From a virus (lineage: Duplodnaviria > Caudoviricetes), in IMG/VR virus record IMGVR_UViG_3300007229_000039, positions 1 through 32,659 of that record: a DNA stretch of 32,659 nucleotides; one strand, given 5' to 3'. The notes below the pieces were generated by a model, which was not told where the DNA came from, did not search any database, and saw nothing but the letters and a program-made list of their open reading frames with translations. The position numbers and the translations under genes were made by a program. Below, in pieces: positions 1 through 32,659 of the stretch. The stretch's first letter is position 1, and every line of letters begins with the position of its first letter.

Positions 1-245
1 TTATAAAAAGACATATAGCCAGCATGGTGCGCCCTATAGGTCGAGCCGTCCACTGTTTCTACATCACGTTTCTTTTTACTGCGAGCTGATATGATGTAAT
101 GGTCTTTGTCTGTTTGGATAAAGTAACGTGCTACGCTGTTTCTATCTTGTCGCACTGTTGCGCCTAGTTTCTCCGCTGCCTTTGCTGCTAGCTTTACTAC
201 TCGACGAGCTGTTTTTGGTGATGCCTTGCTGATTAAGTTTAACAT
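1..245 (-). CDS. Early hypothetical protein, partial (runs off window edge)
   Basis: Not in ORF track. ATG at 245 reads MLNLISKASPKTARRVVKLAAKAAEKLGATVRQDRNSVARYFIQ... with no stop before position 1; same strand as all other genes. Confidence 0.7.
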   Translation of the reverse strand, partial: MLNLISKASPKTARRVVKLAAKAAEKLGATVRQDRNSVARYFIQTDKDHYIISARSKKKRDVETVDGSTYRAHHAGYMSFY

Positions 246-330
246 GGTCTTTAGTCTCTTTGTTGTGTTGCGTTAGTGTTAAGGTAATTATGGTCTAGCT
301 AAAAAAATAAATACAGTGTTAATTGTGGTA

Positions 331-516
331 TTAGTTGGCTTTTCTGATTAATTTAATTTGTTCTGTGGTTCTAGCCTCATAAAAGTTAGTGAGCCATTCA
401 TTGACGTTTACATATTCCCTACCATCAATCGATGTAAAAACAGCTATTACTTTGCCTTTTACTTTATAACCGTCATGGCTAGTGTATTGTACAATGTCAT
501 TTTCTTGAACTTTCAT
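331..516 (-). CDS. Early hypothetical protein (61 aa)
   Basis: AAGGTGA Shine-Dalgarno upstream of ATG; tightly packed behind the previous gene; small beta-rich phage-type protein. Confidence 0.7.
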   Translation of the reverse strand: MKVQENDIVQYTSHDGYKVKGKVIAVFTSIDGREYVNVNEWLTNFYEARTTEQIKLIRKAN

Positions 517-526
517 AATATCACCC

Positions 527-1372
527 TTATAAAGCTAATTGTAATTGATTAAGTGTTGACTGATTGAAAAAGAAGCTATTTCCAGTGTTATCAGTGTGAC
601 GCTCGGCTTTGTTGCTGCCCTTGCGCTTGAGTGTACCTATAGCGTTAACCGCATCTTTAAAACGTACGTCTGTTTCGTCCATATCAATCAAAGGAATATC
701 GCCTATTGATTGTGGTCGCTTCCATTCACCTTTTGTCTCTGCCGTGTTTAATGCTATAACTACCCGTTTACCTGCTTTGATTGCCTTGGCTGTTTGGCTT
801 ATAGTTCGGTCGTTGTTGGCACTGCCTGAAAAGGTTAGATCATAGTTGGCTAGTTGGTTAGTTTTTACCCTATAGTATATTTTAGTGTAGTCGTAGAATT
901 GAACAGCGGGCATTGATTCTATAAGACTATTAAAATCAATATCGCTGGTGCCATTTAATCTTATAGCTAAATCATCACCATACTTTGCATGGTGCTTGCT
1001 AATTTCACGTTTTAACTCACTGTTAAACCGTTCGGCTTCCAATAAATAACAGATGGTGCGCTTGATCTTGGCATTGTCACCAGTTTGCATACCCAACTGT
1101 CCGCTAGACTCCAAACACCCTGCTTTACATCCTGCTAGTTGAGCCGCTGCGCATATTGTGGCTGCCGCTATTGAATCCGCTGGTTTAAGGTATAAGATGC
1201 CAGTGTATACGTTTAACTTTTTACCCTTAACAATCTTAGCGCTGCTATTGACGTTTATAAGTGGTGTATTACTACTTGTAAGGTACTGCCAGTTATTGAC
1301 TGCCCACTGTTTCGCCAAAGGTGTTAGCTTATCGCTGTTTAATACTTCTAATCGAGTCGCTTGTAATTTCAT
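527..1372 (-). CDS. GP88-like phage protein with Cys cluster (possible Fe-S / radical-SAM-like fold)
   Basis: 281 aa; CAAAQLAGCKAGC (CX7CX3C), IRLNGTSDI, QFYDYTK and YDLTFS motifs resemble the phage 'gene 88' family as I recall it. Confidence 0.65.
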   Translation of the reverse strand: MKLQATRLEVLNSDKLTPLAKQWAVNNWQYLTSSNTPLINVNSSAKIVKGKKLNVYTGILYLKPADSIAAATICAAAQLAGCKAGCLESSGQLGMQTGDNAKIKRTICYLLEAERFNSELKREISKHHAKYGDDLAIRLNGTSDIDFNSLIESMPAVQFYDYTKIYYRVKTNQLANYDLTFSGSANNDRTISQTAKAIKAGKRVVIALNTAETKGEWKRPQSIGDIPLIDMDETDVRFKDAVNAIGTLKRKGSNKAERHTDNTGNSFFFNQSTLNQLQLAL

Positions 1373-1420
1373 GGTGGTAGTCTCAAAAGTGGCAAGCGTT
1401 AATCGCTCGACTTGTTAACA

Positions 1421-1448
1421 AGTGTACACGGTCTATAGGATAGTGCAA
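1421..1448 (-). promoter_or_regulatory. Candidate host sigma70 early promoter
   Basis: Minus strand TTGCAC-16 nt-TACACT, about 50 nt upstream of the first early gene, where T7-like phages place host-RNAP promoters. Confidence 0.45.
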
Positions 1449-1514
1449 GTGTTTGAAGTGTTAATAGTTGGCATTAAATGAAAAAACAGATAGAGACAAA
1501 GAGAGACACATGAT

Positions 1515-1718
1515 AATGAGAATCATTCGCATTAACGACAAAGATACCATAGAATCTTAATGATAATCATTCGCATTAACTTGGCATCTGATTATCAATC
1601 TGGTGTCCACCTATATAGGAACAAGAATCATTCGCATTTGTGTCCCTTAGCGTGTCCTAAAAGATGTTAATGAGAATCATTCGCATTTGCGTGACAGTGA
1701 ATGAGAATCATTCGCATT
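1515..1718. promoter_or_regulatory. Array of five Fur-box-like 19-bp imperfect palindromes
   Basis: AATGAGAATCATTCGCATT at 1515-1533, 1669-1687 and 1700-1718; AATGATAATCATTCGCATT at 1559-1577; AACAAGAATCATTCGCATT at 1620-1638. 1512-1530 matches the classical Fur box GATAATGATAATCATTATC at 16/19. Confidence 0.75.
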
Positions 1719-1724
1719 GAGGGC

Positions 1725-1772
1725 ATGGGGGAATACTGCCATCTCGTATATCGATATACCACCTCAGATTTT
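1725..1772 (-). other. Predicted genome terminus / start of direct terminal repeat (about 1756)
   Basis: Minus strand AAAATCTGAG-29 nt-TTCCCCCAT, resembling the sequence around the start of the T7 terminal repeat; lies between the terminase end of the genome and the early genes. Confidence 0.55.
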
Positions 1773-2069
1773 TGCTTCAAAATGAGGCTAATCCATGTGT
1801 ACACTAAAGGCTACTTCATGAACACTAGCGGGAGCTATGTCGATACTTAACGTGAGTTTTTCGTGACAAAAACACGACACTTTCCCTAAGATTTCTGTCA
1901 AAAGTAGGGGGTGTTTGGGAGCTATTATGGTGAAAAGAGGGGGATGATTTAGTCCATCCCCAAGACTCCCTGAGAAACCCAATGATTACAGTAGGGAGTT
2001 TAACGAAATACTTAGGTTTCTAAGGGAAGTACGGGATCACCTCCTAGATAGGTGTGTGGTGGAAGTATG

Positions 2070-2145
2070 CTAAGATATTCTACAGGCTCCTAAGAACACT
2101 TAAGGAATCCTACAGGCTCCTAAGATACCTAAAGATATATAAGAG
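2070..2145. repeat. Short CTAAG/CTACAG repeats with about 10-bp periodicity near the right genome end
   Basis: CTACAGGCTCCTAAGA at 2080-2095 and 2110-2125; TAAG/TACAG units begin at 2071, 2081, 2091, 2101, 2111 and 2121; reminiscent of T7 CCTAAAG end repeats. Confidence 0.6.
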
Positions 2146-2196
2146 TTACTACTCTATATACTATAGTATATCAAAGGGGGCGGGGGGAGCTTCTTC

Positions 2197-2217
2197 CTAA
2201 TAGGGGAACCTTCGAGA
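2197..2217 (-). promoter_or_regulatory. Putative phage RNA polymerase promoter (phiOR-like, right end)
   Basis: Minus strand TCTCGAAGGTTCCCCTATTAG, identical 21-mer at 27397-27417; T7/SP6-like ...CTAT(T)AG end; both copies are intergenic. Confidence 0.75.
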
Positions 2218-2228
2218 CTTGTTAGTAG

Positions 2229-2241
2229 TATCAAGCACTTA
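2229..2241 (+). promoter_or_regulatory. IHF consensus site upstream of phage promoter
   Basis: TATCAAGCACTTA = WATCAANNNNTTR; same offset from the promoter as the site at 27429. Confidence 0.6.
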
Positions 2242-2511
2242 CACAGCCGACAGGCTGGGGGTTAATTCCTCTACTTTTATCACCCAAGACTGAGGAATAG
2301 CGATGTACGCACTACCCTCTTCTAGCTCATTATCCTCAGTTACTATTCTAGATCTCATGATAATGCACTTATCAGGGTCATTGTGGACTAGCCACCCTAC
2401 TTCCTGACAGGTAGCTGGTTCATGATCTAATATAGTCTCCACATCTGTCCATGTACCATCTGAATCTATGGCATCCTTCCATGTTAGTCTTACCATTGGT
2501 ACGTCTGTCAT
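2239..2511 (-). CDS. Conserved hypothetical phage protein
   Basis: MVRLTWKDA...W...VGWL...IP pattern of a common small phage family; ATG at 2511 overlaps the terminase stop (ATGA); the ORF track starts it at 2517. Confidence 0.75.
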   Translation of the reverse strand: MTDVPMVRLTWKDAIDSDGTWTDVETILDHEPATCQEVGWLVHNDPDKCIIMRSRIVTEDNELEEGSAYIAIPQSWVIKVEELTPSLSAV

Positions 2512-4181
2512 ATCCATGTATTAGCCCTTTGTGATGATGATTTAAGATTAAAGCCATTAACAAACTTATCTAGCTCATTCATGAGTACTTGTTCTTTACG
2601 CTCTCTCATTTCTGTGTCAACATCTGCTGCCATCTGTTCTACCCAATATGCTACACCCATTGCCAGAGCATCTAACCTATCGTCATGTGCTAAGGAGCCT
2701 CGTTCTTTTGTTACACGAGTCAGTTGGTATGTAAGCATGTATTTCTGAGCTTTCTCAGTTGGGTGGTGTTGGACACTATCAAAGTCTTGTTGAATGACCT
2801 TTGGATCGATGATCAACTTGTGCTGGTTCATAACTGGCTCAAGTGTATCAATGATACGCAGCTCTTTCTGCTTGCTGTGTCGCACCTCTTCAGTTGTAAC
2901 AGGGTATATCTTCTTTAGTATAGGTTTAATCAGTTCTGTAAACATTCCGTCACCGAAGTTACTCTCTATGAGGAGCATGTTTACTTTATGGTCTTTAGCT
3001 ATGTGAGCCAGTCTAGTTAGTGTCTGCTCACTATAACCACCCTTAATACCTCCGCAAGCGGCGACATACAAGTAACCATTAAGCATCTTAACGACTGCAT
3101 AGGCTGTTTCATCCTGACCTCTACCAGATGGATCTATTACTAGCACTGAGCCGTCATAGTCCACGTAGGAGCCAAGGAGAGCCTCTGGAGCGAAGAACTT
3201 GTCACCACTAAGGCCAACATTAGGGAGATCCTTAACCTCCTTCATAACGCCATACACGAGCTTCTCGGGTGCCTTGTCTTTATCGATAGACATAACCATA
3301 AGATCTGAGAGCTTCAGAGGGTATCTGTCGGTGTCCGATAGGCTTGTATCGAGCATAAATTGTAGTGCAAAACCTGATCTACCGTAAGATAACTCACGCT
3401 CAAGTAGGTCATCATCATCAAATCGCTTAGGATCTACTGGTTGGCCGTCTATGGGATTTGCTGCTTCACGCATAGCTTTCCACATCATAGGGGCTAAACG
3501 CTCACCATAGGCTTTCTCGGCGTACTCAATGGAAGGATAGCGAGCTGTCCAGACTCTCATCTGGTATCCACGCTCTGTGAGTGTATTATAAAGACTCATT
3601 TCGCACTGTGGTGTTCCCAGATAGAGGATCTTCCCTTCTGGTTTGAGTACAGCGTCAAATTCCTTAACAGCTTCACCTAATTTCTCTCTCATCATCTGAG
3701 TCATAGAGTTATTAGGTACTTCGATGTCATCTGCAATGATAATGTCTGCCCGACTGCCTGTGAGCTGACCAGTAATACCGACTGATTTAACAGAAGGACT
3801 ACCACTAGCCAGCGCAGGTCTTACGTCAAACGCAATCTTACTCCACCGTTGCTCACTTGTTGCTATGAGATGTTGGCACATGGGGAGTTCTAAGATCAGA
3901 CGTTGAGTGAATGTGGAAAAATCATCAGCTCTCTGTTTAGAGGCCGACACAACCATGAACTTCTTTTGTGGATCTAGAAGTAATTGGTGTACCACGAATG
4001 CAGCAGTGATGTATGACTTACCTACACCCCGAAAAGCCTCGATGATTGATCTACGAGGACAGTTTTGGATGAACTCAGCCATGTCATATTGAACTGGAGT
4101 TGGATCAGGCAGGTTAAGGTGCTTCCAAACGATATACATGAAGTTACGGAAGTCTTTTAACTGCTCTGGCATCTTATCCAT
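2508..4181 (-). CDS. terL: Terminase large subunit (T7 gp19-like)
   Basis: AFRGVGKS Walker A, GSRADIIIADDIE Walker B, IDPSGRGQDET and HDDRLDALA nuclease motifs. Confidence 0.97.
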   Translation of the reverse strand: MDKMPEQLKDFRNFMYIVWKHLNLPDPTPVQYDMAEFIQNCPRRSIIEAFRGVGKSYITAAFVVHQLLLDPQKKFMVVSASKQRADDFSTFTQRLILELPMCQHLIATSEQRWSKIAFDVRPALASGSPSVKSVGITGQLTGSRADIIIADDIEVPNNSMTQMMREKLGEAVKEFDAVLKPEGKILYLGTPQCEMSLYNTLTERGYQMRVWTARYPSIEYAEKAYGERLAPMMWKAMREAANPIDGQPVDPKRFDDDDLLERELSYGRSGFALQFMLDTSLSDTDRYPLKLSDLMVMSIDKDKAPEKLVYGVMKEVKDLPNVGLSGDKFFAPEALLGSYVDYDGSVLVIDPSGRGQDETAYAVVKMLNGYLYVAACGGIKGGYSEQTLTRLAHIAKDHKVNMLLIESNFGDGMFTELIKPILKKIYPVTTEEVRHSKQKELRIIDTLEPVMNQHKLIIDPKVIQQDFDSVQHHPTEKAQKYMLTYQLTRVTKERGSLAHDDRLDALAMGVAYWVEQMAADVDTEMRERKEQVLMNELDKFVNGFNLKSSSQRANTWI

Positions 4182-4395
4182 TACGGCTCCTGTTACGCTT
4201 CACACTGGAGATGCGAAGGTTTGATCTACTGTTATTATTAGGGTTACGATCTTTGTGATCTATGTCTTTACCTTTGATAGCCGCAGCTCCCACAGTCTTC
4301 TTAATTTTAAGTCTGGCTTTATTACGGGATGATCTACGTGCTATCTGTTCTGGCTTACCTTGGTAGTTGGCGTATTCTTTTTTATAGTCACGCAT
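4174..4395 (-). CDS. Small HNH-type endonuclease
   Basis: DIDHKDRNPNNNSRSNLR...N HNH signature; very basic; between the two terminase subunits. Confidence 0.8.
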   Translation of the reverse strand: MRDYKKEYANYQGKPEQIARRSSRNKARLKIKKTVGAAAIKGKDIDHKDRNPNNNSRSNLRISSVKRNRSRNG

Positions 4396-4598
4396 TAATG
4401 AGTTGCCTCTTCAAAAGGTAGTGCTGTCAATAAGCTTGCCATAGGAGACTCAGCAGTAACTATATCGTTACTCGCTCCATTGTCTTTGAGAAACTTTACG
4501 GCAACTGATAACTCCGCTGGCGTAGCTTCTCCTGATTTGACTCTTGCTAATAATTCTTTAGTCACACCTTCGTGCAACTCGCTTAGTAAATCTTTCAT
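4395..4598 (-). CDS. terS: Terminase small subunit (T7 gp18-like)
   Basis: LSELH...LLARVKSGEATPAELSVAVKFLKDNG...LPF pattern and position. Confidence 0.88.
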   Translation of the reverse strand: MKDLLSELHEGVTKELLARVKSGEATPAELSVAVKFLKDNGASNDIVTAESPMASLLTALPFEEATH

Positions 4599-4600
4599 AT

Positions 4601-4993
4601 TTATCCTTTCATTACTTTCGCTATCTTCTCTCCACTTCTACCTACAACGTAACCACCAAGGCCAAGTTGTAATAGCATCCAAGCTTCATCTCTGAGAGGT
4701 GTTGCCAGAAGCCCTAGAGAGTCCCCTACGGCAAGTACTAAGAAGGTAAGCATTGTTATTGGTCGCCATGCAGCAACGATGAGGTGCTCACTCTTAGCCT
4801 CTGAGGACACTATAGCTTGCTGTCCTTTGATCATCTCTGTTTCGTAATCAAATACACGTTGCATTGCAGCCGCTTGGACATCTAAAAGATGCCCTTTGGC
4901 TCGCAAGCGTTCATCATCGCTGGTGTGGAGTTTGTCAACTAGGTCAGCAGCAGGTTTAAAGATACCTGCAATTAAATCTGTTATACCAATCAT
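4601..4993 (-). CDS. Holin (3TM / GTA-holin-like)
   Basis: LVDKLHTSDDER...EAKS...WRP followed by hydrophobic segments and GGYVVGRSGEK, typical of this holin family. Confidence 0.75.
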   Translation of the reverse strand: MIGITDLIAGIFKPAADLVDKLHTSDDERLRAKGHLLDVQAAAMQRVFDYETEMIKGQQAIVSSEAKSEHLIVAAWRPITMLTFLVLAVGDSLGLLATPLRDEAWMLLQLGLGGYVVGRSGEKIAKVMKG

Positions 4994-5214
4994 ATTCCTC
5001 CGATAACTTTAATGAATTGTGAAAATCCCATCTCCTGTGCAAAGTAAACAACAGCTCCTCCCACTACTAACCACTTAATTTGCATTAAGGTTCGGTTAAT
5101 ACTGTCGAGCATACTTCTAAGACCCTCAGCCTGAGCTGTGAGGGCGCTTAACTGTTCGTCATGTGCATCGACTCGCCACTCTAGGCGGTCAACGTGTTGT
5201 TTTAGGTCGTCCAT
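4990..5214 (-). CDS. Small coiled-coil membrane protein (possible lysis accessory)
   Basis: N-terminal heptad coiled coil then C-terminal hydrophobic helix; ATGA-coupled to the holin. Confidence 0.6.
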   Translation of the reverse strand: MDDLKQHVDRLEWRVDAHDEQLSALTAQAEGLRSMLDSINRTLMQIKWLVVGGAVVYFAQEMGFSQFIKVIGGI

Positions 5215-5224
5215 GTGTTGTCCT

Positions 5225-5809
5225 TTATGCTATTAATTTATAAGCCCCAAAAGAAGCTGGGTTGTTCTGTAAACTAGCATCTCCATAAATAGGAACACCT
5301 GAAACACTGGTAAAAGCGTAAAGCTCAACTGTATCTGTTGCAGATAAACTTAAAGTTGTATTAATTGTTACTTCTTGATACCCAGATACATCTATGTTTT
5401 CATCAAAAGGCGACCGAGTAAAAACTCTTGAGCCATTTACATAGATAGCTAAAGTTGGTCTTTTTACTGTTGCATTATTAAACATAGCCGTCCCATAGAT
5501 ATAATAAAGACCGCCTTCATTTGCTGGTACTGTAAAAGTACCTCCTGTATAAGCACTGTTACTATCGTATGCTTCTGTGTTAGGAGAAATTTTAGTCCAA
5601 GTAGAAGTTGATAAAGCACTTGTTGAAGAGCTTAAAGTTGCTCTAAAATTAGGAGTATTAGTCCCACCAGCAGCTAAGTTAGTCAGTGCCGACCCATTAA
5701 GAGCTGGTAGATTTCCTGAAAGTTTAGTTGCGTCTAACGTAGAGGCGCTCGTAAGCACCCCTGTTGAATCGAATGGTACATAATCTGCTAAGGTTCTTGC
5801 CTTAGTCAT
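5225..5809 (-). CDS. C1q-like domain virion fibre / adhesin protein
   Basis: MTKARTLAD start, LPALNGSALTNL linker, FRATLS...WTKI...YD...FTVP...GLYYIY...LSATDTVELY...FGAYKL, a C1q-type jelly-roll pattern. Confidence 0.7.
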   Translation of the reverse strand: MTKARTLADYVPFDSTGVLTSASTLDATKLSGNLPALNGSALTNLAAGGTNTPNFRATLSSSTSALSTSTWTKISPNTEAYDSNSAYTGGTFTVPANEGGLYYIYGTAMFNNATVKRPTLAIYVNGSRVFTRSPFDENIDVSGYQEVTINTTLSLSATDTVELYAFTSVSGVPIYGDASLQNNPASFGAYKLIA

Positions 5810-5822
5810 AATGAGTAACCTC

Positions 5823-6311
5823 TTAAAGTAAGTCTAAAGTGATAGAATTGTGAAGGTCTGAGTTTCCACCAAAGGTTGAGGCTGAGCTACTTACAACACT
5901 ATACAAATCAGGTCTGTTAAGTGCGTTTAGTAAAGCAACATCATCAGTAGTTTCAGGTTTTGCCCAAGCAATGAGTTTGTTGACCCCAACACTTTGTAGA
6001 TACGTGTGGAGTGGTTCGGCAAAATCCTCGAAAGGTATTAAGCTAAAGTTAATAGAAGAGAAAGCTTTTGCACCGTCTATTAGTAACTCTAACAAACCTT
6101 CACCATCACCGTCTTCTTCTTCTAGCGATAAAACCTTTTTAACACCGTGACCTTGATCTTCTGTTAATTTCCATTTTAACGCATCAAGGACTTTAGAATT
6201 ATCTTCCATACCCATGTTTGAAGTATACTCATCAAAGTATGCTTGATTAGGTGTGTAGATAGATTCTACTAAGTCGCCTGTGACGTTATTATTTTCATAT
6301 AGATTAATCAT
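5823..6311 (-). CDS. Hypothetical acidic protein in tail region
   Basis: 162-aa ORF, TAATG-coupled to the upstream gene; no family recognised. Confidence 0.7.
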   Translation of the reverse strand: MINLYENNNVTGDLVESIYTPNQAYFDEYTSNMGMEDNSKVLDALKWKLTEDQGHGVKKVLSLEEEDGDGEGLLELLIDGAKAFSSINFSLIPFEDFAEPLHTYLQSVGVNKLIAWAKPETTDDVALLNALNRPDLYSVVSSSASTFGGNSDLHNSITLDLL

Positions 6312-6898
6312 TAATTAAGATCCCACGTTATGATTTTCTCGTTATTAACACTATTCAACAGAAACATACCGCCACCATAACTCCCATAGCGCTTGTACTG
6401 AGCACCAGTGGATCGGTATTGATCCTGAAATTCGTTAGCTCTATGCCAGTATGGGCCACCTATGAAAGTGGGAGCACCACCACCTGCTCCGTTATTAATC
6501 GACACGAAATTCAACCAGTTATTCGTAGGGTGGTTGCCTGTTTGGTCAAAATAGTCAAACTCTACTACAGCGTTACGAGCGCCATACTGGTTATACTCGA
6601 CTATCGCAGGGTGTTTATAAGTAACACCACCGAGTTCAAGAGTATAATTGTACGGATTACTACCCGCTGTTCTAGTCACATCGACTGCGGTTCCGTCTGC
6701 AAACCCATAACCAGAACCCCAAGGCGTATTAGATAGAACACCGAAGATAACATAGGTTTGGTCAGCACTCAGGGACGGGCCAGTGTTGGTGGACATTGCG
6801 TTTGCAAACCCCCCACCGAAGTAGGCTTCACCTTCTCCAGCAGGGGTAAGATCATTTATAAGAGACGAGACAAAAGGTTGTACTATATTCTTAATCAT
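6311..6898 (-). CDS. Hypothetical virion / receptor-binding protein
   Basis: 195 aa, Gly/Tyr/Asn-rich beta-type composition, in the fibre cassette. Confidence 0.65.
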   Translation of the reverse strand: MIKNIVQPFVSSLINDLTPAGEGEAYFGGGFANAMSTNTGPSLSADQTYVIFGVLSNTPWGSGYGFADGTAVDVTRTAGSNPYNYTLELGGVTYKHPAIVEYNQYGARNAVVEFDYFDQTGNHPTNNWLNFVSINNGAGGGAPTFIGGPYWHRANEFQDQYRSTGAQYKRYGSYGGGMFLLNSVNNEKIITWDLN

Positions 6899-6906
6899 AC
6901 AGCCCC

Positions 6907-7176
6907 CTACCTAGTTTCATTAAGATAACACTTAGACCCATCGTTTACAGGAGTAGTATGATTCTCTACTGCCCCTGAAATTATAACGTATGGAGGCAAA
7001 GCTAACTCTTTAATATCACTTTCAGTAAATGAGTGGATAAGATGATAATCAACTCCGTTTAGACTCCCAAATAAAGCGCCAGTCAATGAACCTTCTTTAA
7101 CATATTGAACCAGTCCTCGACCCCCACCGCTCATTTTAGGGCGGTAAGGTGCGTTAATGTTTGATAATTGTGGCAT
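6907..7176 (-). CDS. Hypothetical protein in tail region
   Basis: 89-aa ORF with AAGGA SD; fills the gap in the operon. Confidence 0.7.
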   Translation of the reverse strand: MPQLSNINAPYRPKMSGGGRGLVQYVKEGSLTGALFGSLNGVDYHLIHSFTESDIKELALPPYVIISGAVENHTTPVNDGSKCYLNETR

Positions 7177-7191
7177 TTGTGTTTCCTTTGT

Positions 7192-7428
7192 TTAAGATTT
7201 AGATGGTTTAGTTGGAAATAGGTCAGGTGTGGAATATGGGTTTATAGCTGCCTTATCCACCATTTCTGACCATTTGGATGGCATATCACGCAAAGCTTTA
7301 CGGTAAACCGCCCACTCTGCTTTTTTTTCATCCGAGAGAGGGCTGTCAGTGACTTGTGTCCAATCACTAGCTTTTAAAGATGCCCTTCGTTTTTTATCTA
7401 CTTCACTCCATAAATTAAGATAACTCAT
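7192..7428 (-). CDS. Tail fibre assembly chaperone
   Basis: LKASDWTQVTDSPL...WAVYRKALRDMP...FPTKP signature; directly follows the fibre gene. Confidence 0.88.
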   Translation of the reverse strand: MSYLNLWSEVDKKRRASLKASDWTQVTDSPLSDEKKAEWAVYRKALRDMPSKWSEMVDKAAINPYSTPDLFPTKPSKS

Positions 7429-10400
7429 ATGTTTAACCCCTGTACTGTTATATTTGCGTTGTTAATGCCACGACCTATAGCTGTGTCTGCTTCTACATCA
7501 TTAAAAAGACCGAAAAGCCATACAGTATAATCTTTATTGCCTTCTAATGTTGTTAAGTTTGATAGGCTATAATTCTGTTGTCCATCACCAATAGTTTTAG
7601 TCCCCACTGTGAACATATAATCAGCAGGATTGCTAGAACCAAAATTAGTCACATCGTCCGTTTGGACGCAAACTAACGCAAAACCAGTAGTAGAGTCGGC
7701 ATCAAAATTACCCACACTATTAAACTCACTCTTTATATTAAAAGCCTTAGTACCAGAAAAGTTATAAGTCTTGAAAGTGTGTGCTAATAAAGGAGCGCCA
7801 CCCATAACAGCACCAACTATAGTAGTAGGTGTAGTAACTGGGTTACTAGGAACTGCAATAGTTTGTGACTGCATGTATTCAATGTAAGAAGCATTAGGGC
7901 CAGAAGCAACAACATCTGCTAAGTCAGGATACATAGGCACATACGTTATATTTGTAAAAACAGTACCACCTTCTATCTCTGTTTTAGCTATATGGTTGGG
8001 TATTTGATCAATAAAGTTACTTACTGATACTCCACTTGAGTCAGGTAATCCTATAGACACACCTGAGACACCATCGTTTATACCAACAGAACCCTGATAA
8101 GCTTTACCGGCTACATCGAGCGTGTTCACCTTAATTATGTTAGCATTAATAGTATCTACAGTCATTGAGGATGTGCTTATAGAACCAGCAAGTATTTTAT
8201 TGCCTGTAATACTACCATCAACTACTAAACCGCCATCTATGTATAAGACAACAGTTTGATCAAATATCCCAATACCTGCCTCATTGACACTGCCACATAT
8301 TTTAGTCACTAAGTTAGTTCTGTTATCTATTTGTGATAACGTAACTACATCACCTATAACAGGGAGTCTCTTTGCTCTAGCTTGTATAAGATTAGTTGCT
8401 TGTTGATTAGTAAAAGAAGTGGTTGCCATATTACCAGAGAACTGACCAGCACCGTTAGTACCGTGTGTACCGTTAGATCCGTTTGCACCTGAGATCTGAA
8501 TAGGGTTTCCCCATGAACCTTCTGAGGTATTACGTCCAAATCTTTGTACCATCCAATTAACACTGGCAGATGGTTGTTTAGTCCAACCACCATTTGTAGC
8601 CACACCGTTTCCAAACCAAGCATTGCTAGGTTTAGTGGGTGTTACTGCAATATTATTATAGTTGTATGCTACATAAACATTTATACCATCAACACCATCA
8701 ACACCATCAGCGCCATTAGTACCGTTAGTACCAGACTCAACCATGAGTTCCCAAGCTTGTCCTACAGCGTCATAAATTCTTACTTGACCTGTAAAAGCAC
8801 CACCTGTGTCTTTGTAAGCCCAGTTAGCTGCCGCCATGTGATTAGTAGTACCATTTGAATATGTAGGAAGTTCTGGTGGCAAGGCTAGTTCACCTTTCCA
8901 GACCATACCAGCGACACCATCAGTACCGCTGTCTCCGTCTGCTGCTACTTGGTAATACGCAGTATCTTGGTAGATATAGCTTCTTTTAGCGCCTACATCG
9001 TAATAAGCCATACCATCAGCTAGAGGAGTGTTTGCAGTCACAAAAGTAGCTCGATCAGCGTACTCACCTTTCCAGTCTATAGTTGTACCATCAGCACCTT
9101 TAACTAATTGCCATGTATAAACAGCGTAGTCTGTTGGATCGGGAGGTATAATACCCGCAGCTACAGTTTGAACGTAAATACCTAAGTAATTTCTTCCATT
9201 TGGAAGATCAACACTAAAGTCTGATACTACACCACCAAGAAAATTAGCGTAAGCGTAATGAAGAAAAGTCCGAGCACCCTCAGGGCCGGTAGCTCCGTCA
9301 GCACCATCCGCACCAGCAGCTCCATCAACACCATCAGCGCCATTAGTACCATTAGTACCATTAGCGCCATTAACGCCGTTTGCGCCATCAACTCCAGCAT
9401 CACCTTTGACTTGACCTACATTAGTAAAATCATTAACGTCTATAGGGGCTGTTGTGCTTGTACAAACATATAAATCACCGTCAATTATATAACCATCCCC
9501 TAAAGTCACAGACGACAAGCTACTCAGAGCAGCCTCGTTCGCTAAAGTACCTAATATACTTACAGATGTGCCATGAGCGCCATCAATACCGTTTGTACCA
9601 TTAGTACCGTTTGTACCATTAGTACCGTCTGCACCCGCAGGGCCGGTAGAACCACCTACGCCATTTATACCATTAGTACCATTAGTACCATGAGTACCAG
9701 CAGCGCCAGAATCACCTTGTCGGTAGAATAATTTAGGTAAAGACCACCCGTTGTTTGACCAAACACCGTTAACTTCAACGTACCTAGTTGTAGATACCCA
9801 CTCAATATCTAGTAAAGAAGCTGTGGGTGAGTCATACCAACTTGTAGGGAAAGTCTCAGAAGTACCATCAAACGTGCCGCCTGTAGGAGTTAAAGGACGT
9901 GAACCAGCCGTGGTAAAGATAAAACTTTTGAAAGCCCCTGTGTCGCCATCAAGGTAATCAACACCCTTTACTGGAGGCTCTCCATCTACACCGTCCGAAA
10001 ATGTAACAACGTCACCAGCTCCGTTATCAATAGTGTAAGTACCATTACCGTTATCAGTTATTGTGGGGATAGGTACAGAACCGTCATTACCATCAGCCAC
10101 TACAATAGAAACATTGGTTGAAGAATCAGTGATAATATAAGAGCCATCATCTTGTAGCGTTAATGCAATATTACCCCCACCGCCACCGCCAATTACAGTA
10201 GTAGTACCATCAATTATAGTAGTATTAGTGCCGCCTGTGTTATTAATGAGATTAACTACAACCTCTACTACATCGCCAGCATTTAAAGTTGCAAAGTAAA
10301 TACGATTGTTTGTAAGATCAACAAAGTAATCATCAGCACCTACGATAGCCACCACATTTATTTTAGTTTCCGCACGTACTAGCTTAACACCGTTTAGAAA

Positions 10401-10955
10401 AACTAAAGCACTATTATCAACTGAGCCTAAAGAGACATAGCTGTAACCAGCCTCATCATTACTAAATATTTCAAATTTATGCGAGCTGTTAGTAGGTACA
10501 GCTAACTTCCAAACAGTACCATCATAAATTTTAAGACTCTTTGTGTTTATATCAAACCAAAGATTACCTGTTATAGGGTCAGAAGGAACCGCAGTTGAAG
10601 CTGTGTAAAATTTAGTACCTGAGATGTTTGTTTCAGAAGCTGTATCAAAGGCTTCCTGAGATAGATAGAATAACTGATTAGAATCTAAATCTAAAGTATC
10701 AGCCGTCAGTAGAGAAGCGTCAGAGTAATCTGTAAGTCTTGCGTCTCTGCTAGAGCTTCTTGCTATACGTACCTCAACCGCATTTGCGGGAGCTACAGCA
10801 AAAGTAAGAGATGTACCACTTAATGTGTAATTCACACCTAATGTCTGCACGTCCCCATCCACTACCACTTCTAAATGAGATTCCTCAAGGTATGGCGGTG
10901 TAGTAAAAGTTCTTAAACTACCGTTACCGGCATAGTATATATATGAGTTTGCCAT
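7425..10955 (-). CDS. Tail fibre protein (T7 gp17-like N-terminus, collagen-like repeats)
   Basis: N-terminal T7 adaptor motif (RLTDYSDASLLTADTLDLDSNQLFYLSQE); several G-X-Y runs; 1176 aa. Confidence 0.92.
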   Translation of the reverse strand: MANSYIYYAGNGSLRTFTTPPYLEESHLEVVVDGDVQTLGVNYTLSGTSLTFAVAPANAVEVRIARSSSRDARLTDYSDASLLTADTLDLDSNQLFYLSQEAFDTASETNISGTKFYTASTAVPSDPITGNLWFDINTKSLKIYDGTVWKLAVPTNSSHKFEIFSNDEAGYSYVSLGSVDNSALVFLNGVKLVRAETKINVVAIVGADDYFVDLTNNRIYFATLNAGDVVEVVVNLINNTGGTNTTIIDGTTTVIGGGGGGNIALTLQDDGSYIITDSSTNVSIVVADGNDGSVPIPTITDNGNGTYTIDNGAGDVVTFSDGVDGEPPVKGVDYLDGDTGAFKSFIFTTAGSRPLTPTGGTFDGTSETFPTSWYDSPTASLLDIEWVSTTRYVEVNGVWSNNGWSLPKLFYRQGDSGAAGTHGTNGTNGINGVGGSTGPAGADGTNGTNGTNGTNGIDGAHGTSVSILGTLANEAALSSLSSVTLGDGYIIDGDLYVCTSTTAPIDVNDFTNVGQVKGDAGVDGANGVNGANGTNGTNGADGVDGAAGADGADGATGPEGARTFLHYAYANFLGGVVSDFSVDLPNGRNYLGIYVQTVAAGIIPPDPTDYAVYTWQLVKGADGTTIDWKGEYADRATFVTANTPLADGMAYYDVGAKRSYIYQDTAYYQVAADGDSGTDGVAGMVWKGELALPPELPTYSNGTTNHMAAANWAYKDTGGAFTGQVRIYDAVGQAWELMVESGTNGTNGADGVDGVDGINVYVAYNYNNIAVTPTKPSNAWFGNGVATNGGWTKQPSASVNWMVQRFGRNTSEGSWGNPIQISGANGSNGTHGTNGAGQFSGNMATTSFTNQQATNLIQARAKRLPVIGDVVTLSQIDNRTNLVTKICGSVNEAGIGIFDQTVVLYIDGGLVVDGSITGNKILAGSISTSSMTVDTINANIIKVNTLDVAGKAYQGSVGINDGVSGVSIGLPDSSGVSVSNFIDQIPNHIAKTEIEGGTVFTNITYVPMYPDLADVVASGPNASYIEYMQSQTIAVPSNPVTTPTTIVGAVMGGAPLLAHTFKTYNFSGTKAFNIKSEFNSVGNFDADSTTGFALVCVQTDDVTNFGSSNPADYMFTVGTKTIGDGQQNYSLSNLTTLEGNKDYTVWLFGLFNDVEADTAIGRGINNANITVQGLNI
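9280..9715 (-). repeat. Collagen-like G-X-Y coding repeats (9-bp units)
   Basis: Tandem CCATTAGTA / CCATCAACA-type units encoding GTN, GAD, GVD; further runs near 8680-8735 and 8445-8495. Confidence 0.85.
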
Positions 10956-10970
10956 TATTTTTCCTATTAA

Positions 10971-13900
10971 TTATTGATTGTAACGACCCTGAGAGTCATT
11001 AAGATTCTTTATTGTCCTGTCGAAGGATTGCTTACGTAATGTTTCATCACGAGCGATAATCATATCGAGTGCTTGGTTACGATGGTTGTTAATAAACTCT
11101 TTAGTTTTCTTAACACGAATACCATAAGTTCCAGTTTCACGAGGACTGCCTAGTGGCATGTCATGTGCTGTTGTTAAAGGTAGTAACGCATCAACAAGCG
11201 CACCTCTGTTCTTTTGAAGCTGCTGCATCATTGCATCAAACACGGATACGACTGAACCGTCTTCAAGAGTTGTATCAATAGTTCGTAGATCTGTTTTACC
11301 AAACCTAGCGTCACGATACTTAGCTCTTGTTAAACTACCAAAGCCTAACTCTTCCAAGTCGGCAACATAATCAAGAACAGCCATCTCATCTTCTGAGCGG
11401 CCTGCACTTAAATCATCAGCCTTCGCATAACCAAAACCAGTAATCTGTGTGTAAGAAGCTGGACGCTTCGCCACGTTACCAAAGATGTCATACTGTCTTG
11501 GGATAGAAGTAGCATTAGGTGACCATAAGGATGTCCATCTATCGCCCATTCCAACAATAGAAGTCAGTTCATCCTGACCCATGAAAGCTTCTTGAGATTT
11601 CTTAATAGTGCTAGGAGCAATCATCGTTCCTTTCTTGACTAAGAAGTTACCTAAGAGTTCACTACCCTTCTGCTGATCTTCGCCATTAGGATCTTCAAAG
11701 AAACCAGTTAGCTTAACAGCCGTACCGATTGTATCAGTAACACCTTGTGTTAAGGCTGAATCTTTAAAGGCCGCTATTGCAGTTGCAAAAGCAATACCTA
11801 AACCTGCCATTACATCATCAGGAATAACTCCATCACCTTCTTCGTAACCATTCATGTTCTTGAGTTCGGTATGATCCATATAACCTTCAAGAGCGTTGAT
11901 AACGATAGTCGCTGGAATACGTAAAGGTTCCCAACGTCTAAACTCAACTTCTTTTCCGCCATCGAGGAAGAAAGGATCTTTAATAGTCAAAGGACGCATT
12001 GTAGATCGATTACGTTCACCTTTTTTGGTGTAATCAAGCTCAGGGCTACCAGTCATTTCACCTTGCGCCCACTTCGTAGCTACATACATCATCCAAGCAT
12101 AACCTACAGCCGCTTCTGTCTTAGCTCTGTTCTGACGAGCAATGCCGTTGGCACCTGACAAATCATTCTTGAACTGCGGGAGTAAACCATTAACTGCTGG
12201 AGTAAGACGTAACGACTCGTTGAACAACCAAGCTGGTGTCCGGAAGAATAAGTTACCAAAGAACTTTGACCAAGGATTGTCCTTAACAAAGTCTTCGTAC
12301 TTAGCAGCGTAGTGTTCTACCTTACCAGTAAAACCATCACCGTCCTTACGGAACTCTTTCTTGTACAATAAAGTCTGTACAGCATCGAGAGCATCAGCAT
12401 CTTTAAGCCGTCTCATTCCATCTGTACCAGTCTTCTTCATTTCTTTTAAGACATAATCTTCAAGCTTCTTACCTGAGTACTTTAAGGACTTACCTTTTTC
12501 ATAGAAAGGTTTGAGCTTGTTGATAGTCATGTCATAGTCATAACCTTTATCGATTTCTGCTTTGATATTATCATCTACATACTTTCTTAACTTAGCTCCA
12601 CGCAAACCATCGGCATGAGCTTTAGTAGCTAAAGAATCAAAAGCATTAGCTGCAAGAACTGCTGTAGAAGCAATCTCTTGGTTATACGCATCAGACGCAC
12701 CTAACAATCTAGGGAAGGTTCTAAGGAACCCTGCAACCTTACCATCGATCTTTATACCACCCTCATAGAACCTTTGAGGATCTTGAGTGAGAAGTGTTTG
12801 TTCGTAAGCTGCTGCGGCTCTAGCTGACTTCTTAGCTGCTGCTGTAGCACCAAACATTTGAGCATAAACTCGTAGAGTCTTTCTCCACTTCATTAAAGAT
12901 AAAGGATTATCAAAGATTGTATCTAAAGCTGGGTAGGCATATGTTTTAAGCATTGGCCATACAGTGTTATAGACAACGGTAGACGGACTAAAGACACCTG
13001 AGATAGATAACTCAACAGCCTTCTCCATAGTCGTAGAAGGTTCACCCTTCCAATTTCCTAGAGGATCTCGTTTGTCTAACTCATTAAGCAAGTCAAGGCG
13101 TGTAGGATCGCTTTCACGTCTCTTCATTACTTCGACAAGTCTTTCGTGTACATTAGGTTTACCATCTTTACCTATAGCGTCAATCTCTGCTTCATACTTT
13201 GTATCTAGTGCAGCGACTTCTTTCTTGTAAAGTTTAGTATGTGCTGCATTGATTTCCTCTTCCTTCAGAGGCTCACCAATGTTCTTACGGTAGTTCATGT
13301 AATCTTGGATAGCTTGTAAGTTACGTCCGCTATAAGCGTTAACGTGTTCTCTTACTGCTGCTCCTCGATCATATAGAGACAAGGCTTTTTCTATCTGTTC
13401 GTTTAAAGATTTTGTTTCTACTTCAGACAAATTACCTTTAGACATCAACCCGTGCAGTTTAAGCACATCCTGTCCCATTAACTCATTAGCTTCATTCGCT
13501 ATACGGAGAACTTGGGTATACTCTTTAGGTGTGTATTGATTCTTTTCAAAGTCATCAATAACTTTACCCACTGAGTTAGGATCAGACATCACATCCATTA
13601 GATCAAAAGCATTGTGGAATAGACGAGGTGTTGCACGAGCCTTGGTAGGTCTAGGGTCAGACGAGTCAACTTTAGCTGCCTTAGCATCGAGTTTCTTAGC
13701 TTCCGCCGCAGCCTTAAGTTTACGTGGTGAATCTATAAATCTATAGATTTTCTCACCATTTTCACCTAAGATTATCACACCAGAATAACCACGAGATTTT
13801 AAAGCCTTATCCATCTCAGCATCAGATTTGTTACTTAGGAACTTATTACCTTCTACCTCCTTAGCGGGCCAATCAAACATCTTGACACTATTTAAATCTA

Positions 13901-15125
13901 CCTCTATCTGTTTAGCCTTACCGGCTCTATCAGGACGAGTAGGGTCACGATATAAATCAGCATATCCTTCCTCACTGCTCCACCAGACACCCTCCTCATC
14001 ACCTTGTCTATATAAGACCTTAGGGTCTATTACTTCCTCACCAATAGTAGATGATCTACCTGCAACTTCAATGTCAAAGGCTCTTTGGATTTCTTCAGGA
14101 GAAGCTCCATTGTCAATAGCCTCTGTAACCATCGTTGTAGGGTTATCAATAATCTCTTGAGCTTTACGTGCGCCTTTAGCTACATCAACTGCAATCTCTT
14201 CTCTAACCTTATCAACTTGTACAGCTAACTTCTTATCAGCAAAATGTTTAGCAGTCTTAGTGATACCATAATCTAAACCAGAGCCTAGAACAGCACCACC
14301 CACAAGACCTATACCAGTCATAGCGGCTGTCTGCCCTATGCTGTACTCATCCTGTGCTCCGGCATCTATACGAACATTCTGTTGCATAGAGTCTGATAGA
14401 CCAGTGTGTAATGCGCCCTCTGCACCTGCAAGAGCACCTGCACGTTTCATAGAACTGTTTAAGCCAACTTTAGTAGCAGCATTGACGCTGTACTCACCTG
14501 ACTTTTTAAGAGAAGCTTTAATGGTTTCAGATAGAACTTTCTTACCTGCAAACTTAGCCGTCTGAGAGGCCACTGCCGCTGTTCCTAGCGTGAGTACGCC
14601 AGCCCAGTTAGTAACGTCCGTAAACATTTCCCAACCAGCCTGACCTGCTGTGTGCCAGCTAGAGTTGACTGCATCATACTGATCTAACATGTAGACAAAA
14701 GACTCTTTCATCTCTTGGTCACTCGACATGACACGTTTAGTGTCTATAGCCATGTCACCAATGTTGAAGTTAAAACCAGCCATCTGTTTAAGGCCGTAGT
14801 CAGCAATCTTCTCACGGTAGCTTTCACCGTCATAACCTTCTAACTCTTCATCCCCTACTTGTGGGACGTAGCCATAAGTCATCTTAAAGAAGTTTTGAGA
14901 ACCTTTAATCCATGAGTCGTTACCCTGTAGAGTTTTATGATCAATATCTTGCTGTATCTCAGCGAACTGTGTGTAACCTTTGTCGTTCGTTTCAAACTGT
15001 TGTTGAGGTATGGCAGTGTTCGTTTGTACTGGTTGAGTACCTTGTCCAAGATACGAATCCAGATCAAACTCTTCTGTCTTTTTATCTTTGTTGAGGTACG
15101 CATCTAAATCAAATGGCTCTGCCAT
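10971..15125 (-). CDS. Large internal virion (ejection) protein, gp16 position
   Basis: 1384 aa, helical composition, FFRTP motif, syntenic between the gp15-like gene and the tail fibre. Confidence 0.8.
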   Translation of the reverse strand: MAEPFDLDAYLNKDKKTEEFDLDSYLGQGTQPVQTNTAIPQQQFETNDKGYTQFAEIQQDIDHKTLQGNDSWIKGSQNFFKMTYGYVPQVGDEELEGYDGESYREKIADYGLKQMAGFNFNIGDMAIDTKRVMSSDQEMKESFVYMLDQYDAVNSSWHTAGQAGWEMFTDVTNWAGVLTLGTAAVASQTAKFAGKKVLSETIKASLKKSGEYSVNAATKVGLNSSMKRAGALAGAEGALHTGLSDSMQQNVRIDAGAQDEYSIGQTAAMTGIGLVGGAVLGSGLDYGITKTAKHFADKKLAVQVDKVREEIAVDVAKGARKAQEIIDNPTTMVTEAIDNGASPEEIQRAFDIEVAGRSSTIGEEVIDPKVLYRQGDEEGVWWSSEEGYADLYRDPTRPDRAGKAKQIEVDLNSVKMFDWPAKEVEGNKFLSNKSDAEMDKALKSRGYSGVIILGENGEKIYRFIDSPRKLKAAAEAKKLDAKAAKVDSSDPRPTKARATPRLFHNAFDLMDVMSDPNSVGKVIDDFEKNQYTPKEYTQVLRIANEANELMGQDVLKLHGLMSKGNLSEVETKSLNEQIEKALSLYDRGAAVREHVNAYSGRNLQAIQDYMNYRKNIGEPLKEEEINAAHTKLYKKEVAALDTKYEAEIDAIGKDGKPNVHERLVEVMKRRESDPTRLDLLNELDKRDPLGNWKGEPSTTMEKAVELSISGVFSPSTVVYNTVWPMLKTYAYPALDTIFDNPLSLMKWRKTLRVYAQMFGATAAAKKSARAAAAYEQTLLTQDPQRFYEGGIKIDGKVAGFLRTFPRLLGASDAYNQEIASTAVLAANAFDSLATKAHADGLRGAKLRKYVDDNIKAEIDKGYDYDMTINKLKPFYEKGKSLKYSGKKLEDYVLKEMKKTGTDGMRRLKDADALDAVQTLLYKKEFRKDGDGFTGKVEHYAAKYEDFVKDNPWSKFFGNLFFRTPAWLFNESLRLTPAVNGLLPQFKNDLSGANGIARQNRAKTEAAVGYAWMMYVATKWAQGEMTGSPELDYTKKGERNRSTMRPLTIKDPFFLDGGKEVEFRRWEPLRIPATIVINALEGYMDHTELKNMNGYEEGDGVIPDDVMAGLGIAFATAIAAFKDSALTQGVTDTIGTAVKLTGFFEDPNGEDQQKGSELLGNFLVKKGTMIAPSTIKKSQEAFMGQDELTSIVGMGDRWTSLWSPNATSIPRQYDIFGNVAKRPASYTQITGFGYAKADDLSAGRSEDEMAVLDYVADLEELGFGSLTRAKYRDARFGKTDLRTIDTTLEDGSVVSVFDAMMQQLQKNRGALVDALLPLTTAHDMPLGSPRETGTYGIRVKKTKEFINNHRNQALDMIIARDETLRKQSFDRTIKNLNDSQGRYNQ

Positions 15126-15133
15126 GATCTCTC

Positions 15134-17233
15134 CTATTCAGACTCTTGAGCCTCAGCTTCAGAAAGTCTTAGTTTAATTTTAGCAATCTCTTCGTTTCTC
15201 AACCTAACCCGTAGCGCACCACGAGGTTTAGTTTGGCTCTCTATAATTCTAAGCTTGTTAGCCCAGAATTGAGATTCACTCATAGATTGTGATTCAGTAA
15301 GTTGTTCTTCAAGGCTTAATACTTTTGCCTCTAACTCTGCTCTCTGTTCTTCAAATCGTTCCTTACCTATTTTACCTAGAGGACTATCTTCATCAGAATA
15401 ATCTTCTAGTAGCTCTTCGGTAATGTCCCCAATCTGTTCAGTGATATTATCGAGAGTTGAGTTCTTTAACTCTTCATTAGCTTGAGGTATTGACTTACCA
15501 GCCGCTAACCATTTAGCTTCCTCTTCAGGCTTACCCCTTACATACTGGTTATAAATATCTAAGTCTTCTTGAGAAAGGGCTGCATCTGGTTCTGGGGTGT
15601 CAGTGGAGTTATTAACTGTACCGTCTAAACTTACTTCACCTTCGTTACCTTCATTCACATCACCTTTGAAATCAAACTTAGTTAACTGATCTTCAGCATA
15701 CTCTTCGGTTAACTCTTGTAACTCATCTTTCTGACCAAAGCTTAAAGGTTTACCCTCGTTAGCAGTCATCATCTCTGATAACTTTTTACGATAAAAGGTG
15801 CGAGCCTTTCTAATTATTTTTGTTTGTGTTCGGTCAGGGTAAATAGAACCCATCTCAATTTTCTCTGAAATTAACTTACTAATTTCGTTACCTACAGGCT
15901 TGTACATTTCTTCTAACCCACGCAACTGCATGATAGTATCTAGCTCACCCATAAGGGTGGTTGTAGCGTTAGAGTTAATATCACCTTTAGATTGTAGATA
16001 AGCTGTAAGAGACTCTGGAGTCATCTTGACAGGATCACCAGCAATGTCATTTATTACATTACCGTTCTTATCCGTTAAGAATTCACTGTCGGCTATCGCT
16101 GAGAGTTCTATGAGTTCTTTAGTGTTATTATAGTTAGCTGCGGATACTTTGTCATCAACAATTGCTTTGTTACGATGTGTAAGATAAGCCTCTTGTTCAA
16201 ACATACTTAGATTGTCAAAACCCACATCATTAACTTTAGCATCTAAAGCACCTGAGTGAGCATCATCTTGTGCTTTGTATTTAGCATTAGTACGTTCTGC
16301 TGTTATACGTTGGTTCTCAGTTATTAAATCTGATTTAACTTTATTCTCTAATCTTTGTTTGGTATCTGCAAACTTGTTTAATGTCATAGGGTCTTGAAAC
16401 AAGTCAGGGATGTTATCAGGGTTTAATAATTCTAAACTGTCTGTAGATATAGCTAGTGCCATAACTCTTTCAGATATAATCTTTTTACGTTGGCCGTTAG
16501 TTAGCCCAGAAGTAGCCGCTAATTGTTTATCTAACTCAACTATGTTGCTCCATATTTCAGAGCCAGTAGACTCTGCACCAGCTACAACCATATCATTAAT
16601 AGAGTTACCAAAGGCTCTTCCGAGTTTGTCAAGGTTCTCTGCTGACTTATACTTGTTGTTCTGTACGTCTAACTTCCCTAAGAAACCTTCTAGGGCATTG
16701 TTACGTGCCATCTGGCGGTGAAGACTTACACCGTCCTCTGCATCTGTTGACGTAAATTGTCCGTTTCTTAATGCAGTGTAAGCAGCGTCATCACTGTGTA
16801 GTGTTCCGGCTGCGTCATACTCCAGTTGGATCTGTTGGAAAGCTTTTGTAGCTTCTTGCTTACCTACATCCTGTGCTAACTGTATTTGTAAATACACAGG
16901 TAAGTCAGCGTAGTCTTCACTCTCTGTTAAGCTTTGGATACGGCCTTCTTGGAGGTCTTCGATAGCTTGTGCTGTGGTCGTTGCTAAGGCAGCTTGTTGA
17001 CGCTGCGCTTTCTGCTCCAGCTCCATCGCTTTACCTTTAACGGCTGTGCCGCCAAGACTAGCTAAAGCTTCCAAAGCCTGTGCTGTTTGCATCTTACCAC
17101 TTTTAGCAAGCTTCTGTTCAGCCGTTTCTGTTCGTACAAAGGTGTCAACAAGTCCAGCCTTTTTCTCATAAGCTTTCGTTGCAACTGCGTTGCCGAAGTT
17201 TACAGCCTCAGCTTGTGATTTATTTAATGCCAT
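15134..17233 (-). CDS. Internal virion protein, gp15 position
   Basis: 699 aa helical protein; QTAQALEALASLG N-terminal pattern; synteny. Confidence 0.72.
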   Translation of the reverse strand: MALNKSQAEAVNFGNAVATKAYEKKAGLVDTFVRTETAEQKLAKSGKMQTAQALEALASLGGTAVKGKAMELEQKAQRQQAALATTTAQAIEDLQEGRIQSLTESEDYADLPVYLQIQLAQDVGKQEATKAFQQIQLEYDAAGTLHSDDAAYTALRNGQFTSTDAEDGVSLHRQMARNNALEGFLGKLDVQNNKYKSAENLDKLGRAFGNSINDMVVAGAESTGSEIWSNIVELDKQLAATSGLTNGQRKKIISERVMALAISTDSLELLNPDNIPDLFQDPMTLNKFADTKQRLENKVKSDLITENQRITAERTNAKYKAQDDAHSGALDAKVNDVGFDNLSMFEQEAYLTHRNKAIVDDKVSAANYNNTKELIELSAIADSEFLTDKNGNVINDIAGDPVKMTPESLTAYLQSKGDINSNATTTLMGELDTIMQLRGLEEMYKPVGNEISKLISEKIEMGSIYPDRTQTKIIRKARTFYRKKLSEMMTANEGKPLSFGQKDELQELTEEYAEDQLTKFDFKGDVNEGNEGEVSLDGTVNNSTDTPEPDAALSQEDLDIYNQYVRGKPEEEAKWLAAGKSIPQANEELKNSTLDNITEQIGDITEELLEDYSDEDSPLGKIGKERFEEQRAELEAKVLSLEEQLTESQSMSESQFWANKLRIIESQTKPRGALRVRLRNEEIAKIKLRLSEAEAQESE

Positions 17234-17242
17234 TATGTTATC

Positions 17243-17851
17243 CTATGATACGTTGCTATAATCTGTATAGTTATTAGCGGAGACGTTGCCTGTGTTTGCT
17301 TTAATCTTAGTAACGCCACCAGCTTTGTTCTTGCCAATACTGTTCATACCACCACGCACAGACATTCCGGTTTGAGCACCTTGTGCGGCTGCTCCTAATA
17401 CTTGACCAAACGATACACCTGCACCACCTGATACTGCGTTAATGCGAGATTGGTATGTTGATTGTTGTCCTAATCTTGTCTCACCTAGCTGTGCAGTTTC
17501 TCTACCGAGGTTCTGCGTAACCATAGTGTTGGCTTCTAAGCCTTGACGCATGACGTTTGCAATGATGGCATCGTTAGTATTACCTATAGCGCCTGACTCA
17601 CCGCCTGCTACCACAGACCTTGCTACTAATTCTTTAGTTCTAGCATCGTTACTGAATGCTTCTACAGCGGCTGCTTCATCGTTCTGTAGTTGTTGTAAGT
17701 TAATCTGGCGGTCAGCATCTACTTTAGCTTGTACTGCTGCTCGGTCACTTTCTACCTTAGCTGCGTCTTGGGCATCACTAGCAGCGTTTGCTGCCGATAC
17801 AGATGCGGCCATAGACATCACGCCTATAGTTATTGATATGGGATCACACAT
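17243..17851 (-). CDS. Internal virion protein, gp14 position
   Basis: MCDP start, Ala/Gln/Gly-rich, AGGESGAIGNT motif; synteny. Confidence 0.8.
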   Translation of the reverse strand: MCDPISITIGVMSMAASVSAANAASDAQDAAKVESDRAAVQAKVDADRQINLQQLQNDEAAAVEAFSNDARTKELVARSVVAGGESGAIGNTNDAIIANVMRQGLEANTMVTQNLGRETAQLGETRLGQQSTYQSRINAVSGGAGVSFGQVLGAAAQGAQTGMSVRGGMNSIGKNKAGGVTKIKANTGNVSANNYTDYSNVS

Positions 17852-18308
17852 TTTTCTTAATCCTCAGGAACTGGTAGAAGGGTTGTTTCCCTTCCCCGTA
17901 TTCTTTATTTAATTGGATGAACTCAAAGCCTAATGACTTGAGCCATCTCTTCGAGATTGTATTATCTACATGAACGTAGTTAAGCAAAAGGGGGTAGGTA
18001 TCATTGATACGTTCTACCCACTCTCTTGCTTGCGGGATAAACTCTCTACGTGTTTCTATTAATTTATCTGTGCCTAGTAACCAAGGGCTGCCAAAGACTC
18101 CACAATCAGCCACACCAAACATACCTACAATACTGCCATCCGCATGGATAACCGTGTTGCACTCCTGAGAGCCTCTGTAGCACTCACTAAGGGATTCATA
18201 AGGTTCCAACCCGTTACTATAGAGTATCTCAGTAACGTCCTGTGAGCGCATGTTAGGAGCCATCTCACGGCAGTCTTCAAACTTACTTGGTCTGTAATGG
18301 TGTGTCAT
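17844..18308 (-). CDS. gp13-like protein (acetyltransferase-like fold)
   Basis: MRSQDVTE...GMFG...PWLLGT...LLNYVHVDN...WLKSLGF signature. Confidence 0.85.
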   Translation of the reverse strand: MTHHYRPSKFEDCREMAPNMRSQDVTEILYSNGLEPYESLSECYRGSQECNTVIHADGSIVGMFGVADCGVFGSPWLLGTDKLIETRREFIPQAREWVERINDTYPLLLNYVHVDNTISKRWLKSLGFEFIQLNKEYGEGKQPFYQFLRIKKNV

Positions 18309-18309
18309 A

Positions 18310-21300
18310 TTATAGTCTCTTGTTTCTAAGTGTTATAAACCCTTCCCACTCTGCACTTTGGAACACACAGGGTAGATGGGAGTCATTAGTTATAGTTATT
18401 TCAGTTTCTTTAGCTTGTGATTGAACGCCTACTTTAATAGACCCTCTTTCTACAACAGGAGAATAGTCTAGGATGTTATCCTTCTGACCTAAGATACGAC
18501 CAGTAAAGGCTGTTTTCTTAGTATCCCTGCCTCTACTCTTAACATCTACATCAAAAGTACCTGTGTCGTTGTAGTTAAAAGATATAGAGCGTAGCTGTAA
18601 CCTACTTAAATCAGTATAGTCACCATCAACAGGCTTATAGACCTGCTCAGATAGCTTATACTTAAATTGGTAAGGTTCTCCCGCATAGACATAATCGTTA
18701 ACAGTTTGACCAGACTCTAAATGAGTTTTCTGGCTAATAGCTGCAACGACTTTTGCTTGTGTGGCAGCAGAGTTACCTGTACCAATAATTTCCCCTTTGT
18801 AATTCACAAACTTCGTGAGAGACGTTGGTAGATATAATCCTGCTAAGGATGTAACTACTGCACCGACTGTAAGGGCTTCTAAGCGTACCTGATGATCTAG
18901 GAGAGCTTCTAAGCCAGCCTTCTTAAAGGTAATAGTAGATTCAGCACTGCCACCAACTTGGAAAGAGGCTGGTAGATACCTAAGCCCTCCACCTACTGCT
19001 ATATTATCAGCGTCCGCATCCATAGTAGCAAGCTGCGCATCTGTTAGAGTAAAAGCGTATCTAGTATAAGTATAACCCATACTTCCTGTTGTACTCACCA
19101 CAGCATCCGTAATATTTAAAACAGTAGATCCAAAGCTAATACTGGTTAGCTGGTCATAGTAAGGCCAGTTGTTTAAGAAAGTAAACTTTAGTGTATTAGT
19201 TGAACGGGATAGATTATAAGAACCTAAGGATGGTGTAGATGTCCAAGCTGTGGTAATAAATTGGCCGTTACCGTTTCCTGTTGGGAAGTATATAGGCGAG
19301 AAAGGTGTTACCGTACCACCACCAGCTCCACCAAAGGTAGTTGTAGGCTCTACACTAGCTGGTGCTAGATCTACATACTCAAAAGAACCGTCCGTGAAGA
19401 CAAAGTAAATTTTAGAGTTATTGAAAGAAGTACTTGCTATATCTTTAGCAAACTTCCATTTAGACCAAGAGCTTTGTAAGCGTTCGTTACTTTGATCATA
19501 CCACTTAAAAACATAACACTCTTTTTTATCACTGCTAGTTAAACATATGAGTATGTTTTCGTTAGAAGATGATGCCATTTCCCTAATGTTACCTGCTAGG
19601 TACTGAGGGATATGTGAGGTTATTAAGGCTGCATCTTTTATTTCAGTTTCGTTGTTAGTATAGTATTCTCTAACACCTGCAAAACCACCAGCCTTAGTAG
19701 CAAAGAACACGCTAGTACCTGCACCAACTGGTGAGGCTTCTAGATCACACTCAAACTTCGTTGACTGATTTATAGATACTTCAGTAGGTGTAAGAAGCTG
19801 TGCTGCTGATAGAGTAAACTGGTTTAATTCAGAGAACAATAATAAGTTATCTTGAATAGGGATAGCGGCTTTTAGGTCAGATACTTCATTCTGACTAACA
19901 GCTACATCAATAGGAGCAGAGTCTAATAAAGTCCGTACTGTAGTTCTAAAGAAGTTAAAGTAGCTGCTGGCTTCACTAAAGACAACATTCTCACCTGCTA
20001 TAATTCCTAAGCGATTACGGTGAAAGAATATATCATTAATGGTCTGGCCAACAAAGCTAGGGAAACCGTTTGTATCATCATCCCCTGCTACACGACTGTC
20101 CCAGTCCCCAGCACTAAAACTAAACTGTAAGTCACTCCCTTGTCTTAATGTATGAGGCATAGTAGCCACGTCAAAAGTATGTACTAAACCTGCCTTCATG
20201 GTTTCCTTCCAATAACCACTACCACCTTCACCAGTAAACTGAACATGGAAATTATCTTCTTTCTTCTGGTTATCACCTACTACCGCAATTCTAAACCCAT
20301 TAACGCACTGTGCGGGTAAAGAGGTAAAGGTTTTAGCGGTATCTTTAAACACACTTAAATTAGCACCACCGTCATCATCCGTTGCTAAGATGTCAAAGTC
20401 ACCAAAGGAAGCAGCTAACGCATCCGTAGATTTTTCTGTGCTACAGATAAAGTAAGGTTCTGAGTTATAAGAGGCTGGGTAAAATTGAACATCGTTGTTG
20501 GTTTGGTCTGCGTCTAATAAGGTTACAACTATTTCTCTGTTAGCGTACCTACGATAAAGTATGAAACCTCTGTTAAATGAGCTAGTAGACTCTCCTGTAT
20601 TAGACCATGCGTATTGATGGGCAATAGTCACACCATTAGCTGTGAGGTTGAAACCTGTAGCGGGTACAGTTGTACCACCAGCAGTGATATGTAATTGGTT
20701 TTTATTTACTGTGGCGTTTAAATCACCATCAAGCATCCTTTGAGTGTCAGTGTTATCAGCGCCAAATGGAATTGATAACGAACCTCTATTCCAGAGCTGG
20801 TCGAACTGCGTACTAGGAGATAAAGACTGCCTAGCAGGTGTCCTTCTACTAGCAACAACACTAGACTGTACATTCATTTTAGCTTTTAAATTGTCTCTTA
20901 ATTCTGATACTAATGTAGATACTTTTAACTCAAAATCTTTATTATTGTCAGAACTGTTATTAGGTGTGCCTACATCATTATTACTTGTGTCAGTAGATTC
21001 AATAACCGTACCTTTGCTTTTACTCGTCATTTTGATATTATAATCACGACCGTAATTTACACTTTTTAAATAAACAAGGGCTTCGTTGTGAGTATCTTCA
21101 GGGAGAATAATAGAACTTTTCTCTACTACCTTTTTTCTATTAACAATAAAAGTAGCATCAGTAACCGAAGTTGCAGTTATGTTTTTCTTTGAAAAGGCTG
21201 TAGCATTTAAACCAATTAGGTAAGAAGTGTCATCATCATTACCATAATAGGTGTCATCTACTTCTGTAACCCCGTTAAAGATTGTGTAAGCGATTGTGGT

Positions 21301-21714
21301 TCCATCAGCAAGCCAGCTAGACTTATCAGACTGATACCGTAAGTTACCTAGAATATCATAAGCTAGAACAATAGGAGTAGTGGCATCAGGTAGGATGACT
21401 ACAGTATACTGCTCATCATCACTTCGTTTGTAAGTGTGTATAAAAGCAGCTCCCAACTCAGATGATGTTAGAGTTTCTACATTACCAGTAGACAAATTAC
21501 CTTGCAGCGGTAGAGCTGTTGTACTCACAAGCCAATTAGTATTACACTTAACGAGCTTCTTTAAAAACTTTGTAGGTGGGCGCTTCTTCAATCCGTCCAC
21601 AACATCAGACAAACCGTTTTCCTGTGCCTCACCTTGACTTCCTAAACGGAGTGATGGTGGTTGTTGTGAAACCCCGTTAATGAGGTTTGGAATACTTTTA
21701 GAAACTAGCGTCAT
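18310..21714 (-). CDS. Tail tubular protein B (T7 gp12-like, nozzle), enlarged
   Basis: IPNLINGVSQQP...GLKKRPP, PSFVGQTINDIFFHRNRLG, YFNFFRTT, QSSWSKW motifs. Confidence 0.95.
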   Translation of the reverse strand: MTLVSKSIPNLINGVSQQPPSLRLGSQGEAQENGLSDVVDGLKKRPPTKFLKKLVKCNTNWLVSTTALPLQGNLSTGNVETLTSSELGAAFIHTYKRSDDEQYTVVILPDATTPIVLAYDILGNLRYQSDKSSWLADGTTIAYTIFNGVTEVDDTYYGNDDDTSYLIGLNATAFSKKNITATSVTDATFIVNRKKVVEKSSIILPEDTHNEALVYLKSVNYGRDYNIKMTSKSKGTVIESTDTSNNDVGTPNNSSDNNKDFELKVSTLVSELRDNLKAKMNVQSSVVASRRTPARQSLSPSTQFDQLWNRGSLSIPFGADNTDTQRMLDGDLNATVNKNQLHITAGGTTVPATGFNLTANGVTIAHQYAWSNTGESTSSFNRGFILYRRYANREIVVTLLDADQTNNDVQFYPASYNSEPYFICSTEKSTDALAASFGDFDILATDDDGGANLSVFKDTAKTFTSLPAQCVNGFRIAVVGDNQKKEDNFHVQFTGEGGSGYWKETMKAGLVHTFDVATMPHTLRQGSDLQFSFSAGDWDSRVAGDDDTNGFPSFVGQTINDIFFHRNRLGIIAGENVVFSEASSYFNFFRTTVRTLLDSAPIDVAVSQNEVSDLKAAIPIQDNLLLFSELNQFTLSAAQLLTPTEVSINQSTKFECDLEASPVGAGTSVFFATKAGGFAGVREYYTNNETEIKDAALITSHIPQYLAGNIREMASSSNENILICLTSSDKKECYVFKWYDQSNERLQSSWSKWKFAKDIASTSFNNSKIYFVFTDGSFEYVDLAPASVEPTTTFGGAGGGTVTPFSPIYFPTGNGNGQFITTAWTSTPSLGSYNLSRSTNTLKFTFLNNWPYYDQLTSISFGSTVLNITDAVVSTTGSMGYTYTRYAFTLTDAQLATMDADADNIAVGGGLRYLPASFQVGGSAESTITFKKAGLEALLDHQVRLEALTVGAVVTSLAGLYLPTSLTKFVNYKGEIIGTGNSAATQAKVVAAISQKTHLESGQTVNDYVYAGEPYQFKYKLSEQVYKPVDGDYTDLSRLQLRSISFNYNDTGTFDVDVKSRGRDTKKTAFTGRILGQKDNILDYSPVVERGSIKVGVQSQAKETEITITNDSHLPCVFQSAEWEGFITLRNKRL

Positions 21715-21715
21715 T

Positions 21716-22321
21716 TTAAATCACCTTTGTTCCGATAGAACGGTCAAGCACTCGTGCGGTGCTTCTGTCATCGAATATGTTATAATCGCCATTATCCCCT
21801 TCCATCTCTCGGAGGGCAAATAAGGCTTCTTGTTCATCATTCCTGTTCATTGCTGATAAGGTATCACTACCTACAACCCGCTCTTGGAAGATACGTGCTG
21901 CCTTTACAGAGATGTAGCGTCTTGCTACTTCAGGACATAATTCATAATTGAGTAGGACGACCACATCTAGTGTGAGAGGTGCGCCTATATTATAAGTGTG
22001 CTTAATTTTATCGTACATCTTGTTGCCACGTTGTACGTATTCATTCTTAGTGCTTCTAAACTTTGTCTCAGAGTCAGCTAAGTCTGCTCTAATTACTTCT
22101 GTAGGAAGTCTTACTTCACCGCTAATATTAGCAGCAACAGTATAATTGGGTTCCGAGTTAAAGTTCCATCCGCTTGCTTGGACACTTCGAGAAACTTCAT
22201 TGAGAATTGTCTCAGCAGTCTCGGCATCTACTAAGCCAGATGTTAAACTGTTTACTGGTGCTTCACCAATAGTTGACAGCATGGAGTTTACTGCTTCCAG
22301 TTTTGTTGTGGGAGTTGTCAT
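21716..22321 (-). CDS. Tail tubular protein A (T7 gp11-like)
   Basis: KLEAVNSMLSTIGEAPV...GWNFN motif; start placed at ATG 22321 after a GAGG SD (the ORF track extends into the terminator). Confidence 0.95.
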   Translation of the reverse strand: MTTPTTKLEAVNSMLSTIGEAPVNSLTSGLVDAETAETILNEVSRSVQASGWNFNSEPNYTVAANISGEVRLPTEVIRADLADSETKFRSTKNEYVQRGNKMYDKIKHTYNIGAPLTLDVVVLLNYELCPEVARRYISVKAARIFQERVVGSDTLSAMNRNDEQEALFALREMEGDNGDYNIFDDRSTARVLDRSIGTKVI

Positions 22322-22334
22322 GTTTACCTCAATG

Positions 22335-22373
22335 AAAAAATAAAGAGAGAAGCACCCCCGAAGGAGTGCTCTC
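22335..22373 (-). terminator. T-phi-like terminator after major capsid gene
   Basis: Minus strand GAGAGCACTCC-TTCG-GGGGTGCTTCTC followed by TCTTTATTTTTT. Confidence 0.85.
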
Positions 22374-22383
22374 AATTATACTA

Positions 22384-23460
22384 TTAAACAATAGCGATTG
22401 CTGATTTGCCACGTAATACGTTGTGACCCATAGCGTACTTAGCTACCATCAATGTACCTTGACGATCAATCTGATACTCAGACTCAACACCTAGATCCAA
22501 TAACTTAACTGTAGCAGCCGCATCTTTAGTAAAGATAAGACCTTTCAAGTTAGGTACTGTTGCATCGTAAGCAGCGTTACGAGCTTCGCCAGAGTTAGAT
22601 GCAGTAGATAGAGGAGTAGGGGTAGATTGTGAAGCTGTAGGCAAGTGGTTAGACATTAATACTTTAACGCCACCAATTGAAGGAGCTTGACCTAAAGCTA
22701 CGCTACCATTACCACCAACATCACGATTCATCGCAGAGTTAGTAAGAGTGTTAGCTTGTGCGCCGAATAACAAGTAGTAAGCTTCAGGTGTTAACACCAA
22801 GAACTTCTCACCAGTTACGTTATGCTCATCAAACTTTTGCAAAGCTGTAAATACAGCATCTACAATTTGTTGACCAGTTGCAACAGTGCCACCAGTATCA
22901 GTATCGATAACACCAGCAGTTGAAGTTAAAGCACCACCAGCATCAGGATCTTCTACGTTAATGCCAGCAAAGTCTGCGTGCGCCCAGTAACCAGCTTGAT
23001 CACCACCAGAAATAGTAGTAGCAGCTTTTAAGATAGTAGAGAAGATGTTTTTATCCGCAGCGTTAGCTAAGGCATTACCCATTTCTTTACTATAAGTAGA
23101 ACGAACTTCATAGTGATTCATTGCTTCGTCAATTTTAGGAACGAAAGCTGCTGATACTAAAAGATCGTCAACTGTTACAGTTACTTCGCTATGCGCTACA
23201 GAGTCACCAAGAATGGTTTTACCTGCCGCATGATAACCAGCATCAATTACACCAATACTTGGGAACTGTGCAGATTTACCGCTGTTGATTGTGCGAACTC
23301 TGTGAAGAGGCATCGCAATGTTTTTCTCTTCAAATGAAGTTAATACTTCACCAGAGAATTGTTTTAAAAATAATTCACGATTAGAGTTACCGTAGTTGTT
23401 TTGTCCTAAACGTGATACTGCATCTACATCCGCAGCATTAGCTGAACTTGACCATACCAT
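22384..23460 (-). CDS. Major capsid protein (T7 gp10-like)
   Basis: LFLKQFSGEVLTSF, RTINSGKSAQFP, YEVRSTYSKEMGNALA, AKYAMGH motifs. Confidence 0.97.
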   Translation of the reverse strand: MVWSSSANAADVDAVSRLGQNNYGNSNRELFLKQFSGEVLTSFEEKNIAMPLHRVRTINSGKSAQFPSIGVIDAGYHAAGKTILGDSVAHSEVTVTVDDLLVSAAFVPKIDEAMNHYEVRSTYSKEMGNALANAADKNIFSTILKAATTISGGDQAGYWAHADFAGINVEDPDAGGALTSTAGVIDTDTGGTVATGQQIVDAVFTALQKFDEHNVTGEKFLVLTPEAYYLLFGAQANTLTNSAMNRDVGGNGSVALGQAPSIGGVKVLMSNHLPTASQSTPTPLSTASNSGEARNAAYDATVPNLKGLIFTKDAAATVKLLDLGVESEYQIDRQGTLMVAKYAMGHNVLRGKSAIAIV

Positions 23461-23600
23461 AATAATATACCTTTTAAGTTAAATGTTTAAATGAATGATT
23501 ATTCTACTCAGTCACTTAACACTCAATCTGTTCTCTGAGATTGTCCACCGCAGCGGGTCAAAGGTAATAAGTTTTTCGTGTTATTGTTTCTTTTAGAATT

Positions 23601-23622
23601 AAAAAAGCCCCCCGAAGGAGGC
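23601..23622 (-). terminator. Intrinsic terminator between scaffold and capsid genes
   Basis: Minus strand GCCTCC-TTCG-GGGGGC-TTTTTT just after the scaffold stop. Confidence 0.8.
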
Positions 23623-23630
23623 CAAAGAGA

Positions 23631-24422
23631 CTATGTTACGTTGCTGCGAGCAAGTTTGTTCGCAACTTGTTGACGGTACGCTGGATCAGTTTCGTATCGG
23701 GTATCCTTCATAGCTGCGGTCACTTCTGCCCACGAGCTATAATTACCGCCTGTTGAGGTAGTAGATTGTCCACCAATTAAAGATGGGTCTGATCCTTCTA
23801 CAGATTGATACTTACTGCGTAATCCAGTGATAGCCAACTTGACCATCTCAATGTCTCCAGAGTCTACAGATTTATCATAGGCTGCGATTTCAGCTTTGCT
23901 GAGGTTGTCGCTTGCCCATTGAGTCATTGCTGCATACTCTTCTTTGCCACCTGCGCTTTCGTAGACGGCACTTTCGTAAGAGCTGTTAAGAGCTTCTTGC
24001 CCTTTGATCCAACTCGTTACCAAATCCTTAGAGAACCCTGCTTCTGCTAACGTGTCATACGTAGCATCTGAGAGTCCGCCTTGTTCGTTGTATTCGCCTT
24101 GTAGAGCACTAAAGTCAACTCCTGCATCTGTTACAGCTTGTTGTACAGTCTCAGCACTAGGGCTTTCACCCTCTGCTTCTTCTGTAGGTGCTTCTACTTT
24201 TTCTTGTGTTGCTTCTTCACCTGACCCCATCTTCTGTTCGAGTTGGGCATATGCTTCAGCCATCTGCTGTGCATCTTTAAACTTATCAGGTAGCCACTCA
24301 GGGCGTTGCTCTTGATCAGGATTGTTATTCTGTTCAAGTTGCTCACCTTTCGCAATCATTGCGTCTACGTGTTCTTGATTCTCACCTTGTTCTTGGTGTG
24401 TCGATAAATTTTCTGTACTCAT
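23631..24422 (-). CDS. Capsid scaffolding protein (T7 gp9-like)
   Basis: RPEWLPDKF...AYAQLE, AGGKEEY...WA, AMKDTRYETDPAYRQQV...KL motifs; acidic. Confidence 0.95.
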   Translation of the reverse strand: MSTENLSTHQEQGENQEHVDAMIAKGEQLEQNNNPDQEQRPEWLPDKFKDAQQMAEAYAQLEQKMGSGEEATQEKVEAPTEEAEGESPSAETVQQAVTDAGVDFSALQGEYNEQGGLSDATYDTLAEAGFSKDLVTSWIKGQEALNSSYESAVYESAGGKEEYAAMTQWASDNLSKAEIAAYDKSVDSGDIEMVKLAITGLRSKYQSVEGSDPSLIGGQSTTSTGGNYSSWAEVTAAMKDTRYETDPAYRQQVANKLARSNVT

Positions 24423-24440
24423 AAATAGTCTCTTTAATTG

Positions 24441-25415
24441 TTAAGCTTTTTTAGTAGTGTACTTGGCACCACGCCAGTCAAAGATTTTTTCACCTTTTTT
24501 CGTAGCGGCTTTAAATGCTTTGTTAAACTCATTCTTCCTGTCTTTTACAAGAAGGTCAGCCTCCAAGTTACGCCTAGTTTTAAAATCATCTCCAAAGTTT
24601 TTAAGGTTCTTCTCGGCTTTACCCCATTCACCTTTTGTAACTTGCTTCCAATAATTCTTAGGCCATTTATTTTTTTCTTTGTTTGTACCGTATTGGAAAA
24701 ACACGGAGGCAACGGCTGTCTGTTGCTCTGCGGTTAAGTCTACAAACTTAGTTAAGGACTCTGCATCAAACGCTTCAATAAGCTTATCTAGTAATTTACC
24801 TTTAATAGCTGTATTAACTTCATCTACTTGATCTGATGTTAAAGTAAGAGGGTTCTTGGCTAAGTAGTCAGTCGCCGCTTTGTTCTTTAAACCAAAGTAG
24901 CCGTTAAGAGTTGTTACAAGAGTCTCAGATACACCTGCACTTTTAAACTCAGCAGCAGACCACTGACCTAAATCTATACCCATGCCTATTGTGTTACCTG
25001 ATTTACCTATAACTTCCTTAACGCCTTTAGCGTTTGTCTCTTGGGGTACATACATTGAAAGTTTATTACCTTCTCGTGCTTTAATAAAACCCCAATCAAC
25101 AGCGTGTACTTTCTCTTCAACAACTTCCTCTTCTACACCATTCCACTTATTATTAAGAGCAGTGTATTGCTCTTGTGGTGTTGATGTAGCGTAAGCAGGG
25201 TTTGAGGTTATAAGAATCTTAGAGTTAGCCATAAAGTTAGAAGCAGCTTTGGCTTCAAGAACATCTCTAGGGATGTCCGTAGACAACCCCGATCCATGTT
25301 TAATTCTCTCTGACTCAATCCAACTTTTGTTAGAGGGTACTTCTGCATCGATGTACTCCATAGGATCTTTGTCAGCTAAATCGTTATAGAATAGTTGCTC
25401 TGCTGATGTTGACAT
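24441..25415 (-). CDS. Pesticin-like (T4-lysozyme fold) muramidase domain protein
   Basis: VDWGFIKAREG...YVP...SGNTIGMGIDLGQ...QQTAVASVFFQYG...W...LKNFGD...TRRNLEADLL matches pesticin C-terminal-like lysozymes. Confidence 0.8.
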   Translation of the reverse strand: MSTSAEQLFYNDLADKDPMEYIDAEVPSNKSWIESERIKHGSGLSTDIPRDVLEAKAASNFMANSKILITSNPAYATSTPQEQYTALNNKWNGVEEEVVEEKVHAVDWGFIKAREGNKLSMYVPQETNAKGVKEVIGKSGNTIGMGIDLGQWSAAEFKSAGVSETLVTTLNGYFGLKNKAATDYLAKNPLTLTSDQVDEVNTAIKGKLLDKLIEAFDAESLTKFVDLTAEQQTAVASVFFQYGTNKEKNKWPKNYWKQVTKGEWGKAEKNLKNFGDDFKTRRNLEADLLVKDRKNEFNKAFKAATKKGEKIFDWRGAKYTTKKA

Positions 25416-26968
25416 TACTCTTCCTCAGGCATCTGTGCCATTGCATCCGCAGCACCTTTCGCCATAGGGCCAACACCCTTCTCAGCCATCTGCGCCATCA
25501 TCTGTTGCTGTTGGGCTTCTTGAGCTGCTTGTTGTTCCTGTTGTTTCTGTTCAGGTGACTTAACTAACCCTTGTGTATCAATTCCTAATGAAGCACCTAA
25601 GCGAGATAAGTAATCACCAATGTTTAACTCATTAGCAATAACATCTTGACCTAATGGTTGAAGCATTGAAAGGAATGATTGAAGTTTGTTAAGATCCTGT
25701 CCACGACCCAGTGCCTCTAAACCAGTTACGATTTGAGGCTTTAAGGTATCTTTTGGAAACTTGGGCATCTTACCTTCTTTCTGCATCTGTGCCAGAAGGA
25801 GGTTAACGAGAGGGACTTGAAATTCTTGTGATAGTACAGAGTAGATACCGCCGAGAGCAGTCTCTAATTCCTGTGCCATGAAGCGTACTTCTTCTGCTGT
25901 TACTCGTTCAGCATTCCGTTGGACGGAGCTGTTAAGTAAGAAAGCATAAGATAGACGTTCTGTGATTGTGTTCATTGTTTCTTGTGCAACTCTAAAGTCG
26001 TTAAACTTATTAGCTTGTAGTGTTGTCACATCGTTAGCATCACCGGAGATGATACCACCGTTAGGTGAGTCTGCAATGTTGCGAATCTTTGTTGTGCCAT
26101 TAGGTCTAACTAAGAATAGAAGTTTAGCACTTGCTGCGCTGCCTTCTACGATAGCTTGTGTGAGAGCCTCAAGAGATTTTAAATCACCTGCATACTCTTC
26201 AACAAAACCTCGTCCATAGTCTTCACCATCTATTGAGATAAAGCGTAAAGCCATCCACGGTAGTTTGTCTTCACGGTATGAACCTTGAGACTTAGGAATA
26301 ATGATACCCATAACTTCTTGATGGACTACATACTTAGCACCCTCTCTGCGTACACAAGTAAAAAGATCACATTCTTTTTTGTTTGTATCTGCTTGGTACT
26401 CAGGGTTCTCTAGTAATACTTCTCGTATCTCTGGAGGTAAAGCCTCAAACGCAATAGACTCTTTAACAATAATCTTTAAGAGGTTTCCCATAGAGTCACG
26501 TTGGACTACAAAGCGATCTAATCGAAATACTTTCATACCACCTTTAGGAGGCATGTGGACTAGAGCATTACCTGAAACAATCAATTGCTTGAGAGCTTCA
26601 AAGGTAGGAACACGTATAGCTTTTGATTCTACAGTCTGTGTAGCACTGCGTTCAATACGAGCAAGAGCTTCTTCTGCCTTGCCTCGTTGATCACCACCTA
26701 ATTCAACTAAGTCGAAATCATCTATCGTTAAGCGAAAGAAGGGAGTGTTCGGTGGTAGCAGTGTCATTAATAGTTTGGATGCAAGGTTGTTTACACCTCT
26801 GGCACCTACCGATTGGAAGGGTGTGTCAAATGAGCTTGAACCGTTGCTGCCCTCTGGGGGCAACAGTGTAGGGATCGTTAACTCAGCACATGTCCTTGCT
26901 CTTGATAGGAACGCATCTCTGTCTGCCGCCATGTTCTCATAGCTTTTACCGATAGATAATTCGTTCAT
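25415..26968 (-). CDS. Portal (head-tail connector, T7 gp8-like)
   Basis: PFQSVGARGVNNLASKL, GEDYGRG, ERVTAEEVR, TGLEALGRGQD motifs. Confidence 0.97.
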   Translation of the reverse strand: MNELSIGKSYENMAADRDAFLSRARTCAELTIPTLLPPEGSNGSSSFDTPFQSVGARGVNNLASKLLMTLLPPNTPFFRLTIDDFDLVELGGDQRGKAEEALARIERSATQTVESKAIRVPTFEALKQLIVSGNALVHMPPKGGMKVFRLDRFVVQRDSMGNLLKIIVKESIAFEALPPEIREVLLENPEYQADTNKKECDLFTCVRREGAKYVVHQEVMGIIIPKSQGSYREDKLPWMALRFISIDGEDYGRGFVEEYAGDLKSLEALTQAIVEGSAASAKLLFLVRPNGTTKIRNIADSPNGGIISGDANDVTTLQANKFNDFRVAQETMNTITERLSYAFLLNSSVQRNAERVTAEEVRFMAQELETALGGIYSVLSQEFQVPLVNLLLAQMQKEGKMPKFPKDTLKPQIVTGLEALGRGQDLNKLQSFLSMLQPLGQDVIANELNIGDYLSRLGASLGIDTQGLVKSPEQKQQEQQAAQEAQQQQMMAQMAEKGVGPMAKGAADAMAQMPEEE

Positions 26969-26983
26969 GTTAGGGTTCCTTTA

Positions 26984-27205
26984 TTATCCTATTTTCAGAC
27001 CTGAGGCATAAGACGAAGCAGCTTTTGCTACCTGTGCTCCAGATGATCCTCGACCTAACATACCTTTAGCGCCTCTAGCTTTTTTCTTTAAGGCTGTAGC
27101 GTTTGAGTCTACCGCATCTTCTAACTCTGAAGGTGGTTTCTCAGGAGGTGGTGGCGGGGTTACTGTAGGTACTGGCGCTGGTGGTTTTGGAGATTTCATG
27201 CACAT
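26984..27205 (-). CDS. Small virion protein (gp7.3 position)
   Basis: MC start, Pro-rich, ends SGLKI; typical pre-portal gene. Confidence 0.75.
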   Translation of the reverse strand: MCMKSPKPPAPVPTVTPPPPPEKPPSELEDAVDSNATALKKKARGAKGMLGRGSSGAQVAKAASSYASGLKIG

Positions 27206-27207
27206 AA

Positions 27208-27387
27208 TTAATTCTCATCTGGTTGGTCATCTTCAAGCATCGTTTCTAGCTTTAGGATGATGGATTGTTGTCCTTGGAGGAACGCTACTTGTATTTCCTG
27301 AACACCAAGGTGATGTGGGAGCTGGTTTGGGTATAAACCTTTAAGTTTATCTACCAACTCTTTAGTTATAATAGGGTTTATTTTCAT
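27208..27387 (-). CDS. Conserved small hypothetical protein (59 aa), first gene of structural module
   Basis: Not in ORF track: MKINPIITKELVDKLKGLYPNQLPHHLGVQEIQVAFLQGQQSIILKLETMLEDDQPDEN; fills the gap between the promoter and the gp7.3-like gene. Confidence 0.8.
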   Translation of the reverse strand: MKINPIITKELVDKLKGLYPNQLPHHLGVQEIQVAFLQGQQSIILKLETMLEDDQPDEN

Positions 27388-27396
27388 AGCTGTTCT

Positions 27397-27417
27397 CTAA
27401 TAGGGGAACCTTCGAGA
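27397..27417 (-). promoter_or_regulatory. Putative phage RNA polymerase late promoter
   Basis: TCTCGAAGGTTCCCCTATTAG, identical to 2197-2217; directly upstream of the structural genes. Confidence 0.78.
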
Positions 27418-27428
27418 TACTTAAACTA

Positions 27429-27441
27429 AATCAAAAGGTTA
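27429..27441 (+). promoter_or_regulatory. IHF consensus site upstream of late promoter
   Basis: AATCAAAAGGTTA = WATCAANNNNTTR; same offset as 2229-2241. Confidence 0.6.
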
Positions 27442-27465
27442 TGAGGGAAGTGTAACCAGACATTT

Positions 27466-27509
27466 GCGATGATATGGAGGCAGGTTACTACCTCCAATAC
27501 CATTACCGC
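27466..27509 (-). other. Long RNA hairpin after nrdJ (processing site or terminator-like)
   Basis: GCGGTAATGGTATTGGAGGTAG-TAAC-CTGCCTCCATATCATCGC, about 18 bp of bulged stem, no U-tract. Confidence 0.55.
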
Positions 27510-27513
27510 TTTT

Positions 27514-29424
27514 CTAAATTTCACACTGTCCGGCGACACAAGCGAGTTCTTGCGTACCAGTTGTAGTGTCTTCTGTTTCAAACTTACCCAAGTCATCCCA
27601 GTTAATAGTCTCTGGCATTTTAGCTAAGGCTTCGTCATATGCTTGTTCCGTGATAGCTGTGTAAGGTGCTTGCTTGTACACATGATCTGTGCGAGGCAAG
27701 AAGCTAATACCTGAACAACTATCTAGTCGATCCCACAGCCACTGACCTGCTGCAAGGAACTCCTCATCTGAGTAATAAATAGTCACACTAGGCTTATGCT
27801 CACACCAATGGTTCTGATAAACTTCCCACAAATCTAACTGAGTCTGTACGTTAAGGTCATCAACGCTCGTAGAGCCAGCAGGAGCCTTTATGGGGAACGA
27901 GAACACATAGTTATCATCATTCATTACATCCTTTTCCCAAGGCACTCCAGCGTCCTTGAGGAACTCTGAGATAGGGTCTTTGCCATCACTACGTACTGTT
28001 CGTATGTACTGGGCTGAGAACCTAGCGTGTATACCTGAGGCGCTGTCTACTAACTGTGATACAGTACCTGAGGGTTTCACGGCGGTAATAGCCGTAGACT
28101 GATTAATACCTAAACGGTCTGCCCAATCCTTGTTAGTTGATACTGCTACAGCTTTAAGGCGCTCTAGTATCTCAGGTAAGATAGGCAGGTTAGGGTGATC
28201 AAACCACGTACCTGAATCTTGTTGTCCTGACATTACTGGATGATCCATGATGCCCGTCATACTTACACCGAGTAAGCACTCTTCCTGTGTGTTCTTCTTC
28301 CAGATGTTACGCACGTAGCGGAAGTCTGTTAAAGAGGACTGTAGGGTGCCAAGGATTGTAGCAAGCTCAACCTTACGTTTTAAATCTTCGTATGTATCGG
28401 TACTACGAACCACTATTTCTGACAAATTACAAACCTGTGCAGAGCGTAGGATGATCTCACTACATGGGTTGGTCCCAAAGTCGTGCTCAATATCTCTACG
28501 TCCGTGACGGGCTGATTGTTTCTTAGCTGCCTTGCGGGAGAATATACCACGCTCACCTGCCTTAGATTTATAGAGAGCTGTCCACTCTTCTAGGAATGTC
28601 TCGAAGTCAGGGCGTTCATCATACACTGCACTATTGTTAGCGAGCGCACGTTGCGTATCAGTTTCCCACCAATTGCCCGACTTAGCATGACGCATCCGAT
28701 CATCAGAAAGATTAGACAGACTAATAAGCGCAGAGCGACGAACGCCACCCACGACAACAATCTCTGCAATTTTACATACAATATCATGGCACTCAATACT
28801 CGTTAGCTTTCGACCAGCAGCACCTTTGAAAGTGCATATTGTAAAATCAAAAAGAGCAACAAGAGGATCAGGGCCACTACTACGCCCCCCGAAGGTCTTG
28901 AGTCTTTCGCCTTTGCCACGTAGTTTAGACACATCCCAACTAGGAACTTGGCCCGAATACAAAAGACTAACCAGCTCACGGAAAGCTTTAGCCCAGCCAA
29001 TTTTACTGTCGCTAACATGGATCGTAGTATCTGTTTCATTAAATTCCTCTGCTACTTCTGGTAGTTTATTTACGGACTGACGTTCGACTGAAAAGCCTAC
29101 ACCAGTTCCACACATTAATACGTATAAGATTTCATCGAACACTCTGATATGATCTACTGCTATATATGAGCAGTTAAAGCCAGCCATGTTGTCACGATCA
29201 AGTGCAATACCTGCTGTCATTAAGCAACGCATTGATGGCATTACTTCTAGGTTGTAGATAGCATCATAAAGTTTCTTACCTGTTGCTTCATCTATCTGTT
29301 TGCGTCCCTTCCAGAAATCAATATATCTCTGAACTGTTTCGTCCCACGTCTCTCGTCTGTTGTCATCTTCTCTCCAACGTGCGTAACGTGACTTGTGAAT
29401 GTACTGCTGATATGAATCCATCAT
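27514..29424 (-). CDS. nrdJ: Class II (adenosylcobalamin-dependent) ribonucleotide reductase
   Basis: FNCSY, VVVGGVRRSALI, GTNPCSEI, VKPSGT, C-terminal CVAGQC; no beta-subunit gene adjacent; ATG at 29424 overlaps the upstream stop. Confidence 0.93.
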   Translation of the reverse strand: MMDSYQQYIHKSRYARWREDDNRRETWDETVQRYIDFWKGRKQIDEATGKKLYDAIYNLEVMPSMRCLMTAGIALDRDNMAGFNCSYIAVDHIRVFDEILYVLMCGTGVGFSVERQSVNKLPEVAEEFNETDTTIHVSDSKIGWAKAFRELVSLLYSGQVPSWDVSKLRGKGERLKTFGGRSSGPDPLVALFDFTICTFKGAAGRKLTSIECHDIVCKIAEIVVVGGVRRSALISLSNLSDDRMRHAKSGNWWETDTQRALANNSAVYDERPDFETFLEEWTALYKSKAGERGIFSRKAAKKQSARHGRRDIEHDFGTNPCSEIILRSAQVCNLSEIVVRSTDTYEDLKRKVELATILGTLQSSLTDFRYVRNIWKKNTQEECLLGVSMTGIMDHPVMSGQQDSGTWFDHPNLPILPEILERLKAVAVSTNKDWADRLGINQSTAITAVKPSGTVSQLVDSASGIHARFSAQYIRTVRSDGKDPISEFLKDAGVPWEKDVMNDDNYVFSFPIKAPAGSTSVDDLNVQTQLDLWEVYQNHWCEHKPSVTIYYSDEEFLAAGQWLWDRLDSCSGISFLPRTDHVYKQAPYTAITEQAYDEALAKMPETINWDDLGKFETEDTTTGTQELACVAGQCEI

Positions 29425-29558
29425 TCTCCCCACTTTCCTCTAAATTTTTCGCATAGGCTTTTAAAACAACTCCAACATACATGTATGTCTTCAATTTTAT
29501 GCGTCTCTTTTACTTTTTTCTCACAGTGCTGACACCTGTGTTTATTAGAGCTTGCCAT
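29421..29558 (-). CDS. Tiny CxxC...CxxC metal-binding protein (45 aa)
   Basis: Not in ORF track: MASSNKHRCQHCEKKVKETHKIEDIHVCWSCFKSLCEKFRGKWGE; its stop overlaps the nrdJ ATG. Confidence 0.7.
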   Translation of the reverse strand: MASSNKHRCQHCEKKVKETHKIEDIHVCWSCFKSLCEKFRGKWGE

Positions 29559-29688
29559 TCGTGCCTACTCCCATGCAAACTGGACATGGCTTTGCAGCCT
29601 TATACAAACCATCACCTTGAGGTTCATAACCATATAATCCTGTGCCGTAACAAGCTCTGCACTTGTCTTCTTTTACTTCGTTGGTCAT
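29545..29688 (-). CDS. Tiny DnaJ-type zinc-finger protein (47 aa)
   Basis: Not in ORF track: MTNEVKEDKCRACYGTGLYGYEPQGDGLYKAAKPCPVCMGVGTNGKL, two CxxCxGxG; ATGA-coupled to the MazG stop. Confidence 0.78.
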   Translation of the reverse strand: MTNEVKEDKCRACYGTGLYGYEPQGDGLYKAAKPCPVCMGVGTNGKL

Positions 29689-30041
29689 CGGTTATCACCT
29701 GAGCCTTTAAGTTTATTCTCAATCTTACGCTTCATTGTTTTGTTCATGTTCTCGAATGCTACGTCACTTAGATTTAAACCCATGCGATCAACAAGCATTG
29801 CTAAGTACCAGAAGACATCACCTAGCTCATCACTAACTTCTTGCTTATGGTTTGGACGCTCACCGTCCCTAATTTTTTTCTTTATTTTATCAGCTACTTC
29901 ACCAGCTTCAGATACTAGACCAAGAGTAAGATACTCAATGGCTAAGTCTTCAGGAAAGATTGCTGTGTCATTACATTTTGCTTGAAAGTAATCAAAGCCT
30001 TCAAACATGCCTTGTAGATATTCGTAAGATACTTGGTTCAC
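29685..30041 (-). CDS. MazG-like nucleotide pyrophosphohydrolase
   Basis: LGLVSEAGEVADKIKKKIRD...DELGDVFWY...GSGDNR signature. Confidence 0.9.
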   Translation of the reverse strand: MNQVSYEYLQGMFEGFDYFQAKCNDTAIFPEDLAIEYLTLGLVSEAGEVADKIKKKIRDGERPNHKQEVSDELGDVFWYLAMLVDRMGLNLSDVAFENMNKTMKRKIENKLKGSGDNR

Positions 30042-30430
30042 CAGTTAACTCCTTTAGTTTGTTTCATTAGTTCAATCATTTTCTTTAAGTACCACTGTGC
30101 TTTCTCTGCATCTTGGATAGGGTAGTTCTTTGCCCAAAGGCGAGAGCCAGTATATTTAATTACATTGCCGTGGCAGTATGAGATAGCTTCGTACTTACCT
30201 AACACATCGACAATGTAGTCAATGGTTTCAATCTCACCTACGTTATAATGGTCGGGTTTGTTTACTGGGTCAGCGTGTACACTTTTATATGCTTGCGTTT
30301 CTTTTGCTGCTTCTGCCTTCATACGCACACGAATGTCTTCAACTTTTTCTTGCGCTGCTTCTAAGTTTTTTACACGCCAATCGTAACATGCGTCCCATGC
30401 TGCTGGTGTTTCATCATTTATGCCGCCCAT
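30038..30430 (-). CDS. DUF3310 protein (T7 gp1.7-like nucleotide kinase family)
   Basis: DPVNKPDHY...IETID...GNVIKY...KAQWYL signature. Confidence 0.85.
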   Translation of the reverse strand: MGGINDETPAAWDACYDWRVKNLEAAQEKVEDIRVRMKAEAAKETQAYKSVHADPVNKPDHYNVGEIETIDYIVDVLGKYEAISYCHGNVIKYTGSRLWAKNYPIQDAEKAQWYLKKMIELMKQTKGVNW

Positions 30431-31146
30431 AACTTTACCTCTTTTGTTTCAAAATTATATTCACCATCACGTAGTATACGTGCTAGTCTTGCATTCTCTA
30501 TAGCTACCTCTTCACCTAAACCTTTAGATGCAAAAGCATCGACAACGGTTTTCCATGTTGCCCCTTTATCACTGAGCAGTTGCTCTGCTTTCTTAGCGCC
30601 CACTGTTGGACAACCTTTGTAGTTATCCGTAGAGTCACCTACTAATGTTTGGTAAAGAAAATTATAATCAGCTTCTTCTAAATCTACGTCCTGTACCTTA
30701 CCATCAATCAAGTGGTATGCAGGAATAGTAAGTAAGTCTTTATCAAGTGACCAGATAACAGTATCAAAACTTCTACTACCGAGGATTCCTAGTAAGTCAT
30801 CGGCCTCTAACTTGTCCTCAACCATGCCGTTATAATTTATTGCTAAATAATCTTTAGCGTACTTGAGCAGCATCGGCTTACGAGTAAGCTTACGGTTAGC
30901 TTTGTAATACGGAGCTACATCTTTGCGGTACAGGTTGTCTCCTGAAAGACAGGTGATAACTTTATCACACCCTGACTCTGCTATGATCTTACTCATGAAC
31001 TCTTCCATCGACCCTACGACATCTTTCTCATGGGCGTGTAGTGTCCATATACCGTTACCCCAATTGATTGGAGTCTCAGCAATGGTTGCAGCTTTGTAGG
31101 CTACAATGTCACCGTCAACTAATAGTGTTCTAGACTTCTTCATCAT
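30418..31146 (-). CDS. 5'-3' exonuclease (T7 gp6-like)
   Basis: LLVDGDIVAY, YKANR, LEADD, DKD, GDSTDNYKGCP, ARLARIL motifs; start likely 31146 or 31143. Confidence 0.95.
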   Translation of the reverse strand: MMKKSRTLLVDGDIVAYKAATIAETPINWGNGIWTLHAHEKDVVGSMEEFMSKIIAESGCDKVITCLSGDNLYRKDVAPYYKANRKLTRKPMLLKYAKDYLAINYNGMVEDKLEADDLLGILGSRSFDTVIWSLDKDLLTIPAYHLIDGKVQDVDLEEADYNFLYQTLVGDSTDNYKGCPTVGAKKAEQLLSDKGATWKTVVDAFASKGLGEEVAIENARLARILRDGEYNFETKEVKLWAA

Positions 31147-31318
31147 CTTGTCCTTCCATAAATTTATCAAATTCTTCTGCGCTCATAGTAACCATCGTGC
31201 TTACTTGGTTGGACATCTTCCAGTGGATGATAGATTCAACAATCCATTTGAAAGCAAAACCAAAAGAGACGGCACCAAAACCAAAACCTAAGATTAAATT
31301 GAGTGTACTTGTTTCCAT
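31130..31318 (-). CDS. Small hypothetical membrane protein
   Basis: AAGGA SD; one hydrophobic helix and an acidic tail. Confidence 0.65.
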   Translation of the reverse strand: METSTLNLILGFGFGAVSFGFAFKWIVESIIHWKMSNQVSTMVTMSAEEFDKFMEGQDDEEV

Positions 31319-31320
31319 AA

Positions 31321-31713
31321 TTATTCCTTGTGTTTTACTAAGCGTAGTTTTCGAGTTCTAGAATCAAACAGTATGTACTGCACACCTAACTCTTTCTGTA
31401 GTTTTGTGCGGGCTTTAGAATTGTTAGCCCTATTTGGATTACTATTCATCTTGACATCAAACAAGTAAACCTCACCATCTTTAATACCGACAATATCAAC
31501 AGCACCTGTACAACCTGAGTTATGGAAGACTTCAAACCCTTCATCCCACAACCACGTAATTGCGTAGTGTTCTGCCATATCTCCCAAGCGGTTAGCATCA
31601 GTGAGTTTCCGCCCAGCTTGTCCCGACTTGGAACTCCGAGTCGAGAGGGCATTTGAAGTTGTAAGCTCGTTCTGTTTCTTTAATGGCTGCTTTAGTGATT
31701 TCACCAATTTCAT
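31321..31713 (-). CDS. PD-(D/E)XK endonuclease (Holliday-junction-resolvase-like); start uncertain
   Basis: GDMAE...GFEVF...VDIV...FDVK catalytic pattern; 5' end overlaps the polymerase gene. Confidence 0.75.
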   Translation of the reverse strand: MKLVKSLKQPLKKQNELTTSNALSTRSSKSGQAGRKLTDANRLGDMAEHYAITWLWDEGFEVFHNSGCTGAVDIVGIKDGEVYLFDVKMNSNPNRANNSKARTKLQKELGVQYILFDSRTRKLRLVKHKE

Positions 31714-32659
31714 CCTCTAGCCCCTTCTTAACAAGTATCTGAACTTCATCATGAACAAACGCCACTATCGTAACTTCTTCGTTAGTGTAGCCTTTAGCTC
31801 TTATCATATTTTCTACAGTTGCGTACCACTTCTTACAGATGATCGCTCCTGCTGATTGGAGAAGAGTGTTCAATGCTGCGTGTGGGTGACGGATAGGAAT
31901 CAACCTACCATCTAAACCGTTAATAAATTTCTCACCACGCTGGTTGTCTAGTTTATTGTTAAGAGCTTCTGTTAGTTTCTTTAACGCTGGAGTCTTAGCC
32001 AGAAAGCGTTTCTTAATCTGACCTCCTTCCTTCGCACCTTTACCAATGATCTGACCTATCTTCTCGTTCCCTGCTCCGTATAGAAAGCCATAGATAAATG
32101 TCTTGGCTTGGGGGCGAGTAGCAAGTCCTGCTGCTTCTTGATTAGCTGTATGTATATCACCTTCTAAGATTTCTTTACCATACCTACCACCGTCAAAGCG
32201 ATTCATGTAGTGAGCTAGGCAGCGTAGTTCTAAGCCGCTTGCATCTGCTCCGAGTAATGAGTAACCGCTTGGTGCATGGAATAACTCTCTGCATTCCTTA
32301 CCAAAGGCTGCTCCTGCGGAAGGTACTTGAGCAACATTAGGATCACTATGAGTACAGCGGGAAGTAACAGCGCCCATGTGATTAACCCGCCCGTGGATGC
32401 GTCCAGCTTTTTCCAGTTTAAGCCATGCTTGTTTGCCATTTCCTAATTGCCCCAGTCGTTTGTTTAGCATTAAGAACTCAGTCAATAATGCAGCTTCAGG
32501 CAAGTCAATTCCTGCCAAGATTTTTTCGTCAACTTTCGGTTCTCCAGATGGAGTGAACTCTTTAGGAGTCCAGCCTAACTTCTGTAACCTGTCTGCAATC
32601 TGTTGTCGGGATGCAGGGTTAAAAGGTATAGTCTTTGTTTTGGTCTTGAGCACAATGAT
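31598..32659 (-). CDS. DNA polymerase family A (T7 gp5-like), C-terminal part, 5' truncated by window
   Basis: DASGLELR (motif A), AKTFIYGFLYG (motif B), VHDE (motif C), ends WAETH; frame open to the window edge. Confidence 0.97.
   Translation of the reverse strand: MIVLKTKTKTIPFNPASRQQIADRLQKLGWTPKEFTPSGEPKVDEKILAGIDLPEAALLTEFLMLNKRLGQLGNGKQAWLKLEKAGRIHGRVNHMGAVTSRCTHSDPNVAQVPSAGAAFGKECRELFHAPSGYSLLGADASGLELRCLAHYMNRFDGGRYGKEILEGDIHTANQEAAGLATRPQAKTFIYGFLYGAGNEKIGQIIGKGAKEGGQIKKRFLAKTPALKKLTEALNNKLDNQRGEKFINGLDGRLIPIRHPHAALNTLLQSAGAIICKKWYATVENMIRAKGYTNEEVTIVAFVHDEVQILVKKGLEDEIGEITKAAIKETERAYNFKCPLDSEFQVGTSWAETH

Follow-up and report, generated by a model that had tools for sequence, protein, structure and literature searches.

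A T7-like phage with probable Fur operators in its predicted terminal repeat, and relatives with LexA-like boxes in the same slots

One end of a T7-like phage genome carries five 19-bp boxes that form a real array and, judged from sequence, probably bind the host repressor Fur. All five lie inside a direct terminal repeat whose position was predicted from conserved motifs, and in related phages LexA-like boxes occupy the same slots. The arrangement would represent a variant of host-regulator co-option at phage ends. To our knowledge, T7-like terminal repeats have been treated as purely phage-run signals for packaging and replication. We propose, with a probability of roughly 40%, that the host repressors work in cis, clamping the genome end until stress releases them.

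The window, meaning the whole 32,659-bp contig that was analysed, has its phage genes on the minus strand. PHROGs profile matches identified T7-type large and small terminases, portal, capsid, tail tubes, exonuclease, DNA polymerase and a ribonucleotide reductase, the last placed by Pfam in class II (B12-type). The nearest named terminases, at about 60% identity, belong to Roseobacter and other Autographiviridae phages. The contig is 76% complete and lacks the RNA polymerase region; a T7-type RNA polymerase is present in the records of three of five relatives, and in the relative L365. Between the portal and scaffold genes, a 324-aa ORF (24441–25415) carries a pesticin-type phage-lysozyme domain (PF16754, E = 3e-35). 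The array sits between a late ORF (2239–2517) and the first early ORF (527–1372), both on the minus strand, and only short ORFs of 45–64 aa are found in 1373–2238. The features of this region are as follows.

527–1372, minus strand: first early ORF, 281 aa, phrog_1617 / Pfam GP88 by profile matches, function unknown
1421–1448, minus strand: candidate first early promoter for host polymerase, TTGCAC-16-TACACT, with the −35 conserved in relatives L004, L032 and L035
1485–1491, minus strand: ATCTGTT, like the T7 concatemer-junction pause, whose counterpart stands at T7 base 161, right after the 160-bp repeat
1492–1756, minus strand: predicted direct terminal repeat, 265 bp, landmarks in register with T7 and HTVC019P
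1515–1533, no strand: Fur-like box at repeat position 224, weak partner at 1509–1527; LexA-like box at 220–227 in relatives L004, L041 and L049
1559–1577, no strand: Fur-like box at repeat position 180, weak partner at 1553–1571; LexA-like box at 181–188 in L041, L045 and L049
1588–1601, minus strand: conserved mid-repeat element, kept in relatives that have no operators; candidate phage-protein site
1620–1638, no strand: degenerate Fur-like box (two mismatches) at repeat position 119; no box here in the close relative L004
1669–1687, no strand: Fur-like box at repeat position 70; LexA-like box there in L053
1700–1718, no strand: Fur-like box at repeat position 39; LexA-like box there in L045
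1757–1773, minus strand: conserved motif just outside the left boundary of the repeat, like the motif directly before the T7 and HTVC019P repeats
2071–2130, no strand: short direct repeats (family D4, repeat search) in the non-coding DNA before the terminal repeat
2508–4181, minus strand: T7-type large terminase by homology and profile matches, followed by the 92-aa ORF 2239–2517; marks the late genome end

The five 19-mers start at 1515, 1559, 1620, 1669 and 1700, with spacings of 44, 61, 49 and 31 bp. An earlier note on this DNA had described them as five copies of one pattern. Five were indeed found, of which three are identical (1515, 1669 and 1700) and the copy at 1559 is the T variant, but the copy at 1620 opens with AACAAG and deviates from that pattern by two mismatches. 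When scored with a degenerate palindrome written from the note's consensus, four copies had no mismatch and one had two, and no further site with up to two mismatches was found elsewhere in the 32,659-bp contig. Chance matches at up to three mismatches averaged 0.01, and the observed count was reached in 0 of 100 shuffles. Two boxes have weak partner sites (three mismatches) staggered by 6 bp. A contig from run X2 spans 215–3126 with five differences, and overlapping contigs from run X8, which belongs to another study, together cover all five boxes; because these contigs rebuild the region, the array is not an assembly artefact. Run X3 matches 1300–2300 without a difference, but may be the run from which the record was made. 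The best sequence-carrying samples were labelled freshwater or aquatic, while weaker ones were estuarine or marine. Helical phasing of the array was rejected, since only the first pair of boxes, 31 bp apart, is separated by about three helical turns.

The identification of the boxes with Fur is well supported by the context of the same sequence in bacteria. A scan of GTDB genomes for the exact 19-mer gave at least 120 loci of about 190, of which the 80 with long flanks were used and their 144 neighbouring ORFs scanned for families; the 40 of 120 with short flanks were left out of the family scan. Genes of iron-uptake or iron-storage type stood beside the 19-mer at 32 of the 80 listed loci, a raw count taken without a matched control motif. 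These comprised 18 TonB-dependent receptors (7 of them at related sphingomonad loci), 7 solute-binding/ABC genes with a presumed role in iron transport, 2 FeoB genes, and one each of an Fe2+ transport protein, a ferritin-like protein, ChaN, Fur and an ECF sigma factor. Zinc-type genes were found at 6 of the 80 listed loci, all outside the Proteobacteria. The E. coli znuA–znuC spacer contains no match to the 19-mer under 5 mismatches, and the consensus words of Irr and PerR differ from the box. Staggered pairs with a 6-bp offset are strong in relatives L041, L042 and L049 and in phage HTVC025P, and such sites correspond to two bound Fur dimers according to the available part of Chen et al. (2007, PMC2189734). 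The five repeats are thus predicted, as the earlier note had proposed, to be probable host Fur operators. That note had also pointed to an invariant G, seemingly foreign to the Fur consensus, as an opening for a phage protein; this argument falls away, because the same 19-mer, G included, is found ahead of iron genes in bacteria and the G is therefore normal. Three marine gammaproteobacterial genomes (L093, L134 and L163) also have the exact 19-mer about 400 bp before a nitrile hydratase alpha gene.

The position of the boxes relative to strong promoter matches differs from that of bacterial Fur sites. With the candidate −35 at 1448, the nearest box is 67 bp upstream, as had been stated earlier, and no box in the window overlaps the −35 or −10. 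A scan with the promoter consensus found 10 sites where 7.1 were expected, and the candidate promoter was not among them. Promoter matches of at least 10 of 12 bases overlapped 0 of 19 repeat boxes versus 34 of 117 bacterial boxes (P = 0.004); at 9 of 12 bases there was no difference (10 of 19 versus 69 of 117).

The terminal repeat was placed by landmarks. In the T7 record, the motif AAAAATCTGAG precedes the 160-bp repeat, TTCCCCC stands at position 24 and ATCTGTT follows the repeat; the last is given as the concatemer-junction class II pause word in the accessible text of PMC11617373. The 162-bp repeat of HTVC019P begins directly after a like motif and again has TTCCCCC at position 24. The window has the boundary motif at 1773–1757, TTCCCCC at position 24 and ATCTGTT at 1491–1485, and these shared landmarks lead to a predicted repeat of 265 bp running from 1756 to 1492. 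The left edge could be 12 bp further in and the right edge 4 bp further out; the annotated repeat of LUZ100 begins 12 nt later than the landmark rule would place it. Contig breaks in the assembly near 1494 and 1830 were uninterpretable as genome ends. The boxes would then occupy positions 39–242 of the repeat, in agreement with the estimate of about 40–240 bp inside the left end made earlier, and the box at 1515–1533 would lie 23 bp from the right boundary. Whereas the note had suggested that some boxes might fall within the repeat, on this placement all five do, and the virion DNA would therefore have them at each end.

Related phage termini were compared next to the window. Eighty terminase loci were collected, 70 of which had the gene's end (10 were dropped), making 71 with the window. 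The boundary motif was present in 51 of the 71, and most of the 20 without it reflect a contig end or a diverged motif. Of the resulting 34 repeat types, 8 without a right boundary were dropped and 26 had both. LexA-like boxes were called from the LexA consensus, with up to 6 mismatches and fixed CTG and CAG. The 26 repeats (5,512 bp) contained 16 Fur-like and 12 LexA-like boxes, and the non-coding DNA before them contained none in 8,431 bp, so that the repeat accounts for 28 of 28 junction operators (nominal P = 5e-12, kinship ignored). Four types have Fur-like boxes only, 3 have LexA-like boxes only, 4 have both and 15 have neither. The boxes change identity in place. At the slots near positions 39 and 70, which are joined by a conserved linker, the window has Fur–Fur, L053 has Fur–LexA and L045 has LexA–Fur; at the slots near 180 and 225 the window has Fur–Fur, L004 has Fur–LexA and L041 has LexA–LexA. 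In eight repeat types the first box begins 33–47 bp inside the left end. Apart from the boxes, the repeats have a skeleton of motifs that is kept whether or not operators are present, and this skeleton is a better candidate for phage-protein sites than the boxes are. In some relatives a single operator lies just downstream of the first early promoter, which is a repressing position (a Fur-like box in L053, a LexA-like box in L043; none in the window).

This comparison both confirms and limits what had been claimed. The array does recur, as Fur-like boxes, in some related termini, but others have LexA-like boxes in the same slots and 15 of the 26 types have neither. The proposal of an iron-sensing system accordingly keeps its Fur-like boxes and is too narrow as iron-specific, because relatives put LexA-type boxes in the same slots. 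What matters is likely to be that a repressor sits at the end, and not iron alone. With slots that accept predicted operators of either of two global repressors of the host, these repeats form a natural substitution series, which narrows the mechanism. The module of Fur and LexA boxes appears to be accessory, and would tune timing while being dispensable for packaging.

Several relatives carry additional elements around this junction. A second pair of Fur-like boxes stands in the early region of L443 (6954–7023) and L053 (about 5660–5720), about 1.7–2.4 kb in, and behind it comes a repeated ATGATAGTATTTT motif, which may belong to a promoter. Further palindromes or repeated words lie between the repeat and the first gene in L015, L018, L073 and L448, and also in L043, L046 and L082; they include GTGAC...GTCAC, CCGAACCGTTCGGG occurring twice, and a 19-mer occurring three times in L082, and may be sites for further regulators. 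In L369, a phage with a 45% identical homolog of the first early gene, the non-coding DNA ahead of a good early promoter match contains at least seven LexA-like boxes spaced about 18–35 bp apart (9259–9435).

Boxes of the same type were found in other phages. Roseobacter phage CRP-143 has three (42251–42390) and Pelagibacter phage HTVC025P has a staggered pair, in both cases at the same junction and as the only sites in the genome. Nine further cultured or fosmid Autographiviridae had no Fur box at the junction (T7, HTVC019P, HTVC120P, LUZ100, CRP-114, CRP-227, Lo5R7ANS, DU_RP_I and MedDCM-OCT-S45-C18). Of the ten roseophages in the accessible text of PMC11092137, CRP-143 alone has a class I (iron-dependent) ribonucleotide reductase, and it is the sole member of its group without an integrase; CRP-114 and CRP-227 are its class II relatives. 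Among viral contigs, about 200 stretches had two boxes within 37 bp, versus 0 for a permuted palindrome. Eighty such loci with flanks formed 51 clusters, one of which is the T5 injection-stop region, and a terminase gene lay within 1.5 kb of 15 and within 4 kb of 24 of the 51, figures that have no formal background. When 101 ORFs next to viral box pairs were scanned with PHROGs, no iron gene was named; 15 of the 80 loci had been passed over because they were duplicates or had been classed before. One contig, L257, has fifteen Fur-like boxes in 3995–4558, many at intervals of 40–49 bp, and a terminase gene about 2 kb away. Weak box-pair matches (E about 9) were also seen in Vibrio phage ICP1 (e.g. 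MW794158.1, 755–790), near the start of most records listed. A LexA-like match in Pseudomonas phage PotUPM1 was set aside as unrelated, as it adjoins the cI gene of an ordinary temperate phage.

Two laboratory phages belong to this set. The T5 injection-stop region, inside the terminal repeat, has four Fur-like boxes with staggered partners (9552–9715), a LexA-like box at 9409 and a DnaA box at 9510; the boxes lie 500–670 bp from the right end. Phage lambda has a single Fur-like site (up to three mismatches) in 48.5 kb, at 48450–48468, 34 bp from the right end and adjoining cosQ. Its counterpart in the E. coli Qin prophage lies upstream of nohA (L343, 1392–1410). The palindromes of the T5 region are listed by Davison (bioRxiv 10.1101/866236), whose preprint in its available part has 0 whole-word mentions of Fur or iron. 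This counterpart is the Fur cluster, 233 bp upstream of nohA, that was confirmed by gel shift (Chen et al. 2007, PMC2189734); the available part of that paper does not mention phage or terminase.

The LexA box type found in the relatives is gamma- or betaproteobacterial, and on that basis the host would be a gamma- or betaproteobacterium. A more direct assignment did not succeed: a tRNA-like stretch after the integrase of a relative matches two of five named genomes, both gammaproteobacterial; at one mismatch it was found in 25 of 301 Pseudomonadota genomes, and an exact match in 0 of 301 genomes of one order. In L335, a tRNA-Phe-like 5′ half after the integrase (1342–1378, minus strand) is a probable attachment site, and a MarR-like helix-turn-helix gene (2549–2860) precedes the integrase. 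Capsid and integrase homologs gave one Porticoccaceae and one cyanobacterial bin label, which were too weak to be used for host assignment.

In the clamp that we propose, iron-loaded Fur would bind the predicted boxes and cover the phage DNA at its two ends as it enters, holding the genome end together with the adjoining first early promoter. The bound repressor would slow a first step, either the early transcription that pulls the DNA in or exonuclease-dependent end joining, until released by iron starvation, by DNA damage or by titration as genomes multiply. Fur and LexA both leave DNA under stress, so exchanging one for the other would keep the sign of the response. A role at the genome end is suggested by the strict confinement of the boxes to the repeat, and action in cis by T5, which has the same two motifs in its injection-stop region and degrades host DNA early according to the partly available literature. 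CtrA sites concentrated in terminal repeats regulate phage genes, as described in the accessible part of PMC9437464, and provide by analogy an experimental precedent for cis control.

The evidence for the clamp consists of the exact 19-mer at iron genes, the landmarks in register, the confinement of every junction operator to the repeat, the slot-for-slot exchange and the repressing positions in some relatives. A Fur or LexA gene was absent from the window and from the records of four relatives (0 of 5, one record being complete). Against it stand the window boxes, which neither overlap nor follow the candidate promoter, the lack of strong promoter overlap across all 19 repeat boxes, the boxless majority of repeat types, and the nine other phages with no Fur box at the junction. 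T5 and lambda grow well in iron-rich medium, so any clamp in these phages is not a strong block. Among the three roles that the earlier note had offered for Fur (a gate in cis, an anti-silencer and a decoy), the gate in cis is favoured.

The exchange of two unrelated repressors in the same slots would be explained equally well by a coat that is blind to signals, for which the phage recruits any abundant host dimer that is bound by default (Fur or LexA, and DnaA in T5). Such a coat could hinder exonucleases or defences that sense DNA ends, act as a ratchet on the incoming DNA, or form a roadblock by the terminase cut sites and the junction pause. It accords with the regular placement of the first boxes, with the end-proximal site of lambda, with the terminase genes near viral box clusters, and with the long arrays of L257 and L369. 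RecBCD evicts DNA-bound proteins, however, the single operators behind early promoters in relatives suggest real regulation, and the T5 boxes are 500–670 bp from the right end; long non-coding DNA sits at genome ends anyway, which weakens the terminase proximity. We consider the coat unlikely, though worth serious attention. Somewhat less credence is due to a decoy in trans, in which multiplying boxes would titrate Fur or LexA, derepress host iron-uptake or SOS genes and raise the yield. The high copy number of near-consensus boxes with no strong overlapping promoter would suit a decoy, as would CRP-143, which combines an iron-dependent reductase with three boxes while CRP-114 and CRP-227 have none at the junction. 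But the reductase of the window phage is of the B12 type, and in T5 the early degradation of host DNA, again as partly described, would leave little to derepress. The decoy is weakened because the larger non-coding DNA before the repeat, copied equally often, has no box, and because the same motif pair occurs in T5.

Repression of a prophage or pseudolysogen, with Fur and LexA replacing a phage repressor and silencing an integrated copy until the cell runs short of iron or its DNA is damaged, is very unlikely. L443, L454 and L460 do combine an integrase with Fur and LexA boxes, and L443 has a tRNA-like stretch after its integrase. However, L365, the closest relative in the early region (89% nucleotide identity), reaches its RNA polymerase gene without an integrase, LexA boxes occur without an integrase match in the complete genome G001, an integrase occurs without boxes in L448, CRP-143 has no integrase in the available account, and T5 is virulent. 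A link between boxes and lysogeny was sought and was absent, as the boxes do not track with the integrase (L365, G001 and L448). Fe-Fur displaces H-NS-like silencers at E. coli ftnA, and an upstream array could in the same way activate the first early promoter here. The position of the multi-box array, 67–270 bp upstream of the candidate promoter and not over it, would suit this; the LexA exchange and the promoter-downstream operators of relatives would remain unexplained, and we regard anti-silencing as highly improbable. There is even less reason to think that the repeats bind a phage protein such as the small terminase, or are neutral duplications. Their place at the packaging junction and their freely varying number would be expected of such sites, but relatives with an 83–90% identical large terminase have no boxes, the conserved skeleton of motifs is separate from them, the motif is common to phages with unrelated terminases, and box pairs in viral contigs far outnumber those of a permuted palindrome. 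The boxes are thus neither conserved with the terminase nor specific to the lineage, given the 15 of 26 close types without either motif and the sharing of the motif by unrelated phages.

If the clamp is real, lytic phages would sense both iron and DNA damage with DNA alone, which bears on viral control of iron-limited aquatic microbes. A broader idea, which we advance tentatively and hold to be doubtful, is that unrelated tailed phages (T7-like, T5-like and lambdoid) have converged on a gene-free end device, in which exchangeable Fur/LexA docking slots cap the first-entering end and gate entry, end joining or first transcription by iron or DNA-damage state without a phage protein. If true, it would identify the host factors behind the T5 injection stop and link iron to when aquatic phages lyse their hosts. 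The motifs in T5 and lambda make the idea testable in laboratory E. coli, and CRP-143 and HTVC025P are cultured marine T7-like carriers.

Searches of an open-access paper library found no account of T7-like repeats with arrays of Fur or LexA sites. In their available parts, the CRP-143 paper (PMC11092137) does not mention Fur, iron, LexA or a terminal repeat, and a survey of marine Autographiviridae (PMC12361551) does not mention iron or a terminal repeat. Proteobacterial Fur operators share with the window the exact 19-mer, which precedes genes for TonB receptors, ABC solute-binding proteins, FeoB, ferritin-like proteins and Fur itself, and share with the relatives the 6-bp staggered pairs (available part of Chen et al. 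2007, PMC2189734). Unlike them, the window boxes lie in a phage repeat, 31–61 bp apart, and overlap no strong promoter match. T5 resembles the window in having Fur-like and LexA-like boxes inside a terminal repeat, and differs in its 10-kb repeat and two-step injection. Lambda and Qin have a Fur-type site near a packaging gene or genome end, but it is one box at the cos end and may simply regulate the neighbouring prophage gene.

Another close known system is found in alphaproteobacterial phages, where clusters of CtrA sites in direct terminal repeats and gaps have been interpreted as 'lytic deferment' (Mascolo et al. 2022, PMC9437464, in its accessible part). As in the window, sites for a host regulator are concentrated in the terminal repeat, and they are read there as control in cis by host state. 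The window differs in its regulators, Fur and LexA, in a gene-free 265-bp repeat, in the alternation of two regulators in fixed slots, and in that no regulated promoter is shown here. The same accessible text cites the Spo0A sites of phi29 as co-option of a host regulator and reviews LexA-controlled lytic switches of temperate phages. The latter resemble our relatives in placing host LexA boxes on phage DNA, in some relatives just behind the first early promoter; in temperate phages, as there described, the boxes control antirepressor or lytic promoters, whereas here they lie mostly in the terminal repeat and occur also without an integrase match. CtrA sites in phage terminal repeats and the co-option of LexA and Spo0A are therefore already known, to the extent of that account. 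What is new is the T7-like family in which the boxes occur, the assignment of the repeat boundaries, and the slot-for-slot exchange of Fur and LexA boxes.
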